Positions 1 to 64,000 of a stretch of 64,000 nt of DNA are shown here, piece by piece. Each line of letters starts with the position of its first letter. Positions within the stretch are counted from its first letter, which is position 1. The notes under the pieces were generated by a model that was given only the letters and a program-made list of their open reading frames with translations, had not been told where the DNA came from and made no database searches. The DNA comes from Dehalococcoidia bacterium. GTDB taxonomy: Bacteria > Chloroflexota > Dehalococcoidia > GIF9 > UBA5629. The DNA lies in NCBI GenBank assembly GCA_050011565.1, contig JBEKIW010000003.1, positions 224,001 to 288,000 on the forward strand. Reading direction: 5' to 3'. The translations under genes and the position numbers were made by a program.

Positions 1-765
1 TATATTGCCTATATTAACCAATCTGCAGAAACAGTCACCTGGCTTAAACAGACCAGTAACTTCGTAGACAAGCTGGCGCCGGGAGAGGAAAGGATACAGC
101 GCTTTTCCAATTTCGATTGGACCTTTGGGTCTGTGAACCCTATTGTAGGAACGTCCATCACCTATAACGTCCGGGCCTGCGCTAATGCCAATAATTCTAT
201 CGCAGAGAGCAATACGGGCAACAACTGCCTGGTCAAAGTCTGGGGGACGGGCTTCACCTACGATTTCGTAAAACAGGCGCATCTGGCTAAGTGGACGAAC
301 GGCATCGATACCCTCCGCTGGCCAATGTCCTCCAAGGACGTTAACGGCGCCGCCTATTTAATTAGCTATAACCCCATGCTGGTAATATGCCCCGAGCAAG
401 TAAACAACGGCTGGATAATGGGTAAATTCGGCGATTTTTATAGTGATCCAGAGACCCGCGCGGCCATGGTACGCGATATTGAAATACCGCTGCTGGCAGA
501 GTTTACCTCCAGGGTTGGCTTTGCTCCGGGCACAACATCCCCCGATGGAGTCACCGTCGCCCTTGGTTACTACGATGATATGGGCAGCCTCGTATTTTTT
601 GACAAGATGCCCGTCATGAGCGATGGGCAAATGCACGACTACAACGTCGACCTTGGTAATATGGCGGCGAAGCACACCCAGTTTGTGCTCTGGGTTCAAG
701 CGAACGGCTCTCCGCAGGGCACCTGCTTGAGGTGGGAGGCACCCAAGATAACTCAAAAAGAATAG
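1..765 (+). CDS. CARDB/Ig-like surface protein, 5'-partial; paralogue of 1153..2358
   Basis: Frame is open from base 1 (YIAYINQ...DKLAPGEERIQRFSNFDW). It aligns with the next gene (EPLAAGEERTTSFPNYDW; CA...IxESxxGNNCL; TYDFVxxAHLAxW; RWxxPKI). Confidence 0.8.
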   Translation, partial: YIAYINQSAETVTWLKQTSNFVDKLAPGEERIQRFSNFDWTFGSVNPIVGTSITYNVRACANANNSIAESNTGNNCLVKVWGTGFTYDFVKQAHLAKWTNGIDTLRWPMSSKDVNGAAYLISYNPMLVICPEQVNNGWIMGKFGDFYSDPETRAAMVRDIEIPLLAEFTSRVGFAPGTTSPDGVTVALGYYDDMGSLVFFDKMPVMSDGQMHDYNVDLGNMAAKHTQFVLWVQANGSPQGTCLRWEAPKITQKE

Positions 766-798
766 CAATAGATGTAATAGCACGCTTTTAGCGTTGCC

Positions 799-946
799 GC
801 GGCGGGGCTTAAAGCCCCGCCCTCCCTTTTCCCCTGCTGACTACAGGCATAGAGTGGAGCCTCCGCCGCAATTCCGCCCGGAGCGGCAAAATGTAGCCTC
901 GACCTTTTAAGGTCAAGGTCGCGAGGCTAAAGCCTCGTGGCTACAT
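799..946. repeat. GTAG-type REP-like palindrome cluster
   Basis: Hairpins gcggggcttaaagccccgc and atgtagcc...cgaggctaaagcctcgtggctacat; a related cgcgaccctaaaaggtcgc lies near 2400. Confidence 0.55.
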
Positions 947-1152
947 GCTTAACAAATCGCAAATCCCGAGCACCAAACCCCAAACAGATTCAAAGCCCCA
1001 AATACGAATGACTCAATCATACCTATCACCGTAATCTCTTTTTCATCTTTGTAATCTTTCTATTTGTCCTTTGATTGTTAACTTTTGGTTTTTCCTTTCG
1101 TTTGACACATATTCTAACCACACCTATAATGCCCGTAAAAACCGGAGGCCGG

Positions 1153-2358
1153 ATGATGAAACATAAATGGTATTTAACGCTTATCGCCATATCTCTCGCC
1201 GCCCTAATCGGCTCAATTACCGGCTGCATAACTATCGTCACACAGGAGCCGGCACCTGCCACGGAGCAGCCGGTATCTCCACCGACAATCAACTCCTTTA
1301 CCGCCAGCCCGACTAGCGTCAGTCAGGGGCAGCGTACTACGCTGAGCTGGGACGTTTCCGGTGCCGCCACGATTACCATACAGCCCGAAATCGGCACCGC
1401 AGGGCCTAGCGGCTCGCTACAGCTAACACCAAATGCTTCCGTCACCTATATGCTGACAGCTACCAATCAGGCCGGCAGCACCACCAGATCCGTCTCTGTA
1501 GCAGTCACGCCTGGCTTTGCCGGCAAGCCAGACCTGGTGATTACGGATATCTGGCTAAGTGGAAGCCAGGTCAATTATAAGATAGCCAACATCGGCAGCG
1601 GCGATGCCAAATCGAGCCAGTCCTATCTATACACAAATGACGTCAAGCAAGCCGATGACTGGGTGGAACCGCTGGCCGCGGGTGAGGAAAGAACCACGTC
1701 CTTTCCTAATTACGACTGGAAAATCGAGACGGGCGCCAACCCTGTCTCTGGAGATTTCTCCACACACTATGTTAAGGTCTGTGCCGATGCCGAAGATAGC
1801 ATTGAGGAAAGCGACAAGGGCAACAACTGCCTGACCAAAAACTGGGGGCAGACGTTTACCTACGACTTCGTGCAGAACGCACACCTGGCAGAATGGAGGA
1901 GCGGCGCCGCCGTAATCACCTGGCCTAAGTTTGCCGGCAATCAAGCGGGAGCCGCCTACTTAGAGGGCAATGCATTGATAATGTGCCCCGAGCAGGTTAG
2001 TAATGGCTGGATACAAGGCAGATTCGCCGATTTCTACTACGACCCCATCACCAAGACAACGCGCAGCAGCTTGCTTAAAGTGCCGGAGAATGCCAGGTTC
2101 ACTGCTCAAGTGGGCTTTAAAACGGGAGCCACATCCACCGACGGAGTAGTAATCGCCCTCGGTTACCTGGACGAAGCCGGCGGCATTGTGCTATTACCTA
2201 AGATTGAACTTTATCCAGGTGATAAATCACGGGCTTACACAATCGATTTAAGCAATCTGGCAGGTAAGCAAACCGAGTTCATACTTCGAGTAGAAGCCAA
2301 AGGTACCCCTGAGGGAGACTGCGTGCGTTGGGTGGAACCCAAGATAGTCCAGGAGTAG
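1153..2358 (+). CDS. Lipoprotein with PKD/Ig-like and CARDB domains
   Basis: GGAGG at 1144-1148, ATG at 1153, signal peptide ending ITGC (lipobox), PTINSFTASP Ig repeat, PDLVITDI...IEESDKGNN CARDB motif. Confidence 0.8.
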   Translation: MMKHKWYLTLIAISLAALIGSITGCITIVTQEPAPATEQPVSPPTINSFTASPTSVSQGQRTTLSWDVSGAATITIQPEIGTAGPSGSLQLTPNASVTYMLTATNQAGSTTRSVSVAVTPGFAGKPDLVITDIWLSGSQVNYKIANIGSGDAKSSQSYLYTNDVKQADDWVEPLAAGEERTTSFPNYDWKIETGANPVSGDFSTHYVKVCADAEDSIEESDKGNNCLTKNWGQTFTYDFVQNAHLAEWRSGAAVITWPKFAGNQAGAAYLEGNALIMCPEQVSNGWIQGRFADFYYDPITKTTRSSLLKVPENARFTAQVGFKTGATSTDGVVIALGYLDEAGGIVLLPKIELYPGDKSRAYTIDLSNLAGKQTEFILRVEAKGTPEGDCVRWVEPKIVQE

Positions 2359-2695
2359 CGGATGTGGAACCAATCTTGTCCAGAGCAGCCAGTGTACTCG
2401 CGACCCTAAAAGGTCGCAATTAAAAATATCATTCAGAAGCTTTTTTTCTGCCATTTCCAAGAGCATCCCTTTTTCTGTCATTGCTGCAGTCTCTCCACCC
2501 CTCCTAGATTGCCACGCTTCGGTTGCAATCACCATCGAATGTAGGAATAGAACTTCAGGTCTGTCCGCCCCACAAATCACAAAACGCAGGCACCAGAGAC
2601 CAAATAAATTCAAAAACACACTAATTAAAAACTAGGTAGTGTATCATTTTCAAATCTGGTATAATATAGTGCAAATCGATAGAGGTAGATATAAA

Positions 2696-2851
2696 GTGAA
2701 AATACCGAAACAAAGCGACGGGAATCCCGCCAGACCGGTTCGTGTTAAAAATGGTTTAGGACTTCGGCCAAATAAATCAGGCAAAGGGGCGATGGTTGTA
2801 CCTCCGAAACGCATACCTCTTCCGAAGTTCAGCCCACCTAAAAATAGTTAA
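2696..2851 (+). CDS. Small basic Pro/Lys-rich hypothetical protein inside the IS
   Basis: AGAGG RBS, GTG start, upstream TGGTATAAT extended -10; stop overlaps the transposase stop (TTAA). Confidence 0.4.
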   Translation: MKIPKQSDGNPARPVRVKNGLGLRPNKSGKGAMVVPPKRIPLPKFSPPKNS

Positions 2852-3684
2852 TTTACCAGTCTGACTAGTTCATCAATTCCCCAAACATGGTCAGTTAATC
2901 CTGCTGCCATTGCCGGAGTTCTCGGATAAGGATAAGCCAGTGTCTTATGCGGTCTAGCGAAGTTATAATGCATAAAATATAAAGCTAGAGCGTATACATG
3001 GTTTTCCAGTTTCTTAGAAAAAGCATTTGTTAGCCTAGTAAATCTTCTCATGCTCATTCTCATTGTTAGATTCTGACGCTCTGCAAAACTAGTAGATATT
3101 TGGGCGGGGTCGGGATTCCCCTGAATAACTTGTTTTTCTGCCGCAATGCAAGCAGCGGGGCCATAGCGTTTTTCAGTTTCTGACTCAAGCCCATAGAGTT
3201 TAATTAGCATTGCATAATCCACCTCAGAGCCAAAGGCATCCTCAATAGCCCACAAGTAGACCTTGTGACCGTCTGTGGTAATTTGAACACGATTAGCTAG
3301 TCTGTTTTTTAGGTCATTCATAAACGGATAAGCATAACTAGCATCCCTCAATCCCACCAGCCAGCAGGGTACTAGCTTTGTGTCTGCGTCTATGGCTGTC
3401 CACGTCCATACATCGCCATACCCGAATTCGCCATTATGTTCTTCCGGCACATTTTTGTCTTTTGAATAAACAAAGCTCCATATTTCGTCACATTGTATGT
3501 GCGTACATGGTAAGTCATGCATTACCTTGTCCTGATATTCCAGGCAGGCTGCACCGACCTCTCTGAGCAATTTGACGACTGTATTGATGGCAGTGTCAGT
3601 TATACGGGCGGTACTGCGTATCGAGTTGCCTTCACAGAGTACCTTGATAACTTGAGCTTTGCGTTCTATACTGAGCTTATTCAT
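2848..3684 (-). CDS. IS1-family DDE transposase without a zinc finger
   Basis: N-terminal HTH (SIRSTARITDTAINTV); catalytic QCDEIW, ITTDG and SFAERQN; RRFTRLTNAFSKK. Confidence 0.92.
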   Translation of the reverse strand: MNKLSIERKAQVIKVLCEGNSIRSTARITDTAINTVVKLLREVGAACLEYQDKVMHDLPCTHIQCDEIWSFVYSKDKNVPEEHNGEFGYGDVWTWTAIDADTKLVPCWLVGLRDASYAYPFMNDLKNRLANRVQITTDGHKVYLWAIEDAFGSEVDYAMLIKLYGLESETEKRYGPAACIAAEKQVIQGNPDPAQISTSFAERQNLTMRMSMRRFTRLTNAFSKKLENHVYALALYFMHYNFARPHKTLAYPYPRTPAMAAGLTDHVWGIDELVRLVN

Positions 3685-3713
3685 TATTGTATTTCCTATT
3701 CCTAATTGACTAT

Positions 3714-3742
3714 ATTATAACACATCGCTTAAGCATTGTCAA
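3714..3742 (-). promoter_or_regulatory. Consensus sigma70 promoter of the transposase
   Basis: Minus strand reads TTGACA-atgcttaagcgatgtgt(17)-TATAAT. Confidence 0.75.
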
Positions 3743-3808
3743 TAGGAATATAACAATAATGTTATTATACAATAACATTTGACAAAATAACAATATTGTG
3801 ATAGCATA

Positions 3809-4225
3809 ATGCCGCAAGCTAAGATAACTCCTAAATGGACATTTTTGGATTATGTTGATAGGACTGGTGTTAACAGGATTAGCGAATGGCTACAGTCAAT
3901 CCCAATTGATGCACGAGTGGAATTCGAGGTGTTGCTTGATATGTTGAGGGGTAAATGTATATTAACTAGACCTGAGACCGGAAAGCTGTATAAGGCACTT
4001 GATGGACTCTACGAATTCGTTTTCAAAGTTAGCAACGTACAATATCGTCCGATATTTTGTTATGGGCCAGACACTAAAGCACGGGAAATCACTATACTGG
4101 TTGGTGCAACAAAGAAGAACAACCGATTTATCCCAGCCGGTGTAGGTATTACAGCAATGTCTAGGGCAAAAGAAATTTGGGCTGGAGACAGAAAGAAGGT
4201 GGTACGCCATGTACGAATCAGCTGA
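3809..4225 (+). CDS. RelE/ParE/HigB-like type II toxin
   Basis: W.FLDY...ISEWL, LDGLYEF, VQYRPIF and ILVGATKK match the Gp49/HigB-like pattern; lies upstream of an XRE gene. Confidence 0.75.
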   Translation: MPQAKITPKWTFLDYVDRTGVNRISEWLQSIPIDARVEFEVLLDMLRGKCILTRPETGKLYKALDGLYEFVFKVSNVQYRPIFCYGPDTKAREITILVGATKKNNRFIPAGVGITAMSRAKEIWAGDRKKVVRHVRIS

Positions 4226-4715
4226 AGAAAAAGAATTATCCGATTACTTGAGCAATCCTGAAGTCCGCCATCTATATATTGATAGCAGCATTCGTCATTT
4301 GCTTGCTATGCAGTTAAGGTCGATGCGAGAGACTAAGGAATGGTCACAAATTGAAGTCGGTAATAAAGCTGGTATGAAACAATCCGCTATCGCCCGTCTA
4401 GAAGACCCAAGATACAGCAGCATGACGTTATCCACTCTCAAACGATTAGCCAAGGCTTTTGATGTTGCTCTCATAGTTCGCTTTGCGCCCTTCAGTGAAT
4501 TCATCTCTTGGACTACACAAATAGCTGAACCACGCCTATCTCCACCTAGTTTTAGCGAAGAACGGAATTATGCCTTGGCATTGGTTTCGGCGGCTGTGGA
4601 TGCAAATAGCATTTTCAATTTTAGTATGCCAACGGCAAGTACATACGCATGCCCCGCAAGGACTGAAAAGGAGAAGGAGTTCGCTTATGCAGGAAGAATT
4701 TCGTCAACGTCTTGA
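4209..4715 (+). CDS. XRE-family HTH antitoxin (HigA-like) with C-terminal extension
   Basis: LRSMRETKEWSQIEVGNKAGMKQSAIARLE...TLSTLKRLAKAFD. Confidence 0.85.
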   Translation: MYESAEEKELSDYLSNPEVRHLYIDSSIRHLLAMQLRSMRETKEWSQIEVGNKAGMKQSAIARLEDPRYSSMTLSTLKRLAKAFDVALIVRFAPFSEFISWTTQIAEPRLSPPSFSEERNYALALVSAAVDANSIFNFSMPTASTYACPARTEKEKEFAYAGRISSTS

Positions 4716-5115
4716 AAAGGAATATCGCTATGCTGTAACCAAAATGCAGGAGGTAACTCAGTTAGCAAGTAAACTGTTCTATTTTAGTGTCTTTTTTGGA
4801 GAGGCACAGCGTGTACTTAATTGGGAATGGAACACTGACCTCGCACTCATACATATGGTTACTAAGCAAGTTTATACGGAAATCAATACCACGATACAAA
4901 TGTCTGGACCTGGGCAAACGCCCCCTATTGATTGGACAACCGTTTCTGATAAATTGACCCAAGTTGCCTCTGACCTTGCCACTCACTTTGAGAGGGCAGA
5001 GAATGAGGGTAGTAAAGAAGAACTGCACCGAATATTAGGGCACTTCGCTGAAGTCGCCTATGCCGTTTCAGGGAACGGTAGTTATTTGTATGAGAAAGGG
5101 TCTTTTAAGCTTTAG
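4687..5115 (+). CDS. Hypothetical alpha-helical protein, third gene of the TA-like cassette
   Basis: AAGGAG RBS before ATG 4687; 142-aa ORF overlapping the end of the antitoxin. Confidence 0.65.
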   Translation: MQEEFRQRLEKEYRYAVTKMQEVTQLASKLFYFSVFFGEAQRVLNWEWNTDLALIHMVTKQVYTEINTTIQMSGPGQTPPIDWTTVSDKLTQVASDLATHFERAENEGSKEELHRILGHFAEVAYAVSGNGSYLYEKGSFKL

Positions 5116-5341
5116 TCTTCCAACGTGCTTGGGCTGCTTTCTTTGCTATCTCGCTTCGTTCTTCGGGTGTTAATTTTTCAGCTCTAGCCTTACCGCCTTT
5201 TAGACCGCCAGCATGTCCTAGAGCCTTATAATCATATTCCTTACGTGCTTTCTTGGGTTGTTCAATTTGACCTGTAGCCTCTTGGACTACTCGGAAGGCA
5301 GTAACAGCAAAATCATGGTCTCGCTTCTTTTTCCTTTCCAT
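5105..5341 (-). CDS. Small basic protein with a GGxKGGKARA...ERSEIA motif (IS/phage-associated)
   Basis: GHAGGLKGGKARAEKLTPEERSEIAKKAAQARW; own promoter TTGACC-18-TATGCT ending 6 nt before the ATG (leaderless). Confidence 0.8.
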   Translation of the reverse strand: MERKKKRDHDFAVTAFRVVQEATGQIEQPKKARKEYDYKALGHAGGLKGGKARAEKLTPEERSEIAKKAAQARWKTKA

Positions 5342-5468
5342 AACCTTAGCATAGCACTATCGCTCAAGCATGGTCAAGGGTTTGGAAATTCAAAATGATA
5401 CACTACCAAAAACTAAGGCAAGTTGACAGAATTTGTCAGCCAAACTAAACTAGATACTACTAATAAAC

Positions 5469-6431
5469 ATGGACAAATATAATTGGTTTTTAGCATTAAC
5501 TGTAGCTTTGCTGATAGTTTTGATGACTTCGGCTGGCTGCATGTTAGCTACGCCTACCCCTGAAACGGCGTCAACTGCTGATATGGGTAATATCTCTACC
5601 GCTGTGCCCGAAGCGGAAGCCCCCAACAGTTCCGCTTCAGCCACAGCCACACCGCCAGATAATACCGTGATAAGCAACGACCCGGTCTCGGGCCAAAATG
5701 AGGAAGTTGACCTGCGTTGGGAACAGCTTTGCCTGTCCAGCGAGTATCAGGTGCAAATCGCTAAAGACCCGGGGTTTACGGTGATAGTCCTTGACACGGG
5801 CTCGTTCGCGCCCGCCTCCTCGGAGTCGCCCGGCGCCTACTACCCTGCGGGTGGCCGAGCCGCATCTCCGTCTTCGCTGACCACGTGGGCTAATTTGGAG
5901 GCAGGACATACCTATTATTGGCGGGCAAGAGCCCGGCAGGCAGCTACCGGCCAGCATATGCTCAGTCCCTGGTCCGAAGTCGAAAGCTTCACTATTAAAT
6001 CAGGGGCTCCGGCAAGCACTACATCGTACGGGATACAGCCGACATACCCAAATAACGGTCGTAATATCTATCCTGTAAAACCGGTATCTTTCAGCTGGTC
6101 ACCTTCGAACGATACCACCAAGTACAGGTTCGTGCTGGCTAAGGACGCAGCCATGACTGAGGTCGTCAAAGAGGCAGTGGTAACCACTACCGCCTATGAC
6201 TACGATGGCGAACTGGAATACAGCCAGGCCTATTTCTGGAGGGTTATGGCACTCGAGCCAGCGCCCAGCGACTGGTCGGCAACGTTTAGCTTCCAGACCG
6301 AGCTGGCTCCCTCATCCTCTCAAGCGGTACCAGCTCCACAAACCCCACTCTGGGCCTGGGTGTTCATAGTAGTCGGTTTAATTCTGCTCATTGTAATTAT
6401 AGCCCTCATCTTTAGAATGCGTCACCTATAA
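5469..6431 (+). CDS. Fibronectin-III-like surface lipoprotein with a C-terminal membrane anchor
   Basis: SAGC lipobox, two Fn3-like domains (YYWRARA, YFWRVMA), C-terminal TM helix and basic tail. Confidence 0.75.
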   Translation: MDKYNWFLALTVALLIVLMTSAGCMLATPTPETASTADMGNISTAVPEAEAPNSSASATATPPDNTVISNDPVSGQNEEVDLRWEQLCLSSEYQVQIAKDPGFTVIVLDTGSFAPASSESPGAYYPAGGRAASPSSLTTWANLEAGHTYYWRARARQAATGQHMLSPWSEVESFTIKSGAPASTTSYGIQPTYPNNGRNIYPVKPVSFSWSPSNDTTKYRFVLAKDAAMTEVVKEAVVTTTAYDYDGELEYSQAYFWRVMALEPAPSDWSATFSFQTELAPSSSQAVPAPQTPLWAWVFIVVGLILLIVIIALIFRMRHL

Positions 6432-6446
6432 GCTTAATGACAAAAC

Positions 6447-6475
6447 TTGACAAGCTGCAAGAGAGTTCTTATAAT
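6447..6475 (+). promoter_or_regulatory. sigma70 promoter upstream of pyrG
   Basis: TTGACA-17-TATAAT. Confidence 0.7.
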
Positions 6476-6665
6476 TAAAAGAAACCACTTACCCCTACAT
6501 TCAAACTTGTCATCCATTTAAGTTTCCCAGCAATGAACCGTACAAAATATGTACGTATAGTTATAACTAGAACTGCATTATGGTGATTCATATATTTACT
6601 TACGCCGAAAAACTCTGCCACCCAGGAGAATTCGCTCCCCGAAATCGTAAGCATCGAACAAACTG

Positions 6666-8297
6666 ATGAGCAAATACATCTTCGTTACCGGTGGCGTAGT
6701 TAGCTCAGTGGGCAAGGGTATCAGCGTCGCCTCTATCGGCAGAATCTTGAAAAGCCGCGATATTTCGGTCTCTGTTCAGAAATTGGACCCGTACCTTAAC
6801 GTAGACCCGGGAACTATGTCCCCGTACCAGCATGGCGAAGTTTTTGTCACTCAAGACGGTGCTGAGACCGACCTTGACCTGGGGCACTACGAGAGATTCA
6901 TCGATGTCGATTTAACGTCTGCTTCCAATGTCACCTCAGGTCAAATTTACTCGGCGGTTATTGCCGGGGAGAGACGAGGGGATTATCTTGGCGGTACTAT
7001 TCAGGTGATACCACATGTCACCAACGAGATAAAGCGGCGGATAAGGGAGGTAGCGGACCTCTCACACGCTGAAGTGGTTATCGTTGAGGTTGGTGGCACC
7101 GTGGGCGATATTGAGGGCTTGCCGTTTCTGGAAGCTATCCGCCAGATGCGAAATGAAGAAGGCAGAGACAATGTCCTCTACGTTCACGTTACTTTCCTGC
7201 CGCACATTGCCACCACCAACGAACTTAAGACCAAGCCGACTCAACACAGCGTCAACGAGTTAAGACGCATCGGCATTCAACCGGACATTGTTTTGTGCCG
7301 CTCGGATTACGAAATTCCTCAAAGCTTGAAGGACAAGATATCTCTTTTCTGCGATGTGGCTAAAGAAGCCGTCATTCCACTGGTCACCGCTGAGACCATC
7401 TACGAGGTGCCGCTCATGCTTGAGGAGACCGGTTTAAGCGAGTTGATTATTCACCGGCTCGGTCTTGAAGCTAAAGATGTCGACCTCAAAGAGTGGAGAG
7501 CCATGGTGGCCAAACTGAAGACCCCCAAAGACCCGGTGTCCATCGCCCTTGTAGGCAAATATGTTGAACTTCGGGACGCTTATTATTCCGTGCGAGAAGC
7601 TCTGTGTCATGCGGGACTGTACCATGACCGGCAGATAAATCTGTTGTGGGTTCATTCCGAAGACCTGCAGTGCGATAGTAGTATTAATCTGTTGAAGTCA
7701 GCCCAAGGCATCATCGTCCCGGGAGGCTTCGGTTACCGTGGTATAGAAGGCATGATAAGCGCTGTAAATTATGCCCGCCAGAACAATATCCCTTACCTGG
7801 GCTTATGCCTGGGTATGCAGGTTATGGTTATTGAATTCGGGCGTTATGCTTTAGGCAATAATCAGGCGAACTCCACCGAATTCGACCCCAAAACTCCATA
7901 TCCGGTAATAGACCTCTTACCGGACCAACACAAAATCAGCGATATGGGTGGCACTATGAGGCTCGGTACCTATCCCTGCCACCTGGTCCCCAGCACAAAA
8001 GCAGCTGAAGCTTACGGGGCGGATATAGTCTACGAGCGACACCGTCACCGATTTGAATTCAACAACCTTTTCCGCGACCAGCTGGAACAGAAAGGACTTA
8101 TCGCCAGCGGGCTATCTCCGGATAATCGTCTGGTTGAAATAGTTGAAGTCAAAGACCATCCCTGGATGGTGGCTTGCCAGTTTCATCCTGAATTCAAGTC
8201 ACGTCCCAATAACCCGCACCCGTTATTTGCCAGTTTCGTCGGAGCTGCCAAGGAGACTTTGATCGAAGGCGCTCAAGTTACACTGCCACTATCATGA
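6666..8297 (+). CDS. pyrG: CTP synthase
   Basis: [44 protein letters not shown]. Confidence 0.99.
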
Positions 8298-8333
8298 AAT
8301 TAACATATACCGGATTATCTTTTGGAGGGATAC

Positions 8334-9011
8334 ATGCGACTCTTTCTAGATACAGCTAATATCGAACATATCCGGCACGGCGTCAGGCTCGGAGTAATTA
8401 CCGGCGTGACCACAAATCCAAGCCTGATATCAAAAGAGGGCAAGGTGGATTTTAAACACCATGTCCGGGAAATCTGCTCTATTGTTCCCGGGCCGGTATC
8501 AACCGAGGTGCTGAGCCAGAATGCAGCAGATATGGTCCGTGAAGCTAAAGAGGTTGCCTCTTGGGCAAAAAATGTGGTCGTAAAAATACCAGCCAGCTTA
8601 GATGGGGTGGAAGCTACGTACCAGCTTGCCAGAGCGGGTGTGAAAGTGAATTTCACCCTGTGCTTTTCCGTAAATCAAGCTCTGCTCGCTGCCATAGCCG
8701 GTGCTACCTTTGTAAGTCCTTTCGTGGGCAGGCTTGATGACATCGGTGAAAACGGCATGAGGCTGGTTAAAGAGATTGTCGAGGTCTACAAAAATTATCC
8801 TGATTCCATTAAGACACAGGTGCTCGCCGCCAGTATCAGGCATCCGCAGCACTGCATCGAGGCAGCCACGGCTGGCGCCCACATAGCCAGCGTCCCATAT
8901 CAGGTATTGATGCAGATGATTCAACATCCTTTGACCGATATCGGCATCAAACGGTTTCTGGAAGACTGGCACAAAGTAATGGGTACCGGTACCGAAGGTG
9001 CTAGGCGTTAA
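8334..9011 (+). CDS. fsa: Transaldolase / fructose-6-phosphate aldolase family
   Basis: [29 protein letters not shown]; GGAGG RBS before ATG 8334. Confidence 0.93.
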
Positions 9012-9047
9012 AATACTAATTATTACTTTACATGAGAGGGTACTAAC

Positions 9048-10310
9048 ATGAACGTTGCTGAACTTGAAACCAAGACAAGAGACGAGCTGGTCGAGATGGC
9101 CAAACAACAGGGCGTTGAAGGTTACAGCGGGCTGAAGAAACAAGACCTTATCATGCGGCTGGTACAGGCACATGCTGAACAACAGGGCTACCTGTTCGTC
9201 AGTGGTATACTTGATATCGTTGGCGAAGGTTATGGGTTTTTGCGTCAGGAAAGCCTTCTGCCGGGACCCGACGATATCTATATCTCCAACTCGCAGATTC
9301 GCCGCTTCAGTTTAAGGTCCGGTGATACCGTATCGGGACAGGGCAGGCCACCTAAAGAGGGCGAGAAATACTGCAGCCTGATTCGCGTTGAGGCAATTAA
9401 TGGCATCGACCCGGAGCAATCCAGGAACCGGCCTCATTTCAACTCTCTGACACCGACCTTCCCTGATAAAATGTATAATCTGGAGACCAAACCACACTAT
9501 TTGTCAACGCGGCTCATAAACCTGATAGCGCCTATAGGTCGAGGCCAACGTGGACTTATTGTTTCACCGCCTAAAGCTGGCAAAACCGTGCTTCTTAAGC
9601 ATATAGCCAACGCCATTACCACCAACTACACCGATCCTCATCTCATGGTATGCCTTATCGGCGAAAGGCCGGAGGAAGTAACCGATATGAAACGCTCGGT
9701 AAAAGCCGAGGTTGTAGCCGCTACTTTCGATGACCTGGCCGAGAATCAAACACGTGTAGCCGAACTGGCTCTGGACAGAGCCAAAAGGCTGGTGGAAATA
9801 GGCAAGGATGTAATTATCCTGCTTGATGGTATCACACGTCTAACACGAGCCTATAATCTGGCCATGCCACCCAGCGGGCGCACCCTATCCGGAGGTATTG
9901 ATTCGGTAGCCCTCTATCCGCCAAAGCGCTTCTTAGGCGCCGCTCGTAATATGGAAGAAGGAGGCAGCCTGACCATCATCGCTACTTGCCTGGTAGATAC
10001 CGGCAGCCGGATGGACGAGCTGATTTACGAAGAATTTAAAGGCACAGGCAATATGGAACTGCATCTCGATCGCCACCTGGCCGAAAAGAGAATCTTCCCG
10101 GCCCTGGATATATTACACAGTGGCACGCGCCGCGAGGAACTGCTACTTGATGAAACTACTATGAAGCAAGTATGGCTGCTCAGGCGCATAGTGAATATGC
10201 TGGCCGAAGACTCACCGAACAGCACTGAAGCTACTGAGAGACTTCTCGACCGTTTGGCTAAAACTCAAACCAATGCTGAATTTTTGGCAACACTGTCCAA
10301 AGATGTATAA
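9048..10310 (+). CDS. rho: Transcription termination factor Rho
   Basis: [35 protein letters not shown]. Confidence 0.98.
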
Positions 10311-10406
10311 GAGGACAGCCATCTGCCATAACCCTGGGCCCAGGCTCTCTATTGACTTTAATCCATTTCGTGTTATGATAGCAGACAAAATGGCTTGGAG
10401 GAAGCA

Positions 10407-12194
10407 ATGAAAGCAGGAGCTACAGGTACAGCACTCGCCATTCTATTGCTCGCTGTTTGCCTGACACCGATACCTGTCCACGCGGATTCTCTAATGTTGA
10501 ACACTGCCCAAGGTATTGTGGGCACAAATGTGACCATTCCTTCGGTGACTGGCTACGGCCTTGGTAATTACGAGCTTTACTGGGGCGAAAATGACCTGCT
10601 GATAGGCCAGGGCGAAATTAAGCAGGGCGTAGTTTCAATAGCTTTTATTGTTCCGGAAGCCTCCAGAGGCAAACACAAAGTCACCTTGAAAATCGCCGGC
10701 AACTTTTTCACTAGCGACTTTATCGTCATTCCCGCTATAGGCCTCAGCAGTAACGAGGGTACCGTAGGCTCAAATCTGACAATTGCCGGGAAAGGCTTTA
10801 ATGCCAATGAATCGAACATACAGGTAACCTTCGACGCTAACCCGGCACAAACTGGGATTGTGGCCGGTAGTAAAGGAAGCTGGCAAATCACTATAAAAGT
10901 TCCGGCGAGCAGTCGAGGCCAGCATATTATCGATGCTGCAGGCACCACACCTGCTTCCGAGGTTGAAGATAAAGAATTCACAGTAATCCCGGAAATCGAA
11001 ACCAACCCGTCGTCCGGCTGGGTAAACACGGTAGTAGGCATATACGGCAGCGGGTTTGCTACCGGCGAAACCAACATAAAAGTAACGTACGATGGCGGAA
11101 CAGTAAAAACGGATATAGCGGCCGATGCCAAAGGTTCATGGCAGTCCAGTTTCTCAATCCCGTCATCCTCTAGAGGCAGCCACGATATAAGAGCTTACGG
11201 AGCGGTTACCAACGAAAGTGATTTACAATCAGCTAGCTTCTCCGTATCTCCGGGAATAAAACTTGAACCGGTCTCCGGTTACCTGGGCGGTGCTATTTAT
11301 GTAGGTGATGGTCTATATATCGGCGGCGTCGGCTTCGAAGCTAACGAAACCAATATCAAAGTCACTTATGACGGAGCGCTGGCTATCAGTAATATCACAG
11401 CCGATACCAAGGGCTCATGGTCAGATAAATTAGATGTGCCTCCGTCTAGCAAGGGAGAGCATATCATCGATGCTTCTGGAGAAATTACTAAAGCTAGCGA
11501 TATCGTCGACGCTATTGTAATTGTTTCACCCAAGGTAGAACTGAATCCCGCTTCGGGCGCTATAGGCAGTGATATAACGGTTCACGGCACTGGTTTTGCA
11601 GCCAATCAGGTTATAACTATCAGCTACGATGGCGCCAAGGTTGCCTCCGGCGCAGCCACAGACGCCAAAGGCGTTTTCACGACCAGCTTCAAAATTCCAC
11701 AAAGTAGAGCTGGCGACCATACAGTAACCGTTACCGACCCAACGGCCGCCGTATTCTCAATGAACTTGAGTGTAGAGTCAGTGCCGCCGCCAACACCCAA
11801 TCTCATATCTCCGGAGGCCGGCAGCGAGTTCGGGTCCTTCGGCAAAACTATCGTTACCTTCCGCTGGTCAGCCGTCGAAGACCCCAGCGGAGTCTACTAT
11901 GTATTGGAAATAAGCCCCAGTTCCGATTTTGCTGGTACAGTAATTCGAAAAGAGGGCTTAACCGTGACCGACTACACGCTGGCTAAGAACGAGGCTCTCA
12001 CCAAAGGGAACTATTATTGGAGAGTCAGAGCTGTAGACGGTGCCGATAATCAGGGCGATTGGACAAACGGACAACTCTTTAAGATTGGCGGCATCGACTG
12101 GTGGCTAATTCTACTCATCGCCGTGGCTGTCATAGTTGTAATCGTTATTATCTGGCGTTTCGCATCTGTCAACCGAAAGGACAAATGGAAATAA
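10407..12194 (+). CDS. Multi-Ig (IPT/TIG-like) repeat surface protein with C-terminal Fn3 and TM anchor
   Basis: Signal peptide (VHA-D), about five repeats of G.GF..NE.NI.VTYDG...ADxKGSW, YYWRVRA, C-terminal TM helix. Confidence 0.8.
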   Translation: MKAGATGTALAILLLAVCLTPIPVHADSLMLNTAQGIVGTNVTIPSVTGYGLGNYELYWGENDLLIGQGEIKQGVVSIAFIVPEASRGKHKVTLKIAGNFFTSDFIVIPAIGLSSNEGTVGSNLTIAGKGFNANESNIQVTFDANPAQTGIVAGSKGSWQITIKVPASSRGQHIIDAAGTTPASEVEDKEFTVIPEIETNPSSGWVNTVVGIYGSGFATGETNIKVTYDGGTVKTDIAADAKGSWQSSFSIPSSSRGSHDIRAYGAVTNESDLQSASFSVSPGIKLEPVSGYLGGAIYVGDGLYIGGVGFEANETNIKVTYDGALAISNITADTKGSWSDKLDVPPSSKGEHIIDASGEITKASDIVDAIVIVSPKVELNPASGAIGSDITVHGTGFAANQVITISYDGAKVASGAATDAKGVFTTSFKIPQSRAGDHTVTVTDPTAAVFSMNLSVESVPPPTPNLISPEAGSEFGSFGKTIVTFRWSAVEDPSGVYYVLEISPSSDFAGTVIRKEGLTVTDYTLAKNEALTKGNYYWRVRAVDGADNQGDWTNGQLFKIGGIDWWLILLIAVAVIVVIVIIWRFASVNRKDKWK

Positions 12195-12277
12195 AGGCCG
12201 TAAACTTGACAATCTGAGACTAATAGCATAATATGAAACAAATTAACCAATATGTTAACACAAAGTAAGGAGGTATC

Positions 12278-13459
12278 ATGAGACTATTGGTTATCGGATT
12301 AGGGCAATGTGGCTCCCGAGTCGCCGATCAGTTTGTCCGTTTAAATAAGCGGGCAGCAGCGCAGTGGGGCATCAATATAGTCACGGGAACCTTTGCCGTA
12401 AATACGGACCAAACCGACCTGACTGGTTTAACTCATATAGGCACCGATTTTATGCATCGCATCCTCATCGGCGGTCGTAAGACCTGGGGACATGGTGTGG
12501 GCAAGATAAACGAGATGGGCGCCGAGTTAGCCAGAGAGGACGGTGACAAGGTAGTTGATGCCATCAGAACTGCACCCAATTTTTACCAGACCCATGCTTT
12601 CATGCTTATCGCTGGGGCGGCCGGTGGTACCGGCTCGGGTGCCATATCGGTAATCGCCCAAATGCTTAAAGAACGATACGTTGGCAAGCCGGTCTACGCC
12701 CTGGTGGTTCTTCCCTTCGAACACGAGGAAATGGCGGAGCTAAGAAGCGTTTACAATACCGCGACTTGTCTAAAGTCAATACAGTCGGTAGCCGATGGCG
12801 TCTTTCTGGCAGATAATCAACGCTATGTTAGAAAGGACGCCAGCCTGGCAATGAACCTGGATAGAATAAACTCAACCATTGCCGAACCTTTTTACGATAT
12901 GATGTGTGCCGGCGAGATAACTAGATTTAAATACGTCGGTGCTAAAGTGCTGGATGCCGGTGATATAATGCAGTCCATAGACGGCTGGACGGCAATAGGG
13001 GTTGGCCGAACCAGCATACCGCGTGCCTTCCGCTTTCCCTGGGAACTGAACAAGGTCAGCTTCAAGGAGAAGAGCGATGAGAGTCTAAGGGCTATGCAGG
13101 CTATGGACGCCGCCTTCAGTGAGCTTTCCGTCGGCTGCAGCCCCGAGGATGCCGGCAGAGCCTTATATCTGCTCTCGGCACCGGCGAAGGACATGTCTAT
13201 GGACATCGCCAAAGGTTTAGGCGACTATCTCAGAGAACTCGCAGAAAATGCAGTAATCAGAGCCGGCGACTTCCCCAGAGGTGGGGTAACCGTCGACGTC
13301 ACCGTAATACTTTCTCAGCTAGCCTTCGTCCAGAAGATAAGAGACTACTACGACAGAGCTACAGCCTTTGCTCAGACCCAGAAGGAGCGGATAAAGGAGA
13401 CAACGGGCAGGCTCCGTGACATGGAAGAAGCCGCTAAGGGATTGCCCAGCTTAATCTAG
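12278..13459 (+). CDS. Tubulin/FtsZ-superfamily GTPase, CetZ-like
   Basis: IGLGQCG, AVNTD, GHGVG, GAAGGTGSG, LPF, DN and LDAGD motifs; no FtsZ C-terminal linker or core peptide. Confidence 0.9.
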   Translation: MRLLVIGLGQCGSRVADQFVRLNKRAAAQWGINIVTGTFAVNTDQTDLTGLTHIGTDFMHRILIGGRKTWGHGVGKINEMGAELAREDGDKVVDAIRTAPNFYQTHAFMLIAGAAGGTGSGAISVIAQMLKERYVGKPVYALVVLPFEHEEMAELRSVYNTATCLKSIQSVADGVFLADNQRYVRKDASLAMNLDRINSTIAEPFYDMMCAGEITRFKYVGAKVLDAGDIMQSIDGWTAIGVGRTSIPRAFRFPWELNKVSFKEKSDESLRAMQAMDAAFSELSVGCSPEDAGRALYLLSAPAKDMSMDIAKGLGDYLRELAENAVIRAGDFPRGGVTVDVTVILSQLAFVQKIRDYYDRATAFAQTQKERIKETTGRLRDMEEAAKGLPSLI

Positions 13460-13488
13460 CCATATCAAATATTATTCTGACAAAACAT

Positions 13489-13514
13489 AAGGGGAGGGAT
13501 AAACCCTCCCCTTT
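13489..13514. terminator. Intrinsic terminator after the CetZ-like gene
   Basis: aaggggagggat-aa-accctccccttt hairpin between convergent genes. Confidence 0.7.
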
Positions 13515-13561
13515 ATTATTTAAGAAGGTCCGTCCCTACTTTTTTATATTCTGGCCCCTCC

Positions 13562-13627
13562 TTACGCTCATTCCGAGCTTCCTTTACGCATATTCCGGTC
13601 TTTCTTTACGCTCATTCTGAGCTTGTC
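13562..13627. repeat. Three degenerate 22-bp tandem repeats
   Basis: ttacgctcattccgagcttcct / ttacgcatattccggtctttct / ttacgctcattctgagcttgtc. Confidence 0.6.
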
Positions 13628-13657
13628 GAAGAATCCGCAGGGAAACGTCTACTTTCC

Positions 13658-15024
13658 TCAGTCAGATAATAGCCCTCTAGCCTTTCGTGGCATCCACTTA
13701 TTGGCCGCTTGAACCACCATAGCCAGGCTCATCAGATAATCATCATGACCATCACTGCTATCGACAAAGAAGTTCAATGTCTGGCTGGGTCTGTATATGC
13801 TCTTAGCTTTCTGAAGCTCAAACATCAACTCCCTATAATCTTCGGAGTCGTCCTGTTGGTAAAGCTTGAGCCTGCCGGAGTTTACAGCCGCCAATAAATC
13901 GAAGCCCGCTTCAGACTTCGTCTTTTGAGTAAATTTAAAGGGGATAACTTTACCGCCCAATGATTTACGTAAGAAGCTGGTTACGGGCTCACCAATGCCC
14001 GTGGCGTCGGCGACAATTCGGCTGCATCTCCATAAGTTTTTCAGTATGTCCACCATCTGAGGGTATAGTTCAGCATGCTTCTTGCCCACCCAGCTATAGT
14101 TCTCAACTACATGTACTCTGGGCTCCCTGGCCGGTATGTCCATACCATCATATGTAACCTCAGCAATGGTTATGACGGTGGCGTCTCTGCCCGAGCGGGT
14201 CAGAATATCATCTTCGAGCTGCTCCGACTCGCCGGCGAAATCTATGCCGGCTACGTAGACCCTGCCTTCCTGCAGGCGGCTAAGTCTGAGATGTTCGCCC
14301 CTTAGTTGGGCGATTTGCTGGTTGGTCAGGAAACCACCTCCGCCTCGAATTGGCAGTAGAGCATATTGAGTCCGGAACAGAGGATGGTCTTCGCCGAGAC
14401 GCTGCCGTTCGGACTCAATAAAGGATTTGTAACTTGGATTATATTTGGCTACTTCCTGCCAGTCATAACGGAAATGGCGCTTAATACCATCCTTCTTCTC
14501 CAGCTCCAGGTTAGTCTGCTTTACCTCTTCCAGCAAGGTAGTATCGTCCCAGGTTGTGCCATAGTGAACAGTGGTGGCATTTGAAGCTGATACCATGGGC
14601 CGGAATTCTTTGGTATATTTATCCTTAGCTACGTCCTGGGATTCGTCTATCTCTAGCAGTATGTCGGCGGTATGCCCCACTACCGAAGCTGATTCGTCAG
14701 CGGAAAGAAATATCTGTCTGGCATTGCCCAGCCTGACCATATAGCCAGCCTCGGTAAACCAGATGCCGCCGAAACCGAAATCGTTTAGCCTGTCCTTGAG
14801 CCGGCTAATGGAGATAATTGTCTGCGGTTTGAACGTTGGGGAACACTTGATGGCATTGCCGCCGGCAGCCATGAACATTGTCAGCAGTAAAACTTCGAGA
14901 TGTACCGAAAGCTCATTCTTACCACCCTGGCGGGCGATTTCGACCGAAAAGGTCAAACCTAAATTACCCTGAATGCTCTCGATGATGGCTTTGGACGCTT
15001 CAGCTTGATAGGGCGCAATTTCAT
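13658..15024 (-). CDS. Phage terminase large subunit (ATPase + RNaseH-like nuclease); apparent 1-nt frameshift at codon 5
   Basis: PYQ motif, Walker A ARQGGKN, Walker B LLEIDE, GTT coupling motif, nuclease AGIDFA, VADATGIG and GHDDYLMSLA. The ATG at 15024 gives MKLRP, out of frame with YQ. Confidence 0.85.
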
Positions 15025-15089
15025 TTCGAAAAATAAAAGGAAAAGGGAACTCGAGGAAAAACAAAACCGGCGGTCTCTTATTGAAACCT

Positions 15090-15419
15090 TTAGCTTCTTA
15101 TCAGCGTCTTAACACCCAGGGGAATAGCTATCTCAGTTAATACTTTGGTGATAGCCTCCTTAAGAGACTTCTTCTGTTCCTTGCTGATGTTATAGCGGGT
15201 TGTTACCAGCCGGGCAATAGTGGTAGCCAATCTCAGATGCAGGTCAAATTTCTCCGGCGCGGCGACAATAAGCTCCCTGAGCTTAACGCGAAGTATGGCA
15301 ATCTCCTCGTCAATACCCTCTATGCCCCTAGCTTCTTCAAGCTCCAGCCTCTCGGCTTCATTAAGTGCCTGTCCGTAAAATACCTGTCTTTTGCTTTTTG
15401 CGGCGTTCTTTCTTACCAT
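15090..15419 (-). CDS. Putative terminase small subunit-like protein
   Basis: 109-aa helical protein directly upstream of TerL; basic N-terminus, FY..AL, GIDEEIAILRVKL. Confidence 0.6.
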   Translation of the reverse strand: MVRKNAAKSKRQVFYGQALNEAERLELEEARGIEGIDEEIAILRVKLRELIVAAPEKFDLHLRLATTIARLVTTRYNISKEQKKSLKEAITKVLTEIAIPLGVKTLIRS

Positions 15420-15510
15420 TTTCCATCGCCCTGATAATTCCATAGACCAAAGCATAAGCAGCCAGGTCATATCTCTGACTATCTAATGCAACCTTCAACA
15501 ACTTCGCCAT
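15361..15510 (-). CDS. Unannotated 49-aa protein, first gene of the terminase operon
   Basis: MAKLLKVALDSQRYDLAAYALVYGIIRAMENGKKERRKKQKTGILRTGT*; starts just after the TGcTACTAT -10 and overlaps the TerS-like start. Confidence 0.55.
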   Translation of the reverse strand: MAKLLKVALDSQRYDLAAYALVYGIIRAMENGKKERRKKQKTGILRTGT

Positions 15511-15523
15511 GTCATCATCATAG

Positions 15524-15539
15524 TAGCACTATTGTTCTA
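15524..15539 (-). promoter_or_regulatory. LexA/SOS-like box overlapping the extended -10 of the terminase operon
   Basis: TAGAAC-AATA-GTGCTA, one mismatch to the GAAC-N4-GTTC palindrome. Confidence 0.6.
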
Positions 15540-15646
15540 TTTTAACAAGCTTAACTTGTCACTATTTCTTTCGGAATCGGGGCCGGCTCCGATACGATTG
15601 GCAGCCTTTGGGTTAAATAAGCCGGTGTGCTATACTATGCGCCATT

Positions 15647-16906
15647 ATGAAGCACAGGGTTGCAGTTGTCGTATTGATTAGTACCCTGCTGCTCATGCTG
15701 GCGTGTGCTAGTTCCTCACAAAAGTATATTGAGCAGGCTGATACCTATTTCGCGCAGCAACAATGGAATGAAGCTATTAGCGAATACAGCAAGGCAATTG
15801 ACGACAATCCAAACCTGGCCTTGGCCTATAGCAAACGCAGCCAGGCTTATGCCGCCAAAGAAGATTGGAATGCGGCTGTCAGCGACCTGAATAAGGCTAT
15901 CGAGCTGGACCCGAAGTTAATTGAGGCCTACAGTCATCGTGCTGCAGTTTATCATGCTCAAGGGCAATGGGACATGGCCATTAGCGACCTGAATAAGGCT
16001 ATCGAGCTGGACCCGAACCTGGCCGTGGCATATAGCAGTAGAGGCTGGACCTACGCTTCCAAAGGGCAATTAGATTTAGCGCTTGCTGATTTGAACAAAG
16101 CCATTGAGTTAGACCCCAATCTGGCTGAGTCATATCATAATCGAGGTCTGGTCTACAACGCTCAGAGTCGTTGGGACATGGGCATCGCCGATTTGAGCAA
16201 GGCAATAGAGCTTGACCCGACCAATTTCACGGCATACGAGGACCGTGGCTCCGCCTATTCCAACACCGGGAAACTCGACCTGGCCATCGCTGACCTGAAT
16301 AAGGCTATAGAGCTGAAACCTGACTATGCATTGGCTTACTATAATCGCGGCCTGGTCTACAAGGAACAGGAAAAATGGGAACCGGCAATCGCCGATTTCA
16401 ACAAAGCATTGGAACTCGAACCGAGTCTCGTCGGTATCAATCAAGTACTGGCTGAAGTATACACCAACCGAGGTTTTATCTATCGGACACAAGAGCAAAA
16501 TGACCTGGCTATAGCCGACTTTAATAAGGCTATAGAACTGGACCCGAACCTGGCTGTAGCCTACTTTAATTTGGGCTGGGTGTACAATACGCAGGGAGAG
16601 TGGGAGCTGGCTATCACCAATTTTAGCAAAGCGGTGGAGTTGGAGCCCCATTACCCGCAGGCATACAGTAACAGGGCTTACAGCTATCTCGTCACTGGAG
16701 AATTGGATAAAGCTATCGCTGACTACAGCAAGGCAATTGAGCTAGACCCAAGTTATGCCCTGGCTTATTACAATAGGGCACTTGCCTACTACAACACCGG
16801 CCAGTCTGACCTGGCAGTTGCCGATTTCAATAAAACCATTCAGCTGTCGACCGACCCAGACCTGATTTCCTTAGCTAAGGACCGCATATCCGAGATCCAA
16901 AAATAA
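15647..16906 (+). CDS. TPR-repeat lipoprotein
   Basis: MLAC lipobox; about 11 TPRs (AY.NRG...AIADxNKAIELDP). Confidence 0.92.
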   Translation: MKHRVAVVVLISTLLLMLACASSSQKYIEQADTYFAQQQWNEAISEYSKAIDDNPNLALAYSKRSQAYAAKEDWNAAVSDLNKAIELDPKLIEAYSHRAAVYHAQGQWDMAISDLNKAIELDPNLAVAYSSRGWTYASKGQLDLALADLNKAIELDPNLAESYHNRGLVYNAQSRWDMGIADLSKAIELDPTNFTAYEDRGSAYSNTGKLDLAIADLNKAIELKPDYALAYYNRGLVYKEQEKWEPAIADFNKALELEPSLVGINQVLAEVYTNRGFIYRTQEQNDLAIADFNKAIELDPNLAVAYFNLGWVYNTQGEWELAITNFSKAVELEPHYPQAYSNRAYSYLVTGELDKAIADYSKAIELDPSYALAYYNRALAYYNTGQSDLAVADFNKTIQLSTDPDLISLAKDRISEIQK

Positions 16907-16936
16907 AGTAGTGTGGATTGAGAAATTTGGATTTAT

Positions 16937-17620
16937 TTAGGATTTGGTGCTTAGAATTTGGAATTTGTCCTTAAAAAAGTCAGCTACCTTATTGCCCAGA
17001 ACTGATTCATATCCCCACCACAGGTGGTCGGCTCCGTCAATTAGTTCAAATTGTTTTGGCTCAGCCGCTTCTCTACCCATCAGTCGCGCCTGCTCCAGCG
17101 GCACAATCATATCATTAGTTCCACAGATTAGAAGCTTTGGCTTGGGGCAGCTCTTCAATTGAGAAATCTGTGACTTTCCATGAGGCATTGAAATCAACGC
17201 CACTGCTCCGACTCTATCATCCGCGCAGGCAACGGGCAATGCCACAGCAGCGCCAAATGAATAACCCGAAAGCCCCACCCGGTTACCATCCGCTTCCGGC
17301 TGAGAAATAATCCAGCTTAGGGCGGCCGCCGCATCTTCTTGTTCGGCTATGCCACCCCCAAAGCTGCCCTGGCTGCCACCCACGCCGCGAAAGTTAAACA
17401 TAAAGGCAATAACAGACTTTTTTATCAGAGCCAAACTTATCGATAGAATAACGTTGTTATCCATCGAGCCGCCATAGACAGGATGAGGATGGCACAGCAC
17501 TACGGCCGGGAAAACTCCATCTCTGTCCGGGCAATAACACAGACCCTCAAGCGTAAGCTTACCGCAAGGAAAAGATACGTGCCTCTGCCTCAGCCTTTCG
17601 TCTCCCGTTTGCCTTGCCAC
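16937..17620 (-). CDS. Alpha/beta hydrolase
   Basis: CHPHP.YGGSMDN, FNFRGVG, GYSFG nucleophile elbow, ADH; the true start may be at 17593. Confidence 0.9.
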   Translation of the reverse strand: MARQTGDERLRQRHVSFPCGKLTLEGLCYCPDRDGVFPAVVLCHPHPVYGGSMDNNVILSISLALIKKSVIAFMFNFRGVGGSQGSFGGGIAEQEDAAAALSWIISQPEADGNRVGLSGYSFGAAVALPVACADDRVGAVALISMPHGKSQISQLKSCPKPKLLICGTNDMIVPLEQARLMGREAAEPKQFELIDGADHLWWGYESVLGNKVADFFKDKFQILSTKS

Positions 17621-18960
17621 CAGGCCTCAATTCTGGCTGCTATCTCTTTTTCGTAGCCCTGGTCACTTGGCGAATAGTATCGCTTCCCCTGAAGCATGTC
17701 CGGCAGATTCTGCTGTTCTACAAAGTGGCCCGGGTAATCGTGGGCATATTTGTAACCTTTTCCATAGCCGCTATCTTGCATCAACTTGGTAACCGGATTG
17801 CGCAGATGAAGCGGCACCGGCTCATTTCGACTCCGTTCAACGTCATGCTGCACCTTAGAGTAGGCTTCGTACAGAGAATTACTTTTCGGCGCTGTAGCCA
17901 AATAGGTTACGGCTTCAGCCAGAGCCAGATTGCCTTCAGGCATGCCGATAAAGTGGACGGCCTGTTGCGCTGCCACTGCTACCACCAATGCCTGAGGGTC
18001 AGCCATACCCACATCCTCGGAGGCGAAGCGTAGCAGTCGCCGGACAATATATAGAGGGTCTTCGCCCGCCTCCAGCATTCGCCCCAGCCAATATAAGGCT
18101 GCATCCGCGTCGGAACCACGCAGCGACTTATGAAGCGCCGAGATCAGGTCGTAATGCTGGTCGCCAGCCTTGTCATAAAGCAAAGCTCGATGCTGCAGTG
18201 CTTCCTCAATGGTTTTGAGGTTAAGCCGCCTATGTCCGTCAGCATCGGGCGCAGTGGCCTGTGTGGCCATCTCCAAAGCATTCAGAGCCACTCTGGCATC
18301 TCCGTTCGACATGACGACCAGGTGCGCCAAAGCATCTTCGTCAAGCCCTACATTGAACTTGCCTAACCCCCTGTCCTCATCTTTAATAGCTCGCTCAACG
18401 ATAAGACGGACCTCAGCATCACTCAAGGAATTCAGACTAAACACCCGGCATCTGGAAAGCAGCGCTGAGATAACTTCAAAGGAAGGATTTTCTGTAGTGG
18501 CGCCGATGAGAATTACTACACCGTTTTCCACATACGGCAATATGACGTCTTGCTGAGTCTTATTAAATCGGTGAATTTCATCAATAAACAGGATAGTACG
18601 CTGTCCGGTAAGCCTGCGTCTACGCCTGGCCTCATTCACAATGCGCCGTAAATCCGCGACTCCGGCATTGACGGCACTTAGAGGGCTGAAATGCGATTTG
18701 GTAACGTTAGCGATAACGTAGCCTAAAGTTGTCTTGCCGCTGCCTGGTGGCCCCCAGAGAATCATCGAAGGTAACTGGTCTGCTTCGATGGATTTTCTCA
18801 GCACCCGCCCTTTGCCCACAATATGTTCTTGCCCCACAAACTCATCGAAATTATGTGGGCGCATTCTGGCGGCTAGAGGTAAATCACCGGGCAATTCACC
18901 GTATGCCCAAACATCCTTTTTCTCCTTCTCCTCCTGCCCAGTCAAATCGAAAAGAGTCAT
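17590..18960 (-). CDS. rarA: Replication-associated recombination protein A (AAA+)
   Basis: PLAARMRP, GPPGSGKTT, FIDEIHRF, GATTENPSF, ISALHKS, YKYAHD. Confidence 0.97.
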   Translation of the reverse strand: MTLFDLTGQEEKEKKDVWAYGELPGDLPLAARMRPHNFDEFVGQEHIVGKGRVLRKSIEADQLPSMILWGPPGSGKTTLGYVIANVTKSHFSPLSAVNAGVADLRRIVNEARRRRRLTGQRTILFIDEIHRFNKTQQDVILPYVENGVVILIGATTENPSFEVISALLSRCRVFSLNSLSDAEVRLIVERAIKDEDRGLGKFNVGLDEDALAHLVVMSNGDARVALNALEMATQATAPDADGHRRLNLKTIEEALQHRALLYDKAGDQHYDLISALHKSLRGSDADAALYWLGRMLEAGEDPLYIVRRLLRFASEDVGMADPQALVVAVAAQQAVHFIGMPEGNLALAEAVTYLATAPKSNSLYEAYSKVQHDVERSRNEPVPLHLRNPVTKLMQDSGYGKGYKYAHDYPGHFVEQQNLPDMLQGKRYYSPSDQGYEKEIAARIEAWWQGKRETKG

Positions 18961-18961
18961 G

Positions 18962-20071
18962 CTAATCCGTCTTCTTCTCCGCCTCCACCGCTGGGGCTAG
19001 CCTGGCTGCCCTGTCATAATAGCTTTTAATTCTGTCAACATAAATCAACTCCGAAACAAGCACTGTCACTTTGGTAAAATTCTTCGAGCCATAGAAATTA
19101 CCATCTCTTATTTCAGCATTGGGTGCCAGCTCTCGTAGGCGATTACCCAGAGCCTTAATCATGTCCACATTGGCTTTTCCGGCCGGTGCCGAAAGTAGAA
19201 ACAAACCCTTACCGGCATCTTCCAGCTTGCAGTCAACCGACAACCGCATTAAAGCCAAATCCATGGCTTCCATGACTCTGAACGTATCAGAGCTCTTCCC
19301 CTCGAACCCGGCAGTTCTTCTGAACGAAAATATAGAGGATTGGAACTGGGCCTTGCCGACACCTATTGCCGTCCAACCGAATAGACTTTGCATGATATCA
19401 CCGGCGTCGAGCACTTTCCCGGCAACATACTTCGAGCCGGCTATCTCGCCAGCGCAGAGCAGGTCATAGAAGGGCAAAACTAATTCCCTATTCAAGCCGC
19501 CCATCTTTTGCGGTTGGGCTATGTTCCCCAGCAGCCCCAAACCCCCGTTATCTGCTAGAAATACAGCATCAGCCACCTTGTCAATGGTCTTTAGACACAT
19601 AGCCGTATTGTGAATACGCTGCGCATCGTCCAGCTCAGAATCAAAGGGTAAAACTAGAAGCGCGTAAACCGGCTTATCGATATGGCGCTCTTTGAGCATC
19701 TGAATCATCACCGGAAGACCGCCGGAACCAAGGCTACCGGCAGCGCCGGCAATGAACAGAAAGGCATCAGTATTTATGAAAGCACCCAGCCTCATGGCTA
19801 ACATAACCCGCTCGCTTTCATGACGCATCAGCTTGGCTCCTGCTTCCGTCGACTTATCTCCCATCCCAAGAGAGCCGCGAATAGGTACTGCCTTCAGCCA
19901 GTCCCATCCCGATTTAGTCAGTTCAGCCAGAACAGCCGGCTCATTATTAACGGCATAGGCGCAGGTAACTATGTTAGCGTGCCATTCTGCTCTCGCCATT
20001 TTATTTAACTCAGCGAATTCGCGAGCCAGTCTACAGCCGCAGTCTCCAACGCCGATAACCATCAATTTCAT
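18962..20071 (-). CDS. Divergent CetZ-like tubulin/FtsZ-superfamily protein
   Basis: Clear paralogue of 12278..13459 (PFYDLLCAGEI, KVLDAGDIMQS, GWTAIGVG) with altered GDCG and GAAGSLGSG motifs. Confidence 0.85.
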   Translation of the reverse strand: MKLMVIGVGDCGCRLAREFAELNKMARAEWHANIVTCAYAVNNEPAVLAELTKSGWDWLKAVPIRGSLGMGDKSTEAGAKLMRHESERVMLAMRLGAFINTDAFLFIAGAAGSLGSGGLPVMIQMLKERHIDKPVYALLVLPFDSELDDAQRIHNTAMCLKTIDKVADAVFLADNGGLGLLGNIAQPQKMGGLNRELVLPFYDLLCAGEIAGSKYVAGKVLDAGDIMQSLFGWTAIGVGKAQFQSSIFSFRRTAGFEGKSSDTFRVMEAMDLALMRLSVDCKLEDAGKGLFLLSAPAGKANVDMIKALGNRLRELAPNAEIRDGNFYGSKNFTKVTVLVSELIYVDRIKSYYDRAARLAPAVEAEKKTD

Positions 20072-20118
20072 GTTATTTCTATCTCCTTGCCAAAAAGTAG
20101 CAGATATACACCGTTATG

Positions 20119-20634
20119 TCAAGCAAACCTTTCCACCCGGAAACGATACAATCTTATCGGCTCCCCGGCTGATATGCCGGCTTTAGCCCGGCAAATTTCC
20201 ATTTGTTCTTCAACTTTATCCACGCCTGCCAGGTCAGGCAACAACAGCCCGCGCCTGTAACCGCATTCTACAATCACACCATATTTCCGGGGGTCAAGCT
20301 GGTCAGTGCTTTGCACCGGCTCCGGTTCCGTAAGAATATCTACACTATATTCAAGGTCAACCAGCTCAGAGGTCTCCACCGGCATAAACCTTGGGTCCTG
20401 TGTAGCTGAGCTTATAGCATTGGCTACGATTTCCTCAGCTACGTTCGTCCTTGTTGGCATGAAAGTACCGATACAGCCCCTTAATTCACCGCGCTTCTTA
20501 ATAGATACAAAAACTCCTGCCCTCTGCTTCATCTCAGCGGTAAGCTTCCGCGGCTTGAATATCTTGCCCTGGCGGATATACCTTTCTACTGCTTTTCGAG
20601 CTAATTCAACTATCGCAGGACGTGGTTTAGTCAT
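20119..20634 (-). CDS. amrA: AMMECR1-domain protein (AmmeMemoRadiSam protein A)
   Basis: GVFVSI, LRGCIGT, DPRF, GLLLP. Confidence 0.93.
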
Positions 20635-20653
20635 TTGACTGCATTCTCTCCGA

Positions 20654-21457
20654 TTACTTTATTAATATTCCGGCATAACCCACCACACTGCTGTAATCAC
20701 CCGATGCGTCGCCGCTGGTCTGATACTTAACCAATTCTGCTTTTTTAGCGCCCATTTCCTTGGCCGCAGAGATAAGGCTGACCACCGGTGCATAACCGCA
20801 CATTGATATATCAAAATCAGCAACTCGTCTCAATAACTCGTCCTCATCTAAATTCAATATAGCCTCAATCGCCTTACTGTCCTTCTTCCTGGCTGACTCC
20901 TGAGGCTCATAATGCGTCATGTCGCTGCTGGCCAGGATTGTGACTTGCTTCTTCGACTCTTTTATGGCGGCGGCTAATTCCTTACCGATTCTCTTATATA
21001 CATTCCCGCGAGCGTGAGCCAGAACTATGGGCACTATCCTAACATCTGGTTTGAAATACTGCAAAAAGGGCACCTGGACCTCAAGAGAGTGCTCAAATTG
21101 ATGCGCCATATGGTCTTCTTCCAAATAGCTCGAAGATGTTAAAATTCGCTGTCCCAGCTCCGAGTCAATCTCCGTCTCACCTAAAGGTGTTATCCACGTG
21201 CCTTTGGTCATGATACTAAAACTTTTTCCTCGCCCGGTGTGATTTGGGCCAAGCATGACAAAGGTATCATTGAATTTAATCTCAGATATGACTGCTCCGG
21301 CTACCATACCCGAGTAGACATATCCGGCATGAGGCGAAATCAGCCCGATTACCTCAACCTTCCCTGCCTTGTCGTCTACCATGCTCTCAATCATCGTCCT
21401 GAGCCCGTCCGATGAGCCCGGGTAGAACTGTCCGGCAGCAATCGGCTCTCTAATCAT
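20654..21457 (-). CDS. amrB: MEMO1-family protein (AmmeMemoRadiSam protein B)
   Basis: [41 protein letters not shown]. Confidence 0.95.
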
Positions 21458-22517
21458 GCACTCCTCCTCGTGATAGTAAAAACTGGCGAACCCAACCGGT
21501 CGTCTTGATATTAAGCTCAGACCCGCAAAACTTACACTTGGAACCGTCTACGCCAACTATGTCAACGTCATACCCCACCCGCTTAATCACCACGTTGCCG
21601 CAGCAGTAACAAACCGTGTTTTCCGCACTATGGCCGGGCACATTACCCAGATATACGAAACGCAGCCCAACTTTTTTGCCGATATTGTAAGCCTTTTCCA
21701 GGCTTGCTATCGATGTCGGCGGCAGATGCATCAGGTTGTATTGTGGATAGAATCGGGTCACATGCCACGGTGTCAGCTCACCCAGCTCATCGCGTATCCA
21801 GCCGGCGATACCGTTTAGCTGCTCGTCATCGTCATTCATCGTCGGAATAATATTAGTCACCACCTCGACATGCATTCCCCACTTTTTTTGAGCTCTCTTG
21901 GTAACGTCCAGTATGCCTCGCCACCGTGGAATTTTGGCTAAGTCACGATATAATTTGTCGGAAAAGCCCTTGATATCAACGCGCCAGGCATCAAGATAGG
22001 GGCCGATGGCATCCAGAGCTTCAGGTGTCAGGTAACCGTTGGTAACGTATCCCGTATAAAGGCCCTCTTTCTTGGCCAGTTTGGCTGAGTCCAGAGTATA
22101 TTCGAACCAGATGCTCGGCTCGTTATACGTCCAGGTAATACCGCCGCAGCCGCGCTGCTTAGCCAGCTTCACAGCCTCCTCCGGCGGCAAGTAACGTGAC
22201 TCATCTGACATCTCCGCCGGTGTCTCAATACAGGAAATCTGCCAGTTTTGACAATGTTTGCAGTGAAAATTACATCCCCAGGTGCCCAGGGATAAAGCTG
22301 AACTTCCCGGGAAAAAATGAAACAGGGGCTTTTTCTCAATAGGGTCAACAGCTACCGAGGAGGCTTGAGCGTAGTTGAGAACATGGAGAATACCGTCATC
22401 GTTTCGGCGCACCCGACAGACACCAAATTTGCCGGGGTTAATCACACAGCGCCATTGACAGATATTGCATCGTACCCTGGATTCAGAAAGCTTTTCATAA
22501 ATGAACACTTCAATCAT
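21450..22517 (-). CDS. amrS: AmmeMemoRadiSam radical SAM enzyme
   Basis: DPIEKKPLFHF, GCNFHCKHCQN, TYNEP, C-terminal Zn ribbon. Confidence 0.95.
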   Translation of the reverse strand: MIEVFIYEKLSESRVRCNICQWRCVINPGKFGVCRVRRNDDGILHVLNYAQASSVAVDPIEKKPLFHFFPGSSALSLGTWGCNFHCKHCQNWQISCIETPAEMSDESRYLPPEEAVKLAKQRGCGGITWTYNEPSIWFEYTLDSAKLAKKEGLYTGYVTNGYLTPEALDAIGPYLDAWRVDIKGFSDKLYRDLAKIPRWRGILDVTKRAQKKWGMHVEVVTNIIPTMNDDDEQLNGIAGWIRDELGELTPWHVTRFYPQYNLMHLPPTSIASLEKAYNIGKKVGLRFVYLGNVPGHSAENTVCYCCGNVVIKRVGYDVDIVGVDGSKCKFCGSELNIKTTGWVRQFLLSRGGVHD

Positions 22518-22688
22518 AGAACCGCCCCACGTACCAATTATATCATTTCAATACGACTATTATAATAGCATGCTTACACTCCACTTATTGCTGAAGGCTT
22601 GGTTAATATATGAAGGGTGGTTGCACCAACTAGACAATGCCTAAAACTTGGTCTACAATTTCTTAAGAAAAACCTGAAAGGTGTAGAC

Positions 22689-23855
22689 ATGATACTAGAA
22701 CTCAACGAAGCCCAAAAAATACTCCAGAAGAACGCCCGCGAATTTATGGAACGTGAAATAATACCCATTGCCGATGAATATGACCGCAAATATCATCCAA
22801 TGCCCAAAGATGTTGCCCTCGGCCTGCTCAAGAAACTACTCCCGCTGGGCTACGTGGGCTCGACTTTGCCCCCGGAGTACGGCGGCCAGAGTTTGGACCT
22901 CGTCTCATACGGTGTACTCGGAGAGGAACTCTCACGCGCCTACCTCAGCCTGGGCATGATTGTCCTGATACAGGATGGCAGTGTGCTCCCTGTAATAGTT
23001 GCCCACGGTACTCCTGAGCAAAAAGCCAGGTACATCCCCAAAATAATGTCGCTGGAAAAGATAACCTGCTTTTGCCTGACTGAGCCCGATGTCGGCTCCG
23101 GAGCCCGTGACTTGAGTACTTCAGCAACACTTGACGGAGACCATTATGTACTCAACGGTACCAAAACATGGATAACCAATGGCGGCATCGCCGACCTGGC
23201 ACTCGTTTTTGCCTCTACCGACCGGAGCAAGGGAGCCAGGGGTATTTCTTGTTTCCTTGTCGATAGGGATGAATCACCATTCACCAGCCGGGAACTACCT
23301 AAATTAGGCTGCCGCTCCTGCCCTACCTCAGAGCTTAGCTTCGATGACTGCCGTGTGCCTAAGGAAAACCTGATTGGCACGCCGGGCAGCGCCTACGTGC
23401 TGGCGCTTTCTGAGCTGGCTAAACTTCGAGTCGCCGTCGGAATAGGAGCCGTAGGTTTAGCTCAGGCTGCTCTCAATGCAGCCATCAAATACGCCCAGGA
23501 AAGAAAACAATTTGGCCGCCCTATCGGTAGCTTTCAGCTCGTCCAAGAAATGATTGCCGATATGGCTATACTGACCGATGCCGCCCGATTAATTTGCTTC
23601 AGAGCTTTGTATCTGATAGGTAAAGGCCAAACCCCGTTCAAGGAAGCGTCTATGGCCAAAGCCTACAGTACCGAAATGGCTGTTGAGGTAACATCCAAAG
23701 CCATCCAGGTCCACGGCGCCTACGGTATCTCCGAAGAATACCCCGTGGAGCGTTATTTCCGCGACGCTCGCACGCTTACTTTCCCTGATGGTGCTACACA
23801 AATACAGAAACTGGTCATCGGCCGTGAACTATTGGGCATTTCGGCCTTCGTCTAA
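22689..23855 (+). CDS. Acyl-CoA dehydrogenase
   Basis: FCLTEPDVGS, NGTKTWITNG, ERKQFGRPI, QVHGAYG. Confidence 0.95.
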   Translation: MILELNEAQKILQKNAREFMEREIIPIADEYDRKYHPMPKDVALGLLKKLLPLGYVGSTLPPEYGGQSLDLVSYGVLGEELSRAYLSLGMIVLIQDGSVLPVIVAHGTPEQKARYIPKIMSLEKITCFCLTEPDVGSGARDLSTSATLDGDHYVLNGTKTWITNGGIADLALVFASTDRSKGARGISCFLVDRDESPFTSRELPKLGCRSCPTSELSFDDCRVPKENLIGTPGSAYVLALSELAKLRVAVGIGAVGLAQAALNAAIKYAQERKQFGRPIGSFQLVQEMIADMAILTDAARLICFRALYLIGKGQTPFKEASMAKAYSTEMAVEVTSKAIQVHGAYGISEEYPVERYFRDARTLTFPDGATQIQKLVIGRELLGISAFV

Positions 23856-23870
23856 GGCCCTATAAAAACC

Positions 23871-24464
23871 ATGCTCGTCATTGGCCTAACCGGGAACTTA
23901 GGCACCGGCAAGACCGAAGTAGCTCAGATTCTTGCCGAACTCGGCGCTGTAGTAATAAACGCCGATGAGCTTGGGCATGAACTCCTCCAACTGAGTACCC
24001 GGGCATATACGGAAATAGTGGCTGCTTTTGGCAAATCTATACTCAAACATAATGGAGAAATAGACCGTAAAAAACTGGGCCAGCTGGTCTTTGATGACCC
24101 CGCAGCATTGAACAAACTTAACCGGATAATGCACCCGCGGATATACGAGATAGTCAGGCAAAAAATAGAGGAATATCGCCAGTCAGGTGCCGGGGTTGTA
24201 GTCCTCGAAGCTGCTCTGCTTATCGAAGCCGGTTGGAAGCCGCTCCTAGACCAGGTCTGGGTTACCACAGCCCCCGAAGCCACCATATTAGAACGGCTGA
24301 AGAAGGCCAGAGGGCTTAGTCAAGAGCAGATCCTGGCTCGCCTCAAGGCTCAGATGCCGCAAAAAGAAAAGATGAAACAGGCAGACTTGGTCATAAACAC
24401 CGATTGCCCAATCGACGAACTTAGAGCCAGAATAACCGAATTATGGAACAAGCTCCAGGTCTGA
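23871..24464 (+). CDS. coaE: Dephospho-CoA kinase
   Basis: IGLTGNLGTGKT, IDRKKLG, HP, LLIE. Confidence 0.95.
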   Translation: MLVIGLTGNLGTGKTEVAQILAELGAVVINADELGHELLQLSTRAYTEIVAAFGKSILKHNGEIDRKKLGQLVFDDPAALNKLNRIMHPRIYEIVRQKIEEYRQSGAGVVVLEAALLIEAGWKPLLDQVWVTTAPEATILERLKKARGLSQEQILARLKAQMPQKEKMKQADLVINTDCPIDELRARITELWNKLQV

Positions 24465-24481
24465 AAAGACCCCAAGTTACA

Positions 24482-24925
24482 CTACCAGTTCCAGGCCAGC
24501 AGTAAGGCAAGGACAATCCCCAAAATAGCCCCGGCAGCAACCTCAAACTTGGTATGGCCTATTAGCTCTTTTACACGCTGCTGAAACGCCGGATTACCTT
24601 TAAAAAGCTCCTCCACGATGTGATTCAGCATCGTCGACTGGGTACTTACCGTCTGGCGCACTCCGGCAGCATCATACATCACCACCAGCGCAAAAAAAGC
24701 AGATATGGCGAAAACGGCCGAACCTACACCGTAAACTACAGCTACGGTCGTCGCCAGCGCACAGACCAGTGCAGCATGCGAGCTGGGCATGCCACCCATG
24801 GTAATCAGATAGGAAAAATTCAAATGCCTGTCTTTTATAGACTCAATAATAACCTTCAATATCTGAGCCACACACCAGGCAGCCGCAGGCACCCATAATG
24901 CTTTATTGCTTAAAACTGATTCCAA
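24482..24925 (-). CDS. Divergent PAP2 / DUF212 acid phosphatase-like membrane protein
   Basis: GGMPSSH, VMYDAAGVR, ELIGHT..EV. Confidence 0.92.
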   Translation of the reverse strand: MESVLSNKALWVPAAAWCVAQILKVIIESIKDRHLNFSYLITMGGMPSSHAALVCALATTVAVVYGVGSAVFAISAFFALVVMYDAAGVRQTVSTQSTMLNHIVEELFKGNPAFQQRVKELIGHTKFEVAAGAILGIVLALLLAWNW

Positions 24926-25171
24926 GATTTCTCCTTTTACGCGAGCTATCTGCTACTTAAGTTATCTTAAAGAGGTAAATTATACCACAGACGCAGCTGC
25001 TATACTTACGAATTGACCTCTCTGGTAAAAGCACAATTTATTAGTGCTTTTCTTCGGAGCAAAAGAGCCGTCTGAATATTTTTAGCCAAGAGGCGCAGAC
25101 CGGTGGAGCTCGACTAAATCAAGAGGATATCACGGAAAATAGAAGACCGTTTCATATGCGGCAGAGCGACT

Positions 25172-25864
25172 TTATTGAAGCGACTTATAGACTTCCAGGC
25201 TGCCTATATCGAACCACACATCACTGAACAGATAAGCATTGACCTGGTCTATTTCTACCAGATAAGAGATAAAGTTGCCCAGATTGTCCCCGCCCTCGGT
25301 ACAACATTGAAATACCAGTGGAAATATACGGGGCGGGAAAATATAGCAGGCAATGGCGACCAGGCTCGATTCAGGCTTCATCGGCTTCTCAACAAGCTCG
25401 ACTATCCTGTTACCTTCTAACCGGACGACGCCGAATTGCCCCGCCTTACTTTTATCACCGATATCATAAACAGCCACCAGAGTGTGTTCGCCCGTATAAG
25501 CAGCAATGAACTTACGCAGGTCGAACTCGAAGTAGTTATCGCTGGCTATGACCAGCAAATCATCGGTTATATTTTTAGTTTTAATCCAATAGTCCAGTGA
25601 GCCTACGGCACCAAAGGCCTGTTCCTCGGTTAAGACCGGCTCAACGCACAGGGTCACTACCCTGCCTATCTTATCTTTCCACTGGCGAAAATCAAGTTCG
25701 AATTTCCGGTTGATGTTAACCAGTATATCTATATCTTGAGGAATCTTATCGATAATGTGGCTTATTACTGGTTTACCGTTGTATTCGAGCAGCGCCTTCG
25801 CTTTACTTTTGGTCAGTGGATATAGCCTCGTCCCGAAGCCGCTAGCCAGTATCAAACATTTCAT
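25172..25864 (-). CDS. Sugar-phosphate nucleotidyltransferase
   Basis: ILASGFGTRLYPLT, EKP, WFDIG. Confidence 0.9.
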   Translation of the reverse strand: MKCLILASGFGTRLYPLTKSKAKALLEYNGKPVISHIIDKIPQDIDILVNINRKFELDFRQWKDKIGRVVTLCVEPVLTEEQAFGAVGSLDYWIKTKNITDDLLVIASDNYFEFDLRKFIAAYTGEHTLVAVYDIGDKSKAGQFGVVRLEGNRIVELVEKPMKPESSLVAIACYIFPPRIFPLVFQCCTEGGDNLGNFISYLVEIDQVNAYLFSDVWFDIGSLEVYKSLQ

Positions 25865-25902
25865 AAAACTGAGCTTCAACTAACAGAGGAGTTTAACCTG
25901 AT

Positions 25903-27051
25903 TTATTTGACGCCCGAGGCTTCACCGTAGATGCGCTCTTTCCAGCGCACACCCAGGCCAACCACTTCCCGCCAGAGACCGTATAGGCCGGCCGAGAACC
26001 AGAAGGAAAAACCTATCGGATGCAAGAAGGTCGAAAGAAGTGATTGCCTGAAATGATGTTCCACCAGCCAGCGCATAAAAATAATCATCCCTATCTGAAA
26101 AGTAACGATGAATCGCCAATCGGTGGGAGCCGCCACCGAAAAGAAGCCACTCCACAACCAGTAGAAAGGGGCTAAATAAAAAACGAAGGCAGCAGCTAGT
26201 AGCGCCACCACCGCCACCGGTGACAGTGCCGCTATGGAATATATCCACTTGACAAAACCCTCCCATATAGCCCCCACGGTCCGGTACATGCGACAAGAGA
26301 ATACTGTAGATAAATCGACGGCTACATGCCTCCCTCCCTGCCGGACCGTTTCAACTCCAAGCCAAACGTCCTCAAGTATCCTGTCTTTCACCGCCATGTG
26401 TCCGCCGATGCGCCAGTATTCCTCTCTGCGGAAAAGAAGAAACTGGCCGATAGTCAATGACGGCCTGTGCCCTACGGAGCGATGCAGCCACCATAAAGGC
26501 AGCCAGCTCATAATAACGAAATACATTATAGGCAAGGCTATCTTCTCAGGAAGAGATTCAGCCATCTGTCGAGGAAAACCGGAAAGCAGAGAAAGTTTAA
26601 GCTCAACGGCTAATGCCAACGTGCTGCGCATCATGTGTGGCTCACTTTTAGTATCGGCATCAAGAAACAGCAGCCAGGAACCTTTGGCATTTTCGGCAAG
26701 CTGGTAGCAGGCAAACGGCTTACCTGCCCAGCCCTCAGGAAGTGGTTGCCCTTTTAGCAGCCTGATACGGTCGTCTTTAGCTGCAATTCGTTCCACAATC
26801 CCAGCCGTGCGATCCTTCGAGTTATCGTCTAAAACTATAATCTCGAAGTTCGTATAGTCCTGTTTTTGTAGTGACTTCAGGCAGGTTTCTATATTTTCCT
26901 CTTCGTTCCGTGCTGGAATAAGCACCGAAACCAGAGGTGCTGGCCCGGCTATCCGGCTACTGCTGTCCGGTCTTCTCAGCGACCTCAAATTGAGTATCAG
27001 ATTAATGGAAAAGACAACCAGCAAGGCAGCAATTACTATTTGATATAACAT
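25903..27051 (-). CDS. Membrane glycosyltransferase family 2 (CrtQ/HpnI-like)
   Basis: VSVLIPARNEE, GWAGKPFAC, FLDAD, ED, WKER. Confidence 0.9.
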   Translation of the reverse strand: MLYQIVIAALLVVFSINLILNLRSLRRPDSSSRIAGPAPLVSVLIPARNEEENIETCLKSLQKQDYTNFEIIVLDDNSKDRTAGIVERIAAKDDRIRLLKGQPLPEGWAGKPFACYQLAENAKGSWLLFLDADTKSEPHMMRSTLALAVELKLSLLSGFPRQMAESLPEKIALPIMYFVIMSWLPLWWLHRSVGHRPSLTIGQFLLFRREEYWRIGGHMAVKDRILEDVWLGVETVRQGGRHVAVDLSTVFSCRMYRTVGAIWEGFVKWIYSIAALSPVAVVALLAAAFVFYLAPFYWLWSGFFSVAAPTDWRFIVTFQIGMIIFMRWLVEHHFRQSLLSTFLHPIGFSFWFSAGLYGLWREVVGLGVRWKERIYGEASGVK

Positions 27052-27064
27052 TTCCTAAATCCTG

Positions 27065-27703
27065 CTAGTGGCGGCTTATGTGCGCTGTTCTCCTGGCCTG
27101 AAACCAGGTAATCAGCTTCCCCCTTAATCTCGGCCTGGTAGTCCTTAGGTCTTCGAAATGCTTCACCGCCAGTATCCCTATAACACAAACAATAAACAGC
27201 GGCTCTAATGAAAACCCCTTTGTAACCAGTAAGTAAATCAACGTCGCCGTCATGGCAACCGTTACTCTCCAGGCATCAACATCAATTAAAAGGTATGCCA
27301 AAAACATGAATATAACAAGTGAGATAAACATCTCATGTTGCGGCATTGCCAGCAGTACACCTCCTGTTACCGCCAGCGCCTTGCCTCCATTGAAGCTCAA
27401 TATCGGTGTGAAAGCGTGACCCAATATGGCACTCAAGCCGACTGCCATCACCATTGCATCGGGCAGGCCGAAGTGATAATACGCCAAGGCTACAAAAGGT
27501 ACACCTTTTCCCATATCTAGAAATAAAACCAGAGCAAAAGTCCAGCGACCTCCGGCTCGCATAACATTATACGAACCCGGATTGCCGTCCCCATAGTTTC
27601 TTACGTCCTTGCCTAATAGCCACTTCCCGACCCACAATGCAAAAGGACAGGCACCAAGCCAAAAAGCCAGCACGAAAAGAAGCGCAAAATAGAAAATATC
27701 CAC
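27065..27703 (-). CDS. plsY: Glycerol-3-phosphate acyltransferase PlsY-like
   Basis: DVRNYGDGNPG, DMGKG, GHAF...GGKALA; multi-pass membrane protein. Confidence 0.82.
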   Translation of the reverse strand: MDIFYFALLFVLAFWLGACPFALWVGKWLLGKDVRNYGDGNPGSYNVMRAGGRWTFALVLFLDMGKGVPFVALAYYHFGLPDAMVMAVGLSAILGHAFTPILSFNGGKALAVTGGVLLAMPQHEMFISLVIFMFLAYLLIDVDAWRVTVAMTATLIYLLVTKGFSLEPLFIVCVIGILAVKHFEDLRTTRPRLRGKLITWFQARRTAHISRH

Positions 27704-27889
27704 TCTACAGATACCCTCTAAGTATGCCCCTCTGTACCTAGTAACACAAGGTACAGATTAAACGATAAACCCCGCTCTGTCAATAGGACGCCTTCATACG
27801 AAGGCTAAAATTGAACTCCTGCTAATGTCAATAGTATCATACAGGAAGTGCTTTTTCTACGGTGATAGCAAAAATTAACAATTGCGTAA

Positions 27890-28366
27890 ATGATTAGAGA
27901 GCTTTCCTACGTAGATATAGACTGCATTTATGACATCATAAACTCGGCCGCTGGCGCCTACAAGGGCATCATACCATCAGGCTGCTACCACGAGCCGTAT
28001 ATGCCGAAGGAAGAGCTGCAAAGGGAAATGAAGAGCATGACTTTCTTCGGCTGGGAAGAGGGGCGCAAATTGGTCGGTGTTATGGGATTTCAGCCGGTTA
28101 AAGATGTGACGCTTATCAGGCATGCTTATGTATTACCTGACCGGCAGGGTAAGGGCGTCGGCACCAAGCTTCTCGACCACCTGAAGCAGATGACCAGGAG
28201 CAGCCAGTTGCTGGTGGGTACCTGGGCAGATGCTACGTGGGCGGTAGAATTCTATCAAAAGCAGGGCTTTAAGCTTATGCCCGATAAAGACGAGCTATTG
28301 TTGAGCTACTGGAAGATCCCCCGGCGTCAGATTGAGACCTCGGTGGTTCTGGGTATTGATTTGTAA
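27890..28366 (+). CDS. GNAT acetyltransferase
   Basis: YVLPDRQGKGVGTKLL, AVEFYQKQGF. Confidence 0.9.
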   Translation: MIRELSYVDIDCIYDIINSAAGAYKGIIPSGCYHEPYMPKEELQREMKSMTFFGWEEGRKLVGVMGFQPVKDVTLIRHAYVLPDRQGKGVGTKLLDHLKQMTRSSQLLVGTWADATWAVEFYQKQGFKLMPDKDELLLSYWKIPRRQIETSVVLGIDL

Positions 28367-28421
28367 AACCCTGCCATTTGAAAAACGAAATACTTCTGGC
28401 TATATTAAGCTTTAGATATGG

Positions 28422-28859
28422 TTATGCTAATAATTGCTGGACAATCTCCGCAGCATCGCGGACAAATTTAGTGCAAAGGGTATCGCGGAGCTTCTTATCC
28501 ACAAATGTCTTCTGGCCTTCCGGCATGCTTAAATCACACCCGAGCAACTCCCGGCATACAATTGACCCGTTAAGAGACTTAAACCTGCCCACAAACTCCC
28601 TAACCAACCGGTTAGTCTTTTCATGTGATTTTGTATCTTGAATCGTCGTCCGACCATATTTAAGGCCTATGACCATAAAGGCTCCGGTCACCGCCCCGCA
28701 TGTCTCGCCCATTCGACCCATTCCCCCACCAAACGCGGCACTGACCTTTAAGGCAGTTTCGCGGTCCATACCGAACCGTCCGGCGTAAGCAGTAAGTAAT
28801 GCCTGAGAGCACATAAATCCTTCATTGAAGCAAGAAACGGCTTTTTCAACTTCACTCAT
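28422..28859 (-). CDS. C-GCAxxG-C-C family putative redox protein
   Basis: FMCSQ, FGGGMG...TCGAVTG, SIVCRELLG, C. Confidence 0.9.
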   Translation of the reverse strand: MSEVEKAVSCFNEGFMCSQALLTAYAGRFGMDRETALKVSAAFGGGMGRMGETCGAVTGAFMVIGLKYGRTTIQDTKSHEKTNRLVREFVGRFKSLNGSIVCRELLGCDLSMPEGQKTFVDKKLRDTLCTKFVRDAAEIVQQLLA

Positions 28860-28893
28860 GTTTCAATTCCTCCCAGACATTTTTATTAGCTCG

Positions 28894-29811
28894 CTATCGG
28901 CGCTTACCCCGCTTTTTAGGCGGTATCCTGGCTTCGCAGGGTACCTTGGTCTGGCATAGCCCGCAACCCAGATAGCGACCGATATAGCCGTCTTCTCTGC
29001 CTAACTCCTTGACTATCTCTTTCTGCCTGGTAAACAAGAACTCCAGGCACTTGTTCTTGTCGTGCCCCTGCTCGCTGATAGCACCGGCTGGACATCGCTC
29101 GGCACAACGTCTACATGACCCATCACGGTAAAAGAGGCAGTTGGCTAAATGGTCCTTGTATACCCTTAGGCTGGGTGGGATTCTGGCGTCGGTCACCACA
29201 CTGCCACAGCGCATAGCCATTCCCCTCGGTGTAATGAAGCCATCGTTCAGGCTAAAGGTCCCCAGGCCGGCAGCGTAGGCGATATGCCTCTGTGACCAGT
29301 TGGATACATAACCGCCGGGCAGGTTCTTCAATTTAAAGAAACCAGCCAGTTCCGGCGCTACAGCCATATAGCCCATACCCTCCAGTAGTGATATCAAATA
29401 ACGTGATAGTTCATCGATGAGGTGCTGACCGTGCCAGCGGGTGTGGTTCCACCTGAGTGATGGAATCATTGTTTCCTTGCGTAAGCTCAGCCGAGTCTCA
29501 TACGTAACCGGCAAGACAAAAGAGATTACGCTCACTTCGGACGAACGCTTCTGAATGCCCTCTTTGGACTCGAGGTACTTTTCTAAGACCTCACGTGGAG
29601 TAAGGTGGAAATCACCTATTATCGTTTTATAGTCTCGAAATATAGCGTCATCGCCATCGGCAAAACCAACCAACGGCTCATCGAAGATGCATCCGTCGTC
29701 GAAGGACTCAAGCCGGTTTGCCGGGTTTTTCGCCACATACTCTTTAATTGCCTTTTCCAGAAAGGCAGCCGCATTCTCCTCGGATAGCACTCGATTCAAT
29801 TTACTCACCAC
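28894..29811 (-). CDS. QueG/epoxyqueuosine-reductase-like Fe-S protein
   Basis: SNWSQRHIAYAAGLG, CRRCAERCP, CGLCQTKVPC. Confidence 0.8.
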   Translation of the reverse strand: MVSKLNRVLSEENAAAFLEKAIKEYVAKNPANRLESFDDGCIFDEPLVGFADGDDAIFRDYKTIIGDFHLTPREVLEKYLESKEGIQKRSSEVSVISFVLPVTYETRLSLRKETMIPSLRWNHTRWHGQHLIDELSRYLISLLEGMGYMAVAPELAGFFKLKNLPGGYVSNWSQRHIAYAAGLGTFSLNDGFITPRGMAMRCGSVVTDARIPPSLRVYKDHLANCLFYRDGSCRRCAERCPAGAISEQGHDKNKCLEFLFTRQKEIVKELGREDGYIGRYLGCGLCQTKVPCEARIPPKKRGKRR

Positions 29812-30772
29812 TGAAGAGCCTCCGGGGGTTTCCCACCATCAGGGTATTAATCTTGTCCTCGCTGACTCCAGCCTCTCTCAGCGCCGGGATGATGTTATTG
29901 AAAACGTGGACGTAAGACCAGTTAGCCAGAAGCGGTTTGGCAGCATCTGAAAATTCGAAGGGGCGGCCCAGCCGGTAGGCCCAGCAATCTTGAGACAGCA
30001 TAATTCTATCAGCGTGGCCGATCCCAATCAGACCAATAAGGCAAGCCTTCCTCAATTTGTCCGGGAAAAGAATGTCAATACCTAACCGGTCGAAGGCTAT
30101 ATTCACTCCTTTTTCCAGAACGGAGAGATGATAGTTCAGGTCGGCATTGCCGCACATGTGCCCGATAACTACACGCTTGGGGTCGGCACCTTCGGAGATA
30201 AGCAGGTCAGCCTGCTCCGGCCCCATGGTTCCGGATTCGGTGTGGGTGATAATAGGCACGCCCGTTTCCTTCTGTGCCCTGGCTGCTGCCTTAAGTACCT
30301 TCTCCTCATAAGAACTTATCCTGGCATGCCCCGTGGCTACCTTGATGACACCGGCTTTAACCCCGGTATTGCCTATGCCCTGCGTAATCTCCTTAACAAG
30401 TGTCTCGCACAATTCAGTGGTGATATCATACGCCAGACTGCGAAACTTGAAATAGCCGGCCTTCCCGTATTTCTCCGTGTAAAAACCCGTAGCGCAGATA
30501 ATATTGACACCCAGTTTCTCGGACACAATCTTCTGCAACTCTACATCCCTGCCCATGTCAGTGGCGGTAGCATCAACCAGCGTCTTCAAGCCGTAGCCCT
30601 TGGCTTCCCTCAAAGCCTCCACACAAGCCGCAGCGGCTGCTTCCCGGTCATAGGGCGGAGCCAGCGCATCACAATCCCACCCCAGATAAGCAAAAACTAG
30701 ATGCTCGTGCATCAGGGTCACGCCCAGCTCGTCTGCGGAAACCGGACCCAGTACCGTGTTAATTTTAGCCAT
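29801..30772 (-). CDS. Phosphotriesterase-related amidohydrolase/lactonase
   Basis: INTVLG, TLMHEH, AGVIK, ITHT, IGH, LSQD, NPRR. Confidence 0.92.
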   Translation of the reverse strand: MAKINTVLGPVSADELGVTLMHEHLVFAYLGWDCDALAPPYDREAAAAACVEALREAKGYGLKTLVDATATDMGRDVELQKIVSEKLGVNIICATGFYTEKYGKAGYFKFRSLAYDITTELCETLVKEITQGIGNTGVKAGVIKVATGHARISSYEEKVLKAAARAQKETGVPIITHTESGTMGPEQADLLISEGADPKRVVIGHMCGNADLNYHLSVLEKGVNIAFDRLGIDILFPDKLRKACLIGLIGIGHADRIMLSQDCWAYRLGRPFEFSDAAKPLLANWSYVHVFNNIIPALREAGVSEDKINTLMVGNPRRLFSGE

Positions 30773-31007
30773 GAAATTACCTCTTTTTCTTGCGTTTGCG
30801 CCGGAATAGCTGCGGGGCTTCAAACATTGACGCTAAATTATATCAATTACTGAAGCAGCGCGGTAATTATTAATTTGAACAGCTTCGATCTACTTATTTT
30901 GACAGCATGAACCCCGTAGCTAAACCTTTCCAGACTCGCCACCGTTATAAGAGGATGGGAGCGGTATTCGACCTGGTGTTTAATTAATAAAAGGGGGTGA
31001 ATTCAAA

Positions 31008-31901
31008 ATGGCAATCTCCAGAGGCAGTTTATTTGCAGTTGTGGCGGTGTTGGCTATGGCTGCCATTTTAGGCAGCGCTTGCGCGGCTCCGGCACCACCA
31101 CCAGTGCCACCACCAGTGCCCGAACCTAACCAGTCGCCCGTAATTTCAAAAGTAACCGCTAGCCCGGCGGAGGTAGTCTCTGGAGACAGCACGACTATCA
31201 TCGCTGCTGCTGCTGACCCTGATGATGACCCACTTACCTATAGCTGGTCAGCTAGTGAGGGCACTATCACCGGTACGGGCAGTCAGGTCACCTGGGTCGC
31301 GCCAAACAATAGCGGGAGTTTTAACATAGGCGTGACTGTCAAGGATAATCGGGGCGGTCAGACGACAGGCAGCGTGACAGTTACTGTTTCACCACCTACA
31401 AAAACAGTAACCCTCAATCCCGTTGCTTCAGAAACCGGCACCGTATACCAGAACAATGCCACTGACTATTCACGTACCATGGCTGGAGACAACGCTCAGA
31501 ATGTCGGCTGTCGCGCTTGCTGGAGCTTCGATATTTCCAGCCTCGCCCACAAAGATATACAGAATGCCAGCTTGAAATTCACCACCGGGCGTATAGTTGG
31601 CGACCCATTCTCCTACATGCCCTCATCAGGATTTGGCGGACTATGGCTGTGGCAAGACACCTACGGTTCCGGTATGCTGCCAGTTTTCGGCTATGTCGGT
31701 GCCAAGTTGATGAACACCGGACTCATATATGAGCCGCCGTCTGTCGTAGATGTCACCATAGAGGTAAAACTACCTTCTAATTTCGGGAATGATCGCTTTC
31801 AGGTTGAAGCCCTGTTCAATAAAGTAAGCAACGGTGACAATGCCGCCGAATACATTGAATGGTCCTCCGTTGTCCTCGAGGTAACCTACGCAGTCGAGTA
31901 A
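31008..31901 (+). CDS. PKD/Ig-like domain lipoprotein
   Basis: GSAC lipobox, Pro-rich linker, NQSPVI...DPDDDPLTYSW...VKDNRGG. Confidence 0.8.
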   Translation: MAISRGSLFAVVAVLAMAAILGSACAAPAPPPVPPPVPEPNQSPVISKVTASPAEVVSGDSTTIIAAAADPDDDPLTYSWSASEGTITGTGSQVTWVAPNNSGSFNIGVTVKDNRGGQTTGSVTVTVSPPTKTVTLNPVASETGTVYQNNATDYSRTMAGDNAQNVGCRACWSFDISSLAHKDIQNASLKFTTGRIVGDPFSYMPSSGFGGLWLWQDTYGSGMLPVFGYVGAKLMNTGLIYEPPSVVDVTIEVKLPSNFGNDRFQVEALFNKVSNGDNAAEYIEWSSVVLEVTYAVE

Positions 31902-31950
31902 CCTAGCTGCCGAATAGATATATTAATTGGCTTCGGTACTGTTAAATAAT

Positions 31951-31980
31951 TAGCTGCCCCCTAGAAATAGCGGGCAGCTA
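31951..31980. terminator. Hairpin terminator between convergent genes
   Basis: tagctgccc...gggcagcta inverted repeat. Confidence 0.55.
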
Positions 31981-32001
31981 TAATCTTAATAACCTGTTTA
32001 G

Positions 32002-33129
32002 TTACCACTGCACGAACATCGGCATGACGACGTGGATGTAGTTGTCAGTGCCAACGGGGCGGAGCACACCGGGGCTGGAGGAAGTAGTAGTTTCCAGAGC
32101 CACCTGCTTCTCGTCGAGTACGGACAATACATCCGAGAGGTATTTGGCATTAAAGGCAATCTTGGCCGCCTCACCGTCAATTAAGGCGTCAATCTCACCC
32201 ATGTTATCTCCTACTTCTTCAGCGCGGGCTGAGATATTCATTTTACCCGGTGTAAGCTCGACTCCGGGGCTTACCACCAGGCGGACAATGCCGCTGCCGT
32301 CACGTGCAAAAATGGAGGCCATCTTTATAGCACGTAAAAACTCCGCCACATCGACAACCGCCCGTGTAACGTAGCTCTGCGGTATGAGCTGCGAGTAGTT
32401 GGGGAATGCGCCCTGTATAAGCTGCGATACCATCTCAATGTTCTTGAGCTTGAACAAAATCTGGCTTTTTTGCTGGTTAACCGTAATTTCCACCGGTTCT
32501 TCCTGGTCGGTTAGAAATCGGCCTAATTCGTTCAATGCCCGCGCCGGAACAATTATGGCGGTTTTATTCTTGACCGGCGATAGCAGAGAGGTATTATGTA
32601 CCGCCAACCTGAAGCCATCGGCTGCTGCCATAGCCAGCTTATCTCCGTCAAATTCCAGCTGAATGCCGGTAAGTACCGGTCGTGACTCCTCAGCGGCCGC
32701 GGCAAAGGTAACCTGGTTAATCCCATCCTTCAGTGCCTCGATTTCAATTTTGGTAGCCAGGCCGTCAGCAACCTGGGGAATGGGCGGAAAATCTTGAGCA
32801 TCGAGGCCGTTGATTCTAGCCTCAAAACGAGCACATTTAAGTTGAAGGGTTCGTTGTGTAAGTGCAATGTCAATTTTATCGTTGGGGAGAGAGCTGATGA
32901 ATTCGGTCAAAAGTCGGGCGGGTATGGTGATGGCGCCTTCTTCTTCTATTTTGGCGCCAAGCCAGCAGCTAATAGCTATCTCCAGATTGGTGGCGGCTAG
33001 CTTAAGGCGAGACTGGTCAGTGGCTATCAAGACATTCTGAGTAATAGGCAGGGTACTTCTAGTGGCTACAGCCCGACTAACTATGCCTAAACCTTTACTC
33101 AGGTTTTCTTGAAGGCAGGATAGTTTCAT
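32002..33129 (-). CDS. dnaN: DNA polymerase III beta clamp
   Basis: ATNLEI, RPVLTG, AADGFRLA, GAFPNY, FNAKYL, VVMPM. Confidence 0.98.
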   Translation of the reverse strand: MKLSCLQENLSKGLGIVSRAVATRSTLPITQNVLIATDQSRLKLAATNLEIAISCWLGAKIEEEGAITIPARLLTEFISSLPNDKIDIALTQRTLQLKCARFEARINGLDAQDFPPIPQVADGLATKIEIEALKDGINQVTFAAAAEESRPVLTGIQLEFDGDKLAMAAADGFRLAVHNTSLLSPVKNKTAIIVPARALNELGRFLTDQEEPVEITVNQQKSQILFKLKNIEMVSQLIQGAFPNYSQLIPQSYVTRAVVDVAEFLRAIKMASIFARDGSGIVRLVVSPGVELTPGKMNISARAEEVGDNMGEIDALIDGEAAKIAFNAKYLSDVLSVLDEKQVALETTTSSSPGVLRPVGTDNYIHVVMPMFVQW

Positions 33130-33306
33130 GTCACACCCCCCAACAGTTGTAGTGTCAAAGTATACGCCGCCCGCAGGGTCAAGTCAATCGGTTTGGCCAT
33201 TGTACATTGATTAATTTGGATTTGTTTGGGATTTCGGATTTAGTGCTTAGTTTTTTGATGAGATTGCCACGTCCTTCAGCGGAAGGGCTCGCAATGACAT
33301 AAAGAT

Positions 33307-33765
33307 CTATTCAAGCCTGATTGTACCGCTTTTACCGCCGCTTTTCCTGACCAGGCGGATGTTGTCCAGGCGCAAAGTCTGGTCTACCGTTTTGCACATA
33401 TCGTATATAGTCAGCCCGCTAACGGCGACGGCAGTTAAGGCTTCCATCTCAAATCCCGTCTTGCCGCTGCCCTTTACCGTTGCCGTGATTTCCACCGCCG
33501 AGGCTTTATCATCTAAAGAGAATTCAATATTTACGTCTTCGATAAGCAGCGGATGGCACAGCGGTATGAGCCGATGAGTTTCTTTAGCCGCCATGATGCC
33601 GGCAACACGCGCTGCCGCCAGAACGTCACCTTTGGGCAACTTACCCTTTTTAAGCAAACTCAAAGTTGCCGCCTGCATCAATACCTTTCCTCTGGCTACC
33701 GCCTGTCTGGAGGTAATCGGCTTTCCCCCGACATCTACCATCCGAATATCCGAAGATGAACTCAT
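33307..33765 (-). CDS. moaC: Cyclic pyranopterin monophosphate synthase
   Basis: MVDV, KGDVL, LIPLCHPL, TGFEMEAL, YDMCK, KSGGKSG. Confidence 0.97.
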   Translation of the reverse strand: MSSSSDIRMVDVGGKPITSRQAVARGKVLMQAATLSLLKKGKLPKGDVLAAARVAGIMAAKETHRLIPLCHPLLIEDVNIEFSLDDKASAVEITATVKGSGKTGFEMEALTAVAVSGLTIYDMCKTVDQTLRLDNIRLVRKSGGKSGTIRLE

Positions 33766-33766
33766 A

Positions 33767-34783
33767 TCAACCTCCCACCTGTGACATTAAACGTTTTTTG
33801 GAAGCTCTGCCCTGGGATAGTTCATGCTTCTGCGGCTTCTCTTGAATAGCCTCGGTGATGACTTTTTTCAGCTCCCGGGGTGAGGCCCCGCTACGCACCG
33901 GCTGGCGGAGGTCAATTTCACGGTCACTGAGCAGGCAGGGACGGAGCTTGCCTTCGGCAGTAAGACGGAGGCGATTACAACTAAAGCAAAAGTGCTGGCT
34001 GACCGGCGCGATGAAGCCAATGGTACCTCTGGCTTGCGGAAGGCGGAAGTATTTGGCCGGACCGTTTCCCGTTATGGGCAGGCTGGGCTCCAGCTTCCCC
34101 AAGATTTGGAGACGTTCTTTAATTTCGTCAACCGAGACGAAGGCAGGATGAAGGTTAGCTTTGTCTCCTATCGAATGACCGTCAGGAGGGTTATCGATGG
34201 CAAATGGCATTAATTCGATAAAACGTACGTGCCAGCCTTCAGCTGTAGTTAATCTGGCAAAATCCATAACCTCATCATCATTTATACCTCGCATTACCAC
34301 CATATTGACCTTGACTGGATTCAGCCCGCAGGCCTTAGCCGCCTCAATGCCCTGCAGCACATCGCTCAGCCTATCCTGACGGGTGATGCGCTCGAACTTG
34401 GCTCGACTTAAAGAGTCCAGGCTGACATTTACCCGTTTTAAACCGGCCCGTTTAAGCTCAGCCGCATACTGCTTAAGCAGAACCCCATTGGTAGTCAGTG
34501 AGATATCATCGATGCCGTCAATTCCAGCCAGCATGGCCACCAGTTCACTCAGCCTGGCTCTGACCAGCGGCTCACCGCCGGTAAGCCTGACTTTATTAAT
34601 GCCAAGCTCTGCAGCCAGACCGGCAACTCTGGCAATCTCCTCATAAGTCAGGACCTCTCCTTGAGGCAGCAGGGCAATGCCTTCTGGCGGCAGGCAGTAG
34701 ATGCAGCGCAGGTTGCAGCGGTCGGTCACCGAGATACGGAGGTAGTTTATGGGACGGTTGAAAGGGTCGGAAAGACCGGTCAT
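33767..34783 (-). CDS. moaA: GTP 3',8-cyclase
   Basis: YLRISVTDRCNLRCIYC, FCFSCNRLRLT, C-terminal MSQVGG. Confidence 0.98.
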   Translation of the reverse strand: MTGLSDPFNRPINYLRISVTDRCNLRCIYCLPPEGIALLPQGEVLTYEEIARVAGLAAELGINKVRLTGGEPLVRARLSELVAMLAGIDGIDDISLTTNGVLLKQYAAELKRAGLKRVNVSLDSLSRAKFERITRQDRLSDVLQGIEAAKACGLNPVKVNMVVMRGINDDEVMDFARLTTAEGWHVRFIELMPFAIDNPPDGHSIGDKANLHPAFVSVDEIKERLQILGKLEPSLPITGNGPAKYFRLPQARGTIGFIAPVSQHFCFSCNRLRLTAEGKLRPCLLSDREIDLRQPVRSGASPRELKKVITEAIQEKPQKHELSQGRASKKRLMSQVGG

Positions 34784-35388
34784 AGCTTCACTTTTTCTGC
34801 GAGTTGCCCAAGTATGCGATATGCCTCACGGGCCGCTTTGCCACGGTGACTGATTTGATTTTTTATGTCTAAGGGCAGCTCGGCCATAGTTTTCTTATAA
34901 TCAGAAAGATAAAAAACCGGGTCATAGCCGAACCCGTTTTCACCTCTGGGTTCCAAAGTAATTAAGCCCGGACATTCTCCATGACACAGCTCTATTCTTC
35001 CCTCGGGAGTCGCTATGGCGATAACACATTTGAAATGGGCAGTCCGATTCTCTAAAGGTACCCCCTTCAACCTCGCCAGAAGATGTTCAATCCTGTCTTT
35101 ATCGCCGGCTGCTTCTCCGGCAGCGCGAGCCGACCGGATACCCGGCTCGCCACCCAGGACATCAACTTCCAGCCCGGAATCGTCAGCCAGTGTAATGACG
35201 CGACTCGCCTTGGCGTAAGCGTTAGCTTTTACGCTGGCGTTCTCCTCGTAGCTGAGACAGTTCTCCTCCACAGCTATGTCCATACCTTCCTCATCCGGTG
35301 TCACCAGTTCGAATGGCAGACCGCTCAGTAGACTTCGATATTCGCGGATTTTTCCCCGGTTAGTGGTCGCCAGTAACAGCTTGGTCAT
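34780..35388 (-). CDS. rdgB: XTP/dITP diphosphatase (HAM1)
   Basis: LATTNRGK, ADDSGL, GFGYDP, KNQISHRG. Confidence 0.95.
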   Translation of the reverse strand: MTKLLLATTNRGKIREYRSLLSGLPFELVTPDEEGMDIAVEENCLSYEENASVKANAYAKASRVITLADDSGLEVDVLGGEPGIRSARAAGEAAGDKDRIEHLLARLKGVPLENRTAHFKCVIAIATPEGRIELCHGECPGLITLEPRGENGFGYDPVFYLSDYKKTMAELPLDIKNQISHRGKAAREAYRILGQLAEKVKL

Positions 35389-35451
35389 TTTCTTAATAGC
35401 AACTTATTCCTCTCCCCTCTAGGGAGAGGTTAGGTGAGGAGGGTTCCGCTT

Positions 35452-36546
35452 CTAAACCTTCTTGAATCTTCCCTTAAGCTTCTTCATCACCTCGGGCATG
35501 GTAGTATATTCCATCTCGTCCAGTGGCAGGCGATGGGGTTCAAAAGGCCCGTGATGCCGTAGTATATCAGCAATGATATTGGCTTCTGCGCGGGCATTGT
35601 CGAAAGCCGGGTCATCGAACATATCGCGAGGTCCAATCAGCATGCCTCTGGCAAGCTGAAAACCGGCGGCAATAACTCTGGGCGGACCATCAAAACGTGA
35701 GGGGTTACTATCCCTAACGGCTACCGGCATCAATGGACCGTTATGTGAACCTCTCATCCAGCCTTCCACGATGTGCGGGTGGGCAAAAGGCTCCAATATC
35801 TCGCCTACGGCGGGGAAGTGACCCTGGGAGCGGACGATGCACACCGGGTCGTCTTTGCCGACGTATCGGCCAGCCATACGGGAGAGTCTCTGTGTCGACG
35901 AGGCCGCTGCTATTTGGCCGCTCTCCCGGTGGTATACATTTTTAACAGCAAATCGGCTGGGCGCACCTATAAAAACCAGCATATCGTAGATTTCCTCAGG
36001 TGTATTAAATACTATCTTCTTGCTATCCTTAACATCATGGACCTCGAAAGAAAAACCGCCATGCATATTTGCAGCGATGACCAGGCCGATGGTGTTAAAC
36101 GGGTCGGCGAAGATTTTGTATAGCGGCAGGTTCCAGGCACCTGAGGCTGTTTTGTCCGCCATGAAAATGATAATCGTCTCGGCCTCTCGTTCCTCAATTT
36201 CCATCTCAGCCACCCCGGGCCCCATACCCTTTACGTTTCCCGAAAAGGCGTCAGCCAGCAAGTCTTGACCGGCACCATGCAGCTTAAGCTTCTTGGCTAT
36301 TTTGGTGCAGTCGACGAAGGTATCCCACGCCAGCTTGTGTACCTTCTCGCTATCCTCTCCATGCCGGTGCGTCATGATTAGCTGGAGGTCGTCACCGCAA
36401 CGGGTAACATGATAGTCCATCAGGAACCCGGACTTCTTAGCCGCTGCCATACATTTTTCAGCTTTGTCCAGCACCTCCGGATGCGAGCTGGAGTGGCCCA
36501 CATAGCCGCCGATGTCAGCCTTGATCACGCTTAAAGTTAGCTTCAT
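35452..36546 (-). CDS. fbp: Bifunctional fructose-1,6-bisphosphate aldolase/phosphatase (class V)
   Basis: SVIKADIGG..GH, GAGQDLL, YVGKDDP, GWMRGSH, FEPHRLP..MEYTT. Confidence 0.96.
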   Translation of the reverse strand: MKLTLSVIKADIGGYVGHSSSHPEVLDKAEKCMAAAKKSGFLMDYHVTRCGDDLQLIMTHRHGEDSEKVHKLAWDTFVDCTKIAKKLKLHGAGQDLLADAFSGNVKGMGPGVAEMEIEEREAETIIIFMADKTASGAWNLPLYKIFADPFNTIGLVIAANMHGGFSFEVHDVKDSKKIVFNTPEEIYDMLVFIGAPSRFAVKNVYHRESGQIAAASSTQRLSRMAGRYVGKDDPVCIVRSQGHFPAVGEILEPFAHPHIVEGWMRGSHNGPLMPVAVRDSNPSRFDGPPRVIAAGFQLARGMLIGPRDMFDDPAFDNARAEANIIADILRHHGPFEPHRLPLDEMEYTTMPEVMKKLKGRFKKV

Positions 36547-36616
36547 TTTGCCCCCTTTTTATTTTTAATTTGCCATTTTGCATTTTGATATTTTATTTTT
36601 GACTTTTAAGTTATCT

Positions 36617-38284
36617 TTACACCAGTGCCGGCAGCCGGTATTCCCCAAACGCTTTCCGCAGCACGCCGCAGACTTCACCCAGAGTTGCATAGGCGTTTAC
36701 CGCTTCAAGAAGATAGGGCATCAGATTTTCATTGCCCTGGGCAGCCTGTTTTAGCGCCTCCAGCTTTACCGAAACCAGTTCATTATCCCTCTCGCGGCGC
36801 AATCTGCTGAGCCGCTCCAGCTGCCGTTTCTCGCCCTCTTTATCCATCTCCAGAATTGGAATCGTTACCGGCTCATCAGTGGCATATTCATTGACGCCGA
36901 CAACGATACGCTTTTTATTTTCTATTTCTTTTTGGTAGCGATAAGCCGAGTCAGAGATTTCTCTATGAAAGAAGCCGGCTTCGATAGCTGGTATAACGCC
37001 GCCTAAAGAATCTATTTTGGCAAAATACTCATATACTGTCTTCTCCGTCTTATTGGTCAGGCATTCAATGAAATAGCTGCCGCCAAGCGGGTCAATAGTA
37101 TTAGCCACTCCGCTTTCGTGGGCGATAATTTGCTGAGTACGCAGAGCAATGGTCACCGCTCTTTCCGAAGGTAATGCCAGTGCTTCGTCCATAGAGTTGG
37201 TATGCAGCGATTGTGTCCCGCCTAGAGCCGCAGCCAGTGCCTGAATAGTGGTACGGACGATGTTGTTCTCGGGCTGCTGGGCACTGAGTGAGCAGCCTGC
37301 CGTCTGAGTATGAAAGCGAAGCCATTGGGAGCGTTCACCGCCGTTAAACCGCTCTTTCATTTCCCGCGCCCAGATGCGGCGGGCGGCACGGAACTTGGCT
37401 ATCTCCTCAAAGAAATCATTATGGCAATTAAAGAAGAAGCTGAGCCTGGGAGCAAAATCATCTACCTTTAGTCCGCGGTCGATGCCCGCCTGAACATATG
37501 CCAGACCATCGGCCAGGGTGAAAGCTAGCTCCTGAACGGCAGTGGCGCCGGCTTCACGTATATGGTAGCCGCTGATGCTGACGGTATTCCAGCGCGGCAC
37601 CTTTTTCATGCCATATTCGAAAGTGTCAACGATAAGACGCATAGAAGGCTTGGGCGGGAAGATAAAAGCGTTCTGAGCCATATATTCTTTAAGAATGTCA
37701 TTCTGTATGGTGCCGCCAAGTTTATCCAGCGGAACTCCTCGTCTCTGGGCATTAGCCAGATACATAGCCCAGATAACCGCTGCCGGCCCGTTTATGGTCA
37801 TAGAAGTGGTTATCTCATCGACTGGAATGCCGTCGAACAATATCTCCATGTCAGCCAGGGAAGAAACAGCCACGCCGCATTTGCCAAATTCCCCCTTTGC
37901 CTCAGGTGCATCCGAATCGTAGCCGTTTAAAGTGGGGAAGTCGAAGGCAACGCTCAGCCCGGTTTCCCCGTGCTTAAGTAGATACTTGTAGCGGGCATTG
38001 GTCTCTTCGGCACAGCCGAAGCCGGCAAACATGCGCATCGTCCACAGCTTGCCTCTATAGCCGGAATAATGAACGCCGCGGGTATACGGATATTCGCCGG
38101 GAAAGCCAAGGTCCCTCAAAAAGTCTGTGCCAGCAATGTCAATTGGTGTGTAGAGGCGCTCGATAGGAACGCCGGAGGCAGTAACAAAGGAATCCTGTCT
38201 TTCCTCAAAACATTGAGCTCGGGCATGCCACCGGCTGGCTTTTTTCTCTAAATCATCTGATTTTCGCGGCTCCGGTTTACCCAT
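36617..38284 (-). CDS. B12-dependent acyl-CoA mutase large subunit (isobutyryl-CoA-mutase-type residues)
   Basis: [40 protein letters not shown]; no B12-binding domain. Confidence 0.92.
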
Positions 38285-38296
38285 ATTCCTCAACCT

Positions 38297-38857
38297 CTAG
38301 TATTCAATGCCCTTGCGGGACAGCATCCCTTTGTCAAACGGATGCTTTACCTTGACCATATTGGTAACCAGGTCAGCTAGCTCGATTAACTTCGGGTCAG
38401 CATAGCGGCCGGTGAGAATAAGCTCCACTTTTTCCGGCTTGTCATGTATCAACTTTACGACGCTATCCACGTCAATCAACTTCCAAGCAGCGGCTACATT
38501 TACTTCATCGAGTATAACTACATCGTATTTCAGACTGAGCATGGCTTTCCGGGCAGCTTCCAGTGCCTTCCTGGCTTCTTCCTTCTCCTCCGGTTTAACA
38601 TTAGCGGGGTCGACGAATTCCTGAAATCCGAACCTTTCCACGGTACAATTTGGAAGTTGGCACAGGATTTTATGTTCCCCGTATGGGAAATCGCCTTTCA
38701 TGAAGAATACGATATAAACTCGGAGGCCATGCCCCAAGGCACGGATGATAGTCCCCAGAGCTGCCGATGTTTTTCCTTTGCCCTCGCCGGTAAAAATTTC
38801 AACCAGGCCCCTGGTTGAAGTTGCAGCAGATAAGGTCTCGGCTGATTCCCCGGTCAC
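38297..38857 (-). CDS. cobO: Cob(I)alamin adenosyltransferase
   Basis: FTGEGKGKTSAALG, ILDE, LILTGR, KHPF..G...GIEY. Confidence 0.93.
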   Translation of the reverse strand: MTGESAETLSAATSTRGLVEIFTGEGKGKTSAALGTIIRALGHGLRVYIVFFMKGDFPYGEHKILCQLPNCTVERFGFQEFVDPANVKPEEKEEARKALEAARKAMLSLKYDVVILDEVNVAAAWKLIDVDSVVKLIHDKPEKVELILTGRYADPKLIELADLVTNMVKVKHPFDKGMLSRKGIEY

Positions 38858-39084
38858 CTCGACAGCAGTTTAACAAAAAGCCGGATATAGTGTCAATCGA
38901 GAAACAAAATACAAAGGGAGTGTGTTTAGTCTGTCATCGCTAGGAGCCCTTCTTCGGAGAGGCGACATGGCGATCTCGATGGTGCGAAGAAATTAACATT
39001 GACATCCTGAGCCTTAACGGTATAATAATCTGGTTATCCCGCTGCTTAAACTTGTGCAGCATTTATTGATTCAGGAGGTAAATT

Positions 39085-40926
39085 ATGCGCGGAGGCTACA
39101 TGGGCAAAATGCTGTTCGTTGACCTGACCCAGAGGAAAATATCCGTGGAATTGGCGGTAGACGACTTGTATCAAAATTTCTTCGGCGGCTACGGTATTGG
39201 TGCCAGAGTCCTTTTCAGCCGGCAGAAAGCTAAAGTCGACCCGCTGGGACCGGATGCCATGCTGGGATTCGTCACCGGCCTTCTAACCGGCACACCCGCT
39301 CTGTTCGGCTCCAGGTACGTAGTAGTTGGCAAATCGCCGCTGACCGGAACCTGGGGCGATGCCAACTCCGGCGGTGATTTCGGCCCGTACCTGAAATTCT
39401 CCGGCTATGACGCCGTTTTCTTCACCGGTATTTCGCCCAGTCCAGTTTACCTCTTCATCGACAACTGTAAAGCCGAACTTAGGCCAGCAGATAAATTATG
39501 GGGTAAAGACACCTGGGAAACCGAATCACTGCTTCAGGACGAGCTTGGCAAGGAGGCTCGAATCGCCTGCATCGGCCCGTCGGGTGAGAGCCTATCGCTC
39601 ATTTCCTGCATCATTAACAACAGGGGACGAGCCGCCGGCCGTTCCGGCCTGGGTGCCGTGATGGGCTCTAAAAAGCTGAAGGCTGTTGCAGTGAAGGGAA
39701 ATCAAATAGTCCCGCTTGCTAACGAGTTAGAGATAAAGGCGGCGCGCACCAAACACCTGGCTCAACTAGGTGGTGCCGTCGAAGCGTTCCGTAAATTGGG
39801 CACTTGTGCCGGCTTGAATGTACTAGTTCAAACTGGTGATACGCCGGTCAAGAATTGGAAAGGTACGGCACTGGATTTTACCACTGGTGCCGTCATCAGC
39901 GACCAGAGAGTAATCGATTTACAGGAGCGCAGATATGGCTGCTGGCGCTGTCCTGTTGCCTGCGGCGGGCATATGAAGCCCGGCACACAGTATCACTACC
40001 CGGCATTGGTTCACAAGCCCGAATACGAGACACTGGCAGCCTTCGGCTCAATGTGCTTGAACGACAACCTCGAGTCCATAATCATGGTCAACGATATCTG
40101 TAATCGCTATGGGGTGGATACCATTTCCGCCGGTTCTATAATATCCTTCGCCATAGAGTGCTACGAAAACGGATTAATCAGTAATAAAGATACCGATGGT
40201 ATCGAGCTCAGGTGGGGCAATCACAAAGCCATCGTAGACATGACTGAGAAGCTGGCTAAGCGGCAGGGCTTCGGCGGGGTACTTGCCGACGGCGTCAAAC
40301 GGGCAGCCGACCAGATAGGCAAAGGAGCCGAAGAATTTGCTGTTCATATACATGGCGAGGAAGTGCCCATGCACGACCCCAAACGATACCTGAATTATGC
40401 CACTTCTTATCTCGATTCCACGCCGGCCCGCCACACACAGGGTAACTACACCACCAAGCCGGCCAGCGGCCTGGAATTCCCGGCGTACGACCGCAAGTCC
40501 ACTGCCGGCCGTGGCGAGGCGAATAAGATGGGCAGCGACCTGATGCATGCCATAAGCTGTGCCGGCCTCTGCCAGTTCGGCTACGGCTTCATGGATGCCA
40601 GCGCACTCACCGACTTCATAAACCTGACCACAGGCTGGAACTATAGCATCGACGACCTGCTGAAGGTGGGAGATAGGGTGGCGACCATCCGGCAGGCGTT
40701 CAACGCCCGGGAAGGTATTAGCATATCTGACTTTCGGGTCCCTGGCAGGGTCGCCGGCAATCCACCACCCGAAGCTGGCCCCACTGCCGGCAAGACTGTG
40801 GACTTCGATACTTTGCTTAAAGACTATTTCACAATCCGTGGCTGGGAAGTCAACACCGGTGTACCGACTAAAAATAAGCTGCTTGAGCTAGGCCTCGACG
40901 ACGTAGCTAAGGCTCTGTGGGATTGA
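39085..40926 (+). CDS. Aldehyde:ferredoxin oxidoreductase family (W/Mo-pterin)
   Basis: KSPLTG, IGPSGE, GRSGLGAVMGSKKLKA, CWRCPVAC, PEYET, GVDTIS. Confidence 0.95.
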   Translation: MRGGYMGKMLFVDLTQRKISVELAVDDLYQNFFGGYGIGARVLFSRQKAKVDPLGPDAMLGFVTGLLTGTPALFGSRYVVVGKSPLTGTWGDANSGGDFGPYLKFSGYDAVFFTGISPSPVYLFIDNCKAELRPADKLWGKDTWETESLLQDELGKEARIACIGPSGESLSLISCIINNRGRAAGRSGLGAVMGSKKLKAVAVKGNQIVPLANELEIKAARTKHLAQLGGAVEAFRKLGTCAGLNVLVQTGDTPVKNWKGTALDFTTGAVISDQRVIDLQERRYGCWRCPVACGGHMKPGTQYHYPALVHKPEYETLAAFGSMCLNDNLESIIMVNDICNRYGVDTISAGSIISFAIECYENGLISNKDTDGIELRWGNHKAIVDMTEKLAKRQGFGGVLADGVKRAADQIGKGAEEFAVHIHGEEVPMHDPKRYLNYATSYLDSTPARHTQGNYTTKPASGLEFPAYDRKSTAGRGEANKMGSDLMHAISCAGLCQFGYGFMDASALTDFINLTTGWNYSIDDLLKVGDRVATIRQAFNAREGISISDFRVPGRVAGNPPPEAGPTAGKTVDFDTLLKDYFTIRGWEVNTGVPTKNKLLELGLDDVAKALWD

Positions 40927-40999
40927 ACCTGGCATGCAGGAATAGTACTGAATTTGACATTCGGCTACCTAATCTGGTAAATTATCTTTCGCTTTGAAA

Positions 41000-41383
41000 A
41001 TGACACAGAGTTACGCTATAGTCGAAACCGGCGGCAAGCAATACAAAGTGGCGCCGGGTCAAAAAATCGATGTCGACCGCCTGGCTGTTGGCAAAGGCAA
41101 AGATATCGAGCTGTCCAGGGTATTGCTTATCGCCGATGGTAAGGATACCGTCGTAGGTAATCCCACAATAGATGGCGCCAAAGTAGTCGCCACCTGTCTC
41201 AGCGAAGGGAAGAGCGCCAAGGTTATAGTTTTCAAATATAAACCGAAGGTACGCTATCGCCGGAAAAAAGGCCATCGACAGATTTATTCAAAGTTAGAAA
41301 TCAAGGAAATCGTTAAACCGGGCGAGGAGGCAGCGCCGAAGAAAACTACAAAGAAAAAGGTGGCGACCGGAAGTAAAAGCTAA
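41000..41383 (+). CDS. rplU: 50S ribosomal protein L21
   Basis: [17 protein letters not shown]. Confidence 0.98.
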
Positions 41384-41646
41384 TGGCACATAAGAAGGGC
41401 GGAGGCAGTACTCGTTACGGACGTGACAGCCAATCAAAACGATTGGGTGTAAAAAGATATGGCGGTCAACAGGTTAATGCTGGCACCATACTGGTCAGAC
41501 AACGAGGCACTCGCATTCAGCCGGGTAACAATGTCGGCGTGGGCAGAGACCATACACTATTCGCACTTATCGATGGCGCCGTCAAATATGAACCGGCAAC
41601 CAAGAACCGCAAAAAAGTCAGCGTTTATACCGAGCAAGTTAAATGA
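41383..41646 (+). CDS. rpmA: 50S ribosomal protein L27
   Basis: [22 protein letters not shown]. Confidence 0.99.
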
Positions 41647-41849
41647 GACCTAAAATACATCCTGAGTATTACACAGATGCCAAGGTAACCTGCTCCTGTG
41701 GCAACACCTTTACCACCGGCTCCACCAAGAAGCAGCTCAGAGTGGAGCTGTGTAGCAAATGCCATCCCTTCTTCACCGGCGAGCAGAAGATAGTTGATAC
41801 TGCCGGCAGAGTGGAACGCTTCAAGCGTCGCTACAAGATAAAGGAATAA
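41643..41849 (+). CDS. rpmE: 50S ribosomal protein L31 (Zn-binding type)
   Basis: [25 protein letters not shown]. Confidence 0.99.
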
Positions 41850-41858
41850 AGTCCTCAC

Positions 41859-41950
41859 GTCATTGCGAGGCACGAAGTGCCATGGCAATCTCCGCCTTTC
41901 ATTTATGTCATTGCGTGAAATCCTTTCGCGGAAGGGGTCGTGGCAATCTC
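41859..41950. repeat. Two copies of a TGTCATTGCGAG...GGCAATCTC REP-like element
   Basis: Same family at 2476-2533, 33260-33299, 38932-38977 and 48912-48999. Confidence 0.75.
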
Positions 41951-41958
41951 TGTGAAGA

Positions 41959-42034
41959 AAATCCCAAGCACCAAACTTTAGGATTTTAAATTTCGAATTT
42001 GTCTGGGATTTGGAAAATTGGAATTTAGGATTTA
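41959..42034. repeat. Heptamer-periodic TTTGGAA/TTTAGGA repeat element
   Basis: aaatcccaagcaccaaa...tttgtctgggatttggaaaattggaatttagga; related tracts at 953-1010, 2571-2620, 16924-16966 and 33213-33252. Confidence 0.6.
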
Positions 42035-42985
42035 GTGAAGCAGAGAGATTACAAAGTGGAAAAACCAGCGCCCTTCTATTATGGCGGCCAAGCGGTAATG
42101 GAGGGCGTAATGATGCGAGGGCGAAAAAGCATTGCCGTCGCCGTCCGCCGTCCTAATGGCGAGATTAGCCTTACCAGCCAGCCTCTGGCCAGCCTGTATA
42201 AAGGCCGAGCTAGAAACTGGCCCTTCATCAGGGGAATCATCGTACTTATCGAGACATTGGCCCTCGGGACTCAATCCCTGCTTCATTCCGCCCAAATTGC
42301 CGCCGCCGAAGAGGAAGAGAGCATATCTCCGGCGCTGCTCTGGGGAAGCGTAGTCATCGCCGTTGCCTTTGCTGTGGCCCTTTTCTTTATCGCCCCGCTG
42401 CTACTCACCCGCTATCTGGTCGACCCCTACATCACCTCATCTTTTGTCAGCAACCTTATCGAAGGCATTATACGCATCGGCATCTTCATAGCATATCTGA
42501 AAATCATAAGTCTGATGCCGGAAGTGAAAAGGCTTTTTACTTATCATGGAGCCGAACACAAGGTGGTCAACGCCTATGAAGCTGGAGTACCCCTGGAGTT
42601 AGACTATGTTAAAAACTACTCTACAGCCCACACCCGGTGTGGCACCGGCTTCCTGCTGGCAGTTATGGTTATCTCTATTTTTGTTTTTGCCCTGCTCGGC
42701 CGTCCGTCGATATGGCTCAGCATTCTGTCTCGCATCGTTCTCATCCCTGTCATCGCCGCTATCGGCTACGAATTCGTTCGCTTTGGGGCAACCCATTACC
42801 GGAATGTTATTGTACGTAGCCTTCTGGCTCCGGGACTGCTGCTGCAGTCCCTGACCACGGGTGAACCGAACGACAGCCAGTTGGAAACAGCTTTATCGGC
42901 GATGAAAAAAGTCATCGAAACCGACAGTGGCCAGTCATCTCCCTCTCCCTCGACAGGAGAGGGTCAGATTGAGGGTGAAACCTAA
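42035..42985 (+). CDS. DUF1385 membrane protein
   Basis: GGQAVMEGVMM, YHGAEHK, HTRCGT; usual position after rpmE. Confidence 0.93.
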   Translation: MKQRDYKVEKPAPFYYGGQAVMEGVMMRGRKSIAVAVRRPNGEISLTSQPLASLYKGRARNWPFIRGIIVLIETLALGTQSLLHSAQIAAAEEEESISPALLWGSVVIAVAFAVALFFIAPLLLTRYLVDPYITSSFVSNLIEGIIRIGIFIAYLKIISLMPEVKRLFTYHGAEHKVVNAYEAGVPLELDYVKNYSTAHTRCGTGFLLAVMVISIFVFALLGRPSIWLSILSRIVLIPVIAAIGYEFVRFGATHYRNVIVRSLLAPGLLLQSLTTGEPNDSQLETALSAMKKVIETDSGQSSPSPSTGEGQIEGET

Positions 42986-42999
42986 AAGTGCTGCGAGGC

Positions 43000-43320
43000 T
43001 TAATCTACGTCTTTCTTGTCGAATTTCTGGAAAAAACAGCTCCGGTTGCCGGTATGACATACCGGGCCGGACGGCTTAGCCTTAATCAATATAGCGTCGC
43101 TGTCGCAATCCTTGGCTATTGACTTCACTTTTAGAATACTCCCCGAGGTAGCTCCTTTGTGCCACAATTCCTGGCGGCTCCGGCTATAGAACCATACCTC
43201 TCCACTGTCCACAGTACGCTTTAGCGCCTCTTTATCGGCATAGCCCAGCATCAACACTTCCCCGTTGTCAGCGTCCTGAACTATGACCGGAATCAAGCCT
43301 TTATCATTAAATTTTAACAT
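43000..43320 (-). CDS. hisI: Phosphoribosyl-AMP cyclohydrolase
   Basis: [34 protein letters not shown]. Confidence 0.97.
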
Positions 43321-43342
43321 CTTATACCACCTTATTTTTCCG

Positions 43343-43381
43343 TCCCATCTCCCTTGAAGGGAGAGGGCCTGAGTGATGGTG
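43343..43381. repeat. CCCTCTCCC...GGGAGAGGG REP-like palindrome
   Basis: Same family at 35409-35443 and 42938-42980. Confidence 0.65.
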
Positions 43382-43389
43382 TAACTTTG

Positions 43390-44100
43390 TTACCCCACTG
43401 CCAGAGCCTCTTTCAAATTTATGTCGCCGGTATAAATCGCTTTGCCCACGATAGCCCCCTCCACCCCCAGTTTCTTAAGCTTTTTCAAATGGCTTAATTT
43501 TGAGATGCCACCGGCGGCGATGATGGGCAGGTTCACGCCCTTCACCATCTCGGCTATGGCCTCGAAACCGGGTTCGGTAAGCGTGCCATCTCGTTTTATG
43601 TCAGTATATATAATGCGCCTTACGCCCATAGCAGCCATCTGCGAGCCAAGCTCCAATGCCTTAGTTTTCGTCCCCTTCACCCAACCATGCGTGGCTACAT
43701 AGCCGTCACGGGCATCGATGCCAACGACGATAGCCTCATCATACTTCTGGCATAAACTCTTTATCAACTCTGGATTTTCCACAGCAACTGTTCCTAAAAT
43801 TACCCGGTCCACACCTATGTTCAATAGCTCCGCTACGGTAGCCTCGTCTCTTATACCGCCGCCAAGCTGCACCGGCAAGTTCACCCGCTTTACTATATCT
43901 TCGATAACCGTTATATTACGGGGCTTACCTCCGGCAGCGCCATCCAGGTCAATCACGTGCAGCCTCCGAGCCCCCTGAGCCCTCCAGCCCATGGCGACAT
44001 CTACCGGATTCTCGGAGAAAACCGTTTCCTTAAGGTAATCTCCCTGATACAGCCGGACACACTTGCCCCCTTTAATATCGACTGCCGGAATTACTTCCAT
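43390..44100 (-). CDS. hisA: ProFAR isomerase
   Basis: IPAVDIKGGKCVRLYQG, LHVIDLDGA, QLGGGIR, TDIKRDG. Confidence 0.98.
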   Translation of the reverse strand: MEVIPAVDIKGGKCVRLYQGDYLKETVFSENPVDVAMGWRAQGARRLHVIDLDGAAGGKPRNITVIEDIVKRVNLPVQLGGGIRDEATVAELLNIGVDRVILGTVAVENPELIKSLCQKYDEAIVVGIDARDGYVATHGWVKGTKTKALELGSQMAAMGVRRIIYTDIKRDGTLTEPGFEAIAEMVKGVNLPIIAAGGISKLSHLKKLKKLGVEGAIVGKAIYTGDINLKEALAVG

Positions 44101-44197
44101 ATCAACTTACCATACGAGCGTTTAAATTTCCTTAAATTTGCTATACAATATTAAAGCTTTAACTCATTACTTTCAAATACAAGGAGGATAAACAACA

Positions 44198-45340
44198 ATG
44201 GACTTCGAGCTTTCCGAAGAGCATAAAATGTTCCAGGAAGCCATTTGCAACTTTGCGGAGAAAGAAATCGCCCCGCTCGTTGAGGAAGCCGAAAAAACAG
44301 CTACCTTCCCCCTACAGCTATTTCCCAAGATGGGAAAATTAGGCTATCTCTGCGTCAGATACCCGGCTAAATATGGCGGTGCTGAGATGGGCAAAATTGG
44401 TGACTGTATTTCAATCGAGCAAGTAGCTTACCACAGCGTCGGCATATGTGCCGGCATCATGGTTCAAAGCGGCATCGGCACCACAGCCGTCTACACTCGC
44501 GGTAACGAAGACCAGAAGAAGAGATACCTGGTACCGGCCATTAAAGGAGAAAAAATAGCCGCTTTCGGACTTACCGAGCCTAATGCCGGCTCTGACGCCG
44601 CATCCATACAAACAACTGCCAATAAAAAGAACGGCAAATATGTCCTCAACGGCACCAAAATCTTCATCACCAACGGCAATATCTGCGACTTTGTTCTGGC
44701 TGCTGCTTATACAGACAAAAGCAAAGGGTCTAGAGGTGGCGTAAGCTTATTCATTGTCGAGAAAGGCACTCCCGGGTTCAATCGAGCTAAGCTTCACAAG
44801 TTTTGCGGTCGTTCCGGTGAAACGGGTGAGCTGACTTTTGAGGACTGCGCCGTGCCTGAAGCTAATCTTATCGGTGAAGAGGGCAAAGGCTTCCCTTACG
44901 TGATGGAATCGCTAATGGGTGGCAGGATATCCCACGCCTCCAGAAGTTTAGGCCTGGCCCGGGCAGCTTACGATGCTTCACTCAAATACGCTCAAGAAAG
45001 AGTTCAATTCGGCCAGCCTATAGCTAAATTCCAGACCAATGCCTTTAAGCTGGCACGAATGGCACTGGACATAGAGGCAGCTCGGTGGCTTATATTCCAC
45101 GCTGCCTGGCTCTATGACCAGAACAAACCGCACGTTAAAGAAGCAGCTATGGCCAAGCTTTTCGCCAGCGAGGTTTCGGTCAGGGTAACTACCGAAGCCA
45201 TGCAGATTCATGGGGGCTACGGTCTGACGGAAGATTCCGTAATCCAGCGTTACTTCCGCGACTCCCGAATGTCAACCATCACCGAGGGTACCTCGGAAAT
45301 CCAGCAGCTCGTTATCTCGCGAGAAATCGGCATTCGCTAG
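44198..45340 (+). CDS. Acyl-CoA dehydrogenase
   Basis: FGLTEPNAGSD, ERVQFGQPI, QIHGGYG, EGTSEIQ. Confidence 0.95.
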   Translation: MDFELSEEHKMFQEAICNFAEKEIAPLVEEAEKTATFPLQLFPKMGKLGYLCVRYPAKYGGAEMGKIGDCISIEQVAYHSVGICAGIMVQSGIGTTAVYTRGNEDQKKRYLVPAIKGEKIAAFGLTEPNAGSDAASIQTTANKKNGKYVLNGTKIFITNGNICDFVLAAAYTDKSKGSRGGVSLFIVEKGTPGFNRAKLHKFCGRSGETGELTFEDCAVPEANLIGEEGKGFPYVMESLMGGRISHASRSLGLARAAYDASLKYAQERVQFGQPIAKFQTNAFKLARMALDIEAARWLIFHAAWLYDQNKPHVKEAAMAKLFASEVSVRVTTEAMQIHGGYGLTEDSVIQRYFRDSRMSTITEGTSEIQQLVISREIGIR

Positions 45341-45413
45341 CGGTAGAAACAATTTGTAGCACTGCACTAAGGCATTGGGTCAAACAATAAGCCAACAGTG
45401 AAAGGTGATACAC

Positions 45414-46967
45414 ATGTCAAACACAAAAGAGACAATCGAGGCATACAAGGCAAAGCGAGAAAAAATAAAGCAAATGGGAGACCCCAAGGCCATTGAGCAG
45501 CGCCACAAAGCTGGGCAATGGTCGGCACGAGAAAGGATCGATTATTTCTTCGACCCGGGTACTTTCACCGAAATAGGGCTTTTCGTTAAGCACCGCACTA
45601 TAAATTTCGGCATGGATAAAAGGGAGATACCGGCTGAAGGCGTAATAACAGGCTACGGCAAGGTAAATGGCCGTCCCGTCGTCGCTATCGCCGAGGACTT
45701 TACTGCCATGGCAGGGACTTTTGGCGAATACCACGGCAAGAAATTTGCCCGCGCACTCGATTTTGCCAAGGACATGGGCTGGCCCTGCATAAGCATGAAC
45801 GATTCGGGAGGAGCCCGGCTTCAAGAAGGCATGGATACGCTCGAAGCCTATGGTTGGCTATTCAGAGCTCAAATACAGGCTTCGGGCATAGTGCCTCAGA
45901 TATCTCTGCTCATGGGGCCGTGCTTAGGTGGACAGGCTTATCATCCGGTAATGCAGGACTTCCTCATCCAGTGCCGGCATACCGGCTTCATGGGCATCGC
46001 CGGCCCGGCTTTCGTAAAAACTCAAGTCGGTGAGGAAATCACCCTAGACGAGCTTTCCGGCTGGAAAGCACACGCCGTGAAATCGGGACAAACGCATGTG
46101 GTCGTTGAGAATGACAAAGAGGCACTGGACACCTGCAAACAACTTCTCTTCTTCCTGCCGTCGAATAATAAAGAAAAACCGCCATGCATCAATACCCAGG
46201 ATGAAGCGGATAGAACAGTACCGGAATTGGATACCATCATTCCTGACCGTCCGAACCAGTCATTTGATATGCTTAAAGTAATTAAGCTGGTGGTAGATGA
46301 TGGTTACTTTTTTGAGCTGTTGAAAGACCATGCACAGAACTGCATCATAGGCTTCGCCCGGTTCAATGGTCGTACGGTAGGCATAGTCGCCAACCGCCCG
46401 GCGCATATCGGCGGCGTTATCGACGTGGATGCCGCAGACAAAATGGCCAGATTTATCAGGTTCTGTGACCTGTTTAATATACCGCTGATTAGCTTCCAGG
46501 ACTGTCCCGGTTACATGATAGGCTCCGAACAAGATTGGAAGGGCATTCTACGCCACGGTGCCAAGTTGCTTTACGCCTGGGCCGATGCTACCGTGCCGCT
46601 GATTTCGATCATAGTTAGAAAATCTTACGCCGGCGCCCATTACGGTATGCTGGATAAATCCATCGGCGCCGACCTGGTATTTGCCTGGCCCACAGCTCTG
46701 GTTACCATCGTCGGTGCTGAGACTGCAGCCAGCGTCATCTTCGCCAAGGAGATAAAAGAGGCAGAAAGCCCAAAAGAGGTGAGGGCCAAACGAGTAAAGG
46801 AGTATCAGGAGCTATACGAGAATCCCTATATGGGAGCCGAACGAGGCTATATCGATGATATCATAATGCCCAGCGACACCAGGAAGATGATAAATAGAGC
46901 CCTGGATGCACTGGAAAATAAGACTGTGGCCAGACCGTGGAGAAAGTACTCTAACATCAACCTATGA
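45414..46967 (+). CDS. Acyl-CoA carboxylase/decarboxylase carboxyltransferase subunit (PccB/MmdA-like)
   Basis: ARERI, NDSGGARLQEG, GFARFNG, RHGAKLL, RKSYAGA. Confidence 0.93.
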   Translation: MSNTKETIEAYKAKREKIKQMGDPKAIEQRHKAGQWSARERIDYFFDPGTFTEIGLFVKHRTINFGMDKREIPAEGVITGYGKVNGRPVVAIAEDFTAMAGTFGEYHGKKFARALDFAKDMGWPCISMNDSGGARLQEGMDTLEAYGWLFRAQIQASGIVPQISLLMGPCLGGQAYHPVMQDFLIQCRHTGFMGIAGPAFVKTQVGEEITLDELSGWKAHAVKSGQTHVVVENDKEALDTCKQLLFFLPSNNKEKPPCINTQDEADRTVPELDTIIPDRPNQSFDMLKVIKLVVDDGYFFELLKDHAQNCIIGFARFNGRTVGIVANRPAHIGGVIDVDAADKMARFIRFCDLFNIPLISFQDCPGYMIGSEQDWKGILRHGAKLLYAWADATVPLISIIVRKSYAGAHYGMLDKSIGADLVFAWPTALVTIVGAETAASVIFAKEIKEAESPKEVRAKRVKEYQELYENPYMGAERGYIDDIIMPSDTRKMINRALDALENKTVARPWRKYSNINL

Positions 46968-47728
46968 CAGCTGGAGATAGAACACAGGTCGACTACACCG
47001 GTATTTCAAAAATATATGACAGCTACCGCTCCTATCCCGACGATCTGATAAAAAGGATTATTGAGCTGGGACGGATTGGCCGGGGAAAGAAGGTTCTAGA
47101 CCTCGGCTGTGGTACCGGAAATATAGCCAGGCAAATAAAGAATAATATAGATGCTGATTTAATTGGCGTCGATGTATCGCTGGACATGTTGAAAGTGGCC
47201 ACGAGTAAATCTCTTGAAGTTATCGGCATCGACATCGATAATCAGCCATTACCCTTCCGCGATAGTTCTTTCGACACCGTAATAGGGGCCTACGTTATCC
47301 ACCAAATAAAAAACCTGAATTTTATGCTCTCGGAGATTTATCGCGTGTTACGGGATGGCGTCCTGGTCCTCCTAACCTCCAGCCATAAACAAATCGAAGA
47401 CCAGCATCCGATTATCAAAGATTTCTTCCCCAGCTATGTCGGTATCGATAAGGGCAGATTTCCGGATATTGACCGGATAGACTACGTATTGGAGTCTCTT
47501 TCTTTCAAAGATATTAGACACGAAGAGGTGACTGTCGAGAATATCCCCATAGACTATGAATATCTGCAAAAAGTAAAAAACAAATATGTTTCGACCTACC
47601 ACCTTATGCCGCAAGGCGAATTCGAGAATGGTATCGCCAAATTGGAAGCGTTTATTATGAACAGAAATCAGCCCCAATTCAGGGACTGGCATGGAACGAT
47701 AATATGTGGACTCAAGACTATCAAATAA
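46964..47728 (+). CDS. Class I SAM-dependent methyltransferase
   Basis: VLDLGCGTG, LPFRDSSFD. Confidence 0.9.
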   Translation: MTAGDRTQVDYTGISKIYDSYRSYPDDLIKRIIELGRIGRGKKVLDLGCGTGNIARQIKNNIDADLIGVDVSLDMLKVATSKSLEVIGIDIDNQPLPFRDSSFDTVIGAYVIHQIKNLNFMLSEIYRVLRDGVLVLLTSSHKQIEDQHPIIKDFFPSYVGIDKGRFPDIDRIDYVLESLSFKDIRHEEVTVENIPIDYEYLQKVKNKYVSTYHLMPQGEFENGIAKLEAFIMNRNQPQFRDWHGTIICGLKTIK

Positions 47729-47740
47729 AGGAGGACTAAA

Positions 47741-47953
47741 ATGGAATTAGTTAATACGTGGCCGACACCGGTGTGGACGACATGGTGGGTTATCCTTCTG
47801 CTCGTTCTCTGGACGCTGCCGTGGAAGGGCGTGGCCCTGTGGAAGTCTGCCGGTAACAAGCAGCTGGCGTGGTTCGTCTGTATTTTTATATTTAACACAC
47901 TGGCCATCCTGGAGATAATTTACATCTTCGGATTCAGCAAGAAGAAATCGTAA
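47741..47953 (+). CDS. DUF5652-like small membrane protein
   Basis: WTLPWKGVALWKSA...WF...NTLAILEIIY; AGGAGG RBS. Confidence 0.85.
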   Translation: MELVNTWPTPVWTTWWVILLLVLWTLPWKGVALWKSAGNKQLAWFVCIFIFNTLAILEIIYIFGFSKKKS

Positions 47954-48008
47954 CTATAAGCTTACCACGTAGACACAGCCTTCGCCTGTTTGCTATACTC
48001 AAAGACTC

Positions 48009-48899
48009 GTGAAGCTAAAAATATGGTTTCTTGAGACCAGGCCACAGTTTTTATTACTTTCTGTAGTGCTGGCTTTTCTGGGCACCTCTATTGCCTGGCA
48101 TGATGGTGCCTTTCATCTTGGCTATGCAATCCTGGCTTTCATTGGCCTCCTGTTGTGCCATATCAGCGTCAATGTCCTCAACGACTACTACGATTACAAA
48201 AGCGGCATCGACCTCAAGACCAGAAGGACGCCGTTCAGCGGCGGCAGTGGTTTTCTACCCGCTGCCTCTCTAAATCCCAAGCACGTCTTGTGGTTCGGCC
48301 TGGCTTGCTTCCTGCTGGCGGTGCCGATAGGTATTTACTTCGTGCTGGTTAGCGGCTGGCTATTGCTGCCTTTGCTCGTTATCGCGGCTATATGCATTCT
48401 CTTCTATACGCCGCTATTAACCAAACGGGGCTGGCCTGAGTGGTCGCCGGGCATCGGCCTAGGTGCATTGCCCATTCTCGGAGCTTACTTCGTCCAGACA
48501 GGCGAATACACACTTCCTGCCGTTGTAGCTGCCATACCGTCCGGGATATTAGTGCACAACCTGCTACTGTTGAACGAATTCCCCGATGCCGAAGCCGATA
48601 AAACGGCGGGCAGAAAAACACTGCCCATAACTATGGGCGGGAGAGGTGCCGGTATAGTCTATTCGGTGCTAACCATAATACTCTACCTGTGGATCATCGC
48701 CTGGGTAGCAGCCGGGCTGATGCCGGTTTTCTGCCTGATAGCACTGGCAACGCTCCCCTTCGCCGTCAGAGCAATTCGAGGTGCGCTTAGATACCACGAC
48801 GAAAGCAAGCTGATGCCAGCCATGGCTAGTAATGTACTGGTTGTCCTGTTGACCCAGTTGCTTCTAGGCATCGGTTATATTCTGGCAGGAGTTTTCTAA
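48009..48899 (+). CDS. UbiA/MenA-family prenyltransferase
   Basis: RP.FL, NDYYD..GID, NEFPD...D..GRKTL. Confidence 0.9.
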   Translation: MKLKIWFLETRPQFLLLSVVLAFLGTSIAWHDGAFHLGYAILAFIGLLLCHISVNVLNDYYDYKSGIDLKTRRTPFSGGSGFLPAASLNPKHVLWFGLACFLLAVPIGIYFVLVSGWLLLPLLVIAAICILFYTPLLTKRGWPEWSPGIGLGALPILGAYFVQTGEYTLPAVVAAIPSGILVHNLLLLNEFPDAEADKTAGRKTLPITMGGRGAGIVYSVLTIILYLWIIAWVAAGLMPVFCLIALATLPFAVRAIRGALRYHDESKLMPAMASNVLVVLLTQLLLGIGYILAGVF

Positions 48900-48911
48900 G
48901 ATAAAATAATT

Positions 48912-48999
48912 TGTCATCGCGAGGGGCATCAGCCCCGTGGCGATCTCGGTATGTGGCTGACAAAAGCAATGAGATTGCTTCGCTTCGCTCGCAATGACA
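48912..48999. repeat. Inverted pair of TGTCATTGCGAG-family REP-like elements
   Basis: tgtcatcgcgag...ggcgatctc ... gagattgcttcgcttcgctcgcaatgaca. Confidence 0.75.
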
Positions 49000-49012
49000 A
49001 ACGAGGTATACT

Positions 49013-50716
49013 ATGTCCACCGACCTTATTCTACTGCATGCACCCAGTGTCTACGATTTCCGCAAAAAGACCATACTTTACGGACCGGTCAGCGACTTAA
49101 TCCCGCCTTCTTACGTCTTCGAAATGTACCCCATCGGGCTTACCAGCATCGCCGAATATCTGGAACGCTTCGGTTATCGAGTGCGCATCGTAAATCTTGC
49201 CGTGCGTATGCTCCGGGACAGAAAATTCGATGCCGAAGCCTTTATAAGGCAGCTTAAAGCTCCGGTCTTCGGCATCGACCTCCACTGGATGTTGCATTGC
49301 CATGGCGCCATCGAGGTGGCCAGGATAGTCAAGAAATGGCACCCTGAATCAAAGCTCATATTCGGCGGCTTTTCCTCCACCTACTTCTATAAGGAGCTGC
49401 TTGAATATCCCGAGATAGATTATGTGCTCAGGGGCGATTCCACGGAGGAGCCATTCAGGCAGCTAATGGACTGCATAAAAAACCATAAAGAGCCTGAAAA
49501 AGTCCCTAATCTTGTCTGGAAAGATGGCCGTGGCAAGATACACGAAAATCCCTTCTCCCACGTTCCCACCGACATCGACGATGTAATGGTCAATCATTTC
49601 GGCAATGTGATACGCTCGGTCATCAGGTTCCGAGACTTTGTCAGCTACACACCGGTCAAGGACTGGGCTCGCTATCCCATAACGGCGGTCCTTACCTGCC
49701 GCGGTTGCACGGAGAACTGCGTTATTTGCGGCGGCTCTGCCGCAGCCTTCAGGAAATGCTATAACCGGGCCAGACCGGTTTTCCGTTCTCCGGAAACCGT
49801 AATTCGTGACATCAAACAAATCTCGCGCTTCAGTAACGGACCCATCTTCATACTCGGTGACTTGAATCAAGCGGGTGAAGCATACGCCAACAAGGTTTTG
49901 AACCTGCTTCGCCGGAACCCGGTAAAGAACCAGTTTATACTCGAATTATTCTATCCGGCCTCAAAGGAGTTTCTGCGCCGGATGAGCCTGGCCTGCCCTG
50001 ACTTCTGCCTGGAGATTTCTCCCGAATCGCATGACCCCGCCATAAGAAAAATAATGGGCCGGCCATATTCCGATAAGGACCTGGAACAAACGCTGAGCGA
50101 CGCCCTGGAAGTGGGCTGCCGGCGCCTGGATGTATTCTTCATGATTGGCTTATCCCGGCAGACGCCGCAGTCGGTAATGGACACCATCGATTATTGCGAG
50201 CACTTATTTCAAAGATTTCGCGGAGACAAGCGCCTTTCGCTGTTTATCTCTCCGCTGGCGCCGTTTCTCGACCCCGGTAGCCTGGGTTTTGAGCATCCCG
50301 AGCGCTACGGTTACCACGTACTGTTTCGGAAGTTAGAAGACTATCGCCAGGCGCTGGTATCTCCGAGCTGGAAATATTCCATGAACTATGAGACTGACTG
50401 GATGACCCGCCAGCAGATTGTGGATACCTCTTATGAAGCCATACTGCGCCTGAACCAGCTCAGGGTGAAGTACAACATCATACCCGGGAAATTGGCCGGA
50501 ATAAGCGAGCAGCGCCTGAGGGCTGCCTGGGAAATGGCACACCGCATTGATGACCTGCTGTTTAAAAACAGTATTGAGGAAATAGACTGCTTGAAACCTG
50601 AGGTGGACAGAATCAACATGTTCCCCGTGGCTGAGAAAATCCAGCTGGAGGTGCCTCCGCCATTCATCAAACTGAAGCCATTCCGGGCCCTCTGGTACTC
50701 ATTGACAGGGCAATAA
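49013..50716 (+). CDS. B12-binding domain radical SAM protein (TIGR04190-like)
   Basis: LLHAPSVYDFR, FEMYPIG, GIDLHW, RGCTENCVICGG. Confidence 0.88.
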   Translation: MSTDLILLHAPSVYDFRKKTILYGPVSDLIPPSYVFEMYPIGLTSIAEYLERFGYRVRIVNLAVRMLRDRKFDAEAFIRQLKAPVFGIDLHWMLHCHGAIEVARIVKKWHPESKLIFGGFSSTYFYKELLEYPEIDYVLRGDSTEEPFRQLMDCIKNHKEPEKVPNLVWKDGRGKIHENPFSHVPTDIDDVMVNHFGNVIRSVIRFRDFVSYTPVKDWARYPITAVLTCRGCTENCVICGGSAAAFRKCYNRARPVFRSPETVIRDIKQISRFSNGPIFILGDLNQAGEAYANKVLNLLRRNPVKNQFILELFYPASKEFLRRMSLACPDFCLEISPESHDPAIRKIMGRPYSDKDLEQTLSDALEVGCRRLDVFFMIGLSRQTPQSVMDTIDYCEHLFQRFRGDKRLSLFISPLAPFLDPGSLGFEHPERYGYHVLFRKLEDYRQALVSPSWKYSMNYETDWMTRQQIVDTSYEAILRLNQLRVKYNIIPGKLAGISEQRLRAAWEMAHRIDDLLFKNSIEEIDCLKPEVDRINMFPVAEKIQLEVPPPFIKLKPFRALWYSLTGQ

Positions 50717-50800
50717 GACTTGATATCTCGAAATGGCGGTGGTGCAATCCCTGATTACGACTCGAATATTTCATTAACTACCAACAGAGGTTAATCTATA

Positions 50801-51310
50801 TTGGTAAATAAGAACATCCTCATACGCAATGCGCGGTCTGATGAGTTGGACGAGGTATCACTGCTGCTCAAAGATGCCTACCAGCAGTATGAGAATATCA
50901 TCCGGCCTGAAGCTTGGAAACCATATCTGGAAGACATAATGGATGTGCGAAGCCGCCGGGGCAAGTCAGATTTGATTGTTGCTGAACTGAACCATCGGCT
51001 TACAGGCTCTGTCACCCTCTATCTGGATGGTTCGCACTCGTTTCCAGAAGCGTGGCCGGGAGGTTGGGCAGTAGTTCGTTTGCTGGCAGTTCACCCGAAA
51101 TACCGTGGCCAGGGTATTGGCCGCGCGCTTATGGAAGAATGTATTCATCGCTGCCGTCAAGCCAAGGTAGCAGCCATCGGCCTGCATACTACGGAAGCCA
51201 TGGATATCGCGCGACAGATGTATGAGCGGATGGGGTTTGTGCGAGTGCCGGAATCTGATTTTCACCCCGCTCCGGATGTTACAGTAATGGCTTACAGCCT
51301 CCGGCTTTGA
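50801..51310 (+). CDS. GNAT acetyltransferase
   Basis: LAVHPKYRGQGIGRAL, MYERMGF. Confidence 0.9.
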   Translation: MVNKNILIRNARSDELDEVSLLLKDAYQQYENIIRPEAWKPYLEDIMDVRSRRGKSDLIVAELNHRLTGSVTLYLDGSHSFPEAWPGGWAVVRLLAVHPKYRGQGIGRALMEECIHRCRQAKVAAIGLHTTEAMDIARQMYERMGFVRVPESDFHPAPDVTVMAYSLRL

Positions 51311-51357
51311 ACAATGTGCCCACAGTCCAGATTAGTTGAAGCGGCTTCTGTGACGTA

Positions 51358-51386
51358 TTGACAAAATCCAGACCGCAGGGTAGACT
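51358..51386 (+). promoter_or_regulatory. sigma70 promoter upstream of the ABC substrate-binding protein
   Basis: TTGACA-17-TAGACT. Confidence 0.55.
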
Positions 51387-51652
51387 GATTCCGAAAAAAC
51401 AAATACAACCAACACCTTAAATAACGTTAACTGGCTAGAAGTAGTGCAGGGATGAAAAAAGGCACGGCAATCGCTAGATAATGTAGTGATGGCTGGTGCC
51501 TTTTTAGTTAAGAAGGGGGGTGAACCGGGCAGAAACTGATATTGAGGTACACAGTTTATGGGGCAACTGTAGGGAGCGAGGAAGTATCGCTGTGGTACAA
51601 ACAGCGAAAACTCATAAACAAGGCAGTAAAAATATAAAAGGGAGGTGATTAA

Positions 51653-53032
51653 TTGGTCAGAAAGGTTTGCTTTACTCTACTAGCCGTACTACTTATGGCT
51701 GCGATGGTGATGATTGGCTGCGGGCCAAAAGCACCGGTATCGACAGAACCGATAGTAATCGGCTATGTCGGACAGGTGTCGTCTCCCGGCGTAAAGCCCG
51801 CCATGGATGCCATGCAGATGGCGTGCGACGAGATAAACGCCGCCGGCGGAGTCGGTGGTACTCAGCTTAAATTTGTAGTTGAAGACAGTAAAGGGGATAC
51901 CTCATTGGCGGTAGCTGCAGCTACCAGAATGGTGCTTGATGACAAAGCACTCATCTACTTTGTGGAAGGCAGGACCGAGATATGCCTGGCCGTTACGCCA
52001 AAATCGGTAGAGCTTTATAAAGAGCGACCACACATACTTATTTATCAGGGCCCCATGGGTAGAGAGCTGACGACACCGGTAATGGACGATTATAATACAT
52101 ACAAGTTCTGCTTCCGAGATTACGACCCTGAAGACGGCCATTATTCCTCTATACCGGCTACTTTCGCCTTTTTCAAAGAGGTAGTAGGGGCAACTAAGAT
52201 TGCCTGGCTCTGGGAAGACCTCGCCTGGACAAAATTATGGCGAAATGGCATTCCCGAGAAGAATCTGCCGAAGTGGACGGATTATGCCAAGCAGACATAC
52301 GGCCTGGAGACAGTCTATGACAAACCGGTAAGGGCTAAAATGGGGATGTACTTGCCGATACTGGAAGGGATAGCCGCAAGCGGAGCAGAGGTGATATTCT
52401 TCTGTTCCAGCTGGTTCACCGACACCGATGTTTTCGCCAAGCAGTGGGCTGAGTCTTCAGCTAAGGACATACAAGTATGCTTTTATGGCGGAACATCACA
52501 GACCTACGATTTCTGGGACCTGACCGGCGGTAAGTGCCTGGGGGCACTTAGCCCGTTTTATGAGAAGGAGATTCCCGCCACCCCAGACACTATTGCATGG
52601 TTGCAGAAGTGCCATTCAAAGGGAATCCCGGTGCAGAATAATGTAATCGTGGGCTACGCCGACATTTATCTTATCAAGAAGTTAATAGAGAAAGTCGGCA
52701 GTACCGATGTTGAAGCCTTAATACCGGCGCTGGAAGGGCTGTACGTAGAGAATGTGGGACCGGTAACACTGCAGGGAATATGTGGGGATAAAGTTTCACC
52801 ATTTTTCCACTCACGCTTTGATTGCGACCCCAATAATCCTTTGGTGCCGAACCCAATCTTTTTGCCTGACAAGTATATAAACCCCTTAGGCCAGTTCCAG
52901 GGGAAGGATAATGTAGTCCTGATGGGCACTGGATTTAAGAGTGAGGAGAATCCGCCGCGGTATAAGGGAGAATTTGCCGAGCCCGAGAAGTACAAGACTC
53001 CTGCCCAGTTGCGACAAGAAGCTGGTCAGTAG
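51653..53032 (+). CDS. Branched-chain-amino-acid-type ABC substrate-binding lipoprotein
   Basis: MIGC lipobox, PIVIG, EINAAGGV, VEDS; GGAGGTG RBS. Confidence 0.9.
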   Translation: MVRKVCFTLLAVLLMAAMVMIGCGPKAPVSTEPIVIGYVGQVSSPGVKPAMDAMQMACDEINAAGGVGGTQLKFVVEDSKGDTSLAVAAATRMVLDDKALIYFVEGRTEICLAVTPKSVELYKERPHILIYQGPMGRELTTPVMDDYNTYKFCFRDYDPEDGHYSSIPATFAFFKEVVGATKIAWLWEDLAWTKLWRNGIPEKNLPKWTDYAKQTYGLETVYDKPVRAKMGMYLPILEGIAASGAEVIFFCSSWFTDTDVFAKQWAESSAKDIQVCFYGGTSQTYDFWDLTGGKCLGALSPFYEKEIPATPDTIAWLQKCHSKGIPVQNNVIVGYADIYLIKKLIEKVGSTDVEALIPALEGLYVENVGPVTLQGICGDKVSPFFHSRFDCDPNNPLVPNPIFLPDKYINPLGQFQGKDNVVLMGTGFKSEENPPRYKGEFAEPEKYKTPAQLRQEAGQ

Positions 53033-53108
53033 ACTTCACTCAAGACTGATCTTAATTTACGGATTTCGGACCGGTTTGAAAATCGGTAACTAAAGCGACG
53101 TTGGAGCT

Positions 53109-53144
53109 AAAAAAGAAAGAGCCTCAGTTGAGGCTCTTTCTTTT
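53109..53144. terminator. Bidirectional intrinsic terminator
   Basis: aaaagaaagagcctca-gt-tgaggctctttctttt between convergent genes. Confidence 0.85.
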
Positions 53145-53163
53145 GCTTTATTTCCAGCGAAGC

Positions 53164-54492
53164 TTAATCTGAAAGATATTTTTTACGGATATAGTCGTTA
53201 TCCTGACCGATATCGCAGGATATCCACTTTACTCTCGGCGGTGACTCCGACATTTTTATAAAGTTGGCCGGGATAACGAACTTTCCCAGTTTCTTATCAT
53301 CGAACTCCTGAAACGTTTTGCGTATAGTCCAGTGCGGATTTATCATAGCCTCGGAAGGCTTCGGCACCTTCATAATGATAGGCACACCGCCACCTCTCCA
53401 CTTAGAGCGCGCTGACTTTATGCTGTATTCCAGTGCCTTCTTTATAAGCTCGTCTGAGGTATATTTAACTGTTTCCGCCTCTATCAAGCCATATAATTTC
53501 TCTATTTGCTCCAGTATATCCGTTATGCGGTCGAAGGTAAACCTCCAGTCGTCCTCAATTTTCCATAGTTTAAGAATTTTAAGTAGTGCTCTAAAGTCAT
53601 GGTCGCGGGGAGCCGCTATAGCCACAATACCATCTTTGCTCTTCCAGAACCCGTATGGATATAGAGTGAAGTCGTGGCGACCCAGTCTGGGCCGGGCTTT
53701 TTCCCAGGTGTAGCCAATAAACACCGGATATCCCACAAGTGACGCATAGGCATCCGCAGTTGCCACATCTATCATCTGGCCTTCATCGGTGGCTTCCTTA
53801 TACACCAGAGCCATAGCTCCACCCAAAGCGGCTTCTAAACCCGATATATACCACCCTATCCAGGCTCCGGCTCTAAAAGGCCAGTTATATGGTTCAGGAG
53901 AAATGTCAGGGTCCCCTATATTTGCCGCCAGACCTGAGGCAGCCTGAGATGTTATATCTGAGTCGGGTAAATTGCGGAACTCCTTGGCTTTATCGGTGTA
54001 CTGACCGTAAGGAGTAATTGCAATGTAGACCAGGCCTGGATTGGCCTGACTCAGCTGCCGGTAGCCTATCCCCCAAGAGTCCATCTGCCCTGCAGGGAAA
54101 GTCTCAATTAAGACATCGGCCTTTGCTGCCAGCTTTTCAAAGTCTCTGCGGCCCTTTGCCGTCCTGACGTCCAGCGTCAGATAACGCTTGTTTCTGGCCT
54201 CCATTATAAAAGGAATACCCACGCCGTTTACATTAGCGCCATAGGGTGTTATTTTTCTTGACGGGTCCCCCTCGGTAGGCTCAATTTTAATGACCTCGGC
54301 ACCGAATTCGGCGAATAAACTGGCGGCTATGATTCCCGAGAAATTAGCATAACTGGCGTCAAGGACTACAACGCCGTCTAAAACTTCAGGCTTTCCCTCC
54401 GGGCTTATCATGTTGGCTAAGAACTTTTCGCGTTCCCGCCTGGAAATGCCGTACCTTACTAAAACTTGCTCTTTCTCTTTCCCCTTACTCAT
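53164..54492 (-). CDS. Family III CoA-transferase (CaiB/BaiF)
   Basis: FGAEVIKIEP..GD, RNKR, ADVLIE, GQMIDVA. Confidence 0.92.
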   Translation of the reverse strand: MSKGKEKEQVLVRYGISRREREKFLANMISPEGKPEVLDGVVVLDASYANFSGIIAASLFAEFGAEVIKIEPTEGDPSRKITPYGANVNGVGIPFIMEARNKRYLTLDVRTAKGRRDFEKLAAKADVLIETFPAGQMDSWGIGYRQLSQANPGLVYIAITPYGQYTDKAKEFRNLPDSDITSQAASGLAANIGDPDISPEPYNWPFRAGAWIGWYISGLEAALGGAMALVYKEATDEGQMIDVATADAYASLVGYPVFIGYTWEKARPRLGRHDFTLYPYGFWKSKDGIVAIAAPRDHDFRALLKILKLWKIEDDWRFTFDRITDILEQIEKLYGLIEAETVKYTSDELIKKALEYSIKSARSKWRGGGVPIIMKVPKPSEAMINPHWTIRKTFQEFDDKKLGKFVIPANFIKMSESPPRVKWISCDIGQDNDYIRKKYLSD

Positions 54493-55847
54493 GGGCTTTG
54501 TTTCCCCCCATCACCCTGATAATTAAACACGGGGTCTTTCTCAATATCGTAGTATACCGGCGGTTTGATGCCCGGCCTGTCATCCCAGTACCCTATGACC
54601 CTCTCCTTCTCCAGCTTTTTTATTTCTTCTTCCGATAATCTAAAAAATGTCTTCAGCACGTAGCGATTGTGATAGCCAAGCGGCCTGGAAAGCCATTTTA
54701 CTCTACCGGGAGTTTTGCTTAACATGGCTGATGGCCCAGGCAACACAAACTCTCGATACATATCGTCCTTGAAAACTATGACACTTCCCCTCTCCCTCCG
54801 CCATTCATCATTAGCTATTTGGAAATCGTCCATTACCTCCGCGACAGGGAAGCCGTGCTCTTTAGCCAAATTAACTATTTCAGCGCTTTCCTTTTTGCTA
54901 ACCCACTCCTGCGCAATATCATATAGTCTACTGGCATTTTCCGGCTTTAACCTCTCAAACCCGTCTTTATATTCTGTCGCCAGCTTTTTCTGTCCCATGG
55001 CTGAAGACAGCGCTTTAAATTGTTCCTCTGTGGCAACTGCCAGAGCCACAAACTTACCATCACGAGATTTGAATATGCCCGATGGCGCCATTGTTGGGTC
55101 GGTATTGCCCACACGCTCCAGCTCTTCGTTGGTTATGCTGAAATAGGTAAAATTGGGCAATATCCGCATTAAAGCTTCCGATTGTGCCAGGTCTATATAC
55201 TGCCCCCTGCCGGTCTTCTTCCGATGGTAGAGAGCCATGACCAGCGCCAGCGCACCTACATTTCCCGGAAAGTAATCCCCGAGATAATCGGGCAGCTTGT
55301 AGTATTTATCTGTTCCGGGATAACCCGTCAGACTTATGGCGCCGCTGGCAGCCTGGGCCAGCAAATCCCAGCCGGGGAAAAACCTCAGTGGACCGTACTG
55401 CCCGTAGGTGGCACAACTCAAATAGATTATTTTAGGGTTGATTTCGCTGAGCTGGCTGTATCCAACTCCCCAGGCTTCCGCGGTGCCGGCGGCAAAGTTT
55501 TCAACCACCACATCGGCTTGTTCGACTAACTTGTAAATCAGCTCTTTCCCTTTAGGCAACTTCAAGTTAACCGATAGAAAGTTTTTATTGTAGTGTACAA
55601 AATGGAAGCAGACGCTTGAGTGCTTCCAGAACTTACCCCAGTAGACTCCAAATCTCCACAAGTCACCGACAAAAGGCATTTCAATCTTAAATACTTCTGC
55701 ACCGTACTGTGCCAGTAGCCTGGCGGCAATAGGTCCAAATATTACATGCGAGAAATCCAGGACTTTAATCCCGTTAAATACCTCGGGCTTTTCTTTTATC
55801 TTAGACGGGTCGAACAGCTTCTTGGTATAGTCGAAGTAGTCTTCCAT
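54489..55847 (-). CDS. Family III CoA-transferase (CaiB/BaiF)
   Basis: YGAEVFKIE, ADVVVENF, PGWDLLAQA (catalytic Asp), GRGQYIDL. Confidence 0.92.
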   Translation of the reverse strand: MEDYFDYTKKLFDPSKIKEKPEVFNGIKVLDFSHVIFGPIAARLLAQYGAEVFKIEMPFVGDLWRFGVYWGKFWKHSSVCFHFVHYNKNFLSVNLKLPKGKELIYKLVEQADVVVENFAAGTAEAWGVGYSQLSEINPKIIYLSCATYGQYGPLRFFPGWDLLAQAASGAISLTGYPGTDKYYKLPDYLGDYFPGNVGALALVMALYHRKKTGRGQYIDLAQSEALMRILPNFTYFSITNEELERVGNTDPTMAPSGIFKSRDGKFVALAVATEEQFKALSSAMGQKKLATEYKDGFERLKPENASRLYDIAQEWVSKKESAEIVNLAKEHGFPVAEVMDDFQIANDEWRRERGSVIVFKDDMYREFVLPGPSAMLSKTPGRVKWLSRPLGYHNRYVLKTFFRLSEEEIKKLEKERVIGYWDDRPGIKPPVYYDIEKDPVFNYQGDGGKQSP

Positions 55848-55849
55848 TC

Positions 55850-56554
55850 TTATCTTCCTAAATAGGCTTCCTTAATCAGTTCACTATCCAGCAGTCTATC
55901 ACTTGAATCCTCCAGTACCATTCTTCCATTCTCCAGTATGTATCCCCTATCTGAAATCGTTAGTGCTTGACGGGCATTTTGTTCGGAAAGTAAGGTGGTG
56001 ATTTTCTCATCACCAAGCTTCCCCAGGATATTGTAGACTTCAGAAAGCAGCTTCGGAGCTAGGCCGAGAGAGGGCTCGTCTACCATTATCAATTTCGGCC
56101 GAGACATTAAGCCCCTGCCGATAACCAGCATTTGCTGTTCCCCGCCGCTTAAAGTCCGTGCCGGCATATTACTTCTCTCTTTCAGTAGAGGAAACAGGCC
56201 GTATACCCACTCTAACGAATCATTTCTCTTATGCCAGGCTTCGTTAGAATAGGCTCCCAGGAAAAGATTATCCCGCACGTTTATATAAGGAAAAATCTTT
56301 CTCCCTTCGGGCACCTGGGCAACTCCTCGCCTCACTATCTCGTGGGGAGACATACTATCGATATGTTCGCCCTGGAACACAATTTCTCCCGAGACAGGTT
56401 TCAGCATCCCCATAATTGTGTTCACTAGTGTCGTTTTACCGGCACCGTTTGAACCCAAGAGCGCTACGATTTCACCCTGTCGAACATTGAAACTCACATC
56501 CCGCAGTATGGGGGTAACGCCATAAGACACATTGAGATTCTTTACCTCAAGCAT
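55850..56554 (-). CDS. livF: ABC ATP-binding subunit LivF-like
   Basis: GSNGAGKTT, VPEGR, LSGGEQQML, DEPSLGLAP. Confidence 0.9.
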   Translation of the reverse strand: MLEVKNLNVSYGVTPILRDVSFNVRQGEIVALLGSNGAGKTTLVNTIMGMLKPVSGEIVFQGEHIDSMSPHEIVRRGVAQVPEGRKIFPYINVRDNLFLGAYSNEAWHKRNDSLEWVYGLFPLLKERSNMPARTLSGGEQQMLVIGRGLMSRPKLIMVDEPSLGLAPKLLSEVYNILGKLGDEKITTLLSEQNARQALTISDRGYILENGRMVLEDSSDRLLDSELIKEAYLGR

Positions 56555-56555
56555 T

Positions 56556-57287
56556 TTAGCTTTTACCTAAATACGATTCGATTACCATTGGATTATTTGC
56601 CACTTCCTGAGGACGACCTTCGGCAATCTTTTCGCCGTAGTGCAAGACTATTACCCGTTCGGCAGCCTTCATCAAGACCGCCATAACGTGTTCTATCCAA
56701 AGCACAGTCACGCCGAACTGGTCTTTGGCGCGTTCAATTAACCTTACGGCCTTCTCCGCCTCTACTGGATTCAACCCGGCCATAACTTCGTCAACAAAAA
56801 TTAGCTTTGGCTCCGTTGCCAGCGCCCTGGCTAACTCCAGGCCTCTCATCTCGAACAAGGTAAGGTCGCGTGCCAGGACATTTCTCTTACTAAATAAACC
56901 GACAAATTCCAGATAATGGGTGGCTTCAGTCATGGCGTCCTCAAAGCTCCTATTTGGCCTGTCCTTGCCATAAAGTGCACTAACGACAACACTGGCCAAC
57001 GTTGTGAGTTCAGGAAATGGCCTTGGTATCTGGTAGGTTCTACATATACCCAGCTTACATCGCTTCCACGGCGGTAACCTGGTAATATCCTTACCCATAA
57101 ATTCTACCTTGCCGGAATCAACACTAAGGCTGCCGCATATCATATTGACCAGGGTCGTCTTACCCGCTCCGTTCGGCCCCATTAGCCCCACAGTTTCCCC
57201 CTCGTTAATAGACAGACTTACTCCATTAACTGCAGTTAAGCCCCCAAAGTGCTTGCTGACATTTGTAACTTTCAGTATTTCGACCAC
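56556..57287 (-). CDS. livG: ABC ATP-binding subunit LivG-like
   Basis: FGGLTAV, GPNGAGKTT, DEVMAGLN, IEH. Confidence 0.9.
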   Translation of the reverse strand: MVEILKVTNVSKHFGGLTAVNGVSLSINEGETVGLMGPNGAGKTTLVNMICGSLSVDSGKVEFMGKDITRLPPWKRCKLGICRTYQIPRPFPELTTLASVVVSALYGKDRPNRSFEDAMTEATHYLEFVGLFSKRNVLARDLTLFEMRGLELARALATEPKLIFVDEVMAGLNPVEAEKAVRLIERAKDQFGVTVLWIEHVMAVLMKAAERVIVLHYGEKIAEGRPQEVANNPMVIESYLGKS

Positions 57288-57290
57288 GAA

Positions 57291-58328
57291 CTATCTCCTA
57301 ACATGCAAGGTTGGCAGGTATTCTCTATAGTGACGCTTCCGGTACAGCCCGAATAGACCTTCAGGGAGAACTAGAAGCAGTATAAGCAGTATGACAGGGA
57401 ACAGAACCGGCGACATGTCCCCCGTGGTGCGTATTAGTATCATCTCCAGAAATGCGATGAAGTATCCTCCGACAATGCATCCATATATCTGCATTCGGCC
57501 GCCTATCATTGTCACCATAAATACCTTCAGCATGAATGAGAGTGGCAGATAAGTTTGTCCGGAAAATGCTCCATAGTAGTGAGCATAGAACCAGCCTATT
57601 ACGGAAATCATCCCCGCCGCCACAGTAAAACTGATTACTTTAACCTTATTAACGTTTACGCCAATGCTATTGGCAACTTCCTCATCATCGTTAATAGCCG
57701 CCATCTGTACGGCATATCTCGACCTGAGAACTTTATCAACTATAAACAGATAGATTAGCATGATAGCCAGCGAAATAAAGGCATATATAAGCAGGTTCAA
57801 CCTAAAAGAGCCCACGGACACAAGAGGTGCTATACCGGAAAGGCCGGTATCACCCTTGAACAGGTCTGAAAAAATAAAGGTGACTTCCAGGAACAACAAG
57901 GGGAAAAGCAGTGTTAACAGGCTGTAGTACAACCCACCGGCTATTATGCTGAGAGGACTCATAATGAAACCAAATAACAGGCCGGCCAGAGGAGCCGCAA
58001 GCAGTGTCAAACCGGGGTTGAGACCGAAATGTATACTGAGCAAAGCAGCAGCGTAGCCTCCTATACCGATGTAAAACTGGGGCCCGAAATTCATTCGCCC
58101 CGTGCCGATAGTCATCAACGCCAAAGGAATGGCTATAGCGGCCAGCAGGTTAGCATCGATAACCGTAGACAGAAGTGGTGGATATACGAAATATACCACC
58201 ACCGGCACTACGATTAATATGCCGACGTATATTAAAGGATTCCGCCAATATCTGGGCTCAATTCCCCATTCCCACTTTCCACCTCCGACACGAAATACCA
58301 GTCGGTCTCTCTTAACTTCTAATTCCAT
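57291..58328 (-). CDS. livM: ABC permease LivM-like
   Basis: Multi-pass membrane; AINDDEEVA, IGG, PEGL. Confidence 0.85.
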   Translation of the reverse strand: MELEVKRDRLVFRVGGGKWEWGIEPRYWRNPLIYVGILIVVPVVVYFVYPPLLSTVIDANLLAAIAIPLALMTIGTGRMNFGPQFYIGIGGYAAALLSIHFGLNPGLTLLAAPLAGLLFGFIMSPLSIIAGGLYYSLLTLLFPLLFLEVTFIFSDLFKGDTGLSGIAPLVSVGSFRLNLLIYAFISLAIMLIYLFIVDKVLRSRYAVQMAAINDDEEVANSIGVNVNKVKVISFTVAAGMISVIGWFYAHYYGAFSGQTYLPLSFMLKVFMVTMIGGRMQIYGCIVGGYFIAFLEMILIRTTGDMSPVLFPVILLILLLVLPEGLFGLYRKRHYREYLPTLHVRR

Positions 58329-58333
58329 CTAAT

Positions 58334-59209
58334 TCACCACACAGTTTCACTTTTAGCTATTCCTTGCGGTCTAACAATCAGCATTATCAAAACGACTATT
58401 AAGGCCGACAGGCCCATAAATTGAGGCTGAGCTATAACAAAGCCTACAACTGAGTGACAAAAGCCTATTATATAGCTGGCTATAATGGTACCTTTGATGT
58501 TGCCCAGGCCGCCGAGTACACTTACTAAAATGGCGATTATCATATATCCCCAACCCATGGACGGTTCTACCGCCCAAATAGGAGCAATTGCCAGTGTAGC
58601 CAGTATCACAGGGATAAGCACCAGCACCATAATAAACATGAATACTCTCTCAACCTGTATGCCCATCAACCTGGCGCTATATATATCATAGGAAATAGCT
58701 CGCACAGCCAGGCCTAATTTAGTTTTTAAGAAGAAAAGGACAAATAGTCCCGTTACCACTATTCCCAGGATAGCCGCGAATATCAGTTGGTTTGATACGG
58801 TTACGTGGCCAATCTTACTCAGCCCCGGTACCACGGTTGTCTCGAGGTAGATTCCAGTTTGTATAGGGTAGAAACGCAGCGCGCCCTGCTCCAGAATAAT
58901 AGCCACGAATAGAAGCCCCAGTATAAGGATTTCCTCTTGTTTTATATAGCGCACGATTAGCCCCTTGTAGATGGCTATGGCGATGCCGGCCTGGATTACT
59001 AACATGGCAGCTATAGAAGGAACCAGGCCCCAGTGAAATAAAGACATGAACATCCAGGTGAAATAAATCGTGGCTGTAAATATGTACGCGTAGCCCAGGT
59101 GAAAGATTCTAAGTACGCCGCATATCAGGGAGAAACCTAACGAGACCAGAAGATAGAGGGAGCCCAACAGGAAGGTATAAATAAGGGTTGTTTCTATTGC
59201 AACCAGCAC
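58334..59209 (-). CDS. livH: ABC permease LivH-like
   Basis: LGFSLI.G, TKLGLAVRA, VLGGLG, RPQG. Confidence 0.87.
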   Translation of the reverse strand: MLVAIETTLIYTFLLGSLYLLVSLGFSLICGVLRIFHLGYAYIFTATIYFTWMFMSLFHWGLVPSIAAMLVIQAGIAIAIYKGLIVRYIKQEEILILGLLFVAIILEQGALRFYPIQTGIYLETTVVPGLSKIGHVTVSNQLIFAAILGIVVTGLFVLFFLKTKLGLAVRAISYDIYSARLMGIQVERVFMFIMVLVLIPVILATLAIAPIWAVEPSMGWGYMIIAILVSVLGGLGNIKGTIIASYIIGFCHSVVGFVIAQPQFMGLSALIVVLIMLIVRPQGIAKSETVW

Positions 59210-59476
59210 ATTAACTCGCTTTCACCAGCAATTTTCCTGTGCTAAAGCCGCTGAACGGAAATGATAACAGGGGATTAAGCTTATGTCAATGGTCGCATAA
59301 ATCAACGCATACCGCATTTTGCGGCATTTAGTGTAGATTAAACATTACGATGAAATGTAAAGCCCTCTTTGTATTCTACCTATCTCTCGGGTAAGACTAT
59401 TTCAGGGCATCTTGAATAGGATAGCCTTATGACAGTATGAGCTTTTCGTAGTAGCGCTCAGAGATAGGAATCAGGA

Positions 59477-59593
59477 TTATTTGCGTTTTCTGTTGCAGAA
59501 GGAAAATTCAATTTTCTTACCGTTATGCTTCTTGTTCTTCTTATTTACATTCTCTACAAAAGTCTTAAGGTCGACAGCAGGTTTCTTACTCAC
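59477..59593 (-). CDS. Putative 38-aa basic small protein
   Basis: GTG start, AAAGGA RBS, promoter TTGCCG-18-TACAAT; MSKKPAVDLKTFVENVNKKNKKHNGKKIEFSFCNRKRK. Confidence 0.4.
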   Translation of the reverse strand: MSKKPAVDLKTFVENVNKKNKKHNGKKIEFSFCNRKRK

Positions 59594-59713
59594 TGAAATT
59601 CATTTCCTTTACTTTTTATACTTCGAAACCGTATTGTATCATCCATTTGGATATCACGGCAACTGCGTACGGACAAACGTCAAAGATTACGGTAGGAGGG
59701 ACGAGAAAGTGGG

Positions 59714-60721
59714 CTATTTCTGCCTCTTGGTGGTAGAAACAAAAGGATGGCCTTTTCGTTCAAAATCAGGGACGTAATCTTCCGATGCTCCAATTTCCTG
59801 TATCCAACCATTTTCTATCCCTAAATCCGGTAGCAACTGGAGAACCATTTCATACTCAGCCGCTGAAATAGTTCGGGAAAGCAAAGGGATTTGTTGGGCC
59901 CGGTGCAGCGGTATGTACTGAGACATTATGCTAACTGTCACCGTGGAGGAAAGCTCCCGAGCTAGCCAGGTCAATGATTCATCGCTGCCCGCCAACCCGT
60001 TGGGCAGAATAAGGTGACGCACAATTAATCCCTGTTGTGCCAGGCCAAACTCATCCACTGTCAGGTCCCCAACCTGCCGGTACATTTCTTTAATAGCTTG
60101 GTGAGCGCGCTCTACATAATCCGGAGCATGCGAGAACTTCTTAGCCAGATCGTCAGAGGCATATCTTAAATCTGCCAGGTAAATACTTATTATACCGTCA
60201 AGCTCTCTTAGAGAAGCCACAGAATCATAGCTACTGGTATTGTAGACTAATGGCACTCTAAGCCCCATAGGCACGGCTTCCAGGACAGTGCGCACCAGTT
60301 GGGGAACAAAGTGAGAAGGCGAAACAAAATTAATATTGTGACAGCCCAGTTCATCCTGAAGGCAAAGGATGCGTTCCGCCAAAGCATGGCAATCTATCTG
60401 CTTTGACTGTTGCTTCTTCCAATTCTGACTTATCTGATAGTTCTGGCAATAAACACACCTCATATTGCAATTGCCAAAGAACACTGTACCTGACCCCTTT
60501 GTTCCCGAAATAGCCGGTTCTTCGCCATGATGAGCGCAGGCCGTTGAGACGATGGGAAGACGACCCGAGCGGCAGTAACCGAGTTCGCCTTCTAACCGAT
60601 TAATATGACATTCCCTGGGGCAGATATCACAGGAGGCTAACCGGGCTTCAAGGGCGTTAGCTCGCCGCTCCAATTCACCATTGTGGTACAGAGCAATATA
60701 ACCTGGTTCAATAGATACCAT
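59714..60721 (-). CDS. Radical SAM protein, PflX-like
   Basis: CDICPREC, HHGEEP, GSGTVFF..CNMRCVYCQN, VRHLILP. Confidence 0.92.
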   Translation of the reverse strand: MVSIEPGYIALYHNGELERRANALEARLASCDICPRECHINRLEGELGYCRSGRLPIVSTACAHHGEEPAISGTKGSGTVFFGNCNMRCVYCQNYQISQNWKKQQSKQIDCHALAERILCLQDELGCHNINFVSPSHFVPQLVRTVLEAVPMGLRVPLVYNTSSYDSVASLRELDGIISIYLADLRYASDDLAKKFSHAPDYVERAHQAIKEMYRQVGDLTVDEFGLAQQGLIVRHLILPNGLAGSDESLTWLARELSSTVTVSIMSQYIPLHRAQQIPLLSRTISAAEYEMVLQLLPDLGIENGWIQEIGASEDYVPDFERKGHPFVSTTKRQK

Positions 60722-60940
60722 AGACATCACTAACAATATTGACGCAAACCGCCAATAGACACTTTAGGTTCATGAAGGGCGCTTGTCAAGTAAGCTCAAA
60801 AGCACAATTTGGCTGACTGTTCAATTACGTTGCCCAGCCTACTAGACCCGGAAACCATGGTGATAGTTAATCACCGTCCCTGCCGAATCATGCAGATGCA
60901 GTCCAGGCATTTACCGTACTTCTAAGAAACTCATCACCCA

Positions 60941-60991
60941 TTGACATTGTATAGAATATCTAGTATAATACATCTAGAAGTAAAGTTCTAG
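60941..60991 (+). promoter_or_regulatory. Consensus promoter with an operator palindrome at the start site
   Basis: TTGACA-17-TATAAT (60941-60969) followed by CTAGAA-GTAAAG-TTCTAG (60974-60991). Confidence 0.65.
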
Positions 60992-61096
60992 TAGTATTTA
61001 TCCAGTAATGTTACACTTGAGATATTGCAAATAGGCCAGTAGTTTTGTCAATAGGATTTTGGGCGTTCAAATGTGAAGAAGGAGATTAATAAGTAA

Positions 61097-61420
61097 GTGA
61101 GAGAGTGGAGCCTGATTACAAATCATGGGCTTGTATTGGCTGCAATATCAAGGGATTCAAAGCAGACCATCAGAGAAATAGGTGATGCTGCTGGTATTAC
61201 GGAGCGAACGGCATACGGGATTGTTGTAGATCTCGAGAAGGCAGGATATATCAAGAGAACCAAGGTTGGTACGCGTAACATGTACACGATAAACCCTGAC
61301 ATGCCGCTCGTGAGTACACTGAGCGATGCTTCCGTGGGAGACCTGCTTGCATTGTTTGTTGGCAGGCAACACCGGAAAGGAACGAAGAGGATCAAGACCT
61401 TGCGAGAGGTCAATGTCTGA
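61097..61420 (+). CDS. Winged-HTH transcriptional regulator
   Basis: WSLITNHG.VL, REI...GITER, DLEKAGYI.R.KVG.RN.Y; AGGAG RBS. Confidence 0.88.
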   Translation: MREWSLITNHGLVLAAISRDSKQTIREIGDAAGITERTAYGIVVDLEKAGYIKRTKVGTRNMYTINPDMPLVSTLSDASVGDLLALFVGRQHRKGTKRIKTLREVNV

Positions 61421-61564
61421 CGTGGTATGCACCTTCTGAACACTGGTTCTTGACGAATCAGGGAATGGAATAGGCGTTACACTTCAAGCAATCCTGTAAG
61501 AAGGGGCAAAAGGAAAGTATGTTTGTGAAGGGCTTAATGCATTAACAAACCTGAGGAGCAATCT

Positions 61565-62410
61565 ATGAACGACTATGGATACACTATCAACAGTGCAACA
61601 TTGCCACGCGATGAAGAAAAATTCGTGGAAAGGAAGGAGATGAGATACCGATTGTCTCCTGTAGCAAATGGTATCAAGGTGAACGGTAAAATCATGCTGC
61701 CGGCGAACGCCAGTGCCTCTAATCTCGTCCCCGGTGCGGTTCTATGCCATGGTTTTGGCGCAGACCAGAACGTTATGGAATCCAGTGCTCTGCTTCTGGT
61801 CAAGAAGGGAATAGCGACCATCGTCTTTGATTTGCGCGGTCACGGTTCGAGCGAAGGTTGCCTCGATGGCAACTTTGAAACAGATGTAATCGATGCCTGG
61901 CGGCTGCTTACCAGTTTACGTGAAGTCGATAGTTCACGGGTTGCCCTCATCGGGCACAGTCTTGGTGCCCTCTCATCAATTCTGGCTGCAAAAATAGTGA
62001 AGCCAAAAGCGATAGTGGCCTTATCATGCCCCTATGATATAAATGGAAGGGGGCTTAAGGATCCTTCTCATAAGGTTTTCCCTTTGGTTAGGTGGGCGGT
62101 TACTGTTATTTGGAGGTTTGCCATATTGTTCACGGGCCAAAAAGTAAAAGTGAATTGGAAAAAGTTCCTTGAATCATGGTCGCAGGTGAAGCTGTCTTCA
62201 GCACTAGCGGAGCTTGGTGAATGTGACAAGCTCTTTGTTTTCAGCGAAGACGACAGGCTAACCCCGTACAAGAAGTTCGCCCAAATCTACGAGAAAGCCC
62301 CCGGGCCAAAGCAAAAAATGTTGACCAGAGGGTCTCATTCAACACCGGTCGAAGCGGAGATTCTTCGCTTCGAATGGGTTGGCTGGGTTGTCTCAGCTTT
62401 AACTGTCTGA
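61565..62410 (+). CDS. Alpha/beta hydrolase
   Basis: CHGF, FDLRGHG.S, GHSLG, D and H of the catalytic triad. Confidence 0.88.
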   Translation: MNDYGYTINSATLPRDEEKFVERKEMRYRLSPVANGIKVNGKIMLPANASASNLVPGAVLCHGFGADQNVMESSALLLVKKGIATIVFDLRGHGSSEGCLDGNFETDVIDAWRLLTSLREVDSSRVALIGHSLGALSSILAAKIVKPKAIVALSCPYDINGRGLKDPSHKVFPLVRWAVTVIWRFAILFTGQKVKVNWKKFLESWSQVKLSSALAELGECDKLFVFSEDDRLTPYKKFAQIYEKAPGPKQKMLTRGSHSTPVEAEILRFEWVGWVVSALTV

Positions 62411-62546
62411 AAGTCTGCTGACCTGATCCAATAATTACACCGCTTTCTAAGTTAGAGGCACTTATCGTTTCCGTGTCCGGCTGAATGAGTTCCTGGCTGC
62501 CTTCCCGCCAAAATAGCAAAGTGCTAGCCTGCAAGTATACCGATTG

Positions 62547-63542
62547 TCATTTCACTCGTAAGCAAGCTTTGACAGTATCTTTAAAAGCTTTTTGTAGATT
62601 CCCCCTACCATAGCCAAGTTCTTTAACTGCTGGTGATGGATCAAAAAATGTATTTCTTGTTTGAATTGCTGCAAACTTAACAGGATCAAGTCCACCTTCT
62701 TCACCACGAAGTTTGTGCCGCAATTTTATTATTCTCAGGATAAGTCGGACCACAAAGGTCGGTAGTATTATTATCTTCTTTTTCTTGCCAAGTATATTCA
62801 ATATTTTTTCTATGAATTCAACCCATGTAAGGTTTTCATCTCCAATTGTATAATGTTCTCCACCCCTTCCAGTTTCGATGGCTCCCACGATAGCTTGACC
62901 AACATGTTCAACAGCGATCATATTAGTCCCCCCTTTCATATAGAAAAGAGGGTAACGAGAATTGATATATTCTATTAGAGGTTTCCACAACGGTGTTCGA
63001 CCAGGCATGCTACCAAAAATATAGGGCAACTCGAGAATCACCAACTGAAGATCTGGCATAGCAGCGTCCATAGACCTCCGAGCTTGTTCCTTTCTGGATC
63101 TTATGTAAGAATGATATTCTGATAGCTTTTCATTTGGCCAAACACGATCGAAGTACAAGAAATATGAACTCAAAATAACACCACGCTTTATACCTGATTG
63201 GCGAGCAAGCGATATAATTCTCTCACAGGATCGAACATTAGCCTGATAGAAAAACTCATATGCTGGAGCTTTGGGGATAACCCGGTCATCGGCTCCAGCA
63301 GCGAAAACTATTGCGTCGTGACCTTTTAGGATATCCATGATGTTACTATCGTCTAGTTCATCGATATTTACCAGGACAACATTTACATCTTTTGGGAACA
63401 GGCCTTCTTCAGGCAATGGTGGGAGAGCGATTACGGTGACACTATGTTCTCGATAGATAAATTCTTTAACCGCGCAATATCCAAGGAAACCAGTCCCACC
63501 AATAACTACCACCTTTTGCTTTTGATGAGACTTTTCGACCAT
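62547..63542 (-). CDS. NAD-dependent epimerase/dehydratase
   Basis: IGGTGFLG, YIRSR, A..ELGY. Confidence 0.88.
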   Translation of the reverse strand: MVEKSHQKQKVVVIGGTGFLGYCAVKEFIYREHSVTVIALPPLPEEGLFPKDVNVVLVNIDELDDSNIMDILKGHDAIVFAAGADDRVIPKAPAYEFFYQANVRSCERIISLARQSGIKRGVILSSYFLYFDRVWPNEKLSEYHSYIRSRKEQARRSMDAAMPDLQLVILELPYIFGSMPGRTPLWKPLIEYINSRYPLFYMKGGTNMIAVEHVGQAIVGAIETGRGGEHYTIGDENLTWVEFIEKILNILGKKKKIIILPTFVVRLILRIIKLRHKLRGEEGGLDPVKFAAIQTRNTFFDPSPAVKELGYGRGNLQKAFKDTVKACLRVK

Positions 63543-63676
63543 ATGATTATCTCTTAAAAGTTATGGCTAACAGTATAACAGTGAAAGGTTTCTTAGATGA
63601 ATTACGAAGTAACAAAATGGTTGATTGTTCAACCTTTTGCATAGCAACAAGCTCGTAGTTGAGGCCGCATGTTTGA

Positions 63677-64000
63677 TTATCCTTCCTCATCACTACTATT
63701 GTTCTTCCACGGGCTTAATCTCGGGATCCATCGAGGCACATTATTCCTATAACGAAGGTATTCATCGCCAAAGCGTTTAACTAACCCCGGTTCTTCCGAA
63801 AGTATGAAATAAACATGATTTGTAACAAAACACAAGATAAACCAACTCAATATTGCGATAGAACCGAACACAATCGATTCTCCAAGTAGCGCAATTAACA
63901 CGCCTGAAATCATCGGGTTTCGAACGTAGCGATATGGCCCGATAACCACAAGTTTCTTTGTCGGTGCCCACGGAGCCAGGGTTCCTTTACCGACCTTCAT
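63677..64000 (-). CDS. Isoprenylcysteine carboxyl methyltransferase family protein, probably 5'-partial
   Basis: LVVIGPYRYVRNPM, EE..L..RFG..Y..Y...VPRW. Confidence 0.88.
   Translation of the reverse strand: MKVGKGTLAPWAPTKKLVVIGPYRYVRNPMISGVLIALLGESIVFGSIAILSWFILCFVTNHVYFILSEEPGLVKRFGDEYLRYRNNVPRWIPRLSPWKNNSSDEEG

Follow-up and report, generated by a model that had tools for sequence, protein, structure and literature searches.

Gene transfer agents of the RcGTA type, known from Alphaproteobacteria, are phage-derived and encoded by a head-tail cluster of about 13–15 kb that starts with the genes for the small terminase (TerS), the large terminase (TerL) and the portal. They are controlled by the host-type regulators CtrA and GafA, and their parts can sit at separate loci. 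The PBSX-like defective prophages of Bacillus are fixed in the chromosome, inducible by the SOS response and unable to propagate themselves, and PBSX has its full head and tail set and its lysis genes in one block. Capsid-forming phage satellites of the cf-PICI type are small, with an integrase followed directly by packaging and head genes. We know of no gene transfer agent described in Chloroflexota. This phylum includes the Dehalococcoidia, a class to which the main organohalide-respiring bacteria used in bioremediation belong and in which gene flow, for instance of dehalogenase islands, is poorly understood. Our literature searches found no paper on a conserved terminase/portal set or a gene transfer agent in Dehalococcoidia, and the accessible part of one preprint (bioRxiv 10.64898/2026.09.15.751708) concerns another element, IME1, with zero occurrences of terminase, portal or GTA in that part.

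Here we analyze a terminase operon within a stretch of 64,000 nucleotides (the window) from a Dehalococcoidia genome, G000. We put the probability at roughly 65% that this operon is a relic of an ancient split head-tail element, inherited with the chromosome and headless in this genome. The element resembles RcGTA in having a phage-derived head-tail cluster of similar size that begins with TerS, TerL and portal, and in being conserved across a clade, following host taxonomy, evolving under purifying selection, occupying split loci and carrying a putative site for a host-type regulator. It differs from RcGTA in that it is known from genes alone, that its control would be LexA-like and not of the CtrA/GafA type, that many of its copies keep an adjoining integrase, and that its head genes have been lost repeatedly while the terminase stays, G000 being without both capsid and portal. 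With PBSX it shares the character of a chromosomally fixed phage-like element unable to propagate itself, SOS induction being suggested here only by a promoter box, but unlike PBSX the set is split, and in G000 it has no head.

The terminase operon and its neighbors

Three co-oriented open reading frames (ORFs) lie on the minus strand, at 13658..15064, 15090..15470 and 15361..15510 in the ORF listing of the window. They are flanked by two host genes, a convergent CetZ-like tubulin gene (12278..13459, plus strand; PF00091 at 1.3e-30, CetZ_C at 3.5e-14) and a gene for a TPR-repeat protein (15647..16906, plus strand), which is the divergent neighbor within the genus. The ORFs and profile matches thus agree with the first-pass annotation of this DNA, which had placed three minus-strand genes between CetZ-like and TPR genes. 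A GC-rich, terminator-like hairpin (13489..13513, both strands) lies between the CetZ-like gene and TerL. The CetZ-like gene, a conserved neighbor of TerL, serves here simply as a synteny anchor.

The gene nearest to CetZ encodes a real large terminase, as judged by motifs and fold (13658..15064, minus strand, 468 codons from a TTG at 15064). Its ATPase motifs (Walker A RQGGKNE, Walker B LLEIDE and the coupling motif YGTTW) and its RNase H-like nuclease motifs (GIDFAG, DATGIG and HDD) are intact, and all of them are conserved in 58 genomic relatives as well as in one phage TerL and two copies from viral contigs. An AlphaFold model (pLDDT 90.3) has large terminases as its best fold matches in the PDB, namely those of HK97, D6E, Sf6 and T4 (Foldseek, E 7.5e-18 to 6e-14). 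The two-domain fold aligns to 6z6d, 5oee, 4iei and 3cpe with TM up to 0.65 at an identity of only 11–16%, and the ATPase domain matches the P74-26, T4 and D6E structures. This copy differs from the HK97, D6E, Sf6 and T4 terminases in having neither portal nor capsid, and in a Walker A motif with N in place of the final S/T, as is also the case in the TerL of Bacillus phage vB_BboS-125. At the sequence level, annotated phage terminases are matched at 3e-45 (tblastn), Terminase_6C reaches E 1.3e-4, just under the cut-off, and the family profile finds 5tge and 5m1f, both nuclease domains, at 3e-5 to 8e-5; a PDB sequence search with TerL alone gave no match.

TerL had been called intact, which holds for the catalytic motifs and the fold but not for the start of the gene. 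In relatives the protein starts MKLRPYQ at an ATG, the counterpart of which here is at 15024..15022. This ancestral start is disconnected because one base is missing, after codon 4, from the C-run at 15011-15013 (start and deletion together span 15010..15024, minus strand): the frame from the ATG hits a stop after 21 codons. The long ORF can be read only from the TTG at 15064, where translation of TerL would then have to begin. The same deletion occurs in contigs of three sequencing runs, two of which may be the source sample, and a fourth run contains a strain, about 99% identical, in which the base is present. G000 holds a single copy of TerL.

Directly upstream of TerL the operon has a 126-aa ORF in which the first-pass annotation recognized a TerS-like gene. 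The family assignment is supported through the relatives, while the start is not: the ORF is over-extended, because its first 17 codons hold stop codons in relatives, and the real gene encodes 109 aa (15090..15419, minus strand). Among 56 aligned relatives, 22 match phrog_1889, 18 phrog_509 and 13 phrog_370, all described as 'terminase small subunit', and by this kinship the 109-aa helical protein is a putative small-terminase relative. The copy in the window itself matches 0 families and does not have the GNQNARKHGFYS-type motif that relatives carry at the N-terminus; Pfam, NCBIfam and PHROGs gave nothing useful for either this protein or the 49-aa one. The monomer model is a helical bundle (pLDDT 71.5) with no match at E ≤ 0.001 in a BFVD fold search, and the TerS profile found only chance-level matches in the PDB. 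The 49-aa ORF (orf49; 15361..15510, minus strand) overlaps the TerS start in the +1 frame. Its residues 1–30 are under purifying selection, with a median dN/dS of 0.086, compared with a median of 0.07 for ungapped sub-ranges of TerS, and similar 48-aa proteins in the ESM Atlas fall only in unnamed Chloroflexota clusters.

Inheritance of the operon and loss of the head genes

TerL is present in 37 of 41 close genomes (24 of the 25 high-quality ones), in 103/151 genomes of the class and in 58/151 of the phylum, counts in which absences may be assembly gaps since the genomes are mostly MAGs. Within the phylum sample its presence is all-or-none by family, not patchy and strain-specific. Mapped onto a TerL tree with 58 rows, the 27 family labels require 26 changes, which is the lowest number possible; after shuffling of the labels the mean is 43.7, and none of 200 shuffles came as low as 26. 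This family-level fit to taxonomy could also come from a host-restricted mobile element, and one genus that carries at least four diverged paralogous copies per genome speaks against our reading too, as do the integrase-linked copies described below. TerL identity also declines in step with that of the adjoining CetZ-like gene, which lies convergently within 2 kb downstream of TerL at 35 of 80 species loci (a portal is found there at only 7/80), and CetZ identity across the syntenic loci ranges from 52 to 100%. Over 28 genus pairs the dN/dS of TerL is 0.047–0.146, with dS up to 2.9 where it could be estimated. The sequence comparisons support the reading that the operon has been inherited vertically with its host under purifying selection and did not arrive as a recent prophage, as had been proposed from the window alone.

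An ordinary prophage remnant in decay, of recent origin and without host-level conservation, would account for the broken TerL start and the deleted head genes described below, and the terminase family does have phage relatives and integrase-linked copies. We nevertheless consider such an origin very improbable. Patchy presence at the strain level, with nearest relatives in unrelated hosts, is the opposite of what is seen, and a recent origin would be hard to reconcile with a shared position beside the same CetZ-like gene over such divergence, with dN/dS of about 0.1 at those values of dS, or with a tree that follows host families. The GC content around the operon (0.46–0.51, against 0.41–0.54 over the window) is also unremarkable, and the only homologues of the L039 integrase in G000 are on contigs C1 and C6, none on C3.

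The integrase-linked copies belong to a contiguous form of the element, of about 13–15 kb, in which an integrase is followed directly by packaging and head genes, with few tail genes and no recognized replication or lysis module. In 18 of 48 IMG/VR contigs a tyrosine integrase lies just upstream of such a copy. Because these copies exist, the parent element may be, or may once have been, a temperate phage or a satellite of small size. The contiguous form resembles cf-PICIs in its small size, leading integrase, few tail genes and want of a recognized replication or lysis module. It differs from them in that the element encodes its own TerL and tail-like proteins and is fixed at syntenic sites across orders; to our knowledge, it has no known helper phage.

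The set found with TerL in relatives comprises an HTH gene (s104) and genes for portal, scaffold, capsid, adaptor and tail-like proteins. Other orders have this set in contiguous form; in this order it lies apart from TerL, at a distance of about 26–30 kb. Of the IMG/VR contigs, 45 of 48 have a portal, and so do 25 of 40 class loci within the retrieved stretch. Genome G034 has the order TerL-portal-(host genes)-scaffold-capsid-adaptor. In G005, of the same genus as G000, portal, scaffold, capsid and adaptor are 29 kb away from TerL. The region is colinear with its counterpart in G000, where the 4.9-kb portal-to-adaptor block is replaced by about 270 bp. The deletion site is inside an assembled, colinear stretch. 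A DNA search with the junction in five congeners found no shared junction, mainly short dispersed repeats. What survives in G000 is s104 with the tail-like genes, as intact ORFs at C3:209.6-217.0 kb, 21–28 kb from TerL, with the tail-like homologues 7.5–14 kb before the start of the window. The s104 operon encodes proteins of 941, 372, 240 and 136 aa, candidates for tail parts. The earlier statement that the 64 kb hold no portal, capsid or tail gene can be extended to the whole genome for the portal and capsid of the element, while tail-like homologues exist outside the window. Homologues of the element's portal, scaffold, capsid and adaptor are found nowhere in G000, which is 99.2% complete, the portal profiles PF04860 and PF05133 have no match there, and its only HK97 capsid is on a strain-specific integrase island (0/40 relatives).

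These losses bear directly on the proposal of the first-pass annotation that the operon does the packaging for a GTA-like particle system that is split and under SOS control. The split is real, since congeners have the two loci, and in the clade so are the vertical inheritance, the purifying selection and a promoter box on both loci; s104 and the tail-like genes are, as stated, still open in G000. As a working system in this genome the proposal is already largely refuted, and we give it very little credence: the head-gene site is assembled and empty, no substitute is found beyond the capsid of the strain-specific island, and the conserved TerL start is frameshifted. Because the portal-to-adaptor block is deleted and the TerL start disconnected, G000 cannot build or fill capsids of its own. 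The first pass had named a want of structural genes elsewhere in genomes with the operon as grounds for refuting its proposal, and this is what is seen in G000 and in 20 of 36 TerL-bearing relatives, which are without both portal and capsid.

A LexA-type box in two promoters

The promoter-like region of the operon (15517..15548, minus strand) has a -35 element TTGTTA (15548-15543) and a -10 element TACTAT (15525-15520), both read from the sequence; a promoter scan gave TTAAAA-17-TATGAT (15545-15517) as an alternative. With the start codon about 10–13 nt downstream, the mRNA would be nearly leaderless. A LexA-type operator-like box, TAGAACAATAGTGCTA (15524..15539, minus strand), occupies the spacer between -35 and -10, and an imperfect palindrome, GACAAG-N5-CTTGTT (15544..15560, minus strand), lies upstream, its GACA...CTTG columns being kept in at least 80% of 40 aligned promoters.

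A LexA-type box had been reported here as GAAC-N4-GTTC. A box is indeed present, conserved and specific within the genome, but no exact copy of that motif occurs at the operon promoter: the site GAACAATAGTGC (15526-15537) has one mismatch, GTGC for GTTC. Within the window, sites with a single mismatch occur about as often as by chance (16 observed, 18.9 expected). The longer, 16-bp palindrome-like box TAGAAC-N4-GTGCTA is conserved in 28 distinct promoters, and the two best matches of its position weight matrix in the 2 Mb genome are the s104 promoter (27.6) and the orf49 promoter (26.7), the next best scoring 18.6; the matrix was trained on TerS promoters including this genome's own, so that only the s104 match is independent. 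In G005, G054, G094 and G169 there are two exact copies of the box per genome and no more, at the same two operons. Despite the chance-level count of one-mismatch sites, the box is a real cis-element because it is conserved and specific genome-wide. The first pass had suggested a search for unlinked clusters under the same box, and on the sharing of the box it is borne out: the only other strong copy in G000 precedes the unlinked HTH/tail operon, in which there is no portal or capsid.

The sequences support the view that both operons of the split element carry a LexA-type box, a candidate LexA operator. Near-identical boxes lie upstream of lexA in G094, G169 and G054, and in G000 one of the lexA paralogues has TAGAACAATGGTTTGT upstream. 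The LexA of D. ethenogenes reportedly binds the Gram-positive GAAC-N4-GTTC box. LexA is a likely candidate for binding the box, in which case the operons would be induced in the SOS response. No box was found upstream of the other lexA paralogue of G000 or of recA, and the 12 exact GAAC-N4-GTTC sites of that genome include none at a recognizable SOS gene. Because the second lexA paralogue, recA and the obvious SOS genes have no such box, its binder could instead be s104 or another repressor. A comparable arrangement is reported for phages such as GIL01, the lytic promoters of which are repressed directly by host LexA (PMC4551915). The likeness lies in a LexA-type box within a promoter of phage-derived genes and in our recognizing no element-encoded CI-type repressor; the differences are a box that is one base short of a perfect palindrome (GTGC for GTTC) and s104 as an alternative candidate binder.

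Possible roles of the operon after capsid loss

In the history that we favor, the 49-aa ORF, TerS and TerL would be the packaging operon of an ancient head-tail element, derived from a phage and endemic to Chloroflexota. Within this order, the three genes would have been parted from s104 and from the portal, scaffold, capsid, adaptor and tail-like genes, fixed beside the CetZ-like gene, and then passed on by vertical descent under purifying selection, with a LexA-type box inside the promoter of each half. Both halves would likely be repressed by LexA or a protein like it and released when DNA is damaged. The split system is possibly GTA-like by analogy, and relatives that retain it may produce particles. 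In this genome the portal-to-adaptor block has been lost and the ancestral TerL start disconnected, leaving no capsids of its own to be built or filled, and the operon would either have just begun to decay or be retained for something that does not need the cognate capsid.

The second of these outcomes leads to an alternative that we regard as possible, if on the unlikely side, in which the terminase is exapted or trans-acting and was kept after capsid loss because it is useful alone or together with foreign components. One such use might be the packaging of DNA into procapsids that come from related elements or infecting phages, as piracy or interference; another might be SOS-triggered DNA processing. 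The headless relatives speak for this, since TerL is visibly broken in only 4 of the 20 in our reading of the search rows, and dN/dS remains low in pairs in which both genomes have no head genes (0.136 for G000-G004 and 0.120 for G001-G008). Genomes of the Dehalococcoides mccartyi type have no homologue of the element's capsid (0/3, vs 2/2 in the sister genus), yet dN/dS there is 0.099 for TerL and 0.06 for TerS. Low dN/dS in capsid-less lineages argues that 'relic' is not the whole story. The unchanged catalytic motifs and the box kept on both promoters fit a retained function as well, and HK97-type capsids unrelated to the element occur elsewhere in G000, G094 and G169. On the other side, any terminase activity here is a candidate read from sequence, and in the TerL-bearing G004, G001 and G118, where no PF05065 capsid was found, a capsid used in trans would need a source other than the genome itself. 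The loss of the ancestral TerL start in G000 fits decay better than selection in this strain, and four of the five clearly broken TerL copies are in capsid-less genomes. PADLOC assigned TerL, TerS, orf49 and the tail-like proteins to no defense family and gave only weak HTH matches for s104.

Somewhat more speculatively, and in our view doubtfully, the two ideas may be combined into a Chloroflexota-wide, vertically inherited, LexA-controlled head-tail element that would act as a GTA-like particle system where the head genes are kept, and whose TerS-TerL operon would have acquired a further role, either in trans or independent of a capsid. The operon might package into capsids supplied by related elements or phages, or serve SOS-triggered DNA processing, and selection would for this reason still act on it in lineages without the capsid, such as this genus and Dehalococcoides mccartyi.

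Under the favored reading of a chromosome-inherited relic, the window itself holds a headless remnant with a damaged start codon and not a working particle system. The wider set of packaging and particle genes, inherited with the chromosome across the class and much of the phylum and with a LexA-type switch on each of two operons, would be a candidate route of DNA exchange. The repeated survival of the terminase without a capsid, under purifying selection, is odd, and cultivated D. mccartyi, without a cognate capsid, and its sister genus, with one, make a testable pair.

The terminase operon

Three co-oriented minus-strand genes do lie, as the first-pass annotation had claimed, between a CetZ-like tubulin gene (12278..13459, plus strand; Tubulin and CetZ_C domains), convergent with the operon, and a gene for a TPR protein (15647..16906, plus strand). 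They are a 49-codon ORF, orf49 (15361..15510), a small-terminase relative, TerS (15090..15470, 126 codons as called), and the large terminase, TerL (13658..15064, 468 codons counted from a TTG). A GC-rich hairpin (13489-13513) separates TerL from the CetZ-like gene, and GC content around the operon is unremarkable. CetZ is usually regarded as archaeal. The window holds a second CetZ-like paralogue 5.5 kb from the first (18962-20071, minus strand; Tubulin and CetZ_C), and another locus (L010) likewise has a second CetZ1-like match, at 43% identity, next to the operon.

The large ORF encodes a genuine large terminase. Pfam returned only Terminase_6C, below threshold, and PHROGs gave weak TerL matches; by tblastn it matches the terminases of Bacillus phages vB_BboS-125 (30.7% identity, 3e-45), where the portal comes after the terminase gene, and BCD7 (8e-36), in both cases over 93-94% of its length. 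The family profile matches TerL nuclease domains in the PDB, and the best matches of the AlphaFold model (pLDDT 90.3) are the HK97, D6E, Sf6 and T4 large terminases. Both the ATPase motifs (Walker A, RQxGKNE; Walker B, LLExDE; YGTxW) and the nuclease motifs (GxDxxG, DATGxG, HDD) are identical in the window's TerL, in portal-linked copies and in the Bacillus phage.

The first 17 codons of the 126-codon ORF hold stops in relatives, and TerS therefore starts at the internal ATG (15419), giving 109 residues. Members of the aligned family match phrog_1889 (22/56), phrog_509 (18/56) and phrog_370 (13/56), all annotated 'terminase small subunit'. The window's own TerS matches none of these three profiles and is without the N-terminal GNQNARKHGFYS-type motif carried by many relatives, on which the family's matches apparently depend. 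Its model is a helical bundle (pLDDT 71.5) that gave no informative matches in a fold search. The start of TerS is overlapped by orf49 for about 58 nt (15361-15419), with TerS in the +1 frame in every genome examined; we treat them as two genes, but a programmed shift may yield an orf49-TerS fusion. Pairwise NG86 estimates, used throughout, indicate purifying selection on orf49: median dN/dS is 0.086 in its first 30 codons (35 pairs) versus 0.41 in the overlap, and 0.07 in TerS outside it. The orf49 product falls in unnamed 48-aa Chloroflexota clusters.

Distribution and inheritance of TerL

The source genome has one copy of TerL. The gene is present in 37 of 41 close genomes, the source included (63-90% identity; 24/25 of the high-quality ones), in 103 of 151 genomes sampled from the class (78/109 high-quality) and in 58 of 151 sampled from the phylum (E <= 1e-10; two unpublished genomes included), where most genomes are MAGs and absences outside assembled colinear regions may be gaps. 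Within the phylum sample, a family has TerL in nearly every genome (5/5, 9/10, 8/8, 7/7) or in none (0/9, 0/10, 0/9). Named records with TerL are Dehalococcoidia and Dehalococcoidales MAGs; two coded genomes (G094 and G169) are Dehalococcoides mccartyi, a species in which many strains carry a 457-aa homologue under the label 'hypothetical protein'.

In a tree of 58 TerL rows, sequences cluster by host family: the 27 family labels, which are coded labels and not a genome tree, need 26 changes, the minimum possible, against a mean of 43.7 for shuffled labels (0/200 shuffles reach 26). TerL identity declines in parallel with that of the adjacent CetZ-like gene. Within 2 kb downstream of TerL, the best 80 Dehalococcoidales species loci show a convergent CetZ-like gene (52-100% identity) in 35, a portal in 7 and another gene in 34, while 4 are unreadable for missing flank. 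TerL dN/dS is 0.047-0.146 over the 28 genus pairs with usable dS, eight saturated pairs involving one genome (G013) being left out. Of the checks that the first-pass annotation had proposed, conservation across Dehalococcoidia, synteny and dN/dS below 1 are borne out for TerL, and its tree agrees with taxonomy at the level of the coded families. With a clade-structured distribution and a tree that follows families, a recent ordinary prophage remnant is very improbable.

In genus g43 (family f24; loci L085, L207-L212), genomes of about 3 Mb give 5-11 TerL matches apiece. Those full-length copies that were examined have diverged as paralogues (73-84% identity); some adjoin a portal, and others stand by themselves among housekeeping genes (glmS, cmk, an ABC transporter).

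The rest of the element and its loss

Weak PF05065 matches on relatives' TerL contigs led to the element's other genes. In one relative (G034) the order is a small gene, TerL, portal (PF05133 1.9e-21; phrog_64 4e-31), three host-type genes, a scaffold-like gene, the major head protein (phrog_212 6.7e-68) and an SU10-adaptor-like gene. Of 48 IMG/VR contigs with this TerL, 45 also have a portal homologue, usually in the order orf49, TerS, TerL, (HTH gene s104), portal, scaffold, capsid, adaptor, 113-aa gene. Viral contig L039 continues with 247-aa, 652-aa, 135-aa (phrog_644) and 446-aa genes, the last product being a Laminin_G_3, baseplate or virion-protein-like protein; its upstream part encodes a tyrosine integrase, an HNH endonuclease and a methyltransferase. 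For 40 loci in the class's other families, the stretch retrieved shows a portal after TerL in 25. At two D. mccartyi loci (L083, L084) TerS-TerL and s104-portal are divergently arranged; the portal there is 454 aa in most strains, and 188, 245 or 303 aa in some.

The parent element may be domesticated, GTA-like or PBSX-like, as suggested by its class- and phylum-scale, clade-structured and mostly single-copy distribution, a TerL tree in line with host families, purifying selection, integrase-free fixation at a syntenic site in this order, interruption by host genes and a host-type operator. Alternatively it may still be mobile, as a small temperate phage or capsid-forming satellite: an integrase homologue adjoins 18 of the 48 contiguous copies upstream, and one genus carries at least four TerL paralogues per genome (73-84% identity), some with portal and some orphaned among housekeeping genes. 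Among known kinds it would come closest to phage-derived elements that are domesticated or defective and carry an SOS-type switch of the host. A literature search, with subscription journals and supplements outside its scope, found no account of a conserved terminase/portal set or of a GTA in Dehalococcoidia, nor of LexA control of such genes; a recent preprint on Dehalococcoides viruses (bioRxiv 10.64898/2026.09.15.751708) describes a different, tail-less element.

In a congener (G005) TerL and the block from s104 through portal, scaffold, capsid and adaptor to the 113-aa gene share a strand and are 29 kb apart; the block is embedded in a region colinear with C3:203-241 kb of the source genome. 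In the source genome the flanking genes are kept and the 4.9-kb portal-to-113-aa-gene block is replaced by about 270 bp of direct repeats and hairpins. Searching the whole 99.2%-complete source genome by tblastn with the G034 and G005 proteins revealed no portal, scaffold, capsid or adaptor, and protein searches for the head genes agree. The surviving part, at C3:209.6-217.0 kb and so beyond the window (C3:224001-288000), consists of s104 and, after it, intact ORFs of 240, 103, 372, 941, 136 and 399 codons, which include homologues of the L039 tail-like genes (64-84% identity). The only HK97-type capsid in the genome (C1:724.9-726.1 kb) sits inside an integrase island and occurs in 0 of 40 relatives.

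That strain-specific island (C1:720208-729987; locus L023, 10208-19987) encodes a tyrosine integrase, an HTH_36 protein, the capsid (PF05065 2e-45), an uncharacterised 382-aa protein and part of a serine recombinase; none of the ORFs examined was recognised as a terminase. Two D. mccartyi genomes also encode capsids that match PF05065 strongly, in similar open reading frames of 403 and 410 aa. Another product of the window (10395-12194, plus strand) is 599 aa long and combines a signal-like N-terminus with repeated IPT/TIG and Ig-like domains and, at the C-terminus, a membrane helix; large surface proteins related to it sit between the element's two halves in G005.

TerL itself is damaged at its start. 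In relatives it begins MKLRPYQ at an ATG; in the source genome the absence of one base from a C-run puts this ancestral ATG (15024..15022) out of frame, and the frame opened there closes after 21 codons. There is a 468-codon ORF only by virtue of an in-frame TTG 13 codons upstream. Contigs from three public runs have the same C-run state (two may be the source sample, one is from another sample and study), and in a fourth run a closely related strain's contig has the extra base and a restored frame (351 bases of overlap, with three other base differences besides this insertion).

Loss of the head genes extends to other genomes. Of 40 relatives, 36 have TerL, 16 the portal, 14 the capsid and 17 the 652-aa gene, and 20 TerL carriers are therefore without both portal and capsid; the element's capsid occurs in 0 of 3 D. 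mccartyi-type genomes versus 2 of 2 of the sister genus. Pairs in which both genomes are headless do not differ in TerL dN/dS (source-G004 0.136, at dS 0.43; G001-G008 0.120), and for a pair of D. mccartyi-type genomes without the capsid the values are 0.099 (TerL) and 0.06 (TerS), at dS 0.30-0.37. By our reading of match rows, TerL is interrupted or fragmentary inside a contig in 5 of 36 relatives (G012, G014, G020, G022, G035), four of them without head genes.

The unusual feature is a terminase that outlives its capsid. The most likely account, to which we give a probability of roughly 65%, is that the operon is the packaging part of this element, passed on vertically; that it has been split from its partner operon and is probably repressed through the LexA-type box in the orf49 promoter; and that head-gene loss and the start-codon frameshift have stranded it in this genome. 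It is most likely a relic that no longer serves a functioning particle system. The main competing explanation, which we regard as a possible but distinctly weaker one, is that TerS-TerL has a role that needs no cognate capsid; this would explain survival under selection in the 20 capsid-less relatives and D. mccartyi, but the TerL start lesion in this strain fits decay better. The working GTA that had been proposed for this genome is highly unlikely, with its head genes deleted and its TerL start frameshifted.

Promoter boxes at the two halves

The exact GAAC-N4-GTTC reported earlier at the promoter is absent: the site, GAACAATAGTGC, has one mismatch, and such one-mismatch sites occur at chance frequency within the window. 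However, when 40 otherwise unalignable upstream regions were aligned, GACA...CTTG and TAGAACA-N3-GT.CT-A..AT were conserved. The 16-mer box TAGAACAATAGTGCTA (15539-15524) occupies the 17-nt spacer that separates TTGTTA from TACTAT, with the orf49 ATG, by our reading, within about 10-13 nt after the promoter; a promoter scan proposes an overlapping TTAAAA-17-TATGAT.

A weight matrix from 28 distinct sites, which included the orf49 site and excluded that of s104, gave 11 matches at score >= 14 on both strands of the 2-Mb source genome. The best (27.6) is in the s104 promoter, 14 nt before the start (C3:217060-217075), the second (26.7) is in the orf49 promoter, and the third scores 18.6. The proposed check, for the same box at unlinked structural genes, thus gave a positive result. 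Exact TAGAACNNNNGTKCTA occurs exactly twice per genome in G005, G054 and two D. mccartyi genomes, once ahead of TerS and once ahead of s104-portal, and similar boxes precede TerL, scaffold or capsid genes in other families. From this comparison the box has a LexA-like sequence and the position of an operator.

In D. mccartyi and G054 the closest sites apart from these (TAGAACAAGTGTTCTT, TAGAACTAATGTTCTC) are found upstream of lexA, at a distance of 24-39 nt. The source genome has two LexA-like genes, at C2:56029 (plus strand) and C1:685227 (minus strand; PF01726 8e-17 and 5e-15, respectively). The C1 paralogue has TAGAACAATGGTTTGT and two degenerate repeats upstream, three boxes in tandem; no LexA-type box was found upstream of the C2 paralogue or of recA (C5:58825-59643). 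Judged from the sites, LexA, a LexA paralogue or s104 itself may bind the box; this link, like all functional steps in our account, is one that we infer. Repeats of 27-43 bp flank s104 in the source genome (C3:216749-216775 and 217099-217141, outside the window); they are dispersed at many sites in congeners, one of which has a four-copy array with 102 bp spacing (G001:C16:25-357).
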